Below, piece after piece: positions 1-64,000 of a DNA stretch of 64,000 nt; position 1 is the first letter of the stretch; the number at the start of each line of letters is the position of its first letter. The position numbers were made by a program, and so were the translations under genes. This DNA is from an uncultured bacterium (GTDB taxonomy: Bacteria > Krumholzibacteriota > Krumholzibacteriia > Krumholzibacteriales > Krumholzibacteriaceae), in contig CBDUYR010000007.1 in NCBI GenBank assembly GCA_965371515.1, positions 1 through 64,000 of the forward strand, given 5' to 3'. Under the pieces are notes generated by a model. The model saw only the letters and a program-made list of their open reading frames with translations. It was not told the origin of the DNA and did not search any database.

Positions 1-12
1 GCCTTCATAATA

Positions 13-32
13 ATATATAGATATTCATATGT
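13..32. promoter_or_regulatory. Imperfect AT-rich palindrome upstream of the tusA-arsR operon; candidate ArsR-family operator
   Basis: ATATATAGATATTCATATGT matches its reverse complement at 14/20 positions and lies about 25 nt before the first gene of an operon encoding an ArsR/SmtB repressor. Confidence 0.4.
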
Positions 33-58
33 TCTTATCTGCTTCAGAAAGGTATGTC

Positions 59-313
59 ATGGACGATAACGAACTGAGAGAAATCCAGGCTGACAAGACG
101 GTCGACGCGAGGGGTATGGCCTGCCCGGGTCCGCTTCTCGAGGCGAAGAAAGCGATCACAGAGATTTCGGATAACGGCGTGCTCGAGGTCCTTTCCTCGG
201 ATGAAGGAACGAACAACGACATTCCCATGTGGTCGAAGAAGATGAACTACGAAGTCCTCGGTATCATCGAGGAGGCCGGTTTCTGGAGACTCTTCGTCAA
301 GAAGAGCGTCTGA
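59..313 (+). CDS. tusA: TusA/SirA-family sulfur carrier protein
   Basis: 84 aa; DARGMACPGP carries the CPxP persulfide motif; 'LEVLSSD...DIPMW' pattern. ATG at 59 follows AGAAAGG (ORF track starts at 29). Confidence 0.88.
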   Translation: MDDNELREIQADKTVDARGMACPGPLLEAKKAITEISDNGVLEVLSSDEGTNNDIPMWSKKMNYEVLGIIEEAGFWRLFVKKSV

Positions 314-327
314 GGCCGGTGTCAGAT

Positions 328-633
328 ATGAGCAAGGACCTTCCCGATCTGGACAACTGCGCAAGGGTCGCTAAAATCCTGAAATCGATGGCTCACCCAC
401 AGCGCCTGTTCATACTGTGCAGGCTGCACCAGAAGGAATGTACGGTGAGCGAGCTCGAGGAACTGACCGAGGCTTCCCAGCCTCTGATCTCGCAGCACCT
501 GCAGAGGATGAGGCACGAGGAGCTTGTCGATTCGAGGCGGGAGGGAAACTTCGTCTATTACAGCGTCAACGACCAGCATGTCAAGGTGCTGCTGGACGCT
601 CTCGAAAACCTTTACGGGTTGAGCTCAAAGTAA
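328..633 (+). CDS. ArsR/SmtB-family transcriptional repressor (BigR/SqrR-like)
   Basis: 101 aa; LKSMAHPQRLFILCRL...SQPLISQHL...RREGNFVYYS is the ArsR winged-HTH signature. Confidence 0.9.
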   Translation: MSKDLPDLDNCARVAKILKSMAHPQRLFILCRLHQKECTVSELEELTEASQPLISQHLQRMRHEELVDSRREGNFVYYSVNDQHVKVLLDALENLYGLSSK

Positions 634-1050
634 ATGACAGATAAGGATCCCAAGATACTCGTGTTTTCGACGGAGAATGTTTCCGACCCGGGCATCGACC
701 TTGCCGGCAGGAACAAGATGCATTACTCGCCGTCGGTCTACGTCATCACGTTGCCGTGCTCGAGCGCGATAAGGCCATCCTGGATCGTCCACGCCATAGA
801 GAAGGGATTCGACGGCGTCTTCATCGCGGCCGATGGCAACGACTGCGCATATGTCTCGGACTGTACGACGAGAACCGGGAAGCTCGTTGCCGACGCCCAG
901 GAGATGCTGAAGGAACGATCTCTCGATCCTGCCAGGCTCAGGATGGCAGCCATCTGCTCGGTATGCGCCGAGCCCTTCGACAAATACATGGACAGTTTTG
1001 GAAAGCAGCTCAGGAAAATTTCTGCAGCTTCATCATCGAATACGGAGTAA
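634..1050 (+). CDS. mvhD: MvhD/FlpD-family [2Fe-2S] subunit with a divergent Cys pattern
   Basis: PKILVF...DLAG...HYSPSVYVITLPCS...HAIEKGFDGVFIA...LDPARLRM; 138 aa; directly upstream of hdrA-like genes. Confidence 0.8.
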   Translation: MTDKDPKILVFSTENVSDPGIDLAGRNKMHYSPSVYVITLPCSSAIRPSWIVHAIEKGFDGVFIAADGNDCAYVSDCTTRTGKLVADAQEMLKERSLDPARLRMAAICSVCAEPFDKYMDSFGKQLRKISAASSSNTE

Positions 1051-1056
1051 GACGAC

Positions 1057-3765
1057 TTGGATTATGATGCGCTGGTGATAGGCGGCGGTATAGCCGGAAT
1101 GGAGTCGGGAATCCTTCTCGGCGACATGGGCTATAATGTGCTCATGGTGGAGAAGGAGCCGAGTATCGGAGGGAAGATGATCCTGCTGAGCAAGGTCTTC
1201 CCTACACTGGACTGCGCCAGCTGCATTTCGACGCCGAAGATGGCCGGCACCGCCAACCACCCGAACATAGATCTCAACATCCATACCGAGGTGGACAGGA
1301 TCGAGAAACTCGAGAACGGAAAGTTCCGTGTGACGATCAGAAAGAAGCCGACTTACGTTGATCTCGAAAAATGCACCGGATGCCAGGATTGCGAGAAGGT
1401 CTGTTCGGTGACGGTACCTGATCAGTACAATTTCGAGATGGTGTCGAGGAAAGCCGCCCACATAGTCTATCCGCAGGCCGTCCCCAAGAAGGCGGTTATC
1501 GATAGGAAGGGAACTTCTCCCTGCACATTCTCATGCCCGGCCGATATCAAGGCGAACGGCTACATCTCGCTGGCCAAGCAGAGGGAGTACGACAAGGCCT
1601 TCGAGCTCATCCTCGAGGACGCTCCTCTTGTGGCTAGCCTCGGGAGGGCGTGCTACGCGCCATGCCAGGATGAATGCACCCGGAAGGAAATCGGACACGC
1701 CCCTCACATAAAGCTGCTGAAACGTTTCATCGCCGATCATTACTATGCGGAACATCCGAAACCCGAGTACGGTCCCGTCGAGGAGAGGACCGGAAAGAAA
1801 GCCGCTGTCATAGGCTCGGGGCCGGCAGGGCTCAGCGCAGCATATTTTCTCGCAAAAAGGGGCCATGACGTAGTGATCTTCGAGGCGGCGGACGAGGCGG
1901 GGGGGATGCTCCGGTCTGGACTTCCATCATACAGGCTTCCCAAATACACGGTGGACCGCGACATAATGAACGTCACCGCACTCGGTGTCGAGATAAAGAC
2001 AAGCGCACGTGTTGAGTCGATAGACTGGCTTCGCGATGAAGGATTCGAGGCGGTGTTCGTTTCCGTGGGAGCGACGAGAGCGAAGAAGCTGGGCATCGAG
2101 GGAGAGGATCTCAGCGGCGTGACAACCGGACTCGAACTGCTGAGGACCGTCAATACCGGAAAGCATGTAGATCTCGCCGGACGCCGGGTCATGGTCGTAG
2201 GCGGCGGAAATGTCGCCATTGACGTGGCGAGGACTGCGGCGAGGCTGGGAGCCTCGGAAGTGCACCTGATGTGCCTCGAGCAAAGGGACGAGATGCCGGC
2301 CACCGAGGAAGAGATAGAGGAAGCGCTGGCAGAGGGGATAGTCATCCACGAAGGGATCGGGCCGGTGAGATTCCGCGGGAGCGCAGGCAAGGTATCCGGT
2401 GTCGAGACAATACGCTGCCTCAGCGTTTTCAACGAAGAGGGCAGGTTCTCACCGAAATTCGGCGTAAATGCAAAGGGATTTCTCGAGACGGACACGGTCT
2501 TCGTCTCGATCGGCCAGTTCTCCGAGACTGCGGCTTTCGTGGACTGTGGAATAGAAGTAAACAGCAACAAAACTATCAAGGCCGACGCGGGAAGCCTGAT
2601 GACATGCCTCGAAGGCGTGTTCGCCGGCGGGGAAGCCGTCACGGGGCCTTCGATGATAGTTGAAGCGATAGGGTACGGGAAACGTGCGGCGTGGTATATC
2701 GACAGGTATCTGCTCGGCGAAACGTACAGCAATGTGGAATACCCCGGTTCCCTGCCTGTTGTCGACAGGGAAGAAGTGCTCGCCCGCCAGATCGAGTATC
2801 CGGGGGATACGGTCGAACCGGGAGAGCTGCTGGCACCGGGGAGGCTGTCCGGATTCGACGAGGTGCAGTTGCCGCTCGATGAGGACGAGGCCTTCGCCTC
2901 TGCTGCCAACTGCCTCAACTGCGGGGTATGCAGCGAGTGCCATGAGTGCGTGAACATCTGTCCTGCAGACGCGGTCGATCTCTACATGAAGGAAGAGATA
3001 AAGGAATACGAGGTAGGCTCTGTCGTCGTCTCGACCGGATTCAGGCTCTTCCCGGGAGAGATACACGAACGTTACGGGTACGGCAGGGCGGCAAATGTCA
3101 TCACGGCGATGCAGATGGACAGGCTCGTAGCCCCTACGAGGCCGTACGACCATGTACTGAGGCCCTCTGACGGAAAGGCCCCCGATAATATAGCGTACAT
3201 ACTCTGCGTCGGCTCGAGGGACCAGTCGCTGGGCAACCCGATCTGCTCGAGGGTGTGCTGCATGTATTCGATGAAGCAGGCCCAGCTGATCCTCGGATCG
3301 CTTCCGATAGCCGATGTAACGATCTACTTCATCGACATAAGGGCTTTCGGCAAGGGGTACGATGAGTTCTACGAGCAGACGAAGGCGATGGGTGTGAGGT
3401 TCGTGAAGGGAAAAGTCGCACAGGTAGACGAGAAAGAAGACGGCAACCTCATACTGAGGTACGAGGACATAGACGCGGGGGGGGCAATAAAGAAGGCGGA
3501 GCACGATCTCGTCGTGCTCTCTACAGGCTTCATTCCCAATCCCGATTACAAACGTCTCTTCGAGGGGGCAGGGCTCGAGTCTGACGAGATGCTCTATGTA
3601 AGCGAACCCGAGGAGTACAGGAATCCAGGGAGGACGTCTATCGACGGTGTTTATGTTGCAGGCACCGCGACCGGCCCGATGGACATCCCCGACACGATCC
3701 TGCATTCGGGCGCCGCGGCAGCCCAGGCCGCTTCGTATATCGAGAAGATGAAAGGCCGGAAATGA
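1057..3765 (+). CDS. HdrA/QmoA-like flavoprotein with an inserted GltD/NfnB-like NAD(P)H oxidoreductase module (HdrL-like)
   Basis: GGGIAG FAD motif and KVFPTLDCASC; insert with CTFSCP, GRACYAPCQDEC, GSGPAG and GGGNVAIDVAR; ferredoxin motifs; C-terminal CVGSRD...CSRVCC and GPMDIPDT. TTG start. Confidence 0.88.
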   Translation: MDYDALVIGGGIAGMESGILLGDMGYNVLMVEKEPSIGGKMILLSKVFPTLDCASCISTPKMAGTANHPNIDLNIHTEVDRIEKLENGKFRVTIRKKPTYVDLEKCTGCQDCEKVCSVTVPDQYNFEMVSRKAAHIVYPQAVPKKAVIDRKGTSPCTFSCPADIKANGYISLAKQREYDKAFELILEDAPLVASLGRACYAPCQDECTRKEIGHAPHIKLLKRFIADHYYAEHPKPEYGPVEERTGKKAAVIGSGPAGLSAAYFLAKRGHDVVIFEAADEAGGMLRSGLPSYRLPKYTVDRDIMNVTALGVEIKTSARVESIDWLRDEGFEAVFVSVGATRAKKLGIEGEDLSGVTTGLELLRTVNTGKHVDLAGRRVMVVGGGNVAIDVARTAARLGASEVHLMCLEQRDEMPATEEEIEEALAEGIVIHEGIGPVRFRGSAGKVSGVETIRCLSVFNEEGRFSPKFGVNAKGFLETDTVFVSIGQFSETAAFVDCGIEVNSNKTIKADAGSLMTCLEGVFAGGEAVTGPSMIVEAIGYGKRAAWYIDRYLLGETYSNVEYPGSLPVVDREEVLARQIEYPGDTVEPGELLAPGRLSGFDEVQLPLDEDEAFASAANCLNCGVCSECHECVNICPADAVDLYMKEEIKEYEVGSVVVSTGFRLFPGEIHERYGYGRAANVITAMQMDRLVAPTRPYDHVLRPSDGKAPDNIAYILCVGSRDQSLGNPICSRVCCMYSMKQAQLILGSLPIADVTIYFIDIRAFGKGYDEFYEQTKAMGVRFVKGKVAQVDEKEDGNLILRYEDIDAGGAIKKAEHDLVVLSTGFIPNPDYKRLFEGAGLESDEMLYVSEPEEYRNPGRTSIDGVYVAGTATGPMDIPDTILHSGAAAAQAASYIEKMKGRK

Positions 3766-5711
3766 GCGAGAGAAAGGTCGGCGTATATATCTGTCACTGC
3801 GGAGGGAACATCTCCGATTACGTCGACGTCGAAAGGGTAAAAGCCGCCGTCGAGAAAGAACTCGGCGTCACAGTTTCGAGGACGACGATGTTCACCTGCT
3901 CGGACGCCTCGCAGACGGAGATGATAGAGGATATAAAGGAGCAGGGCCTCGACGGGATGGTAGTGGCCTCGTGCTCGCCGAAGCTCCACCTTACCACATT
4001 CAGGGGTGTTGCCGAGAGGGCCGGCCTCAATCCGTTCCAGTACGTTCAGGTCAACATCCGCGAACAGTGCTCGTGGGCCCATTCGGACGACAGGGAGGGG
4101 GCCACGGAGAAAGCGATAGGCCTCATAAAGGGCGGCATAGAGAAGACGAAGCTGACCGAGCCGCTTGCGCCGATCAGGGTAACATCGGTCAAGAGCGTGC
4201 TGGTTCTCGGAGCGGGAATTGCCGGGATGCGCGCGGCCCTCGAGATGGCCGATCTCGGTGTCGAGGTATTCCTCGTCGAGAGGGATCATTTTATCGGCGG
4301 CGAGTCGGCGAAACTCGGGAAGATGTATCCGTCGGGAAGAAAAGGCGGAGAGGTCGCCGCGGAGCTGTACGACGATATCAGTAAAAGAACGAACATAAAC
4401 CTCTTTACAGGCGCGGAGATGACGTCGAAAGAGGGTTACATCGGAAACTTCAACGCGCATGTCAGGGTCAGACCCAGGTTCGTCACCGGGACGGAAGGCG
4501 ATTTCGAGAGAGCTGAACGGGAGTGTCCCGTCGAAGTCCCGAGCGAGCTGCACAGGGGGCTGAAGACGCGCAAGGCGATCTACCGACCGGGTGGCCTGGC
4601 GAGGCCGGAGAGATGGGCGATAGACGCCGAGGCCTGCACTATGTGCGGACGCTGCGCCGAGATCTGCCCCGGATCGATAGATCTTGATCAGACGGAAGAA
4701 TTCATGATCTTCGATGCCGGAGCTATCATCACGGCAACGGGCTTTGACAATTATTCACCTCTGGAAGGTGAGTTCGGGTTCGGCACCGGCGGAGTGGTGA
4801 CCCTCCCTCAATTCGAGAGCATGATAGAAAATACTGGTAGCAGGTTCGAATTCGGGGGAAGGGAAGTCCGCGATGTGGTTTTCATCTACTGCGTGGGCAG
4901 CAGACAGAGTAGAGAGACAGAGAACGCCAACCGATATTGCAGCCGCTTTTGTTGCAACGCGGCCGTTGGAGCCGCTCTCAACGCAGCGGAGAAGATCGAG
5001 GGCCTGAGGACATGGCACATCTACAGGGACATCAGGACGTACGGGAAGTTCGAGCTTCTCTATGAGCAGGCCTCGTCAGGTGGAGCGGTCTTTTGCCGCT
5101 TCGATCCTGAATCGCCTCCTGTGGTAGAGGACGAGGGTGAGAGGCTGCTCGTCAGAGTAAACGATCTGCTCACCGGCGGCGATGAGATCGGCATCGGAGC
5201 CGATCTCGTGGTGCTTGTCACCGGTATGGTGCCAGCCCGGAACGAGGAGCTGACCTCAGTCCTGCGCCTGCCGATCGGTGAGGACGGATTCTACAACGAG
5301 ATCCATACCAAGCTTCGGCCCGTAGAGACCGTTATTGACGGAGTATACATCGGAGGTTGCAGCCAGGGGCCGAAGAATTCTACGGAGAGTATCGCGTCGT
5401 CGCTCTCCTGCGTCGCAAAGGCCGCCGCCCTCCTGGTGAAAGGTTATGTCGACCTTCAGCCGTTCATCGCATACGTGGAGACAGATCTCTGCAAGTGGTG
5501 CGGCGAGTGCGAGAAGGCATGCCCATATTCGGCGATAGAGAAGACGGTTGTGGACGGAATTGAAGTGGCCGTAGTCAGAGACGTGCTTTGCAAGGGGTGC
5601 GGAGCCTGCCTGCCCGTCTGCCCGTACGACGCTACGCAGCTGAAGGGATTCACAGACACGCAGATCAAATCGATGATAGAGGCTTTCGCCGCGGAGGCAT
5701 CGAGTGTCTGA
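3762..5711 (+). CDS. hdrA: HdrA/QmoB-like CoB--CoM heterodisulfide reductase subunit A family protein
   Basis: GVYICHCGGNI, CSPKLH, NIREQCSWAH, GAGIAG, CVGSR...CSRFCC and two C-terminal CxxCxxCxxxCP motifs; ATGA overlap with the upstream gene. Confidence 0.9.
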   Translation: MSERKVGVYICHCGGNISDYVDVERVKAAVEKELGVTVSRTTMFTCSDASQTEMIEDIKEQGLDGMVVASCSPKLHLTTFRGVAERAGLNPFQYVQVNIREQCSWAHSDDREGATEKAIGLIKGGIEKTKLTEPLAPIRVTSVKSVLVLGAGIAGMRAALEMADLGVEVFLVERDHFIGGESAKLGKMYPSGRKGGEVAAELYDDISKRTNINLFTGAEMTSKEGYIGNFNAHVRVRPRFVTGTEGDFERAERECPVEVPSELHRGLKTRKAIYRPGGLARPERWAIDAEACTMCGRCAEICPGSIDLDQTEEFMIFDAGAIITATGFDNYSPLEGEFGFGTGGVVTLPQFESMIENTGSRFEFGGREVRDVVFIYCVGSRQSRETENANRYCSRFCCNAAVGAALNAAEKIEGLRTWHIYRDIRTYGKFELLYEQASSGGAVFCRFDPESPPVVEDEGERLLVRVNDLLTGGDEIGIGADLVVLVTGMVPARNEELTSVLRLPIGEDGFYNEIHTKLRPVETVIDGVYIGGCSQGPKNSTESIASSLSCVAKAAALLVKGYVDLQPFIAYVETDLCKWCGECEKACPYSAIEKTVVDGIEVAVVRDVLCKGCGACLPVCPYDATQLKGFTDTQIKSMIEAFAAEASSV

Positions 5712-5982
5712 CACGATAGACGAAAGATTTCCCGAGTCGAGGCTCTACGCCGGACGCCGCCGTGAAGTGGCGAGGCGTGAAACCGGCATGAGGAGAAAGA
5801 TACTCGATACGCTTGAATCCGGGCCGAAGACAATCCCCGAGATTGCCGAGGCGACCGGACTGCCTTCAAGAGACGTTCTCTGGTGGGTCATGGGATGCGT
5901 GAGGTACAACTTTGTTGAGCCTACTGGAGAGACGACGTCCGAAGGTTATCACAAATACGGCATCGCCGGGAGGGACGAGTAA
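5704..5982 (+). CDS. Small winged-helix protein embedded in the Hdr/Qmo-like operon
   Basis: 92 aa; KILDTLESGPKTIPEIAEATGLPSRDV is HTH-like; overlaps both neighbours. Confidence 0.7.
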   Translation: MSDTIDERFPESRLYAGRRREVARRETGMRRKILDTLESGPKTIPEIAEATGLPSRDVLWWVMGCVRYNFVEPTGETTSEGYHKYGIAGRDE

Positions 5983-7061
5983 TGGACAGGGTCGATCCGC
6001 GCATAGCAGAAGAGATGAAGAAGCTCGGAGCTTTTGATCTCTCCGCCTGCTACAGCTGCGGATATTGCAGCGCACTTTGCCCTCTCTGCGAGAGCGACAT
6101 ATCGTTTCCAAGGAGGATGATCAGGTACTCGATGCTCGGCCTCGAGGACCGGATCCTCTCTTCTCCGGAGCCGTGGATGTGCTACTACTGCGGTGAGTGC
6201 AGCGAGACCTGCCCGAGGCAGGCCGACCCGGGAAGCCTCATGATGGCTATGCGCAGGTTCGTCACGAGGCGGTATACTCTCGGAAAGATCGCAGACGTCT
6301 TTTACTCGGCTTTTTCATCGGTGATAACCTGGGTCGTCCTCAGCGCCCTGGCCGTCCTCTGGATCGTCCTCTCATACGACAGCGGGATGAACATGGAAGA
6401 GGTTGATTTCCTCTCCTTTATTCATCTTGAGCCGATCCATAACGCCGGCATCGCCCTGACGGCATTTATCGCGCTGGCGATGATCCTCAACCTCTCAGTC
6501 ATGGTCCGGGCGGTAAAAAGAGGATTCAAGGCGGAGAAAACCGGGTTCAGGGACCTGGCGAAGGCCGCGGCTTTCGCGTTAGGCGAATCGGCTACTCAGC
6601 AGAGATTCGACCTGTGCGCGAGAGACAGGACGAAACGATGGGCACATCTTGCCATCTCGTGGGGTTTCGCAGGGATGTTTCTCGCGACGGCGCTTGTCAT
6701 GGGTATAGATTACGAGATCCTTGGCATAAGTCGATCGATCCCGTTCGCATTCGGCTCGGTATTCGGTGCCCTGACGGTGGCCGGTACTGTCTGGTTCCTC
6801 GTCCAGAGGATCGGTAAGAACGACGAGTCTATGAAATACTCGCACTTGAGCGACTGGATGTTCCTCATTCTTATATTTGCGTCGGTCATGACAGGATACG
6901 TCATGGTGCTGTTCAAATACCTCAATATGCCTATGGCTGCCTACATCTCGTTCGCCGTTCATTTCGTGGTGGTTTTCAATCTGCTCGTATCGTTCCCGTT
7001 CACGAAATTCGCACATATGGTTTACAGGCCCCTGGCGCTCTGGCTCTCGGGGCTCAAATAG
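5982..7061 (+). CDS. QmoC-like membrane subunit (HdrC-type 2x[4Fe-4S] plus cytochrome b/HdrE-NarI-like transmembrane domain)
   Basis: CYSCGYCSALCP and CYYCGECSETCP, then about 6 hydrophobic segments with His residues (HLAISWGF, HFVVVF, FTKFAHMVYRP). Confidence 0.82.
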   Translation: MDRVDPRIAEEMKKLGAFDLSACYSCGYCSALCPLCESDISFPRRMIRYSMLGLEDRILSSPEPWMCYYCGECSETCPRQADPGSLMMAMRRFVTRRYTLGKIADVFYSAFSSVITWVVLSALAVLWIVLSYDSGMNMEEVDFLSFIHLEPIHNAGIALTAFIALAMILNLSVMVRAVKRGFKAEKTGFRDLAKAAAFALGESATQQRFDLCARDRTKRWAHLAISWGFAGMFLATALVMGIDYEILGISRSIPFAFGSVFGALTVAGTVWFLVQRIGKNDESMKYSHLSDWMFLILIFASVMTGYVMVLFKYLNMPMAAYISFAVHFVVVFNLLVSFPFTKFAHMVYRPLALWLSGLK

Positions 7062-7104
7062 ATTTTCAGTGTGGAACCGATCTTTCTCTATCCAGGAGGC
7101 AGAA

Positions 7105-7587
7105 ATGTCTGAAGGCAGCACTCCCGAAAAGGTCAGTCTGATCATCATGAGTGGCGATATGGACAAAGTGATGGGGGCTTTCATCATCGCCAATGGAGCG
7201 TCGGCGTTCGACATGGATGTGACGATGTTCTTCACCTTCTGGGGACTCAAGGCAATCCAGAAGGGCAACCTTACCGGCAAGAGTTTTTTCGGCAGGATGC
7301 TCGGCATGATGAACCGGGGTGGAATCGACAGGCTCGGACCCTCCAAGCTCAATTTCGGAGGCATGGGAAGATGGATGTTCAAGAAGATGATGAATACACA
7401 TAATGTAACACCGCTTCCGAAACTGCTTGAGCAGGCGCAGCAGCAGGGCGTCAAGATGATCGCGTGCGAGATGAGCATGAACGTGATGGAGATCGCCAAG
7501 GAAGATCTTATAGACGGGATCGGGATAGCCGGCGTCGGATCGTACCTGGCCGAGGCTTCCGAGTCGAAGATCCAGCTCTTCATCTGA
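7105..7587 (+). CDS. DsrE/DsrF/DrsH-like (DsrE2-type) sulfur relay protein
   Basis: SGDMDK...VTMFFTFWGL...MIACEMSM...GVGSYL motifs; ATG at 7105 after AGGAGG. Confidence 0.88.
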   Translation: MSEGSTPEKVSLIIMSGDMDKVMGAFIIANGASAFDMDVTMFFTFWGLKAIQKGNLTGKSFFGRMLGMMNRGGIDRLGPSKLNFGGMGRWMFKKMMNTHNVTPLPKLLEQAQQQGVKMIACEMSMNVMEIAKEDLIDGIGIAGVGSYLAEASESKIQLFI

Positions 7588-7597
7588 TCGGGGATTA

Positions 7598-8191
7598 TTG
7601 TTGGCGAGTGGTAGTAAGATAGAACTCGAGTTCCATCCGCTCATGGACGAGCAATGGGATGATTTTGTGAAACTCTTCGGAAAGAGGGGCGCATGCGGGG
7701 GATGCTGGTGCATGTGGTGGAGGCAGACGGCGAAGGAGTACGAGGCTTCAAAGGGGGAGAAGAACCGAAGGAAGATGAAGAAGCTCGTTGGCTCGGGAGA
7801 GGTTCCCGGACTTCTGGCGTATCATGAAGGCGAACCTGTCGGCTGGTGCGCCGTGGCTCCCCGTGTTGACTATCCCCGTCTCTCCAGGTCCAGGATCCTC
7901 AAGCCAATTGATGACAAACCCGTCTGGTCGTTAGTTTGCTTGTTCGTGGCGAGGAGGTACCGCAACATGGGCGTTTCGGGCGCCTTGATCAGGGCGGCGC
8001 TGGACTTCGTCCGCGAACGCGGAGGCAGGACACTGGAGGCATATCCGGTAGAGCCGAAGAAGGACCGGATGCCAGACGCGTTTGCATTCCACGGACTTGC
8101 CGTATCGTTCTCGAGGGCCGGATTCACCGAGGTGGCAAGGCGCTCGGAGACGAGGCCGATTATGCGGTATGAGATCGAGATAAATATGTAG
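7598..8191 (+). CDS. GNAT-family N-acetyltransferase
   Basis: GACGGCWCMWW; PVGWCAVAPR; CLFVARRYRNMGVSGALI (motif A); LEAYP; AGFTEV. Confidence 0.85.
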   Translation: MLASGSKIELEFHPLMDEQWDDFVKLFGKRGACGGCWCMWWRQTAKEYEASKGEKNRRKMKKLVGSGEVPGLLAYHEGEPVGWCAVAPRVDYPRLSRSRILKPIDDKPVWSLVCLFVARRYRNMGVSGALIRAALDFVRERGGRTLEAYPVEPKKDRMPDAFAFHGLAVSFSRAGFTEVARRSETRPIMRYEIEINM

Positions 8192-8208
8192 AATCCTCCT
8201 GAAAATTC

Positions 8209-8249
8209 TGTCAACAATAATTGACAAATCTGGGCTTCCCGGTTAGACT
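8209..8249 (+). promoter_or_regulatory. Sigma70-type promoter whose -35 is half of a TGTCAA-N6-TTGACA palindrome
   Basis: TTGACA 8221-8226, 17-nt spacer, TAGACT 8244-8249; TGTCAA at 8209-8214. Confidence 0.6.
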
Positions 8250-8332
8250 CCATTTCAAGCGGCACGTTTTCACAGCTGCAGTTGAAATATCGATCTATGC
8301 TGCAGTCAGTGGCTTGTAGGCTGGAGGGGAAT

Positions 8333-9091
8333 ATGGTTGACGGTAATTCGAACGGCAAGACCGGGCTGAGCGACAGGGAGATCGAGGAGCTTCGCAGCAG
8401 TATCGCTCTCCTCGAGGGAGAGCTCGCCATAAGGGACGGTCTCGAAGTGCTGGCTGGCGGGATAGCCCACGATTTCAACAATCTGCTTACGGTTATACTG
8501 AACAATATATCGCTCATGAAACTCGAGGCTGCCCCGGGAAATGGAACGATGGTCGGTCTCGAGGAGATGGAAAATGCCACACTTAAGGCCCGTGACCTCG
8601 CCTTGAGGCTCCTCAATATAGCGGGCAACGGATCTCCTCCGCCTTCGGAGGAAAGGCGTGATACAACCGGTGAACCTGCTCTCGAAGGGTTGATGGGAAA
8701 CGGAAGGATCCTGCTCGTCGACGACGAGGAGACTGTGAGGACCAGTACCGGTGCGACACTTACCAGGCTCGGGTACAGTGTGGTCCTCGCCGAGAACGGG
8801 TCGAAGGCGATAGAGATCTTCTGTCAGTCTGCCGACGAGGGAAGGCCGTTCGACGTGGTCATACTGGATCTCACCGTTCACGGAGGCAGCGGAGGCAAGG
8901 AGACGGTATCAAGCCTCAAGCGGATCAACCCCGAAGTCAGGGCCGTAGTTTCAAGCGGATATGCCAATGACGCTGTGATGACCGATTACGCGGAATTCGG
9001 TTTCTCCGGGAAACTTTGCAAGCCGTATACAATGGAAGACCTCGGACGCGTCATGAAAACAGTGCTCGAAGATTTCGGGAACAAGGCCTGA
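8333..9091 (+). CDS. HisKA plus receiver-domain protein lacking the ATP-binding (HATPase) domain
   Basis: H-box LAGGIAHDFNNLL, short linker, receiver ILLVDDE...ILDL...SSGY...KPY; ATG at 8333 after GGAGGGG. Confidence 0.8.
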   Translation: MVDGNSNGKTGLSDREIEELRSSIALLEGELAIRDGLEVLAGGIAHDFNNLLTVILNNISLMKLEAAPGNGTMVGLEEMENATLKARDLALRLLNIAGNGSPPPSEERRDTTGEPALEGLMGNGRILLVDDEETVRTSTGATLTRLGYSVVLAENGSKAIEIFCQSADEGRPFDVVILDLTVHGGSGGKETVSSLKRINPEVRAVVSSGYANDAVMTDYAEFGFSGKLCKPYTMEDLGRVMKTVLEDFGNKA

Positions 9092-9198
9092 TCACACCAC
9101 ACATATTTAAAGATGTGGACATCGAACGTCCCATCTGATAACATTTTATCCCTTCATAGAAGGAATATCCGGATGCATGTGAACATGGAGGTGGAGAG

Positions 9199-10356
9199 AT
9201 CGATTTTGGACTGAGTGAAGAACAGAGAGTACTGCGCCACAGTATCAGGGATTTTGCCGAGAAAGAGATCGGTCCGAGGGCGCAGGAACTTGACGAGAAG
9301 GAAGAATTCTCGATAGAGCTGACGAAGAAGATGGCCGGGCTCGGCCTGTTCGGAATCTTCGTGTCAGAGGAATACGGTGGATCCGGGATGGGCTATCTCT
9401 CTTACATCATCGCTATCGAAGAGATTGCCAGGATTGACGGTTCGCAGGCGGCTACGGTCGCTGCGGGGAATTCACTCGGTATCGGTCCGATATACTACTA
9501 CGGAAACGAGGAGCAGAAGAAAGAATGGCTTCCGCGGCTCTGCAGCGGAGAGATCCTCGCCTCATTCGGTCTTACCGAGCCGGATGCCGGATCCGACGCC
9601 GGCGCGAGCAAGACAACGGCCGAGCTCAAGGACGGCGAATGGGTAATCAACGGCAGCAAGATATTCATCACCAACTCAACGAGTGAGATGAGTGCGGTAT
9701 GCATTGTCCAGTGCGTAACGGGCAAGAGGCGGGACGGAAAGAAAGAGATGTCCTGCATCATCGCTGAAAACGGAACGCCGGGATTCGAAGCGAAGAAGAT
9801 GACGGGTAAGATGATGTGGAGAGCTTCGGACACGGGCGAGCTCTATTTCGACAACTGCCGCGTTCCCGAGAAGAACCTCCTCGGCAGCAGAGGAGAGGGC
9901 TTTCACCAGATGCTCGAGACGCTGGACAACGGGAGGCTAGCTATCGCGGCTATGGGGCTCGGCGGCGCACAGGGTGCGTTCGAACTGGCTCTGAAGTATT
10001 CCAGGGAAAGGGAGCAGTTCGGGGCGAAGATCTGCTCGTTTCAGGCAAATGCCTTCAAGCTGGCCGATATGGCTACATCGATAGAAGCTGCACGCAACCT
10101 TCTGTACAAGGCCTGTCGCCTGAAGGATGAGGGGCAGCCGTTCTCAAAGGAAGCTGCCATGTCGAAGCTCTACTGTTCTGAGGTGATGGGGCGTGTCGTT
10201 GACGAGGCGGTGCAGATATTCGGCGGCTACGGCCTGATGCGTGAATATGACATAGAGCGGTTTTACCGGGACTATAAACTGCTTACGATAGGCGAAGGCA
10301 CCTCTGAGGTTCAGAGAATTGTAATATCAAGAATGATAGGTTGTTACGACGATTAG
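9199..10356 (+). CDS. Acyl-CoA dehydrogenase (probable non-canonical ATC start)
   Basis: FGLTEPDAGSD, INGSKIFITN, AVQIFGGYG, IGEGTSEVQR. The frame extends upstream of the ORF-track start (9331) as (I)DFGLSEEQRVLR to ATC at 9199, behind GGAGGT. Confidence 0.9.
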   Translation: MDFGLSEEQRVLRHSIRDFAEKEIGPRAQELDEKEEFSIELTKKMAGLGLFGIFVSEEYGGSGMGYLSYIIAIEEIARIDGSQAATVAAGNSLGIGPIYYYGNEEQKKEWLPRLCSGEILASFGLTEPDAGSDAGASKTTAELKDGEWVINGSKIFITNSTSEMSAVCIVQCVTGKRRDGKKEMSCIIAENGTPGFEAKKMTGKMMWRASDTGELYFDNCRVPEKNLLGSRGEGFHQMLETLDNGRLAIAAMGLGGAQGAFELALKYSREREQFGAKICSFQANAFKLADMATSIEAARNLLYKACRLKDEGQPFSKEAAMSKLYCSEVMGRVVDEAVQIFGGYGLMREYDIERFYRDYKLLTIGEGTSEVQRIVISRMIGCYDD

Positions 10357-10397
10357 TTAATGATGTATCGAGGTAATGTGCCGTCCCTGTAAGGAGA

Positions 10398-10433
10398 AGG
10401 CCGCTGGTTTCAAACCGGCGGCCTGACCTTTTT
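10398..10433. terminator. Hairpin between convergent genes (likely intrinsic terminator)
   Basis: AGGCCGCTGGTTT-C-AAACCGGCGGCCT followed by GACCTTTTT. Confidence 0.6.
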
Positions 10434-10451
10434 CGGAGCAGAAGGATGTGA

Positions 10452-12407
10452 TCAGTCTTCGTTCAGCTCCGGAATGTTCTCGTAGAGCTTCAGGGCCTCG
10501 GGATTCTTTAAAGCGTCCTGGTTCCGGACTTCCTGTCGGTGGACGATCTTTTTTACGGCGAGTTCGACCTTCTTCATGTTGATCGTATACGGGATGTCGC
10601 CGATAGCTATTATCTTTTTAGGTACGTGGCGCGGTGAGGCGTTTTTCCTGATCGTCCTGCGGATCGTGTCCTGAAGTTCACTGGTCAGCTCCTCGCCATC
10701 GGCCATCTTAACGAAAAGGATGACCCTCACGTCGTCTTTCCATTTCTGGCCGATCACTACACTGTCGGCGATTTCCTCTATCGACGCCATCAGTCTGTAT
10801 ATCTCAGCCGTGCCGATGCGAACTCCGCCGGGATTCAGGGTCGTGTCAGACCTGCCGTAGACTATTACGCCGTTGTGTTCCGTGACCTCGATATAGTCGC
10901 CGTGCCGCCAGACACCGGGGAAGATGTCGAAATAGGCCCTGTGGTATTTCTCGCCTTCAGGGTCATCCCAGAAGTAAATCGGCATCGAGGGAAACGGAGA
11001 GATGCATACGAGCTCGCCCTGCTCGCCGATCACGGGGTCGCCATCGATATCGAAGGCGTGGACGTTCATTCCCAGGCACCTGCACTGAAGCTCTCCCGGC
11101 CATACAGCGCCCATCGGATTACCCGCCGCGAAACAGCCGTTAAGATCGCTGCCTCCTGAAATCGATGAAAGGCAGAGGTCTTTCTTGATGTGCTTGTAGA
11201 CGTACTCGAATTCGTCTGCGTGCAGCGGGGATCCCGTCGAGAGAATCGCCTTGAGACGAGACAGGTCGAAAATCTCATTTGGTTTTAATCCGACCTGCTT
11301 CAGTGCCGTGATGTACCTCGCGCTCGTTCCGAATATGGTCATGCCTATATCCTCGGCGAATCTGAACAGCGCCTCCGGCTTCGGAAAGAAGGGTGAGCCG
11401 TCGAAGAGAACCACCGTCGCGCCGAGGGCGAGGGAGCTCGTAAGCCAGTTCCACATCATCCATCCGCACGTGGTGAAGTAGAAGATCCGGTCCTCGCGCT
11501 TGACGTCGGTGTGCAGCGAGAGCTCCTTCATATGATGGATGAGGATCCCGCCAGCGCTTTGAATCATGCACTTCGGCAGGCCGGTTGTCCCGGACGAGTA
11601 CATTATATATAGGGGATGCTCGAACGGCAGCTGCTCGAACTCGATCTCGAGTTTCTCTTCCTTCGACACAAAATCATCGTACAATAGGGCGTTCGGCAAC
11701 GGCGAGATGTCGGGAGATTCCTCTGTATAGGGAACAACTATCACCTTTTCAACGGATGGAAGGTCCTTGAGGATCTCCGAGATCCTGTCGATCGAATTGA
11801 ACGGCTTGCCGTTGTACCAGTATCCGTTCGCTGTGAATATCAGCCGCGGCTCGATCTGACCGAACCTGTCGAGCACACCCTTGATCCCGAAATCGGGCGA
11901 GCAGGAAGACCAGAGGGCGCCGATGCTCGCGGAGGCAAGCATAGCGATGATCGCCTCGGGCATGTTCGGCATGAAGCCCGCGATGCGGTCCCCCCGGGTG
12001 ATGCCCATCTCTCTCATTGATCGCGCAAGGGCTGCGACTCTGCCGTACAGCTGGCCGTAGGTGAGAGTGCAGCCGCCGTTCTTCTCACTGCTGAATATGA
12101 TCGCCGTGTGTTCGTCCCTGTATCGGAGCAGGTTCTCGGCGAAGTTGAGTTTCGCTCCGGGAAACCATTTCGCACCGGGCATCCTGTCGCCGTCCTCGAG
12201 AACGGAGTCGTATTTCCGAGAATGGATGATATCCATGAAGTCCCAGATCGTCTCCCAGAGCTCGGGGATGTTATCGACGGACCACTGCCAGAGCTCGTCG
12301 TAATTGCTGAAAGCTGTTCCGTGCCGCTCGTTGATCTCCATCATGAAGCGGTACATGTTTGTTTTCCTGATTCTTTCCTCGGAAGGTGTCCAGAGAAGTC
12401 CGCTCAT
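10452..12407 (-). CDS. Acetoacetate--CoA ligase
   Basis: LWTPS start, WFPGAKLNFAENLL, IMYSSGTTGLPK, SISGGSD, GRSDTTLNPGGVRIGTAEIY; 651 aa. Confidence 0.92.
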   Translation of the reverse strand: MSGLLWTPSEERIRKTNMYRFMMEINERHGTAFSNYDELWQWSVDNIPELWETIWDFMDIIHSRKYDSVLEDGDRMPGAKWFPGAKLNFAENLLRYRDEHTAIIFSSEKNGGCTLTYGQLYGRVAALARSMREMGITRGDRIAGFMPNMPEAIIAMLASASIGALWSSCSPDFGIKGVLDRFGQIEPRLIFTANGYWYNGKPFNSIDRISEILKDLPSVEKVIVVPYTEESPDISPLPNALLYDDFVSKEEKLEIEFEQLPFEHPLYIMYSSGTTGLPKCMIQSAGGILIHHMKELSLHTDVKREDRIFYFTTCGWMMWNWLTSSLALGATVVLFDGSPFFPKPEALFRFAEDIGMTIFGTSARYITALKQVGLKPNEIFDLSRLKAILSTGSPLHADEFEYVYKHIKKDLCLSSISGGSDLNGCFAAGNPMGAVWPGELQCRCLGMNVHAFDIDGDPVIGEQGELVCISPFPSMPIYFWDDPEGEKYHRAYFDIFPGVWRHGDYIEVTEHNGVIVYGRSDTTLNPGGVRIGTAEIYRLMASIEEIADSVVIGQKWKDDVRVILFVKMADGEELTSELQDTIRRTIRKNASPRHVPKKIIAIGDIPYTINMKKVELAVKKIVHRQEVRNQDALKNPEALKLYENIPELNED

Positions 12408-12595
12408 CCGCCAGTCCTTTCGGCATATGTTTTACTTAACGATTCCTGATTATGACGACTATGGGTATTTATCGTCAATTTATTTAAGGGAGCCCGTTTT
12501 GGGATGAAGGAATCAGCCATCTATGATATGTTTCCCGGAACAGCCTGCTACCACCCTGAAGGAAGGAACGCGCAAGATCCCAACGCATATCCGGA

Positions 12596-15280
12596 ATGGA
12601 GATAAAATTGAGAAAAAGTACTTTCACCACATGCATGATATCATTCGTAATCCTGCTTCTCTGCATCATATCGACGGGATCGTCGTCGGAGCCGGTATCG
12701 CCGGAAAAACAATTCGGATTCAGGCCGGGCGCAGACGGCAGACTGATCGATTACCCGCAGCTGATAAAATACCTGATGATACTAGATGACGCATCGCCTC
12801 GACTTTTGTTGAAGGAGGCCGGCGAATCGCCGCTCGGCAGGAAGATGTACATCCTATTTATCTCGTCTGAGGAGAACATCGCCGGTCTCGAAGGCCTGCG
12901 CGATATAAACGAGAGGCTGGCTCTCGATCCGGAGATCCCTGATAGCGAGAGAAAAGCCCTCATCGAAAAGGCAAAGGTGTTCTTCCTCGCGACATTGTCC
13001 ATGCATTCCGGGGAGGTAGGCCCTTCTCAGGCCCTGCCGATAATCGCCTATGATCTGATAACGAGTGAGGACCCGGAAGTGCTCCAGTGGATGGAAGATG
13101 TAGTCTATATGGCCACGCCCTGCCACAATCCCGACGGCATGGATATGACGGTCGAGCATTACAGGAAATACCACGGGACGAAGTATGACGGCGCATCTAT
13201 GCCCGGCCTCTATCACAAGTATGTCGGCCACGACAACAACAGGGACTTCGTGATACTGAGCCAGAAGGACACAAAGGTCATAGCCGCCATCTACAGCACG
13301 ATATGGTACCCGCAGGTGATGGTCGAGAAGCACCAGATGGGTTCGACGGGCGTTCGCTATTTCGTACCCCCGAATCACGATCCGATTGCCGAGAATATAG
13401 ACGCGGGGATATGGAACTGGATGGGCCTGTTCGGGATGAACATGATAAAGGACATGACGAAAGCAGGACAGGCCGGAGTGGCGCAGCACTACTTCTTCGA
13501 CGAGTACTGGCCAGGTTCGACAGGCACATGCAACTGGAAAAACGTGATCAGCTTCCTTACGGAGGCGGCAAGCGTGCGGTATGCGTCGCCGATATACATC
13601 GAGCCTAACGAACTCGGTGTCCACGGCAAGGGGCTTGCCGAGTACAAGAAGAGCGTGAACATGCCTTTACCCTGGCCCGGTGGCTGGTGGAGGCTTTCCG
13701 ATATCATCGAATACGAGATATCGTCGACGAAATCGATAATTAAGACCTCGTCGAAACACCGGAATGACATCCTGACATTCAGAAACGACTTGTGCAGGCG
13801 GGAGGTGGAGCGCGGCAGGAGCGAGCCGCCGTACTATTACGTGATGCCCCTCGATCAGAACGATCGTTCTGAACTTGCCGGGATCGTGGATCTCCTTCTC
13901 GAGCACGGTGTTCAGGTCTCGAAACTCACTTCAGGAATGAAGGTAGGAGAAAGGGACTTCGAGAAGGGCGATATCGTAGTATCTATGTCGCAGCCTTACC
14001 GCGCGTTCGCCAAGGAAGTGTTGGAGCGCCAGCAGTTTCCTCTGCGTCATTACACACCAGACGGAGAGGTGATCAGGCCGTATGATATCACCAGCTGGTC
14101 GCTCCCCCTTCACAGGGGAGTCGATTCGTACGAGATCAGGGAGAGATCGAAAGAGTTGGAAGCGGCGCTCGTAACGGTGGCAGGAGGGGAATTCTACAGG
14201 GTCTCTCTTCCCGGGGACTGCGGAGGAGCCGTCTTTGCGGCCGGCGATAACGAGAGCTTCAAGGCCGCCTTCATGGCCATGGAAAAGAAGCTCACCGTAT
14301 ACAGGCTCAAGACAGAGACAAGAATCGAGGGAAAGAGTTTCGAGGCGGGGACATTCATCATCCCAGGCAGCGTGAAGAAGGACAAGGCACTTGCTGAGTT
14401 GTCTTCGTCGCTCACTGTTACTCCGTATTTCACGGACGGAGATCCACTGAAGAGTCTTTCGGAGGATAATGTCGTCAAGGTCGAGGCGCCGAGGATCGCA
14501 CTTGTCGAGACCTGGGTTCACGATATGGACGCCGGGTGGACGAGGTTCATCTTCGATTCGTATCACATACCGTTCGATATGCTCAGGCCGGGAGATTTCG
14601 AGAAGACTGACCTGGCGAAGAAGTACGACGTCATACTGTTCCCCAACAACAGCAAGGACCTGCTGATGAGCGGTAAACGGAAGCGAAGGGGAGAGTACTA
14701 CTCGAGCAGCTATCCTCCGGAGTATGTAAAAGGGATAGGGAAGAAGGGTATGGAGAAGCTGATGGATTTTATCGACACGGGCGGACTGATCGTTTCCTGG
14801 GGCGGATCGACGGAGCTTTTTTCAGGAACGCTGGAGATAAAGAAGGGCAAGGACGAGAAAGAAGAGTTCAACCTGCCGTTTACAGTACTAAACGAGAAAC
14901 TCAAGAAAGATGGGTTCTACTGTCCGGGGGCGATGCTGCGAGTGAATCTGACTTTGGGGCATCCCCTCACCTGGGGGATGCGAGAGGAAACGGGCGTATT
15001 GTTAAGGAAGGGAATGGCATTCAGGACCTCGGTACCGCGATTCGATATGGACCGCAGGGTCATAGCCAGATTTCCAGAGAAGGATATCCTCCTCAGCGGA
15101 TACGTGGAGAAGGAAAAGGCGATCGGCAACAAGAACGCGATGATATGGTTGCGGAAGGGGGACGGTCAGCTCGTGCTGTTCGGGTTTAACCCGCAATTCC
15201 GCGCGGCGACGGCCGGTACTTATAAGCTCCTCTTTAACGCGATACTGCTGGGTGACGCCGGTTCCATGCCGTCGCCGTAG
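12596..15280 (+). CDS. Secreted M14-family zinc carboxypeptidase with a C-terminal class I glutamine amidotransferase-like domain
   Basis: Signal peptide; HSGE, NPDG, HDNNRD and HQMG motifs; YDITSWSLPL; DAGWTRF. Confidence 0.82.
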   Translation: MEIKLRKSTFTTCMISFVILLLCIISTGSSSEPVSPEKQFGFRPGADGRLIDYPQLIKYLMILDDASPRLLLKEAGESPLGRKMYILFISSEENIAGLEGLRDINERLALDPEIPDSERKALIEKAKVFFLATLSMHSGEVGPSQALPIIAYDLITSEDPEVLQWMEDVVYMATPCHNPDGMDMTVEHYRKYHGTKYDGASMPGLYHKYVGHDNNRDFVILSQKDTKVIAAIYSTIWYPQVMVEKHQMGSTGVRYFVPPNHDPIAENIDAGIWNWMGLFGMNMIKDMTKAGQAGVAQHYFFDEYWPGSTGTCNWKNVISFLTEAASVRYASPIYIEPNELGVHGKGLAEYKKSVNMPLPWPGGWWRLSDIIEYEISSTKSIIKTSSKHRNDILTFRNDLCRREVERGRSEPPYYYVMPLDQNDRSELAGIVDLLLEHGVQVSKLTSGMKVGERDFEKGDIVVSMSQPYRAFAKEVLERQQFPLRHYTPDGEVIRPYDITSWSLPLHRGVDSYEIRERSKELEAALVTVAGGEFYRVSLPGDCGGAVFAAGDNESFKAAFMAMEKKLTVYRLKTETRIEGKSFEAGTFIIPGSVKKDKALAELSSSLTVTPYFTDGDPLKSLSEDNVVKVEAPRIALVETWVHDMDAGWTRFIFDSYHIPFDMLRPGDFEKTDLAKKYDVILFPNNSKDLLMSGKRKRRGEYYSSSYPPEYVKGIGKKGMEKLMDFIDTGGLIVSWGGSTELFSGTLEIKKGKDEKEEFNLPFTVLNEKLKKDGFYCPGAMLRVNLTLGHPLTWGMREETGVLLRKGMAFRTSVPRFDMDRRVIARFPEKDILLSGYVEKEKAIGNKNAMIWLRKGDGQLVLFGFNPQFRAATAGTYKLLFNAILLGDAGSMPSP

Positions 15281-15305
15281 TTTCCTGGCATCCGCGGTGG
15301 TTATG

Positions 15306-17681
15306 TCACCGTATTTCTTCAAATTCTGTCTTGAACTCGATCAGTGGTAAAAAGTCCTCGTCTGCTTTGGCGAGGACTTCAAGTGTCCTGTCGTAATTCT
15401 CCTTCGCTGAAATCATATCTCCACTCAGAGAATACGCTTTGCATAAGATCATCAGTAATTGTGGATCGTTCGGATTATATTTTGCGAGGTCTTGACATTC
15501 AGCAATAGCCTCATCCGCTTTGCCGACCTGGAGGAGAGCGCGAGCGTATTCTCTGCCGAAGAAGAAGAACTCGCGCGGAGAATTATTTCCTGCCTCTTTG
15601 AGAGCGTTAAGCGCACTCATGTTCCTGCCCTCGGAAAGAAGAATGAGGCCTCGGAGGTGTTCACGTCTTGAAGATTCCGTATAAATCTTTAGCTTCTCCA
15701 TGAGTGCGGTGAGTTTAATTAACTCATCTCGTGCTCTATCAACGTCATTTTCCATGGTGATGAGTTTGACTCCTCGGAGCCAGCATGCCCGGATCGATTC
15801 GGGATTCAGTTCTTCTATCCTCGACATTTCCCTGTCGAATGATTCTTTATCCTTCTGTATGAAGTATATGCGGGCCAGGTGAAGACGACCGTTGACCTGG
15901 CCCATCAAAGTAGTTTTACCGAGGTAGAGGTGAAAATGCTCGTGTGCTTCGCGCAGTCGCCCCATTTCGATGCATGTATTTCCGAGTCCCTCGTACGCAG
16001 TGAAAGGGGGATCGTCCATGGACAGGAGGGAGTAATACTGCAGGTAGGCTTCCTCGTAGTTACCAATAAAGAGATTGGCTCCCGCAATGCTTGTCACTGG
16101 ATCGGGAGAATCAGGGAATAGTTCCTGGTATTTCCTGAAGGATTTCATGGCCTTATCGAAATCTCCGGAATAGAGGAGCGCTGTTCCAGTATAGTTGTGA
16201 GCCGTTCCGTGTTTTCCGAAGAGATTCTGAGGATCGGCTTCGAAATATAGTTCAAATTGTTCGAGGGCACCCTCGTAGTCCCCGATATATTTCGAGAGGA
16301 TATAACCAATATGGATCAAAGTTGATGCCTCCGCAGGATTGTCCTCGTAGCATTCTCTGTAACGAACTACCGCTTTCTGCCAGTTGTGCTCGACTATCGC
16401 TTCGACTGCAGCGCACAGGATAAGAGCTCCCATGTCGTCTTTGCTTTTGGCGACCTTTCTGGCTCTGTCTATAAGCTCAATGGCTTTTTTCGAATCACTG
16501 CCCCAGCTGTAGTAGGCTGCCAGGGTTATCAGTGATTCGAAGTGCTCGGGATCTTCCTTGAGAGCCTGATCGATGAAAGGTATACCTTCGGGCTGATTCC
16601 CCGTGTTGTAAAGAGTCCGACCGTGTTCATACAGGATATCCGCCTTACTCTGCGATTCCGGGCTGGGAGAGTCATCAACCGCGGCGAGTTCACTGCCGAC
16701 AGAGTCAATGCTGTCCCTGTCCCCTCCGGCGATTATGTGCCTGATTATGAAAAACAGCATCACGACCGATACGGAGAGGGCCAGGGCAGAGGTCAGTTTC
16801 CAGCCGAAGATGTGTTGCTTGCCCGGAAAGAATCCTTTCCAGGTCATGGCCGTCTCGGGCTCTCCGAAGAGGATGTTGCGGACCAGTATAAGGGCGTTGC
16901 GCATCTCTTCCATCGTGCCGTATCTGTAGTCGGGTGATTTTTCAAGAGCCCTATCAACGATGGCGTTGATTTCCAGCGGTATTTCCGGGACGAATCCCAT
17001 CGCCGGTTCGTGCTTCTCGTTGACTATACTGTAGAGAACGGAAGCGTCATAGTCTCCCTCGAAAGGCCTCCGACCGGTCAGCATCTGGTACATCAGGATG
17101 CCGAGCGACCAGATGTCTGAACGATGGTCCACGTGGCCGCCACGGACCTGCTCGGGAGACATGTAGCCGAGTGTTCCTGCTCCGGCCATTGTCATGCTTA
17201 TCGTCTCAGTGCCCGATTGCTTGGCAAGACCGAAATCCATTATCTTGACCTTGCCCTTGTCGGAGACGATTACGTTTGCCGGTTTTATGTCCCTGTGGAT
17301 GATCCCCTGTTCGTGTGCGGCAAGGAGTCCGTCCGCAATCTGTATGAGGATATTCAGAGTCTTCTCGAGTTCCGGTCTCTCGTCCCTGATGAGGTCTCCG
17401 AGTGTGCTTCCCTCGCAGTAGGCCATCACGATGAAGAGTTTGTCGTCGAGTTCCTCGACCTCGTGTATCGCACAGATGTTCTGGTGGTCGAGCGAGGCTG
17501 CCGCCCTCGCTTCCTTCATGATCCGTTCCCTGGTCGAACCGTGAAGCACCGAGGTGGAGGAGAGGAACTTCAGCGCGACGATCCTGCGGAGCTTGATATC
17601 CTCCGCCCGGTAGACGACGCCCATTCCACCCTCGCCGATCTTCTCGAGGATCTTGTAGTGATAGACGGTTTCGCCAATCAT
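15306..17681 (-). CDS. Hanks-type Ser/Thr protein kinase with a TM segment and C-terminal TPR repeats
   Basis: GEGGMGVVY, VALK, HRDIKPAN, DFG, YMSPEQ, DIWSLG; hydrophobic segment near aa 300; TPR-like helical repeats. Confidence 0.93.
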   Translation of the reverse strand: MIGETVYHYKILEKIGEGGMGVVYRAEDIKLRRIVALKFLSSTSVLHGSTRERIMKEARAAASLDHQNICAIHEVEELDDKLFIVMAYCEGSTLGDLIRDERPELEKTLNILIQIADGLLAAHEQGIIHRDIKPANVIVSDKGKVKIMDFGLAKQSGTETISMTMAGAGTLGYMSPEQVRGGHVDHRSDIWSLGILMYQMLTGRRPFEGDYDASVLYSIVNEKHEPAMGFVPEIPLEINAIVDRALEKSPDYRYGTMEEMRNALILVRNILFGEPETAMTWKGFFPGKQHIFGWKLTSALALSVSVVMLFFIIRHIIAGGDRDSIDSVGSELAAVDDSPSPESQSKADILYEHGRTLYNTGNQPEGIPFIDQALKEDPEHFESLITLAAYYSWGSDSKKAIELIDRARKVAKSKDDMGALILCAAVEAIVEHNWQKAVVRYRECYEDNPAEASTLIHIGYILSKYIGDYEGALEQFELYFEADPQNLFGKHGTAHNYTGTALLYSGDFDKAMKSFRKYQELFPDSPDPVTSIAGANLFIGNYEEAYLQYYSLLSMDDPPFTAYEGLGNTCIEMGRLREAHEHFHLYLGKTTLMGQVNGRLHLARIYFIQKDKESFDREMSRIEELNPESIRACWLRGVKLITMENDVDRARDELIKLTALMEKLKIYTESSRREHLRGLILLSEGRNMSALNALKEAGNNSPREFFFFGREYARALLQVGKADEAIAECQDLAKYNPNDPQLLMILCKAYSLSGDMISAKENYDRTLEVLAKADEDFLPLIEFKTEFEEIR

Positions 17682-17747
17682 CGTTTTACGAGTCAGGTTT
17701 GAGGTTCGATTGTCTGGAGTCGTTCTATTCTGCTTGCCGCTGTCAGT

Positions 17748-17776
17748 ATGATACAGAAAAACTTACTGGAATTCAA
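17748..17776 (-). promoter_or_regulatory. Candidate sigma70 promoter for the kinase gene
   Basis: Minus strand TTGAAT, 17 nt, TATCAT. Confidence 0.45.
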
Positions 17777-17788
17777 GGAAATGCAGAC

Positions 17789-19090
17789 TCATGTCCCTGT
17801 CCGCTTGATGACGACAATCGTCATATCGTCTCTCTGCGGAGCCTTGCCGGCGTGTCTGCATGCGTCATCAATGATCGTGTCGATTATGCTCATGGCAGTG
17901 GCGTCGCGGTTTGCCGTAACGATACCGGGCAGGAGATCCTCGCCGAATTCCTCTTCATCGAGATTGATCGCCTCGCTTATCCCGTCCGAGAATATGAGGA
18001 GGGTATCACCGGCATCCAGCTTTACAGAGTCTTCCGTATATGTGACATCCTCGATAGCTCCGAGAACGAGATTACCCGTTTCGAGCCTCTCGAAAGCCCC
18101 GGATCCCCTGACGAGGAAGGGAAGGTTGTGCCCGGCGTTGCTGTATGTCACCTCGGAGCTGCCGGGATCGAGTATTCCGAGAAAGAGGGTAGAGAACCGC
18201 TCGGGATCGGTATTCCTGAACATGTGTTCGTTGGAGTGGTTCAGAATCGATTCGGGTGTGGTCAGGTCGAGGTTCTGGCCGCGGAGCGTTGCGAGCATGT
18301 TCGACATAAGCAGGGCCGCAGGCATTCCCTTGCCCGAGATGTCGCCGAGGCAGAAGAAAAGCCTGCCATCGCAAAGGCGAATGAGGTCGAAGTAATCACC
18401 ACCGACCGATTTGGCAGGAATGCTTTTCCCCGCGATGTCGTAACCCTCTATTAACGGGGCGTCCTTTGGAAGCAGGCCCATCTGGATGTTGTAGGCTATT
18501 TTCATCTCTTCCTGCATCCTCATCAGCGACTGTTCTTCCTCGTAGAGCCTTGCGTTCTCTATGACAATGGCGGACTGCGTGGAGATAATGCAGAGGAGTC
18601 GCTTATCAGCCTCGGAGAATTTGTTGCCTCCGTGTTTGTTGAACACGTTCAGGGCTCCGATTATTCTCCCCTTGAGAATGAGGGGAACGCTGAGCAGGGT
18701 GTCGATCGGATTCTCTTCTGATTCGAGGGTTCTGAACCGATCGTCGTTGTCGAGATCGTCGACTATGAGGGGCTTCTTGTTCTTAAGCATCCAGCCGGTG
18801 ATCTGCGTGTCGAGGTGGAAAGGCATGTAGCCGCTGCTCTGGTCTGCCTGCCGCATGATCGTCCTGAACTGGTTGTCCTGTCCTCCGTTCTCGAGCAGTG
18901 TGACCGTTCCCTGCACCACTTTCATGTGCTTGATGCATTTCTGTACGATCAGCTCGATAATCTTTTCAAGGGAGAGCGTGGAATTGATCGCCGTTGAGAT
19001 GTCGTTGATTATTGACAGTTCCTCAACCGCGTTCTTCAGGCGCTCGTTCTCTGTCTCGAGCTTGTTAAACCTGCTGTTTTCATCCGCCAT
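17789..19090 (-). CDS. GAF-domain SpoIIE/RsbU-type PP2C phosphatase
   Basis: GAF (LLSVPL...IGALNVFNK), then GGDYFD, GDISGKG, NAGHN, FSDGISE and DDMT. Confidence 0.92.
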   Translation of the reverse strand: MADENSRFNKLETENERLKNAVEELSIINDISTAINSTLSLEKIIELIVQKCIKHMKVVQGTVTLLENGGQDNQFRTIMRQADQSSGYMPFHLDTQITGWMLKNKKPLIVDDLDNDDRFRTLESEENPIDTLLSVPLILKGRIIGALNVFNKHGGNKFSEADKRLLCIISTQSAIVIENARLYEEEQSLMRMQEEMKIAYNIQMGLLPKDAPLIEGYDIAGKSIPAKSVGGDYFDLIRLCDGRLFFCLGDISGKGMPAALLMSNMLATLRGQNLDLTTPESILNHSNEHMFRNTDPERFSTLFLGILDPGSSEVTYSNAGHNLPFLVRGSGAFERLETGNLVLGAIEDVTYTEDSVKLDAGDTLLIFSDGISEAINLDEEEFGEDLLPGIVTANRDATAMSIIDTIIDDACRHAGKAPQRDDMTIVVIKRTGT

Positions 19091-19272
19091 GATCGTCCCC
19101 CGGTTCCGAAATATTCCGGATGTAAATGTTTCACGACACTACCTGATTGTCACAATAATGGAGCAAAGCCGTTACTTATGTAATTTTTATATTGATTAGC
19201 CGATTCGGGTCAATCAAAATCGAATGCGGGACCAACTTAACCAATCTGAAGAGAAATCGCCGGGAGACGAAT

Positions 19273-22041
19273 TTGGCATACATTCCACTTCACGTTCACA
19301 GCACGAACAGCCCCGGGATCGGGATGATGACGGTATCTGAGATCGTCGAGAGGGCAGCATTCCTGGGCATGCCTGCAATCGCGCTGACCGATCAATGGAA
19401 CACATACGGACACTTCGAGTTAGCTAAAATGGCAGCGATAAATGGGATAAAGCCCATTTTCGGCGCCGAGGTGCGGCATCTCTCACTTACGGGGCACGAC
19501 GACGCGTTTCACCTCACTCTTCTCGCGGAAGACAACACGGGCTACGCGAACCTGACCAGGCTGGTAAGCCTGCATTACGAAAAGGAAGGCCAGCCGCATG
19601 TTACTGCGGAAGAGCTCGCCGGGCTGAGCGAAGGGGTCATCGCGCTCTCCGGGTGTATACGCGGCGAGGCCAACCAGGCCGTTCTTCATGGAAATCTCGG
19701 GATGGAGAGGGAGGTGGTCGAAAGGTGTCTCGAGATATACGGGGAGAACCGATTCTATCTCGAGATAATGACCCACAATCACGAGCGCGAACAGCTTGTA
19801 CTCGACAAGATGATCCTGCTGTCGAAAAAACTCGGGATCCCGATGGTAGTGACGAACAACGACAGGTTTGTCTCGAAGGACGACGCTGTATATTACGAGG
19901 TACTGCGGATGCTGGCCGGAAATATGAGTAAGGAAGAGGATTCCGAAACGCTCCCTGAGTATTATCTCAAGAGCAGGAAGGATCTCGAACCGTATTTCTA
20001 TTTCCTCGAAGAGGCGCTCGAGGTATCGGGAGAGATCGCGGAGAGGTGCCGGGTCGATCTCATAGATGGAACGACGATCTCATTCACGGAGGATCCCAAC
20101 GAGGATGTCACTCTTTCAGAGAAATGCAACAGACGCTTCATACTCGAATTCCACACCACTGTAGATGGTGATTCGTTCGATCTGAAGAATCAGATGATGG
20201 ACGAGCTCGAGAGAGCGTCGATCGAGGAGATGTCAGGGTTTTTGCTCTTCCTGGAGAAAATTATCCGCAGATGTAAGCGGAGTGGAGAGTGGATCGAACT
20301 GGTTGGAAGCGACGTGTGCGAGAGCGTTATAGCATATCTGCTGGGAATCATACCCCTGAATCCCGCCGAGCATGGGCTAGTGTTCGAATCGTTCGGTGCG
20401 CCTGCGCCTGGAGTTCCGCCTGTCGTGGAGCTGCTCAGGTCGAAAGGGTCTCGCGACAGGCTGATGCGGGTGCTGGAAGAGCTGCTTCCAGGCTACCGGT
20501 TCCGTTTTCAGCTTCAGAGGGAGGATTCTTCATTCTCAACGCTCGTCAAGGAGCTCAGCGAAAAGTTCGAGATTGGGGAGACGCTGACAAATGAGATCGT
20601 TCAGTCGATTGCAGCCGCACGGAGGAGGGGCGGGCTGGCCGATATGCTCGAGAGCTCCGATAACCTCTCTCATATATACAACACTGACAGGACCGTGCGG
20701 AAGATCCTCCATTCAGCCACAGCACTGCAGGGACGCGTATCTCATTTTATTCACAATACATCCAAAATCGTTGTGTTACCGCCCGGGGCGGAAAGCAAAG
20801 TCGCATATGTAAGGGGAGACGGGGGCGACGAGTTCCTTATGCTCGATAGAGAAGCGATTGCTGCCCATGGAGGATGGAAGCTCGTGGTGCAGCAGTCCCA
20901 TTTCCTCTCTGCCCTGGCTGAAACGGTAGTAAGGATCAGGGGCACAGGCAAATATTGCGGATTACAGTCGGTATCCGAGAAGGACCACGAGCGGCCGGAA
21001 GAGTGGAGGCCGAAGGATCTCAACGACGTCAGCACTTTCGAGATGATATGCGAAGGGAACACTGATGGTGTCTATCTCCTCGAGAGCAGGGGGGTTCGCG
21101 ACCTTCTGACGACGATTAAGCCCCGCCTGTTCGACGACCTTGTCAACGTCATCTCGCTATACAGGCCCGCGCCTCTCGAGGGGAGGCTCTGGCAGAAGTA
21201 CGTCGAGAACGCCGATAAAAAGGGGAAGGTCTACCTCCCGCATCATTCGCTCGCCGGTCCTCTGGAGATGACACGCGGGCTGCTGCTCTACAAGGAACAG
21301 GTCAGAGAGATCCTGCTCGGGTCGGCAGGCCTGAGGGGGCAGGATGCCCTGTTCGTTGAAAGGGCGTTGGGAACAAGGGAAGCCTCGGACCTGCAGTCGG
21401 CGAGGCTGATATTCATACGCGGAGCGATGGACAGGGATATCGATGAGGAGGATGCGCAGAAGATATTCGACTACCTCCTGCACAACATCGAATTTACATT
21501 CGACAAGGTGTTCAGCTGCACGCAGGCGTATATCAGCTACAGATCCGCATTCCTCAAGGCCCACCACCCGGTAGAATATTTCTCCGCGCTGCTTGATTCG
21601 TCGGCCGACGTACGTGACAGAAAGAAGCGGTATCTCGACTATCTCGAGCTCAAGGGGCCGAAGGTGTTTCTTCCTGACGTGAATTTCAGCGGCCGTGGAT
21701 TCATCGCCGAGAACGAATCGATCAGGGCTCCGATGTCGGAGGCATGTGATATGACCGTCGAGGAGGTCGAGACGATTCTGGGCGAAAGAGAAGAAGGCGC
21801 CTACGGTTCTCTGGAGGATTTCCTGAAGAGACTAAGCGGAAGGCTCTCCATGGAGACGGCGATGAACATGGCCGATTGCGGCCTGTTTGATTCGTTCGGG
21901 GAAGGGAGAAAAGCCATGCAGGAGGAAGTGCTCGCTTTCTACGACGAGCACGCCAGGGCGGGGGAGTTCTTCCGCGCGCCAGCTGAGACTGCGAAACCTA
22001 AGAAAAAGGACGACGGCCAGATGTCCCTGTTCGATGAATGA
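19273..22041 (+). CDS. DNA polymerase III alpha (DnaE) paralog with a degenerate active site; ends at a beta-clamp motif
   Basis: TTG start MAYIPLHVHS; PHP domain; TDGVYLLES, ISLYRPAP, LKAHHPVEYF and LPDVNFS are recognisable; the catalytic PDxDxD and KxDxLG motifs are missing; C-terminus is GQMSLFDE; 922 aa. Confidence 0.88.
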   Translation: MAYIPLHVHSTNSPGIGMMTVSEIVERAAFLGMPAIALTDQWNTYGHFELAKMAAINGIKPIFGAEVRHLSLTGHDDAFHLTLLAEDNTGYANLTRLVSLHYEKEGQPHVTAEELAGLSEGVIALSGCIRGEANQAVLHGNLGMEREVVERCLEIYGENRFYLEIMTHNHEREQLVLDKMILLSKKLGIPMVVTNNDRFVSKDDAVYYEVLRMLAGNMSKEEDSETLPEYYLKSRKDLEPYFYFLEEALEVSGEIAERCRVDLIDGTTISFTEDPNEDVTLSEKCNRRFILEFHTTVDGDSFDLKNQMMDELERASIEEMSGFLLFLEKIIRRCKRSGEWIELVGSDVCESVIAYLLGIIPLNPAEHGLVFESFGAPAPGVPPVVELLRSKGSRDRLMRVLEELLPGYRFRFQLQREDSSFSTLVKELSEKFEIGETLTNEIVQSIAAARRRGGLADMLESSDNLSHIYNTDRTVRKILHSATALQGRVSHFIHNTSKIVVLPPGAESKVAYVRGDGGDEFLMLDREAIAAHGGWKLVVQQSHFLSALAETVVRIRGTGKYCGLQSVSEKDHERPEEWRPKDLNDVSTFEMICEGNTDGVYLLESRGVRDLLTTIKPRLFDDLVNVISLYRPAPLEGRLWQKYVENADKKGKVYLPHHSLAGPLEMTRGLLLYKEQVREILLGSAGLRGQDALFVERALGTREASDLQSARLIFIRGAMDRDIDEEDAQKIFDYLLHNIEFTFDKVFSCTQAYISYRSAFLKAHHPVEYFSALLDSSADVRDRKKRYLDYLELKGPKVFLPDVNFSGRGFIAENESIRAPMSEACDMTVEEVETILGEREEGAYGSLEDFLKRLSGRLSMETAMNMADCGLFDSFGEGRKAMQEEVLAFYDEHARAGEFFRAPAETAKPKKKDDGQMSLFDE

Positions 22042-22056
22042 GAACCCCTTTTTCGT

Positions 22057-22085
22057 TTGACTTGGGGCTGTTCCATTGCTAAATT
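22057..22085 (+). promoter_or_regulatory. Sigma70 promoter of tRNA-Glu
   Basis: TTGACT, 17 nt, TAAATT with a TGn extension, 36 nt before the tRNA. Confidence 0.65.
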
Positions 22086-22121
22086 CCGACAGTCCGAAAA
22101 AAGTACTGCACTAATTAAGGC

Positions 22122-22199
22122 GTCCCCATCGTCTAGCCAGGTCTAGGACACTGCCCTTTCACGGCGGCAACACGGGTTCGAATCCCGTTGGGGGCGCCA
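22122..22199 (+). tRNA. tRNA-Glu (TTC anticodon)
   Basis: Acceptor stem GTCCCCA/TGGGGGC, anticodon arm CTGCC-CTTTCAC-GGCGG, T-loop GGTTCGAATCC, encoded CCA. Confidence 0.96.
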
Positions 22200-22300
22200 T
22201 TTTGGTTTAAACAATGCCCAGAATTAATCTGTCCGTATTTTACTCAAAGGGAAGAGCGAGGACTATAACTGCAACTGATCTTCGGAATAGAGGTGATATT

Positions 22301-23446
22301 GTGAATCCGTACGATCTTTCTCTGGCAACAATAGAGCAACTGGTCCAGCAGCACGGAACACCTATATACATAGTAAGCAAAAAGAAACTCATAGAAAATT
22401 TCCAGCTTCTCGATAAAGCCCTGCCTGCCGTTAAAATCTACTATGCAGTGAAGGCGAATCCACATGAAGAAATCCTGGAGACCCTGGCCGGAATCGGCGC
22501 TGGTTTTGATGTCGCCTCGAAGGGCGAGATTCTGAGTGCCATCAAGGCAGGAGCACACGCCAGGGATGATCTCATCTTTGCCGACACCGTGAAGGATCCG
22601 AAACATATTGCCTTTGCGTACAGCATCGGTCTCGATGACTTTACGTACGACAACATGTCGGAGATCCAGCAGATCGCCAGACACGCACCCGGTTCATATG
22701 TCCATCTCAGGATCGCCGTTTCGAACAAGGGAAGTGTTGCGCATCTCAGCAAGAAGTTCGGGGCGCAAGTCGAAGAGGCCATTCCACTGCTGCTCGCAGC
22801 CCGTGACCAAGGTCTGCAGCCCAGGGGGGTCAGCTTTCATGTTGGCAGCCAGTGTCTCGACGTCAATCGTTACGTGGAAGCGCTTGATTCAACCAGGGTG
22901 ATTTTCGAGCAGGCCAGACAGGAAGATCTGAAACTGGAGATGATCGACATCGGCGGCGGTTTTCCAGTGAGGTATATCGATGAGAACATCAACCTGGAAA
23001 GTATGTGTAAAACGATCGTCGATCATTACAGGAATCTGTTCGGCGATGAAATCATGCTGGTTGCAGAGCCTGGCCGAAGCATAGTGGGAGATGCCGTGAT
23101 TCTTGTAACCAAGGTCATCTCAGAATCGGTACGCGATGGCAGGAACTGGTTGTATTTCGACGACGGCACCTACGGAAGTTTCCTGGATGTATTGCTGTAC
23201 AAGATGAAGTTCCCGATGAGGACCAACACATCCGGCAGGATGACGAACTATGTTCTGGCGGGCCCTACTTGTGACTGTATAGACGTTTTCTCGAGGGATG
23301 CGGAAGGTGAAATCTGTGAGGTGGAGCTTCCTGAGACACACGTCGACGACCTGCTTATCGCGGGAAGCATGGGTGCTTACACCTATTCGGAATCGACGCG
23401 GTTCAACGGCTTCGACCCGCCTAAGTTTGTGTATATCGATAATTGA
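22301..23446 (+). CDS. Fold-type III PLP-dependent ornithine/lysine decarboxylase
   Basis: YAVKAN (PLP Lys), KKFGA, FHVGSQ, DIGGGF, EPGRSI, GPTCD, GAYT; GTG at 22301 after GAGGTG. Confidence 0.9.
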   Translation: MNPYDLSLATIEQLVQQHGTPIYIVSKKKLIENFQLLDKALPAVKIYYAVKANPHEEILETLAGIGAGFDVASKGEILSAIKAGAHARDDLIFADTVKDPKHIAFAYSIGLDDFTYDNMSEIQQIARHAPGSYVHLRIAVSNKGSVAHLSKKFGAQVEEAIPLLLAARDQGLQPRGVSFHVGSQCLDVNRYVEALDSTRVIFEQARQEDLKLEMIDIGGGFPVRYIDENINLESMCKTIVDHYRNLFGDEIMLVAEPGRSIVGDAVILVTKVISESVRDGRNWLYFDDGTYGSFLDVLLYKMKFPMRTNTSGRMTNYVLAGPTCDCIDVFSRDAEGEICEVELPETHVDDLLIAGSMGAYTYSESTRFNGFDPPKFVYIDN

Positions 23447-23601
23447 ACTGGTGTGAGGATCTGCTTTGAGTTAGATTCATCCATGATTCGGCCTTACGAG
23501 AGAATCAGAACTGACAAAATATCCTGGTATTTGCGGTTCATCACGAAAATCGAGGCACTCAGGTAAGACAACAGTCTGATATTGGCGTAAAAGGAGCGTA
23601 A

Positions 23602-25053
23602 ATGCGCCTGATTCTCATCAACCCGCGCAATCCGCTGGTGAATGTCAATAAAAAGAGCAACTACTGGAACAAGTACCGCCTGTGGAAGCCGCTTGGACTA
23701 CTCGTGCTGGCCGGACTTACACCGCCGGAGTGGGAGATCACGGTGGTTGATGAGAATGTGGACACACCCGACTATTCGCTGATGCCTCGACCGGACCTGG
23801 TGGGTGTGACCGCGTTCACATCTCAGGCGCCGCGGGCGTATGAGGTGGCCGCGGTATTTCGCGGCCGGGGAGTGCCCGTTGTGATGGGTGGGATCCACGC
23901 CACCATGCGCCGGGAAGAAGCAGCGAAACGAGTGGATGTCGTGGTGACTGGCGAGGCCGAGAGCGTCTGGGCACAGGTGCTGGAAGATGCAGCACGCGGC
24001 GCCTTGAGGCCTTTATACGCCGGCGGTCATGAGGAAATGGATAGGACTCCGCCTGCCCGTCACGATCTCCTGCCGACCGGCTATAAGTTCGGGGCCATTC
24101 AAACCACGCGTGGTTGTCCCCTCAACTGCAGTTTCTGCAGCGTCAGCCCGTTCAACGGAAGGAAGTACAGGCGCCGCTCGAAAGAGGAAGTCGTGGCAGA
24201 GTTCAAGCTGATCAGAGAGAAACTCGTACTTGTCGTAGACGACAATCTGATCGGCACTCGTCAGGATCATATCGCGCGGGCAAAGGATCTGTTCAGGGCG
24301 ATGATAGAGGCAGATCTCGGCAAGAAGTGGGTCTGCCAGGCGACGATCAATATGGCTGATGATGACGAGCTGCTCCGACTGGCCAGTCGGGCCGGGTGTA
24401 TAGGCGCTTTCATCGGATTCGAAACGACTACCGACGAGGGGCTGGCCGAGGTGCACAAGAACTACAATATTCAGAAAGACCGTGATTTCAGAGCTTCGGT
24501 ACGCCGGATCCAGCGCCACGGTATCACTGTTGCCGGTTCGTTTATCATGGGCCTGGACGTCGATCGGCCGGGAATTGGCCTGAACATCGCCGATACGGCC
24601 AATCAGTATGGCGTGGATATGCTGAACGTGCTGTTCCTGACGCCATTGCCCGGGACAGTCCTCTGGGATAAGATGGAGAAGGAAGGACGGATTGTCTCGA
24701 CCCGATTCCCCGAGGACTGGAAGTACTTTACGCTGTCACTACCCGTGGGGCGTTATAAAAATTTCACACAGGATGAGATCCTCGACGAGATGAGCTCCTG
24801 TACCCAAAAGTTCTATTCGCTGCGAGGAATTCTGCGCCGAGTGGCACGCAATCTCTGGAAGAGGCAGCATCCCTTCGTTACCCTGGCAGCGAACCTCTCC
24901 TATCGCAATAACGGCCGCTTGAGCCGGAATGTGTGCCAGGAATTCAAGCGGACCAGCGACCTGTTGCAAAAGGTACTACCACTGCCCTCAACGGGCGACA
25001 ATCTGCATGTCCTTGCACCACGTCTCATAGTACAGGAGTCGAATCGGGACTGA
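23602..25053 (+). CDS. B12-binding domain radical SAM protein
   Basis: PLGL...VVMGGIHAT...GEAE; RGCPLNCSFC (CxxxCxxC); TPLPGT. Confidence 0.9.
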   Translation: MRLILINPRNPLVNVNKKSNYWNKYRLWKPLGLLVLAGLTPPEWEITVVDENVDTPDYSLMPRPDLVGVTAFTSQAPRAYEVAAVFRGRGVPVVMGGIHATMRREEAAKRVDVVVTGEAESVWAQVLEDAARGALRPLYAGGHEEMDRTPPARHDLLPTGYKFGAIQTTRGCPLNCSFCSVSPFNGRKYRRRSKEEVVAEFKLIREKLVLVVDDNLIGTRQDHIARAKDLFRAMIEADLGKKWVCQATINMADDDELLRLASRAGCIGAFIGFETTTDEGLAEVHKNYNIQKDRDFRASVRRIQRHGITVAGSFIMGLDVDRPGIGLNIADTANQYGVDMLNVLFLTPLPGTVLWDKMEKEGRIVSTRFPEDWKYFTLSLPVGRYKNFTQDEILDEMSSCTQKFYSLRGILRRVARNLWKRQHPFVTLAANLSYRNNGRLSRNVCQEFKRTSDLLQKVLPLPSTGDNLHVLAPRLIVQESNRD

Positions 25054-25094
25054 CGCACGATTGGATCGTCTCAGCTGGACTCACCAATTCAATT

Positions 25095-26402
25095 CTAGTG
25101 GATCACGATGATCTTCCTGGCTTGAACGTCGTTCAGCGTCTGACCGGTGACCATCAACCGGCCGAAGTAGATGCCGGCTGAAACGCTCCGCCCGTGTCCA
25201 TTCCGTCCATCCCACTGGACAAGATGCGTTCCGGCTTCCCGGGACTCATCAGACAGCCTGCGCACCAGGCGGCCGCGCGAATCATAGATGCTCAACTGAA
25301 CCTTTGCCCTGGAGGGCAGTGAAAAGCGAAGACTTGTTGTTCCACTGGAAGGATTCGGGCCGGCGACGTCGAAGAATACCCGCGTGCTGCCGGTCTCTGA
25401 TTCAATGACATCCGTCTGTCCAGAAGTCAGCAGTGTAAAGTCGTCTCCGAATATGTACAGGGCCTGCCCGATCTTGCCGTCGAGTTCGCGGAATTCAAAC
25501 TGCCTGAAGCCGGCGAGGCGCGTATCGATCGCCCCGAAGAATTGGAAACCGCTGGTGATAGGACCTCCAGCGAGCAGGGTCAGGTCATCCAGGACAATCC
25601 CTACGTTGGCGCCGAAGATGCCGGTGATGTAGCCGCCCACACCGTGCAGAGGGATCATGCCAGGTTCCAGGATCCCTGTGAAACCATCGTGGTACAGGCA
25701 GTACTCCGGTGGATTATCGATGTCACACTCTCCAGGCGTTCCAGTGGCGGAACCGTGCTCAGGGTCGAAGACTCCCCAAAGGCCGGTTCGAGCCGGACCA
25801 GACCCGGTAGTGATCTCGTTCCAGTCTGGAGTATAGGCATGGTTTGATTGCCACTTTACACCCCGGCTGCTGATGACGAGGGCTGTGTTAGGAGAACGTG
25901 CGATGCCCCACGCAGTATCGTCCTCGAAGCCCTCCTGGAAACCGACGTATCCATGCTCGGCGGCTTTTGCCAGGAAGGCGGACTCGTTCCAGCAGACAAA
26001 TACATCGGGCCCGCCTGTGCAGGCGGTTAATGTGACGGTCGCCAGGTCCGACACGGCGCCGAAGACTGCCCTGTAGACGAAACTGTCCATGCCGTCGAAT
26101 GTCGATCCGGGCGAGTAGCTGAAAGATCCATTGGAGTTCAGCACGAGTGTGCCATGGAGGACGTCTGTCACCAGTTCAGCGGTGGAACCTGACTCCCCCG
26201 CGTTTTCGCCATCAAGGATGTCATTTTCAAGAACGCCGAACGCCTCGATCTCCAGTGTGATGCCAAACGGGATGCCGAAGTTATCGTCATAGGCCGTCAG
26301 GTCCTGGGCTCTGACAGAAACAGCACTGACCATCAACAGCAGGCATACATAGATAACAGGGTATTTCGAGGACTTCACTGATTTCTGATTTGACATTAAC
26401 AT
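25095..26402 (-). CDS. Secreted protein with a bacterial Ig/cadherin-like domain and a C-terminal FlgD-Ig (T9SS-CTD-like) domain
   Basis: Signal peptide; GVLEND...HGTLVLNSNGSFSYSP...DSFVY; C-terminal GPNP...IYDSRGRLVRRL...WDGRN...SAGIYF. Confidence 0.82.
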   Translation of the reverse strand: MLMSNQKSVKSSKYPVIYVCLLLMVSAVSVRAQDLTAYDDNFGIPFGITLEIEAFGVLENDILDGENAGESGSTAELVTDVLHGTLVLNSNGSFSYSPGSTFDGMDSFVYRAVFGAVSDLATVTLTACTGGPDVFVCWNESAFLAKAAEHGYVGFQEGFEDDTAWGIARSPNTALVISSRGVKWQSNHAYTPDWNEITTGSGPARTGLWGVFDPEHGSATGTPGECDIDNPPEYCLYHDGFTGILEPGMIPLHGVGGYITGIFGANVGIVLDDLTLLAGGPITSGFQFFGAIDTRLAGFRQFEFRELDGKIGQALYIFGDDFTLLTSGQTDVIESETGSTRVFFDVAGPNPSSGTTSLRFSLPSRAKVQLSIYDSRGRLVRRLSDESREAGTHLVQWDGRNGHGRSVSAGIYFGRLMVTGQTLNDVQARKIIVIH

Positions 26403-26454
26403 CTCCTGTTCAGGATTCCTGAAATTACGGGATGTGGAGATTTATTCCGAGAAT

Positions 26455-26483
26455 AGTATACTATATATGTCAGTTATCGGCAA
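26455..26483 (-). promoter_or_regulatory. Candidate sigma70 promoter for the FlgD-Ig protein gene
   Basis: Minus strand TTGCCG, 17 nt, TATACT. Confidence 0.5.
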
Positions 26484-26670
26484 GAGAAGAGCGGGGAGAG
26501 GAGGAATAGAATAAGAGAAAACGTTAACAGAAGTCACGAGATCTATCGTGGAATCTTTTTCTCCAGCCATGGGCAAAAGCGGACTTTTTCAAGTGAATGA
26601 ATATCTGTTACAATCGAAAGCGTTGCTATCTAGTTCTGAGTAATTTGAACCCATCCAGGATTGCTACGAG

Positions 26671-28869
26671 GTGAATAAGATGCTGCGCATAGGAAAATTC
26701 CGATTCCCAACATCGCGGAGGAATGTATTTCCGGTTACCGCTGTGAGTGTACTGTGCCTGATAGTACTCACCGCCGTCCCGGTCTTGGCCAAGGCGCAGG
26801 GCGCCCAGAACTGGCCCATCATCCACCATGACATCCGGGCCATGATCCAGCCCGCTGCCAGCCGGCTCGAGGTGACCGACCGCATCGAACTTGTCCACCC
26901 GCCCGATCCCGCCCGCCCCCTGCGCCTTCTGCTGCACCGGGATCTAACGATTGACTCCGTCGATCTGGAGGGGACACCGCTCGAAGTGGAGCGGAGTGAG
27001 GGTTTCAAGCCACGTCACTTCTGGGAACGGCCGGATTATGAACACATTGACGCATACGCCGCCGCGAGTGAGGTCACAGTCTATCCGCCGGCCGGAGGCT
27101 GGCCGGACGAACCAATCATCACCCTGCATTATGCAGGCACTGTGTACGACAGCCTGCGTTCGCCCGAAGTAGCCTACGGCCGCGGCTTCGAGACGACGAA
27201 CGGGCTCATCGGTGAACGTGGTGCCTACCTGGCGGGTATGACGTTCTGGATTCCCTGGAGTGGGGATGGCCTTTTCCGCTTCCGGCTCCGTGCGGATGTG
27301 CCGCCGGGCTGGGAGAGCGTGAGCCAGGGCACCCTGGACGAACGGCGCGTCACAAAGGACGGCCGTGTTGAATCGCTTTGGGTGGTGGGAGATCCTATGA
27401 CCGAAGCGTACCTGATCGCCGGTCCTTATGTCGTCCGGGAGAAGGACCACGGCGATGTGACGGCCTATACGTTCACCTATAAAAATACGCCCGAGGATCT
27501 TTGCCAGACCTACCTCGATGCCACCGGTAAATATCTCGAGCTATATAACGGAATGATCGGTCCCTATCCGTTCGACAAATTCGCCGTGGTCGAGAACTGG
27601 TGGCAGACGGGATTCGGCATGCCGAGCTTCACACTGCTCGGTGACCGGGTGATCCGCCTCCCCTTCATCGTTCATACGAGCTTTGGCCACGAGATTCTCC
27701 ACAACTGGTGGGGCAACGGTGTCTTCGTCGACTATGAGGGCGGGAACTGGTGCGAGGGGCTCACGACGTACCTGGCTGACTATTCATACAAGGCACGCGA
27801 GAGCGACGCTGCCGCCCGGGAATACAGGCTCAGTCAGCTTCAAGCCTATCTGGACTATGCAAGCGACGGGGAGGACGACTTCCCCATCCGTCGCTTCACA
27901 GAACGCGAAAGCGCTGCCACGCAGGCCGTGGGATACGGCAAGACCATGATGGTGTTTCACATGGCAAGCCGGCTTCTCGGAGAAGATACTTTTTTCAACG
28001 GCCTTCGCCGGTTCTATGATGATTATCTCTTCGAGGAAGCGAACTGGGACGACCTCATTCACAGTTTTGAAACGGCTTCTGATCGGTCACTCAGTGCGTG
28101 GTTCGAACAGTGGATAGGACGGCCAGGTGCTCCGATTCTCTCGGTGGCCAGGGTTGCCGGTGTAGATGATGAGACTGGGGTCTGGGTCGAGCTCAGGCAG
28201 GAGCAACCCTTCTACGATCTTCAGGTACCGATCCAGTTCGATTCCTGTGGCGAAGTCCACTCACGAGAGGTTCCCCTGGACTCTGCCGCGGCCCGGGTAG
28301 TACTCCCTGAGGGCACGCGCTGGATGGCTGTCGATCCGGATTTCGATATATTCCGTAAACTCCACCGCGGGGAGATCCCTCCCGCGCTCAGCCAGATCCT
28401 CGGGGCCGACTCGGTCATCGTGGTGATGGGTTCACGCTGCGCGTCCGGCATGGCCGGCGCCCTGGAGAAGCTTGCGGCTGACTGGGGCCGTAACCACGAC
28501 GCGATCGTTGTGGCCGAGGCGGATTTCACGGAACCGGATGGTCGCGCTGTGTGGCTTTTCGGGGAGGGGAGACTGGTCGATGAGGTCTTCGCTGGAACCA
28601 GGGCCTTCGGCGATTCGCCGGTGAAGCTGCGGGCCGATGCTCTGGAGGGGGGAAGAACACTCGTGGCAAGCTTCCGGGATCCGGATCACGATGAGATCCC
28701 CTGGACGGTAGTGCTTCCTGCCGATGCTTCGGTGGTAGAGGCACTGGGCCGAAAGCTTCCGCATTATGGTCGCTACAGCTATCTCGTCTTCGAAGGCGAG
28801 ACCAATATAGACAAAGGCAGCTGGGTCGTCGAGAGCTCCCCACTGCGCCTGGATTTGCTGGAGGAATGA
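26671..28869 (+). CDS. Secreted M1-family (gluzincin) aminopeptidase
   Basis: Signal peptide; GPYPFDKFAVV, GFGMPS, HEILHNWWG...WCEGLTTY, GYGK. Confidence 0.88.
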   Translation: MNKMLRIGKFRFPTSRRNVFPVTAVSVLCLIVLTAVPVLAKAQGAQNWPIIHHDIRAMIQPAASRLEVTDRIELVHPPDPARPLRLLLHRDLTIDSVDLEGTPLEVERSEGFKPRHFWERPDYEHIDAYAAASEVTVYPPAGGWPDEPIITLHYAGTVYDSLRSPEVAYGRGFETTNGLIGERGAYLAGMTFWIPWSGDGLFRFRLRADVPPGWESVSQGTLDERRVTKDGRVESLWVVGDPMTEAYLIAGPYVVREKDHGDVTAYTFTYKNTPEDLCQTYLDATGKYLELYNGMIGPYPFDKFAVVENWWQTGFGMPSFTLLGDRVIRLPFIVHTSFGHEILHNWWGNGVFVDYEGGNWCEGLTTYLADYSYKARESDAAAREYRLSQLQAYLDYASDGEDDFPIRRFTERESAATQAVGYGKTMMVFHMASRLLGEDTFFNGLRRFYDDYLFEEANWDDLIHSFETASDRSLSAWFEQWIGRPGAPILSVARVAGVDDETGVWVELRQEQPFYDLQVPIQFDSCGEVHSREVPLDSAAARVVLPEGTRWMAVDPDFDIFRKLHRGEIPPALSQILGADSVIVVMGSRCASGMAGALEKLAADWGRNHDAIVVAEADFTEPDGRAVWLFGEGRLVDEVFAGTRAFGDSPVKLRADALEGGRTLVASFRDPDHDEIPWTVVLPADASVVEALGRKLPHYGRYSYLVFEGETNIDKGSWVVESSPLRLDLLEE

Positions 28870-30152
28870 CAATGACCCGTATGCATGTACGATTACGATG
28901 GTCGATCGCGTCCGAGCGGTTTGTGCTGAGGCTTATCCTGCCGGGACTGTTCGTGCTCGGCAGCTTCTCCGCCGTATCTTCCCAAGCCCGGGGGAACGAG
29001 GGTAAGAGTGGTCTGCTGAAAATGGATGTGCAGGCATTGACTTCAGACGCGTTCGAGGGACGCGGCATAGGTACCGAAGGCCTTGAAAAGGCGCTTGCCT
29101 ATGTGGAGAAACGATTTGAGGAGGCGGGTCTTCGTCCATTCGGGGTCAAGGGGTACCGCCAGCCGTTCAGCGGACCCGGCGGTACGACACTGGTCAATAT
29201 CATCGGCGTTCTGGGGGCGGCCGAAGGAGAACAGCATGTCATAGTCGGTGCGCATTACGACCATCTGGGAATGGGTGAGCCCGGTGAAGCGAACTACGGC
29301 AAGATGCACCCTGGAGCCGACGACAATGCTTCCGGAGTAGCCGCACTGCTCGAATGCGCACGGCGCCTTCGTGAGCAGGGGGAGCCCGCCCGCCCCGTTG
29401 TATTCATTGCATTCTCTGGTGAGGAAAAGGGGCTCTTGGGAAGCGCCCACTATGTGATGCAACCGGTGCTCCCATTGAATCAGTGTACAGGGATGGTAAA
29501 CCTGGACACGGTGGGAAGGCTCTTTGACGGTGCGCTCACTATCTTCGGTGCGAGTACGGCCGACGAATTTAAGCACATTCTCAAGGGAGTCAACTACGGT
29601 TTCCGGTTTGAGCTCAAATTACCGGAGGCGGATCCAGGCGGGAGCGACCAGGTCAGTTTCGTGCGGCGGGGTATCCCGGCAATTCAGATCTTCACCGGTC
29701 CCCACGAAGATTATCATCGGCCGGGAGACACCGCCGACAAGATCGATTACGCGGGGTTGGAACGGATTGCTGAGTTCACGGGCGAGCTGGTGTCATATCT
29801 GGCCGACCGGGATGAGGCGTTGAGCTTCGTGCCGCCCGGTGCGGAGAAAGCCGCAGCCAAAGTAAAAGCGTTGGGGGGTGGCGGCCGCCGCGTCAGTTTC
29901 GGCAGCATCCCTGATTTTAACCACACAGGCGAAGGTGTTCTTCTCTCTGGCGTCATCCCCGGGAGCCCGGCGGAGAAAGCCGGACTCAAGGCGGGAGATC
30001 TGCTCGTGGAGTTTGAGGGGGCGCCCGTCGAGGATTTGAGAGGGTTAAGCAACATTCTCAAGGAACTCTCACCGGGTGACGAAGTGAGCGTGGTGTTCGT
30101 GCGCGGAGGCGAGCGACGCACGACAACCGTTACCGTTGTGGAGCGCAAGTAA
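28866..30152 (+). CDS. M28-family peptidase with a C-terminal PDZ domain
   Basis: GAHYDHLG, GADDNASG, FSGEEKGLLGS, NLD, SDQ, YHRPGD; PDZ GSIPDF...GSPAEKAGLKAGD; ATGA overlap. Confidence 0.9.
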   Translation: MTMTRMHVRLRWSIASERFVLRLILPGLFVLGSFSAVSSQARGNEGKSGLLKMDVQALTSDAFEGRGIGTEGLEKALAYVEKRFEEAGLRPFGVKGYRQPFSGPGGTTLVNIIGVLGAAEGEQHVIVGAHYDHLGMGEPGEANYGKMHPGADDNASGVAALLECARRLREQGEPARPVVFIAFSGEEKGLLGSAHYVMQPVLPLNQCTGMVNLDTVGRLFDGALTIFGASTADEFKHILKGVNYGFRFELKLPEADPGGSDQVSFVRRGIPAIQIFTGPHEDYHRPGDTADKIDYAGLERIAEFTGELVSYLADRDEALSFVPPGAEKAAAKVKALGGGGRRVSFGSIPDFNHTGEGVLLSGVIPGSPAEKAGLKAGDLLVEFEGAPVEDLRGLSNILKELSPGDEVSVVFVRGGERRTTTVTVVERK

Positions 30153-30269
30153 GATAGCGATGGAAAGAACAGGATTCGAGGACAAGATTCTGAAGTGCCA
30201 TTGACCTGCCCTACGAGTTAATACCACCCTATGAGTTTTACACAGCTATTATATCGGCCTATTGACCCG

Positions 30270-30773
30270 TCAGAACGGCAGGATCACACCGATGTTTGCT
30301 CCGACTCCGCTCATATCAGCACTTCCACCGATACTGCTATCAAGATCAGGCTCAAGCCAGAGATAGCGGAGCTCGCCGAATACGCCCAGCCCCAAGAGCG
30401 TGATCTCAACGCCTGCGGCAGCGAATCCGCCCAGCGAGTTCTTCGGCGAATAGTCACCGGAGAAGATATAGTAGCCGATTCCGACGCCACCGTAGAACAT
30501 TCCCAGTTTCGCGCGGCCAAATGCCTCGAGGGGGAACATGTCGAGGTCTCCTTCTCCTTCATTGCCGCTGTACCTGAGCCAGGATGCGCGTACATCCATT
30601 GAGATGATCGGTATGATACTGAACTCGTGCTTGAGACCGAGGCCGTAGCCTGAATCCGCGTCCTTGGAATCCTGCCACTGCCCAAATATGCCTATCGCTT
30701 GTGCGGGTAAAACACAGACCACAAGCAGGATCATGATAAGCGCAGAACAGCTTAAGATACTCGTGCTTTTCAT
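30270..30773 (-). CDS. Small outer-membrane beta-barrel protein
   Basis: Signal peptide from MKSTSILS; alternating amphipathic strands; terminal Phe (GVILPF). Confidence 0.7.
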   Translation of the reverse strand: MKSTSILSCSALIMILLVVCVLPAQAIGIFGQWQDSKDADSGYGLGLKHEFSIIPIISMDVRASWLRYSGNEGEGDLDMFPLEAFGRAKLGMFYGGVGIGYYIFSGDYSPKNSLGGFAAAGVEITLLGLGVFGELRYLWLEPDLDSSIGGSADMSGVGANIGVILPF

Positions 30774-30976
30774 CGATACTCTCCTTCGTTTCAGGATCGG
30801 GGGTGCTGTAATATTTTTACAGTGGGTACCATAATCGAAGCGATTCCCGTAAGCAAAGCAGAATATTCGACAGGTCGCCTGATCCGGCAAATATTATGGA
30901 CAAGCCGAACGGAGATATGATTACAATTCTAAAGATGTCTGACGACTGGAGCACGAACTGTCGAAGGGGAATGGAA

Positions 30977-31906
30977 ATGAAGAGCACATGTATGGCAAGG
31001 GCCTTTCTGGCAGCTGTTTCAGCTGCAACGCTTGCGGCAGGCACTTCCTGTACGTCTGAGCGGGCGCGGCCGGACATCTCGCACGCACCGACTCTGACGG
31101 AAGCCGGTAACGCCGAGTACTCAGGAATATACGAATATCCGGTCCGACTTGACGGAGGACGCTATGAAGGAGAGCCATTCGTGGAGGGTGGTGCCTCCCG
31201 GCCTTCGGTACAGCTTGTTCAGGATCTGTTCAAGACTGGCGATTTCGACGCAGACGGTTGCGAGGAAGCAGTCGTCCTGCTGGTCGAGAACTCGGGAGGA
31301 TCGGGATCGTTCGTCTACGTAGCTGCTCTCGTCCGAAGGGGGGGAGTAGTCGAAAACACAGGCACGAAACTTGTCGGTGACCGTATACAGATCCGGTCCA
31401 TATTGATCGACGGCGGAGAGATCATGCTTGAAATCGTACAGCAGGGGCCAGGAGACGCCGCGTGCTGTCCTACGCAGAAAGCCAGCATGATCTGGGGGCT
31501 CGGCGGCGACGGGCTCGTCGAGAAGTCGTTAGAAGTGACGGGAACGCTATGCATTGCGGACCTTGCGGGCGTCGAGTGGGTGCTGAAATCGCTCGACTTG
31601 AACGAACCGGTTCCCGGCGATCCTCCGCTCACCCTGGTCTTTAAGGATGGGATGGTATCTGGATCGAGCGGTTGCAACCGGTATTTCGCGGCCGTCACAG
31701 AATCCACGCCCGGTGAGATCACTATCGAGGAAACAGGCACTACGAGGATGGCCTGTCCCGATGAGGTCATGCTGCTCGAGAAGAGGTATCTAGGGGCGCT
31801 CGAGGGATCTGTCGGATACAGTTACTTATGGGGAAGACTCGTGCTCACATGCACTGTCGGAGACCACTTGGCCTCTCTGATATTCGAGGCCGGCGAATCC
31901 CCATGA
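30977..31906 (+). CDS. META (HslJ) domain lipoprotein
   Basis: Lipobox-like GTSC; C-terminal VSGSSGCNRYF...TTRMACP. Confidence 0.78.
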   Translation: MKSTCMARAFLAAVSAATLAAGTSCTSERARPDISHAPTLTEAGNAEYSGIYEYPVRLDGGRYEGEPFVEGGASRPSVQLVQDLFKTGDFDADGCEEAVVLLVENSGGSGSFVYVAALVRRGGVVENTGTKLVGDRIQIRSILIDGGEIMLEIVQQGPGDAACCPTQKASMIWGLGGDGLVEKSLEVTGTLCIADLAGVEWVLKSLDLNEPVPGDPPLTLVFKDGMVSGSSGCNRYFAAVTESTPGEITIEETGTTRMACPDEVMLLEKRYLGALEGSVGYSYLWGRLVLTCTVGDHLASLIFEAGESP

Positions 31907-31919
31907 CATCAATTATCTC

Positions 31920-31948
31920 TTTACATCACAGCCATGTATCACTATTCT
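31920..31948 (+). promoter_or_regulatory. Candidate sigma70 promoter
   Basis: TTTACA, 17 nt, TATTCT upstream of the porin-family gene. Confidence 0.45.
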
Positions 31949-31994
31949 GCCCATGAAGACGAAATGCATTCTGCAGAATAAGGAGAATAAAATC

Positions 31995-32768
31995 ATGCGC
32001 AAGGGTAACCTGGTGGTATTAATTGCGTTACTCGCTTCTATCATCTTTTCCGGTTCGGTTTCTGCCGATCTGCGCTGGCAGGCAGGGCTCAAGGGAGGAG
32101 CGAACTGGGGCAAGCTGAAAGGCGATCCGGTCAGCCTGTGGCTGGGTGGCGAAGATTCCCAGCTGGCAGGCAGCATCGGAGACAGCAAGCTCGGTTTCAC
32201 CGGCGGCGCTTTTCTTACTCTGTTTTTCAACGATTTTATAGGCATTCAGGGCGAGGCGATGTTTATCCAGAAGGGCGGGAAAGGAACGGCCTCCGGCGAG
32301 ATTATCTATTACCCACCTTACGATAACCCGCGCCCCGCTTTCTTCAACGGCGAAGTCTCCGCCAATCTCGACTATGTAGAGTTTCCCGTTATGGCCGTAT
32401 TCGAGTTCGATGCTTCCGAAGGGGGCAAGATCCGTCTCCGCGGTATGGCCGGGATGACTTTCGCGTTCAACATCCACGCCGAGGCGAGACTCCAGGGAAC
32501 CGCGGAAGTCGAGATGCAGGATACAAGCAAACGATTTTACGAAGTGGACGAGAGAAAGGATTTCGGGGAACTGGTACAGGAATTCGAATTCGGTCTCATA
32601 TTCGGCGGTGCGGTCTATTGGGATATCGGAAAGGTCGACCTGCTCATAGAATCGAGATGGGAGAGAGGACTCACCTCCCTGGACAATACGACATTATACC
32701 GTGATATCTATACGAGCAACGTAAGCCTCATGTTCGGAGTAAGCGTTCCCATCGGTGGAGAACGCTGA
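31995..32768 (+). CDS. Porin-family / PorT-like outer-membrane beta-barrel protein
   Basis: Signal peptide; GLKGGAN, IQGEAMFIQKG, LDYVEFP, RWERGLT, terminal GVSVPI. Confidence 0.75.
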   Translation: MRKGNLVVLIALLASIIFSGSVSADLRWQAGLKGGANWGKLKGDPVSLWLGGEDSQLAGSIGDSKLGFTGGAFLTLFFNDFIGIQGEAMFIQKGGKGTASGEIIYYPPYDNPRPAFFNGEVSANLDYVEFPVMAVFEFDASEGGKIRLRGMAGMTFAFNIHAEARLQGTAEVEMQDTSKRFYEVDERKDFGELVQEFEFGLIFGGAVYWDIGKVDLLIESRWERGLTSLDNTTLYRDIYTSNVSLMFGVSVPIGGER

Positions 32769-32780
32769 TATCGCTGACAG

Positions 32781-34436
32781 ATGCCAAAAAGCTCTCTGTT
32801 CCGTACGATCTTCATAATCATCACAGCAGCGCTTACGGCGCGGTGTACCACTGTGGACGAAACAGCGATCGAAAGCCGTGAGGTCGAATCCGCGGCGGGC
32901 CTGATCGATCTCCAGCTCACAAAGGCGGAGATCGACTCGATGCTCCCTGACCTCGTCGATCAACTCAAATCATATCAATCGATGAGAGAGGTACCGGTCG
33001 GAAATACGGTGCGCCCCGCTCTCGTTTTTGATCCCGTTCCGCGAGGACGCGGAGGATTCGATGGCGGGGACCTGCTGAAGGTCTCTCCAACGTATCGCAG
33101 AGAGCTTCCGGACAACATGGAGGATCTCGCTTTCTGGACGGTGAGGGACCTGGCAGAACTGATCAGGACCAGGCAGATAACATCGACGCAGCTTACGAAG
33201 ATGTATCTCGATCGCTTGAAGATGCACGGTCCGACACTGGAATGCGTCATTACCCTTACAGAGGAACTCGCCCTCGAACAGGCTGCGCACGCCGACGAGG
33301 AACTCGCATCGGGAAGGTACAGGGGGCTGCTGCACGGGATACCGTACGGTGCTAAGGACCTGCTCGCCGTAAAGGGATACAGGACAACGTGGGGCGCCGA
33401 ACCTTACAGGGAACAGACGATCGACGAGACCGCGACGGTCATAAAAAAACTCGAAGAAGCAGGCGCGGTGCTTGTCGCGAAGCTGACGCTCGGAGCTCTG
33501 GCCTGGGGCGACGTCTGGTACGGCGGAGTCACGAAGAATCCGTGGAACCTCGAGCAGGGCTCGAGCGGTTCCTCGGCGGGATCCGCTTCGGCCACTTCCG
33601 CCGGGCTGGTTGCCTTCTCGATCGGCACCGAGACGTGGGGATCGATCGTATCCCCGTGCACGAGGTGTGGAGTGACCGGGCTGAGGCCGACATTCGGCAG
33701 GGTTAGCAGGGCGGGAGCGATGGCGCTTAGCTGGTCGATGGACAAGATCGGCCCGATCTGCAGGAGCGTTGAGGACTGCGCGATAGTATTCGACGTGATC
33801 CGCGGCCCAGACGGTAAGGATCCGACGGTCGTTGACGCGCCGTTCAGATACGATTTTGATGAGGATACAGGTCGTCTCAGAATCGGATTCCTGCCTGAAG
33901 ACTTCGAACGCGACAACTCGTTTCATGAAACCGATTCGATAGCGCTCGATGTACTGCGGGGCATGGGGATCGACCTGATCCCGATCGAGATTCCCGATTA
34001 TCCCGTATATCCACTCGGTATAATACTCAGCGCTGAGGCCGCTGCCGCATTTGACGAGTTGAGCAGATCGGGGAGGGACGACCTTCTCGTCAGGCAGATA
34101 AGGAACGCCTGGCCCAATGTATTCAGGACAGCACGTTTCATCCCGGCGGTGGAATACATACAGGCAAACAGGATCAGATCGATGATCATGAGAAAGATGG
34201 AAGATCTCGATGTCGACATATACGTATCGCCCTCTTTCGGGGAGAATCTTCTCCTGACGAACCTTACCGGGCATCCCTGTGTCGTGCTCCCGAATGGCTT
34301 CAATTCCGAGGGCGGCACGGTGAGCATCACCTTCATCGGGCAGCCGTTCGAGGAGGGAAAGCTGCTCGCGTTTGCCAGGGCATACCAGGAAGAGACAGGT
34401 TTTCACAGGAAGTACCCTCCAAAGTTTGCAAGGTAG
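32781..34436 (+). CDS. Amidase signature family protein (exported)
   Basis: PYGAKD, GSSGSSAGS and GTETWGSIVSP (Ser-cisSer-Lys triad region). Confidence 0.92.
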   Translation: MPKSSLFRTIFIIITAALTARCTTVDETAIESREVESAAGLIDLQLTKAEIDSMLPDLVDQLKSYQSMREVPVGNTVRPALVFDPVPRGRGGFDGGDLLKVSPTYRRELPDNMEDLAFWTVRDLAELIRTRQITSTQLTKMYLDRLKMHGPTLECVITLTEELALEQAAHADEELASGRYRGLLHGIPYGAKDLLAVKGYRTTWGAEPYREQTIDETATVIKKLEEAGAVLVAKLTLGALAWGDVWYGGVTKNPWNLEQGSSGSSAGSASATSAGLVAFSIGTETWGSIVSPCTRCGVTGLRPTFGRVSRAGAMALSWSMDKIGPICRSVEDCAIVFDVIRGPDGKDPTVVDAPFRYDFDEDTGRLRIGFLPEDFERDNSFHETDSIALDVLRGMGIDLIPIEIPDYPVYPLGIILSAEAAAAFDELSRSGRDDLLVRQIRNAWPNVFRTARFIPAVEYIQANRIRSMIMRKMEDLDVDIYVSPSFGENLLLTNLTGHPCVVLPNGFNSEGGTVSITFIGQPFEEGKLLAFARAYQEETGFHRKYPPKFAR

Positions 34437-34458
34437 TCAAGGAAAGGAAGGGAGAAAC

Positions 34459-36540
34459 ATGAAGGGACTCACATCGATAAGCAGTATCTCGATGGTGATA
34501 CTCGCGGTGGCGATGATATCAGGTGCAGCGCTGGCGAAGCCTGACTGGATGAAGGATTCGATGACGAAGCTCGAGAAAGAGCTGACAGAGAAATATGGGA
34601 CGGAGCATAGCGCGAGGCTGGTCAAGGGAATGGACCAGGTTGCCCGTTTCTGGCGCGAAGAGGACGGCGGTCCGGATATCTTCGACGAGTTCGTCAGAAA
34701 CAATTTCGCTGGCGACGATGAGGTCCTGGACGACCTGTTCAATCGCTGGGAATTCCTGCTCGAGAGTATATTCGGCCACATGGGCGAGATAAGGATGGCG
34801 ATGGGCAGGCAGGCCGATCTCGACATCGGTCCGCTCTACGAATTCGACAGGGTGACCGCCTCCTACTCCGCGTCGGCGCACATCGCAGACGATTTTTTCA
34901 GGAACAAGCTCGCCTTCACCGTGCTTCTCAATTTCCCGCTCACCACGCTTGAGGAAAGGCTGACCAAGGGGGAGAACTGGACGAGGCGGCAGTGGGCTGA
35001 CGTGAGGCTGGCCCAGTGGTTCTCAAGAAGGGTCCCGTCCGAAGTGAATCTCGAGGTGGCCAAGGCATCGGCCGCTTCAGACCAGTATATCGCGGACTAC
35101 AACATCTGGATGCACCACCTTCTGGACGATGACGGAAACCGCCTCTTCCCGCCGAAGATGAGGCTTCTTTCGCACTGGAACCTCAGGGACCAGATCAAGG
35201 CCGATTACGGTGATAGCGAGGGAGCGCTCGAGAGGCAAAGGATGATCCAGAAGGTGATGGAGCGGATAGTCGATCAGACGATCCCTGAGATCGTCGTGAA
35301 CAATCCGCACGTCGACTGGAATCCATACACCAACGAGGTTTGGCCGGCGAAGGTAAACGATTCGGATACCGAGCCGCCGTCAGATCTGAAAGTCACCGCC
35401 GACAGGGAACCGGATACACGCTACAGGATATGGTTCGACACCTTCAAGGCCTCGACGCTGGTCGACGAGTATTCACCACTCGCCCCGACACTGATAGCGC
35501 GAAGGTTCAACGAGGGAAGGGAGATCCCCGAGGAGAAGATCGAGGCGATGCTTGTACAGGTATGCTCATCTCCCCTCGTTAAAAAGATCGCCGCGATTGC
35601 GAAGAAGAACCTCGGACGCGACCTCGAACCGTTCGACATATGGTACAACGGATTCAGATCGAGGGGCAAATACACCGAACCGGAACTCGACATTGTCACG
35701 AGGGAGAAATATCCCACGGCAGGAGATTTCGAGAAGGACATCGAGCGGATGCTCATCGCGCTCGATTTTCCCGAAGACAGGGCGAAATATCTTTCCGGCA
35801 AGATCGTTGTAGAGCCGGCTCGCGGCTCGGGCCACGCAGCAGGCGCCGGCATGTGCTCGGCTCCGGCCCGTCTGCGAACAAGGGTCGGTGCTGAGGGGAT
35901 GGACTACAAAGGATTCAACATCGCCGCCCACGAGCTCGGCCACAACGTCGAGCAGGTGCTCTCCCTGTGCGATGTAGACTATTACGTGTTGCAGGGAGTA
36001 CCGAACACCGCATTCACCGAGGCGTTCGCATATGTCTTCCAAGGCAACGACTTGATGCTTCTGGGCCTCGAGAAGGATAGTGGTGGAAGAGCCGAGGCGA
36101 TGTCGATCGTGAACGAGTTCTGGATGACCGCAGAGATCGGCGCCGTATCGCTCGTCGACATGAAGGCCTGGCGCTGGATGTACGAGAATCCCGACGCGAC
36201 GCCGCAGGAGTTCAGGAAAGCTGTCATAGAGATCTCGAAGGATGTCTGGAACACCTACTTCGCCGATATATTCGGGAAGAAGGACGTGACACTCCTCGCT
36301 GTCTATTCGCACCTGGTCCACTCGTACCTATACCTGCCGGACTACGCGATCGGACACATGATCGCCTTCCAGGTCAAGGAGCAGATGCGCGAGGCTGGAA
36401 ACATAGGCGTCGAGTTCGAGAGGATGGCTATCGCTGGAAGGATCGCGCCCGACCTCTGGATGAAGAACGCGACAGGTAAACAGGTGAGCCCCGATGCCCT
36501 TATAGCGGCGACGGAGAGAGCGCTCAAGGAACTTGATTAG
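34459..36540 (+). CDS. Exported hypothetical protein, probable gluzincin (M3-like) metallopeptidase
   Basis: Signal peptide; HELGH with a downstream TEAFA glutamate; HLVHSYLYLPDY resembles the M3 C-terminal motif. Confidence 0.6.
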   Translation: MKGLTSISSISMVILAVAMISGAALAKPDWMKDSMTKLEKELTEKYGTEHSARLVKGMDQVARFWREEDGGPDIFDEFVRNNFAGDDEVLDDLFNRWEFLLESIFGHMGEIRMAMGRQADLDIGPLYEFDRVTASYSASAHIADDFFRNKLAFTVLLNFPLTTLEERLTKGENWTRRQWADVRLAQWFSRRVPSEVNLEVAKASAASDQYIADYNIWMHHLLDDDGNRLFPPKMRLLSHWNLRDQIKADYGDSEGALERQRMIQKVMERIVDQTIPEIVVNNPHVDWNPYTNEVWPAKVNDSDTEPPSDLKVTADREPDTRYRIWFDTFKASTLVDEYSPLAPTLIARRFNEGREIPEEKIEAMLVQVCSSPLVKKIAAIAKKNLGRDLEPFDIWYNGFRSRGKYTEPELDIVTREKYPTAGDFEKDIERMLIALDFPEDRAKYLSGKIVVEPARGSGHAAGAGMCSAPARLRTRVGAEGMDYKGFNIAAHELGHNVEQVLSLCDVDYYVLQGVPNTAFTEAFAYVFQGNDLMLLGLEKDSGGRAEAMSIVNEFWMTAEIGAVSLVDMKAWRWMYENPDATPQEFRKAVIEISKDVWNTYFADIFGKKDVTLLAVYSHLVHSYLYLPDYAIGHMIAFQVKEQMREAGNIGVEFERMAIAGRIAPDLWMKNATGKQVSPDALIAATERALKELD

Positions 36541-36606
36541 ATCGAATACATGTGCTAATTTACGATTCGTTTCATCACTGAATGAGCGTTTAAGAAGCGG
36601 AGTGCG

Positions 36607-37596
36607 ATGGGCAAGGACAACGAAAAAAAAGTGTTGCTGACCGGCTCTCTCGGGCAGATAGGTTCCGAGCTGGCGTTCGCCCTGGCGGATAGATACGGGG
36701 CGGAAAATATTGTTACAAGCGACGTCCGTGAGGACAGCCATGGGATACTCGAAGGCGCCGGGACGTTCGTGGAGCTCGATGTACTCTCGGCGGGTGATTT
36801 CGACTCGATTGTCAGAGATCATCAGATCGATACGATATACCACCTGGCGGCTCTTCTCTCGGCGGTTGCCGAGGAGAAGCCGCGGATGGCATGGGATATA
36901 AACATGAACGGGCTTGTCAATGCCCTCGAGGTGGCGAAGGAGAACGGCTGCAGCCTCTTCGTTCCCAGCTCTATCGGCGCGTTCGGACCCGATACTCCGC
37001 TCGACAACACACCGCAAGATACTATCATGCGGCCACATTCGATGTACGGGGTGACTAAGGTCTCGGGCGAGCTCCTCTGCGACTATTACAATATGCGCTT
37101 CGGCGTTGATACCCGCGGGGTAAGGTACCCCGGCATCATATCGAGCAAGACACTACCCGGAGGGGGTACTACTGACTACGCGGTGGAGATCTTCTACCAC
37201 GCAATATTGTACGGCAGCTACACCTGCTGCCTTAAGTCAGGCACCTCCCTAGACATGATGTACATGCCCGACGCGATCAAGGCTGCAATCGACGTGATGG
37301 AAGCGGATCCTGCCAGTCTGAAGCACAGGAACGCCTTCAACGTGACGGCGATGCACTTCGACCCGGAGGAGATAGCAGCCGAGATAAGAAAACACATCCC
37401 GGAATTCGCGATGGATTACGAGATAGATCCCGTGCGGCAGGCCATCGCCGAGTCGTGGCCGAACTACATGGACGACTCTGCCGCGAGAGAAGAATGGGGA
37501 TGGCTGCCGGAATACGACCTGGCCAGGATGACCGGGGAGATGCTCGGGGAACTGGGAGAGAGGCACGGCAGGGGAGAGCTGGAGATAGAAGCCTGA
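36607..37596 (+). CDS. tdh: SDR-type L-threonine 3-dehydrogenase
   Basis: [37 protein letters not shown]; adjacent to kbl. Confidence 0.88.
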
Positions 37597-37619
37597 TACG
37601 GAAACGCGAGGAGAGGAAG

Positions 37620-38813
37620 ATGTACACGATAAAGGAAGAGCTCCAGGCGACCTTGAAGGAGATCAGGGAGGCCGGGCTTTACAAGGAAGAGCGGATCATT
37701 GTCACCGAGCAGAGGGCCGATATAAAGGTCAGCACGGGCGAGGAGGTCCTCAATTTCTGCGCGAACAACTACCTCGGACTCGCGAATAATCCGGACCTGA
37801 TCGACGCCGCCAAATCCTCGATGGATTCCCACGGGTTCGGGATGTCCTCGGTGCGTTTCATCTGCGGAACGCAGGACATTCACAAGACGCTGGAGGCCAG
37901 CATCGCGGAATATTTCCAGACCGAGGACGCGATACTCTACACATCCTGCTTCGACGCGAACGGCGGACTCTTCGAGGTCCTCCTGACGGCGGACGACGCG
38001 ATCATAAGCGACGAGCTGAACCACGCGTCGATAATCGACGGTGTACGGCTCTGCAAGGCGAAGAGGTACCGTTATAAAAATAATGACATGAAGGACCTTC
38101 GGGTGCAGCTCGAGGCTGCGAAGGCCGGCGGCGCGGGAAGGATAATGGTTGCGACCGACGGCGTATTCTCGATGGACGGGATAATCGCCCAGATCGACAA
38201 GATATGCGATGTGGCGGAGGAGTTCGGCGCCCTGGTGATGGTCGACGACTCGCATGCCACAGGCTTTTTCGGTCCCACGGGCAGGGGCAGCGTCGAATAC
38301 TGCGGCGCACTGGGCAGAGTCGACATTATAACTTCGACGCTCGGCAAGGCCATGGGCGGTGCCTCGGGCGGCTTTACGACGGGGAGGCAGGAGATCATCG
38401 ACTTGCTGCGACAGCGGTCGCGACCGTATCTTTTTTCGAACACGCTCGCGCCGGCCCTGGTCGCGGCTGCCATCAGGGCATTCGAGATGCTGTCTAAACC
38501 CAGCCCGATGCTCATGACGCTCGTAGAGAACACGAAATATTTCAGGGAGAAGATGACAGAGGCGGGATTCGAGATAGTACCGGGTACCCATCCGATCGTG
38601 CCTGTCATGCTCGGCGACGCGAAACTCTCGCAGGAACTGGCGAACATGCTCCTGAAAGAAGGAATATACGTCATCGGATTCTTCTATCCCGTCGTGCCGA
38701 AGGGCAAGGCGAGGATAAGGGTCCAGATATCGGCAGCCCATTCGCGCGAACATCTGGATAAGGCTGTAAATGCGTTTATTAAGGTTGGCAAAGAACTTGG
38801 AGTGATTACTTGA
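37620..38813 (+). CDS. kbl: Glycine C-acetyltransferase (2-amino-3-ketobutyrate CoA ligase)
   Basis: [53 protein letters not shown]. Confidence 0.95.
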
Positions 38814-38835
38814 AGTTGTTTATAAGGAGGTTCCC

Positions 38836-40824
38836 ATGACGATTGACTTGCCACTCGTGACCAGATTTATCCCGTGGCTCGGTATTGCCGGGCTTATCTT
38901 CTCGGTCGGCGCGTATTTCAATATGAAACGTTATCCCGCCGGTGACGAATTGATGCAGAAGATAGCCGACAAGATACACGCAGGAGCTTTCGTATTCCTT
39001 AAAAGGGAATATCAGATCATCTTCATCTTCATCGTGATTGTGTTCGCTGCTCTGACTTTCACGCCGGGGCTGGGAATACAGACTGCGATTGCCTTCCTGA
39101 CCGGCGCGCTCTGCTCTATGGGAGCCGGCGTACTCGGTATGGAAGCAGCGACCAGGGCCGCGGTACGAGCTACCCAGGGCGCAAAGGACGAAGGGATAGG
39201 CAAGGCGCTGATGATCGCATTCAGCGGCGGTTCGGTCATGGGGGTTGCGGTGGCAGCTCTCGGTGTAGCAGGCCTGGGCTTCTATTTTCTCTTCACAAGG
39301 GACCCGAGGATCATCAACGGCTTCGCGATGGGAGCCAGCACGATCGCCCTTTTCGCCAGGATCGGCGGGGGCGTATACACAAAGAGCGCAGATGTCGGGG
39401 CGGATCTCGTGGGCAAGATCGAGGCGGGGATCCCCGAGGACGATGCGAGGAACCCCGGCGTGATCGCTGACAACGTCGGTGATAACGTGGGCGATACGGC
39501 AGGCATGGGCGCCGATCTGTTCGAGAGCTATGTCGGAAGCGTGGTCGCCACTATGGCGCTCGGAGCGACATTCGTTGCAGGCGAGATCGTCGGAAGGATG
39601 ACACTTCCACTTGTGTTGATCGCAATCGGCCTCGTGGCGTCGATCATCGGCATACTTTCGCTATCTGCTTTGAAGAAATCGGGGCCGCAGAACGCGCTCC
39701 GTTACAGCTTCTATATTTCAGTGGTCCTGTTTATCGTAGGCGCGTGGTTCGCCACCAGGATAGTCCTTCAGGGAGTGATCGATCCTTTCTGGGCCGTCCT
39801 CGCAGGAATCGTCGCAGGCGTATTGATCGGAGCCGAGAGCGAGTACTTCACCTCGGGCCCACCTGTAAAGAAGGTCGCAGAAGCGAGTGAGACAGGACCG
39901 GCCACAAATATCATTACAGGTATGGCGATCGGTTACGAGAGCGTGATCCTTCCAGTGATCACTCTCTGCGGAGCGATGTACATCGCCTACACTTATGGAG
40001 GCGGCCTGTATGGCATCGCCATCTCCGCCGTCGGTATGCTTTCCACGATCGGCATCGTGATGTCGACAGATTCGTACGGTCCTATTGCCGACAATGCCGG
40101 CGGTATTGCCGAGATGTCGGGCGCCGGCCCGGAGATAAGGAAGATCACCGACAAGCTCGATTCGATCGGAAACACCACCGCCGCCGTCGGCAAAGGCTTC
40201 GCGATCGGTTCAGCTGCTCTGACAGCATTGGCCCTGTTCAGCGCTTACCAGAAGACGGTCGGTATCGAAAGCATCAACCTGATGAACGTCAAGACCGTGA
40301 TCGGGCTCCTGCTCGGCTCGATGATGCCGTTCGTCATCGCATCGATGACGATGAAGGGAGTCGGCAGGGCCGCAAATATGATGGTGATCGAGATCAGGCG
40401 GCAGTTCCGCGAGATCACCGGCCTGATGGAGGGCACCGCCGAACCGGACACAGATAAATGCATAGACATCGTCACAAAGTCGGCGCTGCGGGAGATGGTC
40501 CTTCCCGGATGCATCGCGGTAGTGGCTCCGATCGTGATAGGCTTATTGCTTGGAGCAGAGGCTCTCGGAGGATTCCTCGCCGGTGCGACGGCGACCGGAG
40601 TCCTTACCGGGATCTACATGGCAAACGCGGGCGGCACCTGGGACAACGCGAAAAAGTATATCGAAGAGGGTAACCTCGGCGGGAAGGGAACGGACACACA
40701 CGCCGCGGCGATCGTCGGCGATACTGTGGGCGATCCCCTGAAGGATACATCCGGGCCGAGCATGAATATCCTCATCAAGCTGATGGCCGTGGTATCGCTC
40801 GTCTTCGCCCCTCTTTTCATGTAG
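38836..40824 (+). CDS. hppA: Membrane-bound K+-dependent, probably Na+-translocating pyrophosphatase
   Basis: [23 protein letters not shown] (Glu at the Na+-type position), GNTTAA (K+-dependent Ala), [10 protein letters not shown]. Confidence 0.95.
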
Positions 40825-40848
40825 ACTCAGGTCCGGGCACGAAGAAAT

Positions 40849-40882
40849 AAACGGGTTCCCGTATTTCGGGGACCCGTTTTTT
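40849..40882 (+). terminator. Intrinsic terminator after hppA
   Basis: AAACGGGTTCCCG-TATTT-CGGGGACCCGTTT followed by a T-run. Confidence 0.8.
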
Positions 40883-40896
40883 CGTTCCTTTCGGTA

Positions 40897-40925
40897 TTTA
40901 CACACTTACTCCGGTATCATAGAAT
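40897..40925 (+). promoter_or_regulatory. Candidate sigma70 promoter of ychF-archease-rtcB
   Basis: TTTACA, 17 nt, TAGAAT. Confidence 0.55.
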
Positions 40926-40969
40926 TCTATCAGGTTCATTGAACATCACGAACGAGGAAGGAGGTGACC

Positions 40970-42049
40970 GTGGCATTCACGATAGGTATCCTGGGCCTGC
41001 CCAATGTTGGAAAATCAACACTTCTCAACGCCCTTTCTCATGCGGGAGCGGAGGCTTCGAACTATCCTTTCTGCACGATAGACTGCAACCGGGGTGTGGT
41101 GGAGGTGCCGGACGCCAGACTGACAAGACTCGCCGGGATCCTCGAACCGAAAGAAGTAATCCCATCCACGATCATATATGTAGACATCGCCGGCCTTGTA
41201 GAAGGGGCGAGCAGGGGCGAGGGGCTGGGCAACAAGTTTCTCCATCATGTCAGGGAGGCGACGATCCTCGCACACGTTCTGCGCTGTTTTGAGGATCCGG
41301 ACGTAAGCCACGTCATCGGAGATGTCGATCCTGCCAGGGACGCAGATGTTGTTGAGACGGAACTCTTTCTCTCCGACCTGGAGAGAGTCACTTCATGGAT
41401 CTCGAAGGAGAGGGTAAGGTCGAGGGCGCTGAAAAAGGGAGAACGGGGAGATCTCGATTTCCTTCAATCCGTAAGGGAGAAGATCGCGGCTGGTGAAAAA
41501 GTCTCGAGAGATGATGTCTCCGCAAGAAATCTGGAGATTTTCGACAGGCTCGAGTTGCTGACATCAAAGCCCGTGATATACGTACTCAACTCCGGCGAGG
41601 AAGATGATGCCGGCGGATGCAGTGAAGCGGCTTCGAAGTTCGGAGAGGAAAGAGCTATCTCGATATCCGCACGCCTGGAGAGGGAATTATCAGAGCTTCC
41701 TGAAGAAGATCGCGTTGAGTTCATGAAGGAGATGGGAGTCTCTGGCGAGGCGAGGGACAGGTTCGTGGAAAAGTGTCATGAGCTGCTGGCCATGATCAGG
41801 TATTACACCGCGGCTCATGGTAAACTGCAAGCCTGGTCCATTCCGGCAGGGACGAAGGCTCCGGCGGCGGCAGGCAGGATACATACAGATATGGAGAAGG
41901 GATTCATCAGGGCCAGGGTGATGAGCTACGACGATCTCGTCGAGTACGGCTCCGAGGCCGAGGTTCAGCATCACGGCCACCTAAGGACAGAGGGGCACGA
42001 ATACGTGATCCGCGACGGGGACGTCGTCGAGTTCATGTTCAACAGGTGA
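40970..42049 (+). CDS. ychF: Redox-regulated ribosome-binding ATPase YchF
   Basis: GLPNVGKST, NYPFCTI, DIAGLVEGAS, GLGNKFL, AAGRIHTD and a TGS domain; GTG at 40970 after GGAGG. Confidence 0.93.
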   Translation: MAFTIGILGLPNVGKSTLLNALSHAGAEASNYPFCTIDCNRGVVEVPDARLTRLAGILEPKEVIPSTIIYVDIAGLVEGASRGEGLGNKFLHHVREATILAHVLRCFEDPDVSHVIGDVDPARDADVVETELFLSDLERVTSWISKERVRSRALKKGERGDLDFLQSVREKIAAGEKVSRDDVSARNLEIFDRLELLTSKPVIYVLNSGEEDDAGGCSEAASKFGEERAISISARLERELSELPEEDRVEFMKEMGVSGEARDRFVEKCHELLAMIRYYTAAHGKLQAWSIPAGTKAPAAAGRIHTDMEKGFIRARVMSYDDLVEYGSEAEVQHHGHLRTEGHEYVIRDGDVVEFMFNR

Positions 42050-42052
42050 TTC

Positions 42053-42490
42053 ATGACAGGCAGGGGACACGAGACGCTCGAGCATACAGCCGACATGGGC
42101 CTCCGAGGCTGGGGGGGAAGCCCTGCCGAGGCCTTTGAGGAGACTGCGCTCGCGATGTTCGAACTGATGGTCGACAGGCACGGTATGGCTGCCGAGATCG
42201 ATCACAGGCTGTCGATCGGCGGCAGGGATCTGACCGGGCTGCTTATAGAATTTCTCAACGAGCTCCTCTCGTTCGCGGATATCGAGGATACGGCATTTGT
42301 ATCGGTAAGGATCGAGCGGCTAGAGGGCGGCGGAGAAGACTGGGAACTCGATGCCGTGATCGGAGGGATACCGCGCGGAAAATGCCGGAAACGCCTCCTC
42401 TCAGAAGTAAAGGCGGCGACCTGGTACGGGGCGTCGGTCGGCCGTGACAGCGACGGCCGGTGGGTGGCAGGCTGCGTGGTAGATCTATGA
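42053..42490 (+). CDS. Archease
   Basis: EHTADMG N-terminus, EVKAAT, C-terminal VDL; directly upstream of rtcB. Confidence 0.92.
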   Translation: MTGRGHETLEHTADMGLRGWGGSPAEAFEETALAMFELMVDRHGMAAEIDHRLSIGGRDLTGLLIEFLNELLSFADIEDTAFVSVRIERLEGGGEDWELDAVIGGIPRGKCRKRLLSEVKAATWYGASVGRDSDGRWVAGCVVDL

Positions 42491-43938
42491 AGGTGGAAGT
42501 CGAGAAGATCGGCGAATTCCTCTGGGAGATCCCCCGCTCGGGCAGGATGCTCGTTCCCGGGCGCATCTACGCGGACGACGACTCGATGAGCTTCCTGCTG
42601 AAGGAGAGCGCGACGAAGCAGTGGGACGCCCTGGCCCAGGTACGGAACGTCGCATGCCTTCCCGGGATCGTCGGCGCGTCGATGGCGATGGCCGATATCC
42701 ATCCCGGCTACGGATTTCCCATAGGGGGAGTGGGAGCGTTTGATCCTGGCGAGGGAGTGGTCTCCATTGCCGGAGTCGGCTTCGACATAAATTGCGGTGT
42801 GCGGTCGATGGTCGTCGATGTAACGAAGGAACGTATCGAGCTCAATCGCGAAAGGGTCGCCGAGGAGCTGTTCAATTCCGTTCCTGCCGGAATAGGTTCG
42901 ACGGGGACATTCAGGCTCTCCGTCCGCGAGATCGACAGGGTGCTTGTCGAGGGCGCGTCCTTCGCCCTCGAGAGAGGATACGGGGTGGAGGAGGATCTCG
43001 AGTATGTCGAGGAGGGGGGAACTGTCGCCGGCGCCGATCCTTCGGCCGTCAGCCCGAGAGCGAAGGAGCGGCAGCTCAAGCAGGTAGGGACGCTCGGCTC
43101 GGGGAACCATTATCTCGAGGTGCAGTACGTAGAAGAGATATTCGATGAAGAGGCCGCTTCCGCGTTCGGGCTCCTTCCAGGCGGGATCGTAGTCAGCATT
43201 CACACGGGGAGCCGGGCGCTCGGTCACCAGATCGGGACTGATTACCAGAGAGTCATGAGAGAGGCTTCAGCGAAATACGGGATACCGGTCACCGAGAGCG
43301 AGCTGATGGCGGCTCCGATAAACAGCCCGGAGGGAAAGAGGTATATCGCCGCGGTGCGGGCAGGGATCAACTGCGCCTTCGCGAACAGGCAGGCGATCTC
43401 GGGCCTGGTGCGAGACACATTAAAAAGACTTTTTCATCTCGACGACAGGCAGATCAGGACGCTCTATGAGGTCGGTCACAACAATCTCAAACTCGAGACG
43501 CACGATACTGCCCAAGGCAGGAGGAATCTCCTAGTCCACAGGAAGGGGGCGACAAGAGCATTCGCAGCCGGGCGGGAGGAGGTGCCGTTAAGGTACCGCG
43601 AGGTCGGACAGCCCGTGCTCGTCGGAGGGACTATGGGGACCTCGTCGTTCATCCTCGTCGGCACAGAACTGGGTATGTCGGAGACATTCGGCAGCGCCGT
43701 CCACGGAGCGGGGAGGATGAAATCGAGGAAGCAGGCGCTCAGGGAATACCGAGGCGAGGACGTAATAAGAAATCTGGCAGAGTCGGGCATCATAGTGCGC
43801 ACACGAAGCAGGAAAGGCGCCGCGGAAGAGGCTCCCGGCGCCTACAAGGACGTCGAACGGGTCGTGGCGATCATGGAGGGCGCAGGGGTGAGCAGGCGTG
43901 TGGCGCGGCTGCGGCCTATGATCTGCGTCAAGGGATGA
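42487..43938 (+). CDS. rtcB: RtcB RNA 3'-phosphate/5'-OH ligase (archaeal/eukaryote-like type)
   Basis: DIHPGYGFPIGG, GFDINCG, GSGNHY, HTGSR, HNN, HRKGAT, HGAGR, EEAPGAYKD; ATGA overlap with archease. Confidence 0.95.
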   Translation: MKVEVEKIGEFLWEIPRSGRMLVPGRIYADDDSMSFLLKESATKQWDALAQVRNVACLPGIVGASMAMADIHPGYGFPIGGVGAFDPGEGVVSIAGVGFDINCGVRSMVVDVTKERIELNRERVAEELFNSVPAGIGSTGTFRLSVREIDRVLVEGASFALERGYGVEEDLEYVEEGGTVAGADPSAVSPRAKERQLKQVGTLGSGNHYLEVQYVEEIFDEEAASAFGLLPGGIVVSIHTGSRALGHQIGTDYQRVMREASAKYGIPVTESELMAAPINSPEGKRYIAAVRAGINCAFANRQAISGLVRDTLKRLFHLDDRQIRTLYEVGHNNLKLETHDTAQGRRNLLVHRKGATRAFAAGREEVPLRYREVGQPVLVGGTMGTSSFILVGTELGMSETFGSAVHGAGRMKSRKQALREYRGEDVIRNLAESGIIVRTRSRKGAAEEAPGAYKDVERVVAIMEGAGVSRRVARLRPMICVKG

Positions 43939-45573
43939 TCAGTCGTCCCCGCATCTCAACTTGAGGATCAGAATATCCTCGCTGGTATCTTCGAGTGGTT
44001 CCCACTCGGCTATGCTCTCCATCCGCACGGTGCATTTCCCCGAAGACACCCATCGGTTCTCGTGGTTGTAGCTCCAACCGAGATATTCCGACCCTCCGGC
44101 TCCCTCTGTCGTTATGAGAAACCTGTTTGATATTCCTCCGAAGGCGGCGCCCTGATCTGCGGGCAGGTCCCTGTCGCCGGCATTGGCGTCGACCGGTACC
44201 CAGCCGTAGCCGGGAAGATAGATCTCGTTCCACCTGTGGAAGACGTCGTCGTAGCTCGCGTCGTCGCCTCTTACAACGAGGGAGCCGACGTATCTGGCGG
44301 GCACTCCCGCAGCCCTGCATAGGGCGATGAGCGAGAAGGTATACTCTGAGCACGAACCGTTCCTGCGCTCGAGCACGGTAGGGGCTGTATTCCAGCCGCC
44401 GGCAAGTTTGTACTCCATGTTTGCAATGAGGTACTGGTAGAGTTTTCTCGCCTTCCAGTAGATGTTTTCCTCGTTGCCGACCACTTCATTGACTATCCCC
44501 TGGATGTAGGGGTGTGTGATATCGTACTTGATTTCGTCGGCGAGGTACTTCTCCCTGATATCTTTCGGGATCTTTTTCCCGACCCTGTCGGGCCTGATGA
44601 AATATCTTATCGCAGACGCTTCGACGGCGGCCTTCATCCTCACTTCGACCGACTCGCCTGGCTCGAGCCCTTCGAAGGAGAACGCGGCGATGCTCTGGTC
44701 CCAGCGATCCTTTTTTATCACCGGCTCGGGCCGGTATGTCAGATCGGCAAGGATCTTCTGCCCGGGCCTGTCGGAGGGAAGGGCGTAGAAGATATCGAGT
44801 TTCTCGATCCGTCCCGTGCCCGTAGCGACAGCCTCTGTAGTAAAATCTACGATGGCCTTTCTCGGATTGCTCGTCCTGTAGAGCTCGTCGTCGAGAGTCT
44901 TGATCGTGTAGAGGGCGTCGTCCTGGTAGTCGGCGTTGAGAAGAAAGCCGTCTTTCCATGCGAGTCCCCAGCTGAACGGTCCGGGAGCGTCGAGTATCTG
45001 CACGACCATCCCGGTGACAGGATCGATCATATATATACAGTCCCTGACACGGTCGGAACACCAGAGGTATCCGTCTCCGAATACGATCGAGCGCGGGTCG
45101 GTGGCTGGAGCGCGGAAAGAGACGATCGTCGTTCCGTCTGCAGGGTCGATATTAAGGATCCTGTCGGTCCTGTTGTCGCAGATCCAGAGTGAGTTTCCAT
45201 CCCATGCGATCCCCGTAGGGCTGGGAGTGGGAGATTCGAGCGTCCTTACCGTATGACCGGTCTCGGGATCGGTAGCGTAGATAGCGCCGGCTCCCGGGTC
45301 GGTGCTCCACAGGAGGGAGCCGTCCCATGCAAGCCCGGAGGGAAACCACCCCGGCGATTCGATATCGCGCAGTACGTTTCCGGAGACGTGGTCGATCTCG
45401 TAGAACAGATCAGTCTTCCTGTCCGCTATCCACAGGGTGCTGCCAGTCCAGGCGACGCCCGTCGGATGCGCGATGGGTAGCTGAGTCTTTTTCTCGATGT
45501 CTCCAGGTGCAGCTAAGGCGGCAGCGCAGAATAATGTAAGCAGGGCGGTGATGGCGGGCAGGCATCTTCTCAT
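43939..45573 (-). CDS. Exported beta-propeller plus transglutaminase-like (Cys-His-Asp) protein
   Basis: Signal peptide; repeated PxGxAWDGxxLW units; GSCSEY, FHRWNE and WVPVD triad motifs. Confidence 0.85.
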   Translation of the reverse strand: MRRCLPAITALLTLFCAAALAAPGDIEKKTQLPIAHPTGVAWTGSTLWIADRKTDLFYEIDHVSGNVLRDIESPGWFPSGLAWDGSLLWSTDPGAGAIYATDPETGHTVRTLESPTPSPTGIAWDGNSLWICDNRTDRILNIDPADGTTIVSFRAPATDPRSIVFGDGYLWCSDRVRDCIYMIDPVTGMVVQILDAPGPFSWGLAWKDGFLLNADYQDDALYTIKTLDDELYRTSNPRKAIVDFTTEAVATGTGRIEKLDIFYALPSDRPGQKILADLTYRPEPVIKKDRWDQSIAAFSFEGLEPGESVEVRMKAAVEASAIRYFIRPDRVGKKIPKDIREKYLADEIKYDITHPYIQGIVNEVVGNEENIYWKARKLYQYLIANMEYKLAGGWNTAPTVLERRNGSCSEYTFSLIALCRAAGVPARYVGSLVVRGDDASYDDVFHRWNEIYLPGYGWVPVDANAGDRDLPADQGAAFGGISNRFLITTEGAGGSEYLGWSYNHENRWVSSGKCTVRMESIAEWEPLEDTSEDILILKLRCGDD

Positions 45574-45687
45574 TTTGCTTCCTCCAGTTCAGAAACATGC
45601 GGTCATCGGATCGATTGATTGTACGGGAGATACCCTGCATGGGTCAACGATATCGATACAGACGGTTAATCCGATATCTTTTCGATG

Positions 45688-45716
45688 TTTACAAACGGGG
45701 ACAGGACTGATAGAAT
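45688..45716 (+). promoter_or_regulatory. Candidate sigma70 promoter of ggt
   Basis: TTTACA, 17 nt, TAGAAT with a TGn extension. Confidence 0.55.
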
Positions 45717-45763
45717 AGTGTTCAAGTAGTGTAATTCAAAGATACGAGGCAGCAGACGCAGGA

Positions 45764-47494
45764 TTGCTTCAGATGCCCCGCAGAATGTACAGAACCTTCT
45801 TCGCGGCGATATCCCCTGTAATCGTCATCATCGCTGTGGCGGGCGGGCCCTCGGGCGCGCACGCGACGGACTGGAGCGCCCGGTCTACGGGCGGGATGGT
45901 AGCTTCGGCCTGCCCGGAGGCGACGGCCATCGGCGTCCGTGTGCTGGAAGCTGGTGGAAACGCCGTCGATGCGGCGATCGCCGTCGGTTTCGCACTTGCT
46001 GTGAGCTATCCCTCAGCCGGCAACCTCGGCGGTGGCGGATTCATGCTCGTAAGGCTGGCGGATGGAGAGACATCCTTCATCGATTTCAGGGAAAAGGCTC
46101 CGTTGAAGGCGCGAAGGGACATGTACCTCGATCGGGAGGGCGCTGTCATCGAGGATCTCAGTGTCCGCGGCCATCTCGCCTCGGGAGTGCCGGGGGTGGT
46201 GGCAGGACTCTGGAAGGCTCACCAGATCCATGGCTCGACAGAATGGGGGGAACTGGTCGCTCCATCGGTCAAGCTGGCGGAGAATGGATTCCCGATAAGC
46301 CCCTATCTGGCCGCATCGCTCGAGAAGCTGAACGTACACCTGGAGAAGTGGCCCGGTCTCTCGAAGTTCTTCGGCCAGGATGGAAGGCCGTTCGATGCCG
46401 GCGATATCCTCGTGCAGCACGATCTTGCCCGCACTCTCGAGGCGATAGCGGAAGAGGGCACGGACGGTTTCTACTCCGGCAGGACCGCAGGGCTCATTGC
46501 GGCGGAGATGCGGGGGGGTGGCGGCCTGATCACGGAGGAGGACCTCGTTTCATACGAGGTTGTCGAGCGGGAGGTGGTGAAAGGGAGTTACAGGGGATTC
46601 GAGATAATATCCGCGCCGCCGCCGAGCTCAGGCGGCATCGTACTGCTGGAGATACTGAACGTTCTCGAAGGTTACGAGACAGGTGGCGTGAGGGACGTCG
46701 AGGATATCCATCTCGTCGTCGAGGCCGAGAGAAGAGCGTATGCCGACAGGGCTCGCTGGCTCGGCGACCCAGGTTTTGTGGACATTCCTGTAGAGAGGCT
46801 GATATCAAAAGATTATGCGAATGACTTGAGAAATAACATAAAGACCAGAGCGACACGCTCAGTCGAACTGGATGCCGGCGGCAATCATGCACAGGAGAGC
46901 GAAGAGACGACACATTACTCGGTAGTCGATGCCAGCGGGAACGCGGTGGCGGTGACTACGACTCTCAATGGATCGTACGGATCGTACGTAGTCGTCGAGG
47001 GTGCAGGCTTCCTGATGAACAACGAGATGGACGATTTCTCAGTAAAGCCAGGCGTTCCGAACATGTACGGGCTGACGGGCGGTGAGGCCAATGCTATCGA
47101 ACCGGGGAAGAGGATGCTCAGCTCAATGACGCCGACGATCGTGGTCAGGGAGGGCGAGACCTGGCTTGTGCTGGGCACCCCCGGGGGATCGACGATAATC
47201 ACGACTGTCGCGCAAGTGATGATGAATATCATCGATTTCGGGATGGAACCTCTGGAAGCGGTGGCAGCTCCGAGGTATCATCACCAGTGGAGCCCTGATC
47301 TGGTCTACCACGAGGAGAACGCCTTTACGGCCGATGAGAGATCGGGGATGGAGGGAAAAGGACACGAACTGAGACAACGCTCCATGATCGGGGATGTGCA
47401 GCTCATCATGAAGGACGGAACGTCCCTGGTGGGTATCTCCGATCCAAGACGGGGCGGACTCTCCCGGGGAACCGGGAAGGATGACAGGCAATAA
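45764..47494 (+). CDS. ggt: Gamma-glutamyltransferase
   Basis: GGNAVDAA, GGGGF, DFREKAP, ETTHYS (catalytic Thr), NNEMDDF, LSSMTP, GTPGGS. Exact start uncertain. Confidence 0.94.
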   Translation: MLQMPRRMYRTFFAAISPVIVIIAVAGGPSGAHATDWSARSTGGMVASACPEATAIGVRVLEAGGNAVDAAIAVGFALAVSYPSAGNLGGGGFMLVRLADGETSFIDFREKAPLKARRDMYLDREGAVIEDLSVRGHLASGVPGVVAGLWKAHQIHGSTEWGELVAPSVKLAENGFPISPYLAASLEKLNVHLEKWPGLSKFFGQDGRPFDAGDILVQHDLARTLEAIAEEGTDGFYSGRTAGLIAAEMRGGGGLITEEDLVSYEVVEREVVKGSYRGFEIISAPPPSSGGIVLLEILNVLEGYETGGVRDVEDIHLVVEAERRAYADRARWLGDPGFVDIPVERLISKDYANDLRNNIKTRATRSVELDAGGNHAQESEETTHYSVVDASGNAVAVTTTLNGSYGSYVVVEGAGFLMNNEMDDFSVKPGVPNMYGLTGGEANAIEPGKRMLSSMTPTIVVREGETWLVLGTPGGSTIITTVAQVMMNIIDFGMEPLEAVAAPRYHHQWSPDLVYHEENAFTADERSGMEGKGHELRQRSMIGDVQLIMKDGTSLVGISDPRRGGLSRGTGKDDRQ

Positions 47495-47516
47495 CAGGAG
47501 AGGAAGGAGACTGACA

Positions 47517-48293
47517 ATGAAAAGGAATGTACTGTACATGACGGCGCTGATTCTGCTCGCAGTGACGCTTCTCGCGTGCGGGCCGGGCAGGGCTGTGGCC
47601 CAGGTCGATCCCTACGAGTTGCAGGACGCATTCGGCCGTTTCCCGTTCGCGAAGGTGGTCCCGCTGGACAAAGGGAACGCATGGGGGCTGATCTACGTCG
47701 ATGTTTATGGCAAGATCTATCTCAAGCGTGCCACGAACAGGGGATGGAAGAGAGAGTTTGAGATCACGAACCTCGGGGCCAAGGTAAAACAGTATTATAT
47801 CCTCGACATCGAGCAGGACGGAGTCCTCGATCTCGTCATAGCGACTATGGCGGGGCGCATTCTGATCTACAGACTCGATGACTATACCAATACATGGGAA
47901 AACATCGAGGACGACTTCACGAGCATAGAGGCATTCGACATTGCAAACCTGGATAGCGACCCACAGATGGAGTTCATCGTCCTGGCAAACGGGACCCTCT
48001 TCATAATAGATTCGATCGACAAGAGCAGGCAGTGGATCAGCGAGAGGAAATTTACGGCAACAGAACTCATAATTGCCAATGTCGACAAGGATGAGCAGAA
48101 GGAGATAATCCTCAACACGGGCATCGTCATAGACAGCAAGTTCTATGTGATAGATCTCGAATGGGACAAGCCGTTCGGTGAGCGGCTCAGCACCTTCGAC
48201 ATCAATAATGACGGTGTACCCGAGGTAATAGGCGAATTTTCCGACTATTCGCTGAGGATTTTCGACGTCTACTCACAGAGAGAGGTCTGGTAG
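47517..48293 (+). CDS. Exported hypothetical protein with FG-GAP/VCBS-like repeats
   Basis: Signal peptide; repeated DIEQDGVLDL, NLDSDPQMEF, NVDKDEQKEI and DINNDGVPEV. Confidence 0.7.
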   Translation: MKRNVLYMTALILLAVTLLACGPGRAVAQVDPYELQDAFGRFPFAKVVPLDKGNAWGLIYVDVYGKIYLKRATNRGWKREFEITNLGAKVKQYYILDIEQDGVLDLVIATMAGRILIYRLDDYTNTWENIEDDFTSIEAFDIANLDSDPQMEFIVLANGTLFIIDSIDKSRQWISERKFTATELIIANVDKDEQKEIILNTGIVIDSKFYVIDLEWDKPFGERLSTFDINNDGVPEVIGEFSDYSLRIFDVYSQREVW

Positions 48294-48403
48294 GTATAAT
48301 TATTTAAAAATAAGTGTTTTAAATTAGGCTCTGGTATGATACAATGCGCTCGCAACGCAAACTTGCTCTGCGAGCGGCAACAGTTTCACTAAGGAGGGTA
48401 GCT

Positions 48404-49111
48404 GTGCTTAATAAGCTAACGCTCGGGGCGGTGGGGTTTTTCCTGGTTCTGGCTTCCATGACATTTCCGGTATCCGCTGAGTACAAGACTGAGACCTTCG
48501 CGTTCAGCGGCAACGGATCGTTCATGGCGAGCCCCCCCGTCTTCAGCGGAAACATCATCGCGGGAACGCTTGCCCCCGGCATGTTCTGGTTCCGAATGGA
48601 CGATACGGGCTGGCCTGTTGACAATCTCGGAACGCCGAACAACGAACGATGGGATTTCATCTTCAGCAACTACTTCCAGTACGATCCCACCCCCGGAGCA
48701 GAGGGATGGGACGGCAGGTTCCCTTCGTCTCTTGTAGGCGACTATGCGCCCGAATGGCGCTTCTTTACCACTGTGGGTGACACCTGCGGCGGTCTGACGA
48801 CGAGCTTCACCGTTACGATCAGGGACTACAACGCAAACGGCATCTTGGAGGACAGCGAGTATATCAGCAAGGTATTTTCCATCGGTCTCTTGTGTTACAT
48901 CAACTTTGGAACGGGCGAGTTCAAGGGCTTCTGCGGGCAGGGCAACTGCTCGGGGACTCTGGATCTCCTCGATGAGACAACCTGGGACGAGGAATTTTAC
49001 GTTCCTTCGGCGGCTTCGGCTTCGGGAAGGCTCTACCTCAGGGATACGAACTGTACTACAGGAACGAGCGACAGCAGCTGGGGCAAGATCAAGTCGATAC
49101 ACAGCAACTGA
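48404..49111 (+). CDS. Secreted hypothetical protein with a C-terminal SWGKIKSI tail (paralog 1)
   Basis: GTG after AAGGAGG; signal peptide; colinear similarity to the downstream gene. Confidence 0.8.
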   Translation: MLNKLTLGAVGFFLVLASMTFPVSAEYKTETFAFSGNGSFMASPPVFSGNIIAGTLAPGMFWFRMDDTGWPVDNLGTPNNERWDFIFSNYFQYDPTPGAEGWDGRFPSSLVGDYAPEWRFFTTVGDTCGGLTTSFTVTIRDYNANGILEDSEYISKVFSIGLLCYINFGTGEFKGFCGQGNCSGTLDLLDETTWDEEFYVPSAASASGRLYLRDTNCTTGTSDSSWGKIKSIHSN

Positions 49112-49143
49112 TATTTCTGGAGCTGAAAGGGAGGGATCCAGAG

Positions 49144-49818
49144 ATGAAATACAAATCGATACCGATACTCATTCTGGCGACAGCGATGTTGTTCTGTGCA
49201 GGTGGTGTGCGGGCGCAGTTCCCCGACACGCTGTTCCTCGAATTAGATTTCGAGGGATTCGGCAATCTCGTTCTGACGTCGCCTCCAGTCTATTCAGGTG
49301 ATGTGGTCTCGGGGGATTCTCGCTTGGTCGGTGCTACCTGGTCCGTCCAGATGGACGATGCCGGCTGGCCCCCTGTGAGCGATCCTACAGCGAGGTGGGA
49401 TTACATCTTCAACACATTCTTCGAGTACAATGCGACGTACAAGTTCTGGACGTCCGTATTCGACCAGAATAACCTGCCTGAAAAGCCTGTCTGGGAGATA
49501 GTCCATCCGGTGAATGGGACGATGAGCGGCACACTGGTAGTATCGTCTACCGTCTCAGACAACGATCAGGACGGAATCCTCGACGTCGAGGAGAGGATGT
49601 TCGGGACGTTCGAGGGTAACTTGATGATCATGAAATTCGGCAGCGGCGAGTTCGCAGTGTACTGCGGCGAAGGAGCTTACAACGGAGCCGCATTCAACGA
49701 CGATCCGGCCAACTGGGCGGACGATTTTGTGACCGGACACTGCATCCTCGATCTGATCAACTGCCAGATCGGTACTGAGGAAAAGAGCTGGAGTTATATC
49801 AAGAAAATCTATCGTTAG
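49144..49818 (+). CDS. Secreted hypothetical protein with a C-terminal SWSYIKKIY tail (paralog 2)
   Basis: Signal peptide ending VRA-Q; shares SPPVxSG, MDDxGWP, RWDxIF and FGxGEFxxxCG with the upstream gene. Confidence 0.82.
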   Translation: MKYKSIPILILATAMLFCAGGVRAQFPDTLFLELDFEGFGNLVLTSPPVYSGDVVSGDSRLVGATWSVQMDDAGWPPVSDPTARWDYIFNTFFEYNATYKFWTSVFDQNNLPEKPVWEIVHPVNGTMSGTLVVSSTVSDNDQDGILDVEERMFGTFEGNLMIMKFGSGEFAVYCGEGAYNGAAFNDDPANWADDFVTGHCILDLINCQIGTEEKSWSYIKKIYR

Positions 49819-49819
49819 G

Positions 49820-50488
49820 TCATTTTGGCCTGAATCCGATCGTTACGCGTACCCACATAGCTGTGGGTACGCCTTTTATTTGACCGGGAATGAACTTGTA
49901 GCTGCGTGCTGCCTCGATGGCAGTATTGTTGAGAGACTCTTGTCGCAACCCTCTGGACAGCCTGATCTCCTCGACTTCCCCCTTTACGTTGACGAAGAGA
50001 AGGAGCTCGACTCCTCCGCTGATCGTCCCGTCGATATCCTTGGGGATGGTGGGCAGGGAGATGTTTATCGGTTTTGGCTCGACCGTTGTCCGTCTAGGTC
50101 CAGGCCTTCCGTCACTTCCGCCTCTCGTGCCTCCACTCTGTATCGGATCGATCGTCAATGAGGGTTCGCCGAGCTCGTCGAGGACAGTTTTATCGCGGTC
50201 CTCATCCTCAGTGTCCGAGGGTTGTTCCTCGACGATGACGGCCTGAGGAAAATCGGGGTAGGGGATGAGGGAGAACGGACTGTTCATGTAGACGAAATCT
50301 GATGTGCCTTCCTCACCCGGTGTCTCCGTCCGGAAGACCTCGAGGTATTCGAGCTTGAAGAAGATGAATACGGCTAGGTGAATGAGGATGGTTGCCCCGA
50401 TGATCAGAAGCCAGCCCTTCCTGCTCCTGCCGTGATTGCGGAGGGGCTTCTTTTCTCGGGCAGCGGTTGTTGTGTCAGACAGGGACAT
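49820..50488 (-). CDS. TonB-family energy transducer (C-terminal domain protein)
   Basis: N-terminal TM with His (LIHLAV); C-terminal GGVELLLFVNVKGEV...LNNTAIEAARSYKFIPG. Confidence 0.8.
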   Translation of the reverse strand: MSLSDTTTAAREKKPLRNHGRSRKGWLLIIGATILIHLAVFIFFKLEYLEVFRTETPGEEGTSDFVYMNSPFSLIPYPDFPQAVIVEEQPSDTEDEDRDKTVLDELGEPSLTIDPIQSGGTRGGSDGRPGPRRTTVEPKPINISLPTIPKDIDGTISGGVELLLFVNVKGEVEEIRLSRGLRQESLNNTAIEAARSYKFIPGQIKGVPTAMWVRVTIGFRPK

Positions 50489-50580
50489 ATAGCCGTCTTT
50501 TTGGAAGGTTTCCTTTTTCAGTTATCATTCGTACTCTTATTAGTATATTATTTCTACGGGATGGTGGCAAGAAAACCACG

Positions 50581-51225
50581 GTGGCTGATTTCATGCGAAG
50601 GATCGAACGCAGAGATATCACGGTGCCCAACGTCCTGACTGTACTCAGGATGTTGATGGCTATGGCGGCAGCGTTGCTGATGATTTTCGGTACCGGTCGC
50701 ATGGTGATTGCCGCCTCGCTTCTGCTCGTAGCCATGCTCCTCGATTATTTCGACGGATGGTACGCAAGGAAATTCCACCAGACGACAAGCCTCGGTGCCC
50801 ATCTCGACCCTTTCGCCGACAAGGTAATGATAGCCGTCATCTTCGTTGCACTGGCCCTCGAGTTGAGGTCTCAGTGGTTCACATTCTTTGTATGTGTGAT
50901 CCTCGCCAGGGAGCTGGTAATAACGCTGTACCGCTGGCGGGTCCACGAGAGGTCCGGAACGCTCGTTCCAGCGAGTCTGCTGGGGAAGGTCAAAACAGTC
51001 GTGCAATGTATTGTGGGAGGGTCCCTGATCTTTTATATTTATCTGTACCCGGGAACGATACCGGAAGACCACCGGGCGATATTTGTTGCCATGCTCCTGA
51101 CGACGTTCGTTACTGTCGATTCGGGTATGAGGTACGTTTTACCGAGCTGCCGGGACGGAAAGAAGCGCTCGGTGGTAGAAAGACTGATACAGCACGTTTT
51201 TGGCGTAGGCGCAAGGGAGGTATGA
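50581..51225 (+). CDS. CDP-alcohol phosphatidyltransferase (PgsA-like)
   Basis: PNVLTVLR; DYFDGWYAR...GAHLDPFADK motif; GKVKT. Start uncertain (50581 or 50593). Confidence 0.88.
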   Translation: MADFMRRIERRDITVPNVLTVLRMLMAMAAALLMIFGTGRMVIAASLLLVAMLLDYFDGWYARKFHQTTSLGAHLDPFADKVMIAVIFVALALELRSQWFTFFVCVILARELVITLYRWRVHERSGTLVPASLLGKVKTVVQCIVGGSLIFYIYLYPGTIPEDHRAIFVAMLLTTFVTVDSGMRYVLPSCRDGKKRSVVERLIQHVFGVGAREV

Positions 51226-51226
51226 T

Positions 51227-51748
51227 CTGGACATCTACGAGGCGATAAGGAACCGGGTCAGTACACGGGCATACCTGCCCGATCCCGTCGAGGAAGAAAA
51301 ACTGGAACGTATACTTGAAGCTGCCAGGCTGGCACCGTCGGGGAAGAACGGCCAGCCGTGGACCTTCATAGTGATCACGGACGCTGATATACGCGAAAAG
51401 CTTGTTCCTGCATGCAAGAACCAGAAGTTCATCGGCGAGGCTCCCGTACTGGTAGCGGTCTGCGGACGGGAAGAACTCGCATACCAGAAGATGGGCGGTT
51501 ACTGGAACAGCCTGCCCGTTGATATCGGGATAGCGCTCGAGCATCTCATGCTCGCCGCCGAGGCCGAGGGGCTCGGGACCTGCTGGATAGGAGCGTTTTC
51601 TGAAGAAGAAGTCAGGGAGATACTCGGGGTGCCTGCCGATGTGAAGATCGTTGCCCTGACGCCTGTGGGTTATCCGGCGGCGGATAAGGTATTCCGAAAG
51701 AGAAAACCTCTGGACGAGATCGTGATGAGGGAGAAATGGGAGCAGTGA
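51227..51748 (+). CDS. Nitroreductase family protein (probable CTG start)
   Basis: The frame extends upstream of the ORF-track start (51371) as (L)DIYEAIRNRVSTRAY...AARLAPSGKNGQPW; GLGTCWIG; GGAGG 6 nt before CTG 51227. Confidence 0.88.
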   Translation: MDIYEAIRNRVSTRAYLPDPVEEEKLERILEAARLAPSGKNGQPWTFIVITDADIREKLVPACKNQKFIGEAPVLVAVCGREELAYQKMGGYWNSLPVDIGIALEHLMLAAEAEGLGTCWIGAFSEEEVREILGVPADVKIVALTPVGYPAADKVFRKRKPLDEIVMREKWEQ

Positions 51749-52173
51749 TGATGAGAAGCAGCCTGAGAACGGCGCTTATTCTCCTGATGACAGGTACCTT
51801 CGTATCCGCCACACAGGCGGGGCTTGCCAGCCCGGGAAGCCAGGAAGATGAAGGATCCGGCGGGACCTGCTTTGCCGAAACGGGCATGCTCGACCTGTCC
51901 GGTCTGGCCGACGACTCCGGTGTCCTCATGCCGCTGACGTGCAGCCTTTCGGCTGCCTCGGCGGCCGATACGCTCGAGACCTACGAGATAGAGCTCGAGG
52001 ATGAAGGAAAGAAGGGGGTCAACTACAAGGCCATAGTCGGTTATACAATAGCCGCGTTGTTTGTCGGCTATATACTCTATGTCATGATCGTTCCCGAAGA
52101 AGAAGAGGTGATAGAGCTGCCACCGATCAAGGATCCACCGATCACTCTGATCACGATCACGTTCGGGGGATAA
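51748..52173 (+). CDS. Hypothetical membrane/exported protein
   Basis: Signal-like N-terminus and one C-terminal hydrophobic segment; TGATG coupling to the nitroreductase. Confidence 0.55.
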   Translation: MMRSSLRTALILLMTGTFVSATQAGLASPGSQEDEGSGGTCFAETGMLDLSGLADDSGVLMPLTCSLSAASAADTLETYEIELEDEGKKGVNYKAIVGYTIAALFVGYILYVMIVPEEEEVIELPPIKDPPITLITITFGG

Positions 52174-54163
52174 TCGCGAAAGTCTTTTTCCCTGTCACCC
52201 ATGATCCCTTCACAAGGTCTTCGATCTTGAGCATAAGAACGTACTTTCCGGGCTCGAGGGAACTCGCGTCCAGCATCAGGGCTTCTGAAGTCGAGCGAGT
52301 ATCGGTACTCTGTACGATCGAGCTTGATAAGTAGACATGCGGCTCCTGTTTTGAAACGCGGACGCTGGCAGTGAGCCAGCTCCATGTCCCGGACGGGCCG
52401 TTCCGATCTTTTGACGAGGTGACGCTCAAGGTCAGCCTGTATCGCGCAAGGTTCTCCTCATTCATCTTCAGATTGTATATCTCGTAGGAAACGCATATTG
52501 AAGATCCAGCCTCGTACGAAGGCAGGGGATCTATCAGTGGCGTGCAGATACCTTCCTTATCCTGCAGGGAGAACCTGATTCCGCTGAGCGAAAGACGGTC
52601 TCCTCCGAGCTCGAGTATGGTCAGCGAGTCCCTGTAAACGGCCCTGCCCGGTGGTTTCCCGCCGGTGATCTCCAGCGCAAAGTTGCTCTCGAGCTGAAGA
52701 GGGGGCAACTCTACGCTGAACGGAAGAACGCGCCAACTGATCGACTTCTTCTCGAAAATATGCAGTGTGTCGGGATCGAAGATGATCTTCTCCGTGAGAA
52801 AAACCTTCCAGTCGTTGTCGAACAGGGTGAAGTACAGCTCGTACTCCCCGTCCCGGAAGTCGAGAGTAGAATCGAGTACGGCCACAGCGAAGTCGACGCG
52901 TGTTTCGTCTCCCGTTCCCCTGAACTGCACGCTCTCGACGCCGACAGGCATGTATCCGTACTCGACAGGAAATGTATACATCTGCTGAATGTTCTGCAGG
53001 ATACCCTCGGTTATCATCGCGTAGTCATGGAACCTGCGGTCGATCGGGATGTGATAGTTGCCGTTGAGGAACTCGTCCTGGAAGAAGAGCAGGAACATCT
53101 TGTCGCCCCGGATGTACGTCCACACCACGAATGGTCCGTCAAGCCCGGATCCGATGTCGAGGAGGATGGACGGCGGCAGCCCGTAGCTGACGAGAGCCCT
53201 TCCGCGAGCGGTGTCGATACCCTCGAGGTCGAGCCTTTCGTTGGTCAGCAGCGCCTCTGTCAGAAAGATCCTTCTGTAATGCTCGAACCTTCGCTCGTTG
53301 AGGACGGTAGCCGGGGTAGGATCGTTCATTATCCAGAACTTCCGGTTGAACTCGGCGCGGTTCCTGTCGTCGAGATTATCGTAGGCGTTTCTTTCGTCCA
53401 TGGGGAGAAGGAGGGATATGTCCTCGTACCAGTACTTTGTTTCTCCATCCATCAGCGCGAGAGCCGAGTCGAATTCAGCCCCGGCCGTCTCGAACCTGGT
53501 CCTGTGCAGGGCGACGCATGCAGAGAGCAGCCGGAACCTGTAAGAATCGGGATAATACTGAGCGCCTGCGCGTGCATAGCCGGCGCATAGGTCGAGACGT
53601 TCCCGCAGATACTGGAGCAGACCGAGATCGAAGAGGGTCTGCTCATGCTTTCCGTATATGTTGTTCGCCCTGCTGTAATACTTTATCGCGTCGTCCAGGT
53701 GCCTGTCCGAACACATGTTCCTGAGGTAGAGGTCTTTCTCGATCCGCCCCCTGTGATACCACGCCTGGAAGCAGCCCGGATCGAGGTCTATCGCACGCTC
53801 CAGCGACCTGCCGGCCGAGCCGATGAACTGTCTCGCGTAGAGAGTCAGACCCCGTTCGACGTGATAGGAGGAATTGTCGGGATCGAGCTCGAGCGCCCTG
53901 TCGATCGCCTGCATCGACCTGAGCCTCGACTCGGGAGTACCCACCGCGCGATAGCAGACGGAGAGCCTGCGGTAGAGCTCGGAGTCGTCCGCGTCAGACC
54001 GCAGAGCCTTCTCGATCGCCATGATCGTGTCAGCAGCGCATTCTTTAAGCTCGTAATCGCTCGTATCGATGAAATCGTCATCCAGGGCAGGCGGATACAT
54101 TCCGCTGCACGAAGTTGCCGTAAATATGAGCACAAGGTAGAGTATTAAAATGCATCTCGGCAA
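52157..54163 (-). CDS. TPR lipoprotein with a GWxTD-like domain
   Basis: Lipobox ATSC; TPRs; FWIMNDPTPATVLNE...HYRR...GIDTARGRALVSYGLP matches the GWxTD domain layout. Confidence 0.75.
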   Translation of the reverse strand: MPRCILILYLVLIFTATSCSGMYPPALDDDFIDTSDYELKECAADTIMAIEKALRSDADDSELYRRLSVCYRAVGTPESRLRSMQAIDRALELDPDNSSYHVERGLTLYARQFIGSAGRSLERAIDLDPGCFQAWYHRGRIEKDLYLRNMCSDRHLDDAIKYYSRANNIYGKHEQTLFDLGLLQYLRERLDLCAGYARAGAQYYPDSYRFRLLSACVALHRTRFETAGAEFDSALALMDGETKYWYEDISLLLPMDERNAYDNLDDRNRAEFNRKFWIMNDPTPATVLNERRFEHYRRIFLTEALLTNERLDLEGIDTARGRALVSYGLPPSILLDIGSGLDGPFVVWTYIRGDKMFLLFFQDEFLNGNYHIPIDRRFHDYAMITEGILQNIQQMYTFPVEYGYMPVGVESVQFRGTGDETRVDFAVAVLDSTLDFRDGEYELYFTLFDNDWKVFLTEKIIFDPDTLHIFEKKSISWRVLPFSVELPPLQLESNFALEITGGKPPGRAVYRDSLTILELGGDRLSLSGIRFSLQDKEGICTPLIDPLPSYEAGSSICVSYEIYNLKMNEENLARYRLTLSVTSSKDRNGPSGTWSWLTASVRVSKQEPHVYLSSSIVQSTDTRSTSEALMLDASSLEPGKYVLMLKIEDLVKGSWVTGKKTFAIIPRT

Positions 54164-54335
54164 CCGAATACCTCCACAACCGGTCTTCCGAACACTTTAA
54201 ATATTATATCACAAGGTGTTAGAGGTCAAGCAGGCCAGGGGGACATCCAGGGGGCTTTCCCGTCCTGCGGGGAACGATAATTGCTTGTAATTCATCGGAA
54301 TAGTACGTTTTGAAACGGTACTGAGGTAAAATCAG

Positions 54336-55787
54336 ATGTCGGAGATGCTGCTCGAAACACTTCCTGTCGGATTCAGGAAACTCGAGGCCATGGTCCACGG
54401 CCTTGCCAGACTCCTGATGCAGAGAAATCTGTTTCCCGATACCCACCCGTCGGTAAAGAACGCCCTCGACGATTTCATGGAGGCACTAAACGCGCTCATC
54501 GATAAAAGGAGTACTGTGGTGCTGAAGGTGAGCGATGGATCCATACGCCTGCTCAATCTGGAAGTCGACATCACCGACACAAACGACAACGCAGTACATT
54601 TTTTGAGGAGAGCGTTGGAAGGTCTCTCTGTCGGGGAGCTCGAGTTTCTTTCAGGGATCGGCCCGGATGAGGCCCTGGCGTTTGTCGAGATCGCAGCAGC
54701 GAGCATCAGGCGAGATGCCTCTATAGACCTTCCTGCGATATGGCGCCGTATAGAGAAGATCAGGATCAGGCATTCGAACAGCGGGAAAGGTGACGCTGCT
54801 GCAAAAGAGAGCCTTCCAGTTGAGGTTGGCAAAAAGGATGATGAACGCCGGGGGAGGGAGGCTTCCGAGAATGTTAGCGCTGCGTCCTCCATGATCAGTG
54901 GCGTGCTCAGCAGACTGGCCAAGATCAGCTCGGACGAGAGCGGCAGGGCGGGAAGGGTAATCATAGAAACGGTCGAGCGCGAGGGCGGAAGCAGTACGAC
55001 ATTCCTTCTACTCAAGTCGCTGAAGGAATACGACGACTATACGTTCGATCATTCGATCAATGTCGCGGTAATCTCCGCAGCGATCGCGCGCCGGCTCGGA
55101 TACTGCGACGAGGAAACGGGACGGATAGGAACCGCCGCGATCTTGCACGACATCGGAAAGCTCTACGTACCAAGAGAGATAATCCACAAGGCAGGCAGGC
55201 TGTCTCCCATCGAATGGCAGAAGATCAAGCGACATCCCGTTGATGGGGAGAGAATTCTCCGCGAAGAGGGAGAGGATGTGCTGGCTCGCCGTGTGGCGTA
55301 CGAACATCACATGCGTTTCGACATGACGGGGTATCCGATGCCCAAGCAGGGCGAGGAATGTCTCGAGGCGAGCAACATTGTGAGGATAGCGGACACATAT
55401 GATGCCCTGACGACGAGACGGCCGTACAGGAAACAGATCAGCCCGTTCGAGGCTCTCAAGCTCATGGAGAAGGGAAGAGGAACGGAATTCCATCCGCAAT
55501 ATTTCGATGTATTCCTCGGGCTGATGGGGAACGTTCCGATCGGGAGCATCCTCGTCCTCGATAGCGGGGAGAGGGTCGTGATCGTCGAGATCGGCGCGAA
55601 CGGGAGACTGCCGAGAGCGAGGGTCATCTCTGACAGCTACGGCAACGAGATAGAGGATGGACCCGTCATCGATCTCGGCGAGACCGACGATGATACAGGA
55701 GCGTCGAAATACAGGGTGCACAGCGTATCGGACAGTCCGGTGAGGAACGTATACATAGGCAAGTATCTCACGGGAAGTGATGACTGA
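54336..55787 (+). CDS. HD-GYP domain cyclic-nucleotide phosphodiesterase
   Basis: YTFDHSINV, LHDIGK, HP, HHMRFDMTGYP, IADTYDALTTRRPYR. Confidence 0.9.
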   Translation: MSEMLLETLPVGFRKLEAMVHGLARLLMQRNLFPDTHPSVKNALDDFMEALNALIDKRSTVVLKVSDGSIRLLNLEVDITDTNDNAVHFLRRALEGLSVGELEFLSGIGPDEALAFVEIAAASIRRDASIDLPAIWRRIEKIRIRHSNSGKGDAAAKESLPVEVGKKDDERRGREASENVSAASSMISGVLSRLAKISSDESGRAGRVIIETVEREGGSSTTFLLLKSLKEYDDYTFDHSINVAVISAAIARRLGYCDEETGRIGTAAILHDIGKLYVPREIIHKAGRLSPIEWQKIKRHPVDGERILREEGEDVLARRVAYEHHMRFDMTGYPMPKQGEECLEASNIVRIADTYDALTTRRPYRKQISPFEALKLMEKGRGTEFHPQYFDVFLGLMGNVPIGSILVLDSGERVVIVEIGANGRLPRARVISDSYGNEIEDGPVIDLGETDDDTGASKYRVHSVSDSPVRNVYIGKYLTGSDD

Positions 55788-55869
55788 CCCCGTAGAAGAT
55801 AAAAGCCCAGGACGATCATCCTCACGTGCGATGATCATCCCGGGCGTCATCCCTTCAGACTGCCGGGCC

Positions 55870-56265
55870 CTAGAGCGTTCCCGGCTTTCCGATCTGCTTG
55901 ATCTTTCCGAATGCGGTCCATGTGTAGGCGATCTTGTCGGACTTGGAATATATGACGAATTCTACCGCTTTCCCGTCCTTGAGCGCGGTGCCAGTCCTCG
56001 CCAGAAAATCCTCTCCGTCTGTGACCGTGATCCAGCCTCTGGGTGCGAATACATCGACTATCGCAGCTTCGGGGTCGATGAGCCTCAGAGCGTAAACATC
56101 GTTACCGGATGCCGTCATCCGGACCCTCACCATGAAGATGCCGTCTTCCATCTGAGTGACGCTCTTGGTGATCCTTGGTGCCGCAGCCATTACGGAATGA
56201 CCGGCGATCGCAATGAGCAGCACAGCGGCGGAAACGACTATCGCTCTTTTACTGAGTGCGGACAT
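55870..56265 (-). CDS. Small exported hypothetical protein
   Basis: Signal peptide (VMA-A); SD AGGGAG; beta-rich mature part. Confidence 0.65.
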   Translation of the reverse strand: MSALSKRAIVVSAAVLLIAIAGHSVMAAAPRITKSVTQMEDGIFMVRVRMTASGNDVYALRLIDPEAAIVDVFAPRGWITVTDGEDFLARTGTALKDGKAVEFVIYSKSDKIAYTWTAFGKIKQIGKPGTL

Positions 56266-56390
56266 TTTATTATCTCCCTTTTGGTTACCAGCGTTGCATG
56301 ATTTAGAGCGTGAGCGAATACGCTCAATACCTTGCCCTGCACATAATTATTATAGCACATCGGAATATTTATGTCGAGAGGGTAAAATAG

Positions 56391-56419
56391 TTCAAGTCGT
56401 GGGAATTGACTGGTATAAT
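56391..56419 (+). promoter_or_regulatory. Candidate sigma70 promoter of the response regulator
   Basis: TTCAAG, 17 nt, TATAAT with a TGn extension. Confidence 0.5.
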
Positions 56420-56512
56420 GGCATGTAACTTTCAATGCAGGTGCATGTACCCGGACGGGGATGCACTTCCGGGAGAATCGAAATACGATATCTATTAGAG
56501 TGAAGGACTTAC

Positions 56513-56875
56513 ATGTCTCATAAGATTATGATTGTCGATGACGAGATGCATCTTGCACGTATACTGCAATTCACCCTCGAACATGAAGGCTACGATGTTG
56601 TAACGGCTTTTGACGGCAGGGAAGGCCTGGATACACTCGAGCGTGAGGCGCCCGACCTTGTTATCCTCGACCTGATGCTCCCGGTGGTGGACGGCTACAA
56701 GATCTGTAATATAATCAAGAACAGTGACAGGTTCAGGGACACCCCGGTGATCATACTCTCCGCCAGAGACTTCGCCAGGGAAGAGCTCGACGAGCCGCTG
56801 AACGCGGATCTCCTCATGGAGAAGCCATTCAACACAGAGCATCTGCTGGATGAAATATCCAGGCTGTTGGGATAG
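56513..56875 (+). CDS. Single-domain response regulator (receiver only)
   Basis: IVDDE, ILDLMLP, LSAR, KPF; 120 aa. Confidence 0.93.
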   Translation: MSHKIMIVDDEMHLARILQFTLEHEGYDVVTAFDGREGLDTLEREAPDLVILDLMLPVVDGYKICNIIKNSDRFRDTPVIILSARDFAREELDEPLNADLLMEKPFNTEHLLDEISRLLG

Positions 56876-56879
56876 AAAC

Positions 56880-57515
56880 CTAGACTGGCTGCATGAACAG
56901 CGCATCGTCGGTTCCGCTGCTGCCGGTTGATTTGTCATCACCGCTCGCAGAATCCATACATATAAGCCGTTTTTTCTCCACTAACATCTTTTCGATGGAG
57001 GCCCTGATCTCGGCGGTTCCCGGTCCGGAGAGGGCGATGAGAATCTTCTCGAGAGCGTCTATCTCGTGCTTTTCTCTCTCACGCGTCTCGTGGACAACGG
57101 TATTCCACGTAGCTTCGAATTCGCCGAACGGTCCGGACTCGTGGGTCTCGGGCGTTTCGGGGTATCTGTTTTCGGTCGCCTTTCTCAGGCCGGTCATGAC
57201 GATGCCGAGCGAGGCGAACATCTTCGAGGTGATTATCCTGGAAAGGACCCAGAAAGACGCGATGATGACAGCAACGAATCCGATCGTGTTGACGACGAGC
57301 ATTGACTTGAGTTTCGTCACGATCGGTGCGAGTTCCGGAACCTGAGTGGTGACAGCCGTCTCACTCGATACGAGAGCGAAGTAGAAAGACATGCCAAACG
57401 CGAATGCCACTGCACTGGAACTGAGCAGCACAATCAGCCCGCTTCGCATCCTGACTCCGGAAGTCATGTCATTCGAATAAGCGTAACCTTTGTTCATATC
57501 GTCAGTAACAGGCAT
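56880..57515 (-). CDS. Hypothetical two-TM membrane protein with a HAMP-like region
   Basis: Two hydrophobic segments followed by a helical region; start uncertain. Confidence 0.6.
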   Translation of the reverse strand: MPVTDDMNKGYAYSNDMTSGVRMRSGLIVLLSSSAVAFAFGMSFYFALVSSETAVTTQVPELAPIVTKLKSMLVVNTIGFVAVIIASFWVLSRIITSKMFASLGIVMTGLRKATENRYPETPETHESGPFGEFEATWNTVVHETREREKHEIDALEKILIALSGPGTAEIRASIEKMLVEKKRLICMDSASGDDKSTGSSGTDDALFMQPV

Positions 57516-57619
57516 TTTAAACCCCCTGTTATATCGTGCCCGAAGGAAGGGCACGATTTGCCATATTTCGAGGCGCACCGTTCCGACAGCAAATTATCAA
57601 TAAATGTGCCAGAAATCGC

Positions 57620-58390
57620 CTAGCGGGGGGTCAGGAAGTAATCTATCGCCGCCTGCAGTTCGTCCGTGTCGATCGTAGTATCGGTGCAGGGTCCTGCCGG
57701 ACGCGTGTTTGGAATGCCTATTACGGGGATCTTCGGCGCGACGTCCTGGATCCCGGCGATAAGATCCCGCTCGCATGCCACCGCGACGATTGCTCCGGGA
57801 GAGGTGTCGTTTATGATCTTTCTTGCCTCGGTACCGCCGGGAGCTGTATGGAGCCTGACCTCTTCGTAGCGGGAACAGATCTCCCTGGCCCTCGAACGTA
57901 TGTCGGCGCGAAGGCATCGCGGAAAGAGGACAAGGACAGGGCCCGGTCCCCTGCCAGGGGCGGTCAGCTCGTTCGAGACACGGATGAACGAATGGCTCAG
58001 TCTGTCCCTGGAGATCCCCACCGATGCCGCGAGCCTGGTGACGATTGGGAGCATGATAAAAAAGAGTCTGCTCCCTCGAGTGAGACAGACGTTCATGTAC
58101 CGCCTGTTCCAGATCACCGCGACGACGAGCACTACGTACCAGACCACGAGGAAGAGAGCGGCCGAGCCGAGGGAGCCGGTGATGACCAGAGCCCAGACGC
58201 GGCCGAAGGATTCGAAGCGCGGCAGGACCAGATACCAGAACAGCAGGACTATCATGACGAAAAGCGCCAGAACTACGAGGGAGAGGTAGAGAAATGTACT
58301 CCTGCTCTCCGACGTGTTATTATCCTGCTGCCTGCCGTCCCAGTCGAGCCACTCGTCGCCGAGCACCCTCTTCTTTCCATCTTTAGACAT
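57620..58390 (-). CDS. DUF116-domain membrane protein
   Basis: N-terminal TMs; PRCL, PGGTEAR, AVACERDL, GPCTDT. Confidence 0.8.
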   Translation of the reverse strand: MSKDGKKRVLGDEWLDWDGRQQDNNTSESRSTFLYLSLVVLALFVMIVLLFWYLVLPRFESFGRVWALVITGSLGSAALFLVVWYVVLVVAVIWNRRYMNVCLTRGSRLFFIMLPIVTRLAASVGISRDRLSHSFIRVSNELTAPGRGPGPVLVLFPRCLRADIRSRAREICSRYEEVRLHTAPGGTEARKIINDTSPGAIVAVACERDLIAGIQDVAPKIPVIGIPNTRPAGPCTDTTIDTDELQAAIDYFLTPR

Positions 58391-58467
58391 AACCGTTTCC
58401 GTCGATGTGAATAACCTTTTCAGAATGTACTGGAATGGGGTTTAATCTTCAACAGGATTAACCCGGT

Positions 58468-59352
58468 ATGAAAAACGAAAAGACATACGGAGCCCTGACA
58501 CTCGGCGTAGTCTCGATATCCTTCGCTGCTGTGTTCATCAGGCTGGCGGCAGGCCCGTCAGCGTCGGTCGCAGCCCTGAGGCTCGTTTTCGCCACGTTGA
58601 TCCTGTTACCGTTCGTGATCTTCTCGCGCAAAACACGCAACGCCATCATAGCGCTCCGCCGCGGGGAGAAAGGACTGCTCGTCCTGGCAGGGCTCTTTCT
58701 TGCGCTGCATTTTCTCTCGTGGATAGCCTCGCTCTCGTTCACAGGTATCACGAGCAGTATAGTATTGGTGACCATGAGTCCGATCTTTATCGAGATATAT
58801 TCCGTTACGGTGCGGGGGGAGAGGACGTCGGCAAGAGTATGGATCGGTCTGGGCCTCGCAGTTGCGGGGAGTGTGATCCTCGGAGGGGGAAACATCGCCG
58901 CGGGAGGAGAGAACTGGAAGGGTGATCTGCTGGCTGTGGCGGGAGCTATAGCCGTGGCAGGCTATTTCATAGTGGGGAGCAGGCTGAGGCCGAAACTCCC
59001 CCTGCTCGCTTACATATTCCCCGTTTACGGAACAGCAGCACTGTTTCTAACGCTCGCTGCGCTTCTCCTGGGATCGGGCCTGGCGGCTCTTCCATCGACG
59101 ACTTATTTCTATTGCTTCATAATGGCGCTGGTCTGCCAGGTGACCGGCCATTCGATGTTCAACTGGGCGCTGCGAAGGATGAGGACGACGCTGGTAGCTA
59201 TGGCGACACTGGGAGAACCGATCGGAACGACGATGCTCGCATGGCTTATCCTCAGAGAAACGCCATTATCTACCGAGATCCTGGGAGGGGCCGTGATACT
59301 GGCTGGAGTGTTTGTCGTTCTGACGGGAGAATCGCTGCGCGTCAGAACGTGA
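58468..59352 (+). CDS. DMT/EamA-family transporter
   Basis: About 10 TM segments in two repeats; GDLLA, GHSMFNWAL, LGEP. Confidence 0.9.
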   Translation: MKNEKTYGALTLGVVSISFAAVFIRLAAGPSASVAALRLVFATLILLPFVIFSRKTRNAIIALRRGEKGLLVLAGLFLALHFLSWIASLSFTGITSSIVLVTMSPIFIEIYSVTVRGERTSARVWIGLGLAVAGSVILGGGNIAAGGENWKGDLLAVAGAIAVAGYFIVGSRLRPKLPLLAYIFPVYGTAALFLTLAALLLGSGLAALPSTTYFYCFIMALVCQVTGHSMFNWALRRMRTTLVAMATLGEPIGTTMLAWLILRETPLSTEILGGAVILAGVFVVLTGESLRVRT

Positions 59353-60478
59353 TGAGAAGTTCCCTTACCTCGTCGGTCAGGGCCTCGTCCCCCTGCCATT
59401 TCACCAGGAACAGCTCGAAGGATTCCTTGGCCTCTTCCCGGCGGCCAAGCCGCATGAGCGAGTGCCCCAGATAGTAGAAGGTCCTGGGGGGCGCATCATC
59501 TCTGGCACTGAGCTTCTCGAGTACGGACACCGCATCCTCGAAATTCATCTTGCGGATATGGATTATCGATATGCCGATATCGATCTCGGGATCGTCAGGT
59601 GTGAGGGCTCGGGCCCTGTTCCACGCCTCGAGAGATTCCTCCAGGTCGTCCAGCTCATAGTCCGTTCTGGCAAGTCCTGTCCACGCCTCGACGTTCGTGT
59701 CGTCTCTGTAGAGAGCCAGGCGGTAGTACTCCCGGGCGTCCTTGAAAACGTTCGTCTCGAACGAAGCTATACCGAGATGCAGAAAGAGGTCGGTACCAGA
59801 CTTGCCCGCGTCTTTCGCCATGAGAAGGGTCTGCATGGCGTCGGCGTACATGTGCCTCGCGTTCATCACCTTCCCGAGCAGGAGAAGATAATCGGGCTCC
59901 AAGCCGATCCATGACCTCGAAGAGATAAGCTGAGCGTAGGCGGCCTGGTAATTCTGCTGCATGTAATAGGCCTCGGCGAGCACGAGGTTTCCCCGCTTGT
60001 CGTAGGGAGAATAACGCAGTGCATCGGTAGTGTATTTCTCGGCCGTGCTGTAGAGGCCTTGCTCGAGAGCGATCGCGCCCAGTCCGGAGTAGGGAGGGTG
60101 GAAGTTCGACTTGAGGCTGATAGAATACCTGTAGGCCTTTTTTGCCTCGGAATATTTTCCCTGCATCTCGAACGAATACCCCAGTCCATACTGGAGTCTG
60201 TAATCGTCGCTCTTTATCCTGGCAGCCAAGAGGAAATGCTTCTCCGCCTCGGCGTATTCCTCACGCACGAGCAGGGCCATGCCGAGGTTGTACTGCGTGT
60301 CCGGATCGGAGGGATTCAATTCGGCGGATTTTCGCCACTGTACGATTGCTTCGTCAGTGTCGTCCCTGTTAGCGGCTTCTACACCCAGGTTGTAATATTT
60401 GAGGGCGGAATCTCCGCACGATACGGTAAGCATGAGCAGCATTCCCGCAACGACGATCGAAATCCTTCTCATCATCAT
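59342..60478 (-). CDS. TPR-repeat lipoprotein
   Basis: Lipobox LTVSC; tandem TPRs (YNLG..., LNPSDPDTQYNLG). Confidence 0.85.
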   Translation of the reverse strand: MMMRRISIVVAGMLLMLTVSCGDSALKYYNLGVEAANRDDTDEAIVQWRKSAELNPSDPDTQYNLGMALLVREEYAEAEKHFLLAARIKSDDYRLQYGLGYSFEMQGKYSEAKKAYRYSISLKSNFHPPYSGLGAIALEQGLYSTAEKYTTDALRYSPYDKRGNLVLAEAYYMQQNYQAAYAQLISSRSWIGLEPDYLLLLGKVMNARHMYADAMQTLLMAKDAGKSGTDLFLHLGIASFETNVFKDAREYYRLALYRDDTNVEAWTGLARTDYELDDLEESLEAWNRARALTPDDPEIDIGISIIHIRKMNFEDAVSVLEKLSARDDAPPRTFYYLGHSLMRLGRREEAKESFELFLVKWQGDEALTDEVRELLITF

Positions 60479-60637
60479 TCCTTTCGGCTTATACAGGTCG
60501 GATATAGGATAATATAGCGCCGATGTGCCTTAAACGCATCAAGAAACGTTGATCCAGGCTGAAAACAGGGTTCCGGGAGGTCTGAAACGAACAAAATGGT
60601 AGTGGAATTCCTGAATATACAACGAATTAAAATATAG

Positions 60638-60665
60638 TTGACTTTTTATTAATCTATAGTAGATT
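60638..60665 (+). promoter_or_regulatory. Candidate hdrCBA promoter with an overlapping AATCTA-N3-TAGATT palindrome
   Basis: TTGACT 60638-60643, 16 nt, TAGATT 60660-60665; palindrome at 60651-60665. Confidence 0.45.
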
Positions 60666-60743
60666 TTTTGATTGAGACCTTCTGTATTTTTTGTCTCTCA
60701 ATCGGTTCAGGAGCTTTGATAATCCTGCGAGGTTGGTAGTTAA

Positions 60744-61322
60744 ATGCTTAAAAGAGAAGTGGTTTACGAATCTGTACTGGATCACGACTTTCTCGATGAG
60801 ATCTATTCTCTTCCCGGTGGAAACGAAGTGAAGAAGTGCATCCAGTGCGGGACATGCAGTGGTTCATGCCCGCAGGGAGCCGTCATGGACTACGCTCCGA
60901 GGAAGATATTCTCCCTCATAAGGGCTGGATTCAGGGACGAGGTGCTTGAATCGAACACCATATGGTACTGCTCGTCGTGCTATACATGCGCGGTGAGATG
61001 TCCCAAGGAGATCAAGATCACCGACGTCATGTATGCCCTCAAGCGTATCGCCATCAAGGAAGGCAAGGCGAAGGAAGGCAGGAAGGCAACGGTGCTGTCG
61101 AAGAATTTCGTCCGTTTGGTGAACAAGTACGGGCGTAATCACGAAACAGAACTGATGACACGATACATCTTATTGGCAGAGCCTTTCAACGCGCTCAATT
61201 TCGTGCCGCAGGGATGGCGGCTCTTCTCGAACGGCAGACTGCCAATCATGCCGCACAAGATAAAGAACATCGAACAGTTGAGAAAGATCCTGAAAAAAAT
61301 CAACGAGCTCGGGGAGATATAG
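60744..61322 (+). CDS. hdrC: Heterodisulfide reductase subunit C
   Basis: CIQCGTCSGSCP and WYCSSCYTCAVRCP. Confidence 0.9.
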   Translation: MLKREVVYESVLDHDFLDEIYSLPGGNEVKKCIQCGTCSGSCPQGAVMDYAPRKIFSLIRAGFRDEVLESNTIWYCSSCYTCAVRCPKEIKITDVMYALKRIAIKEGKAKEGRKATVLSKNFVRLVNKYGRNHETELMTRYILLAEPFNALNFVPQGWRLFSNGRLPIMPHKIKNIEQLRKILKKINELGEI

Positions 61323-62231
61323 ATGAAGTACACGTATTATCCTGGATGCTCGGTGAAATCGACGGCCAATCTCTACCAGGAATCGATCGACGCGGTCGTA
61401 TCGGATATGGGAGTCGAGCTCGAGGAGCTCGACGACTGGAACTGCTGCGGAGCGACTGCCTACATGTCGGTCAGTGAACTGATGAGCTTCGCTATCTCGG
61501 CACGGAACCTTGCGATGGCCGAGAAATTCCACAGAGACGTCGTGACGCCTTGCAGCGCATGCTATCTAGTTCTGAACAAGACGAACAGGTATTTCAACGA
61601 TTATCCTGAGGTTAGAAAAAAGCTCGGAGTGGCGCTCGAGGCTGGAGGCCTCAGCTACAGCGGAAACATTAGTGTCCGGCACATCCTCGATGTGATAATC
61701 AACGATGTCGGACTCGAGAAAATTGCCGGACTGGTAAGCAAAAAACTCGAAGGCCTCAATGTCGCCCCGTACTACGGCTGCCAGATAGTAAGGCCGATGT
61801 ATTATGGATGCGGTGCAAGCGAGGAAAACGAGGAAGGTTTCGACGATCCAGACGATCCGGTCTGCATGGACAGGCTTATCGAGGCGACAGGCGCTACTTG
61901 CGTAAAGTACTCGATGAAGACGAAGTGCTGCGGGTCCTCCCTGATGGGCACCGAGGAGAAGCAGGCGCTCAAACTCTGCCGTGGTTTACTCGCCGACGCT
62001 GAGAATAACGGAGCCCATTGCATTGTCACGATATGTCCCCTCTGCCAGTTGAATCTCGATATTTTCCAGCCTAAGGTTAACAGCCTCTTCGGCACGAAGT
62101 TCAATATACCGGTAATCTACTTCACGCAGCTTATAGGGCTTGCGATGGGAAAACAGCCGAAAGAACTGGGGCTGGAAAGGCTTGCGGTGAAGATGACCGG
62201 GCCGATGAAACAGATACTACAGGGAGCGTGA
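61323..62231 (+). CDS. hdrB: Heterodisulfide reductase subunit B
   Basis: Two CCG domains: YYPGC...WNCCG...PCSAC and YYGC...KCCG...CPLC. Confidence 0.93.
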   Translation: MKYTYYPGCSVKSTANLYQESIDAVVSDMGVELEELDDWNCCGATAYMSVSELMSFAISARNLAMAEKFHRDVVTPCSACYLVLNKTNRYFNDYPEVRKKLGVALEAGGLSYSGNISVRHILDVIINDVGLEKIAGLVSKKLEGLNVAPYYGCQIVRPMYYGCGASEENEEGFDDPDDPVCMDRLIEATGATCVKYSMKTKCCGSSLMGTEEKQALKLCRGLLADAENNGAHCIVTICPLCQLNLDIFQPKVNSLFGTKFNIPVIYFTQLIGLAMGKQPKELGLERLAVKMTGPMKQILQGA

Positions 62232-62232
62232 T

Positions 62233-64000
62233 ATGTCTGAACGTATTGGTGTATACGTCTGCCACTGCGGCACGAACATTGCCGGCAAAGTAGACATCGA
62301 CGAGGTGGTCGAGTTCGCCAAAGGGCTCGATGACGTCACGCTCGTGAGAGAATACAAGTTCATGTGTTCCGATCCCGGACAGTCGCTCATCCAGAAAGAT
62401 ATCGAGGATGGCCTGATCAACAGGGTCGTTGTCGCGTCATGTTCTCCGCTGATGCACGAGAAGACGTTCAGGAACGTATGCACCCGCGGCGGCATGAACG
62501 AATACCTCTTTACAATGGCAAACATCCGCGAGCAGTGCTCGTGGGTGCACGTAGATGCCGACAAGACGACGGACAAGGCGAAGGACCTGATAGAAGCGGC
62601 CGTAAGAAGGACGAGGCTTCAGGAGCCCCTGACAAAGAGGGAAGTCCCGATCAACCCGAGGACTCTGGTGATCGGCGGCGGCATCGCAGGTATACAGGCG
62701 GCGCTCGACCTTGCAGACGCGGGCAAGAAGGTCGTTCTTGTCGAGAAGGAACCCTCGATCGGCGGCCACATGGCCAAGTTCGACAAGACCTTTCCGACGC
62801 TGGACTGCTCGGCATGTATCCTGACGCCCAGAATGGTATCGGTCGGCCAGCACGAGAACATCGAGCTGATGTCCTGGTCGGAGGTCGATGATATCGGCGG
62901 ATATGTCGGAAACTTCAACGTCACAGTACGAAAGAAGGCCAGGTATGTTGACGCCGATCTGTGCAACGGATGCGGCGCCTGCTGGGAGAAATGCCCGGGA
63001 ACGCGAGTGCCCCGCAAGGGCAACGTTCATGAGAAGCTATCGCTCGGGCCTACGACTTCTATATATATGCCGTTCATGCAGGCTGTGCCGGCGATACCGG
63101 TGATAGACGTCGAGACCTGCATACGTTTCAAGAACGGCAAATGCGGCATCTGCGCCGAGGTCTGCGAACGCAATGCGATAAAATACGACATGGAGGACGA
63201 GTTGGTCGAGTTCGAGGTGGGAAACATCATCCTGGCCACAGGCTTTCAGACCTTTGATCCGACCCCGGTGAAGAGATACGGATACGGGAAGCTCGACAAT
63301 GTCATGACAGCGATCGAGTTCGAGATAATGAACTGCGCGTCTGGTAGTACGGGCGGGAAGATCAGGATGGCCGACGGAAGCGAGCCCAAGTCGATCGGGA
63401 TCGTCCACTGCGTCGGAAGCCGCGACAAGCATTACAACGAGTACTGCTCGAGGGTCTGCTGCATGTACGCCCTGAAGTACTCGCATCTTATAAAGGAGAA
63501 AATCGAAGCAGAGGTATACGAGTTTTACATCGACCTTCGCTGCTTCGGCAAGGGATATGAGGAATTCTACGACAGGCTGCTCGGCGAGGACGTCCGGTTC
63601 GTTCGGGGCAAGGTCGCTGAGATAACAGAAGTGCCGATCGAGGAGGCCGAGAAGGGCAAGCTCGTTGTCGAGGTCGAGGATACGCTGGTCGGAACGCTAC
63701 GGAGGATCCCTCTCGATATGGTCGTCCTTTGCACAGGCCTCGAGGCGCACGAGAGCCTTCCCGATGTCGCGGGTCTCTGCAGCGTCAGCATAGGCAAGGA
63801 CGGCTTCGTCATCGAGAAGCACCCCAAGCTCGGTCCAGTAGCGACGGCGACAGACGGAGTCTTCATAGCCGGCGCGTGCCAGTCTCCGAAGGATATTCCC
63901 GATACTGTCGCACAGGCGTCTGCCGCTTCGAGCGCGGTCCTCTCGATGATCACGAGGGAGAAGATCGAGATCGAATCCGCCACCGCTGAAGTGGACGAGG
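62233..64000 (+). CDS. hdrA: Heterodisulfide reductase subunit A (3'-truncated by the window end)
   Basis: Not in the ORF track because it is open-ended. Translates as MSERIGVYVCHCGTNIAG...NIREQCSWVH...GGGIAG...FDKTFPTLDCSAC...CVGSRD...CSRVCCMYALK...SPKDIP. Confidence 0.93.
   Translation, partial: MSERIGVYVCHCGTNIAGKVDIDEVVEFAKGLDDVTLVREYKFMCSDPGQSLIQKDIEDGLINRVVVASCSPLMHEKTFRNVCTRGGMNEYLFTMANIREQCSWVHVDADKTTDKAKDLIEAAVRRTRLQEPLTKREVPINPRTLVIGGGIAGIQAALDLADAGKKVVLVEKEPSIGGHMAKFDKTFPTLDCSACILTPRMVSVGQHENIELMSWSEVDDIGGYVGNFNVTVRKKARYVDADLCNGCGACWEKCPGTRVPRKGNVHEKLSLGPTTSIYMPFMQAVPAIPVIDVETCIRFKNGKCGICAEVCERNAIKYDMEDELVEFEVGNIILATGFQTFDPTPVKRYGYGKLDNVMTAIEFEIMNCASGSTGGKIRMADGSEPKSIGIVHCVGSRDKHYNEYCSRVCCMYALKYSHLIKEKIEAEVYEFYIDLRCFGKGYEEFYDRLLGEDVRFVRGKVAEITEVPIEEAEKGKLVVEVEDTLVGTLRRIPLDMVVLCTGLEAHESLPDVAGLCSVSIGKDGFVIEKHPKLGPVATATDGVFIAGACQSPKDIPDTVAQASAASSAVLSMITREKIEIESATAEVDE

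Follow-up and report, generated by a model that had tools for sequence, protein, structure and literature searches.

The window is the whole stretch of 64,000 nucleotides analysed here, taken from an uncultured Krumholzibacteriaceae bacterium. Its forward strand carries a gene for a catalytically dead paralog of DnaE, the α subunit of DNA polymerase III, which we call iDnaE. As the initial annotation had described, the frame is uninterrupted over 922 aa. We take the TTG at 19273 as the start because GGGAGA precedes it and orthologs start at the equal position; an earlier TTG at 19192 (949 aa) was rejected, as ortholog starts give it no support. The promoter scores under the promoter-scan threshold and was therefore assigned by conservation. 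Downstream of iDnaE lies a tRNA-Glu gene, and in many relatives lexA sits between the two. The features of the locus are as follows:

19192..19220, + strand: probable sigma70-type promoter, TTGATT-N17-CAAAAT (-35/-10 spacing recurs 5' of orthologs)
19262..19267, + strand: ribosome-binding site GGGAGA, 5' of the TTG start (sequence, ortholog comparison)
19273..22041, + strand: iDnaE, catalytically dead DnaE paralog, 922 aa (ORF, Pfam, alignment, model)
19273..20058, + strand: PHP domain, aa 1-262, five of nine metal ligands (Pfam, alignment, model)
20059..20907, + strand: thumb and palm, aa 263-545; D401, D403, D555 and R362 (E. coli numbering) all substituted
21004..21915, + strand: fingers plus HhH/beta-binding region, aa 578-881; substitutions in the RR/KK and KSH motifs, no HhH G-x-G hairpin left
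22018..22032, + strand: candidate clamp-binding motif QMSLF, aa 916-920, in a disordered tail (alignment, model)
22122..22199, + strand: tRNA-Glu(TTC), landmark of the locus conserved across the class and Eisenbacteria

Fold and catalytic residues of iDnaE

The initial annotation had suggested overlaying a predicted structure on the palm. The AF2 model of iDnaE (pLDDT 87) has a full Pol III α fold with a TM score of 0.81 to E. coli α, and comparison with DnaE1 gave Z 40.4 over 874 aligned residues (rmsd 4.2), so that the PHP-palm-thumb-fingers-HhH core is predicted to be present. Pfam finds the PHP, palm (weak, 4e-9), finger and HhH domains in the protein and does not find the OB fold (PF01336); iDnaE falls under every NCBIfam DnaE family cut-off.

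We mapped functional residues on an alignment of iDnaE, E. coli DnaE and 74 canonical homologs. The catalytic aspartates D401, D403 and D555 correspond to V384 (20422), E386 (20428) and V538 (20884). Elsewhere R362 is replaced by G345, R390 by S373, D405 by L388, R709 by E696, K714 by T701, H760 by F747 and Y764 by Q751, and K553 is kept as K536. The alignment bears out the motif readings of the initial annotation and their positions (20416-20433, 20878-20895 and QMSLFDE at aa 916-922). Its claim that every catalytic residue is gone holds with one nuance: at the D403 position the acidic E386 means that one of three carboxylates survives as Glu. The loss of polymerase chemistry that it had proposed extends across the orthologs: D401 and D555 are each retained in 0/44, the D403 position is Glu in 39 and Asp in 5, and two of the three aspartates are gone in all 44 together with all triphosphate-binding residues. 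D401 is also absent at 33/33 loci of three other families. Because the HhH hairpin and RR/KK are lost and the net charge is -45, iDnaE may not hold DNA at all.

The PHP domain, rightly described before as partly stripped of its metal ligands, retains H7, H9, E66, H80 and C128. The lost ligands are H44 (now Q41), D201 (N196), H203 (R198) and also D19 (I16), which had been missed. A proofreading PHP exonuclease is defined by nine ligands, HHDHEH[C/H]DH (PMC12926913, available in part), of which iDnaE thus has five. These five are present at 36-43 of 44 orthologs of the order; most ligands are gone in the other dead lineages. The arginine at R198 is the only functional-site change found in all four dead groups, and in the inactive PHP domain of E. 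coli an arginine at this ninth ligand takes the metal's place (PMC3666897, accessible portion).

The stop codon follows aa 922, and the OB fold and tau-binding domain are absent. QMSLF aligns with the internal clamp motif of E. coli α at 920-924, and a clamp motif lies within the last 45 aa of 43/44 orthologs. Alignment, Pfam and motif counts agree here with the initial annotation, which had noted the truncation after a retained clamp motif. Among stop-to-stop frames of at least 300 aa in the source genome, Q[LMI][SD][LFI]F occurs within the last 45 aa of 2/2268, one of them iDnaE. All four dead groups retain the glutamine; the DnaE1 motifs of the order read QTFLG, QGFLG or QEILG.

Selection, distribution and descent

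Orthologs of iDnaE are present in 39/39 genomes of the same order. In a larger sample of the order, a dead-type palm matched in 49/52 genomes, the three misses being 61-81% complete. Across 10 genus pairs dN/dS is 0.07-0.13, compared with 0.08-0.14 for DnaE1; iDnaE diverges faster (outside the genus, 39-50% identity against 66-74% for DnaE1) and has higher dS. The frame is broken in two order genomes, G086 (a TGA and a split) and G134 (a late frameshift), the latter having a broken DnaE1 as well. The canonical dnaE expected elsewhere in the source genome is intact at C8:11733-15191, and a separate dnaE2 cassette lies on C38. iDnaE is not a pseudogene, in line with the earlier view that selection rather than simple decay shaped it.

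A distribution confined to the order was rejected, since three further families have dead orthologs of greater divergence, and a fourth family carries a mini form. Among the best 150 matches of a profile search, 145 rows were new, of which 138 have the Asp triad and the seven without it are iDnaE family members; no dead form from outside the class was found among these 150. One metagenomic relative, P0123, retains all three aspartates. The sister clade is the catalytically intact second DnaE of Eisenbacteria (99 SH-aLRT), and the dead, mini and Eisenbacteria second DnaE genes all lie upstream of tRNA-Glu. An origin by duplication of the class's own DnaE1 was rejected by an AU test (p 2.3e-7); the underlying tree was a quick LG+G4 one of 34 rows, and possible long-branch and composition effects qualify the result. 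Phylogenetically, iDnaE is placed as a descendant of a second, active DnaE1-type enzyme that is still intact in Eisenbacteria. The relatives form a reduction series, from active full-length (Eisenbacteria) through dead with OB and dead without OB (iDnaE) to PHP, palm and clamp motif only.

The mini form, found in 9/9 genomes of one family, retains only PHP, palm and QLxLGL. It matches DnaE by Foldseek (E 4e-9) and the dead alignment by hhalign (E 1.2e-5; 0.21 reversed), with E 0.033 against the order alignment alone. Its AF2 model has pLDDT 62 and wrong inter-domain packing (rmsd about 20), and an ESM Atlas search returned no usable match.

LexA linkage and a putative operator

lexA lies directly 3' of the gene at 31 of 63 scorable loci (8/31 in the order; 5/5, 3/11 and 15/16 in the other groups), overlapping the stop codon at four order loci and at 18 loci of two other families. 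This LexA-A keeps the AG, Ser and Lys motifs and is predicted to be of the cleavable type. Between the -35 and -10 of the iDnaE promoters in lexA-linked relatives, we identified the palindrome CTAWAC-N4-GTWTAG, a putative operator. At up to two mismatches it is present at 8/8 lexA-linked order loci, at 2/24 other loci and in 4/3000 random windows. The order-derived consensus also matches 8/8 dinB-lexA promoters of another family at one mismatch or fewer, versus 0/17 control dinB promoters at fewer than four. A related double box heads the dinB-mini-lexA operon that carries the mini form in 7/7 loci read. With a cleavable LexA in the operon and a putative operator in the promoter, the gene would qualify as an SOS gene in lexA-linked relatives.

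At 23/31 scorable order loci, the source locus included, lexA is not adjacent. Only LexA-B was found in the source genome, lexA-A having been lost, and its iDnaE promoter has no operator (at least four mismatches to both the LexA-A and LexA-B operators). Since lexA-A and operator are gone, iDnaE is probably constitutive or otherwise controlled here. Searches for the LexA DNA-binding domain gave no match in G024 and G043. Genome-wide, the LexA-A pattern is not enriched in lexA-A genomes (21/2/4/21/9 hits versus 16/1/1/12/5 with the pattern reversed as a control), nor did it turn up at recA in five genomes. A broad LexA-A regulon was therefore rejected, and the regulon looks tiny. A separate lexA-iPolY-dnaE2 cassette with a different operator exists in the same genomes; at 21 loci iDnaE has no neighbours of a DnaE2 or ImuA-ImuB-DnaE2 cassette, and the source dnaE2 cassette lies apart.

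Proposed role and relation to known systems

iDnaE is very probably a non-catalytic ligand of the beta clamp, and the operon shared with LexA suggests a non-enzymatic role in handling stalled replication. Our best overall explanation, to which we give about even chances, is a pseudo-polymerase clamp ligand, ancestrally SOS-induced, that acts at stalled primer ends. A folded Pol III α scaffold, devoid of polymerase and proofreading chemistry, would bind the clamp through its terminal QxSLF. Ancestrally it would have shared a transcript with a dedicated, cleavable LexA; with the operator of that repressor blocking the iDnaE promoter, the protein would have been made after DNA damage. Most likely iDnaE would sit on clamps that remain where primer ends are stalled or gapped. 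There it would outcompete the native DnaE1, an enzyme with an off-consensus internal motif. Lacking the tau-binding domain, it would not enter running forks. E. coli α D403E is dominant negative, and without the tau-binding domain it does not inhibit running forks (PMC10850973, accessible part). For this specific mechanism of clamp occupation the balance is likewise even. iDnaE would also present its PHP and palm surface as a docking site and act as a polymerase-switch or checkpoint manager. For a protein that only plugs the clamp, 922 aa maintained by selection seem too many, which implies a partner. An adaptor role for DnaQ/epsilon was rejected, there being no PF00929 match in the 99.6% complete source genome.

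It is unlikely, though the strongest of the alternatives, that iDnaE forms a translesion complex with RecA and an active Y-family DinB, serving there as the inactive C-family scaffold. The dinB-mini-lexA operon fits such a complex, as do the intact catalytic motifs and RecA-NT-like tail of the DinBs from that operon and the source genome, and ImuB/iPolY offer precedents (PMC12926913, in part). Those DinBs, however, have their own clamp motif, dinB is non-adjacent in 21/21 order loci compared, and co-occurrence is not obligate: iDnaE is kept where no active DinB was detected, in G032, G079 and G106 (inactive PolY only), G024 (UmuC-like PolY only, no DnaE2) and G075 (none), in genomes 90-97% complete. 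We consider it improbable that the order-level protein is a clamp-tethered new enzyme whose PHP site or palm cleft has been remodelled to carry out phosphoesterase, nucleotide or damaged-end chemistry. The five conserved PHP ligands and new fixed residues in the old cleft (E386, Q540, S542, H543, E696, T742 and Q751) speak for it; none of the latter recurs in other dead groups, where only R198 is shared, and the metal-replacing arginine also argues against it. The clamp-tethered PHP hydrolase offered by the initial annotation is weakened by the four ligands lost here and the heavier losses in other dead lineages.

Slightly less probable still is a timer of the SOS response, in which the PHP domain would bind LexA/UmuD-family proteins and tune RecA-driven cleavage at the clamp. 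The overlap of lexA with the stop codon and the PHP domain kept even in the mini form are consistent with it, and E. coli α residues 1-280 bind UmuD and slow its cleavage; the same source, available in part, reports a minimal effect of α on LexA cleavage (PMC3384344). iDnaE moreover persists where lexA is not adjacent and in the two genomes without a LexA DNA-binding domain match. A decaying pseudogene or still-active divergent polymerase is very improbable. Higher dS, faster divergence, the carboxylate of E386 and the triad of P0123 could be read that way, but a dN/dS of about 0.1 largely refutes decay, as do order-wide presence and nearly always open frames, and the residues missing in 44/44 orthologs argue against activity.

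Taken together, we slightly favor the view that iDnaE represents the first natural family of dead C-family polymerases. In this view a second DnaE1 turned, in the class ancestor, into a pseudo-enzyme tethered to the clamp and controlled by LexA, and was then whittled stepwise; it would act as a damage-induced brake on the replisome or an adaptor for polymerase switching, with partners binding on its PHP/palm surface. A selected, vertically inherited dead Pol III α would mean that the scaffold of the replicative polymerase serves a purpose other than catalysis. The graded natural deletion series would map the surfaces that matter apart from synthesis (PHP, palm and clamp motif), the palindrome would give an uncultured phylum a newly defined LexA operator, and a natural protein becomes available for testing how polymerases are switched and the SOS checkpoint is controlled at the clamp.

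The three catalytic aspartates have been described as absolutely conserved throughout C-family polymerases (PMC3919608). In the available part of another survey, the inactive groups listed all belong to other polymerase families (PMC12926913), and we found no description of an inactive C-family group in the literature searched, the accessible part of its supplement included. With DnaE1 (E. coli 2HNH, T. aquaticus 2HPI, M. tuberculosis 5LEW), iDnaE agrees in domain order and in fold across residues 1-895; it differs in lacking the catalytic triad, triphosphate-binding residues, four PHP ligands, OB fold and tau-binding domain. Glu at D403, engineered in E. coli α, is natural in the order, and iDnaE additionally lacks D401, D555 and the tau-binding domain. 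Like DnaE2, the error-prone translesion C-family polymerase, iDnaE is a non-essential accessory DnaE with lexA linkage, a degraded PHP domain and no C-terminal domain; DnaE2, however, keeps the Asp triad, is a separate gene in the source genome, and iDnaE groups instead with the Eisenbacteria second DnaE1. SocB-type replication inhibitors occupy the hydrophobic pocket of the clamp (PMC9690074, in part), as iDnaE would, but iDnaE is large, polymerase-derived and vertically inherited at a core locus with no antitoxin neighbour. A further parallel is ImuB/iPolY, dead Y-family members of LexA-regulated mutasomes: both combine a dead polymerase fold and a clamp motif with a LexA-controlled cassette, and iDnaE does so under purifying selection. 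The ImuB-like scaffold or competitor proposed at the outset fits, with the lexA and operator-like context of relatives now added. Unlike ImuB, iDnaE belongs to the C family, and its operon has no ImuA or DnaE2 and ends with lexA, making it a mirror of ImuB in the opposite polymerase family.

Active site, fold and conservation of iDnaE

The initial annotation described an uninterrupted 922-aa ORF, and iDnaE is indeed encoded by one open frame carrying four Pfam domains:

19273-22041, + strand: iDnaE, 922 aa, TTG start with GGGAGA ahead of it
iDnaE aa 6-168: PHP domain
iDnaE aa 303-492: palm (E only 4e-9)
iDnaE aa 578-720: finger
iDnaE aa 797-881: HhH

Pfam gives no OB domain match in iDnaE, and the NCBIfam DnaE models cover residues 3-894, every one under its cut-off. 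We aligned the protein with E. coli DnaE, the DnaE1 and DnaE2 of its own genome, 44 family members and 74 canonical homologs. V384, E386 and V538 occupy the positions of D401, D403 and D555 (E. coli numbering), three Asp residues kept in 74/74 canonical homologs. The claim that the catalytic motifs are replaced is confirmed; at D403 one carboxylate survives as Glu. In addition, G345 is found at R362, S373 at R390, E696 at R709 and F747 at H760. Five of the nine PHP ligands are retained, consistent with the partial loss described earlier. The AlphaFold2 model (44-row alignment) has a pLDDT of 87, with disorder limited to residues 559-576 and 895-922. Overlaid on E. coli alpha, it gives a TM of 0.81 and a Z of 40.4 across 874 residues; because the V384-E386 and V538 palm strands are intact in the model, the alignment register is not in doubt. 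The DnaE1 of the same genome (contig C8, 11733-15191) has an intact PHP domain and the internal clamp motif QEILG.

In a protein search, 46 clusters share 37-100% identity with iDnaE, named members being mostly from Candidatus Krumholzibacteriota; below them the matches drop to canonical DnaE at ≤30%. Among 151 genomes sampled from the phylum, an ortholog is present in 39/39 of the same order (E ≤5e-132), the best match in 111 others being 3e-94 or weaker. A weak dead-type palm match occurs in 49/52 genomes of the order sample (9 of the 49 judged from this match alone), and the three without one are 61-81% complete. The substitutions are shared: in the 44-member set (46 clusters minus two partial clusters and the self-match, plus the query), D401 and D555 are never kept, the D403 position is Glu in 39 and Asp in five, R362 is Gly in all 44, and a clamp motif lies within the last 45 aa in 43.

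The argument against decay is borne out by Nei-Gojobori dN/dS for 10 within-genus pairs, at 0.069-0.125 for iDnaE, with all four domains at or below 0.1, versus 0.076-0.140 for those genomes' DnaE1. Six additional pairs gave 0.10-0.24, and dS is close to saturation in most pairs. The order DnaE1 genes fetched are intact (21/21). Orthologs are broken in two genomes, G086 and G134; an assembly error is suspected in G134 since its DnaE1 is frameshifted too. Taken together, the sequence comparisons indicate that iDnaE is a real, selected gene and not a pseudogene.

Descent of the inactive family

Diverged dead orthologs are found in three other families, in 5/7 f5 genomes (E <1e-240; a sixth copy is partial), 17/23 f7 genomes and 11/12 f9 genomes. 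D401 is absent in 33/33 of these loci, and the OB fold is retained in f7 and part of f9. All nine f8 genomes encode a 460-aa mini form with no Pfam match, which aligns with the pooled dead alignment at hhalign E 1.2e-5 (probability 81%; controls: reversed 0.21, canonical 0.031). The top Foldseek matches of its model are all C-family polymerases (E 4e-9), and residues 9-420 superpose on Taq 6-627 with Z 9.7 and rmsd 19. The mini form is thus predicted to consist of PHP, palm and a QLxLGL motif. With the queries used, no dead ortholog was found in f4 or f6. PHP H203 to Arg is the sole functional-site change common to all four dead groups, which also retain the clamp-motif Gln. Among metagenomic f5-type intermediates, P0123 keeps all three Asp, while P0127 and P0128 carry D401E and retain the OB fold. 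Upstream of the dead dnaE in 5/5 f5 loci (L162-L166), a conserved leader of ~110 nt between promoter and start resembles a structured RNA.

All dead copies fall into a single clade (SH-aLRT 99.9 in one tree, 93 in another) branching as f5,(order,(f9,f7)), which matches the class DnaE1, and their sister is an Eisenbacteria clade (support 99). Grouping with the class's own DnaE1 was rejected (AU p 2.3e-7), with long branches and skewed composition as caveats. The sister proteins keep the Asp triad (19/19), a mostly intact PHP and a QxELGL motif, with RRAMGKK already altered; they are the second DnaE in 3/3 genomes, where no lexA adjoins them. This second DnaE1-type polymerase is full-length (L302, L303, L304; P0249, P0392-P0409) and undescribed. 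Synteny supports the relationship independently of the tree:

22122-22199: tRNA-Glu(TTC), 3' of iDnaE

This tRNA lies 3' of the gene in 20/20 order loci, in all f5, f7, f9 and f8 loci scanned, and in 2/3 Eisenbacteria loci, with the remaining one cut off before this point. Gene content beyond it is highly variable, in the manner of an insertion site; here a PLP-dependent ornithine/arginine decarboxylase (22214-23446, + strand) starts 15 nt past the tRNA and is missing at the equivalent place in 20 related loci. On the other side, a GAF-SpoIIE phosphatase followed by a Ser/Thr kinase-TPR gene (15306-19090, - strand) lies head to head with iDnaE across a 182-nt gap; the phosphatase is divergent from iDnaE in 11/21 loci.

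Linkage to lexA and an operator-like palindrome

Of the protein neighbours at 21 order loci, lexA alone is related to DNA metabolism. It lies directly 3' of the gene in 8/31 order, 5/5 f5, 3/11 f9 and 15/16 f7 scorable loci (three loci across these groups were unscorable), and 3' of the mini form in 7/7 f8 loci. This LexA-A, in which the Ala-Gly site and the Ser/Lys dyad are preserved, differs from the LexA-B of a separate cassette:

contig C38 of the same genome, 17616-23568, - strand: lexA-B, inactive PolY (HINTDDFYA) and intact dnaE2

A palindrome, CTAWAC-N4-GTWTAG, occupies the -35/-10 spacer with ≤2 mismatches in 8/8 lexA-linked order loci, a count that is circular. At the same threshold it occurs in 2/24 other order loci (one at a contig edge, one with a lexA remnant) and 4/3000 random windows. 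The order-derived consensus matches 8/8 promoters of f4 dinB-X-lexA operons with ≤1 mismatch and f8 dinB-mini-lexA promoters with 2-3, and 0/17 f6 dinB promoters match with fewer than four. It resembles the Gram-positive GAAC-N4-GTTC box. In five lexA-A genomes, the palindrome shows no genome-wide enrichment and was not found at recA. Both lexA-A and the palindrome are lost in the window (4 mismatches at the iDnaE promoter). The LexA-B motif, TTCGG-TTTT-NN-TTCGG after TTGACT, is found in 5/7 lexA-B promoters examined; it is absent from the window, and its single copy in the genome is at lexA-B. In f4, dinB and lexA are separated by a ~200-aa ORF (L250:6626-7300, L255:6651-7343, L256:6706-7458) that has no Pfam match; it carries LCPGC and GC motifs and, near its N-terminus, a clamp-like motif (QQILPF, QTSLF).

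Proposed function and comparison with known polymerases

The fold, the loss of the active sites, the selection on the gene, the clamp motif at the C-terminus and the ancestral operon are established; we propose that iDnaE is a clamp ligand produced after damage. Its motif is near the consensus QL[SD]LF given in PMC3919608, and the internal motifs of order DnaE1 are off-consensus (QTFLG, QGFLG, QEILG), so iDnaE should compete well against DnaE1 for the clamp pocket. Lacking a tau domain, it would stay out of running forks if D403E alpha is a guide (PMC10850973), which fits with a possible action at abandoned clamps. DNA-contact motifs (HhH hairpin, RR/KK) are eroded, the net charge is -45 versus a DnaE1 mean of -12, and the mini form is without fingers, HhH and OB. 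The eroded motifs and the reduced mini form suggest that the lasting function lies in PHP, palm and clamp motif, and iDnaE may serve mainly for docking and less for binding DNA.

None of the TLS partners is obligate: G024 (97% complete, 2 contigs) has iDnaE and no DnaE2, DinB or LexA DNA-binding match, and G032, G079 and G106 have iDnaE with iPolY only. Near-complete G024 carries a UmuD/UmuC-like pair (C1:612905-613725, L314). DnaQ has no match in the genome carrying iDnaE. A LexA-binding role for iDnaE is disfavoured, since E. coli alpha, whose residues 1-280 bind UmuD, barely changes LexA cleavage (PMC3384344).

By fold and descent iDnaE is C-family; as an enzyme it falls outside DnaE1, DnaE2 and DnaE3. 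In the accessible portions, PMC3919608 terms the Asp triad absolutely conserved, fragments without an intact active site having been removed, and reports that the OB and CTD are missing from some DnaE3 and DnaE2; truncation by itself is therefore no novelty. The accessible text of PMC12926913, built on complete reference genomes with strongly diverged or truncated sequences dropped before the trees, describes inactive groups for the Y family and none for the C-family polymerase site; the accessible supplement gave 0 matches for five terms. Within the literature covered, outside subscription journals and including parts of PMC3666897, PMC9690074 and PMC5694481, we found no published description of an inactive C-family group. 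iDnaE is thus a pseudo-polymerase from a family for which we found no earlier account of one, and it would work like ImuB and iPolY.
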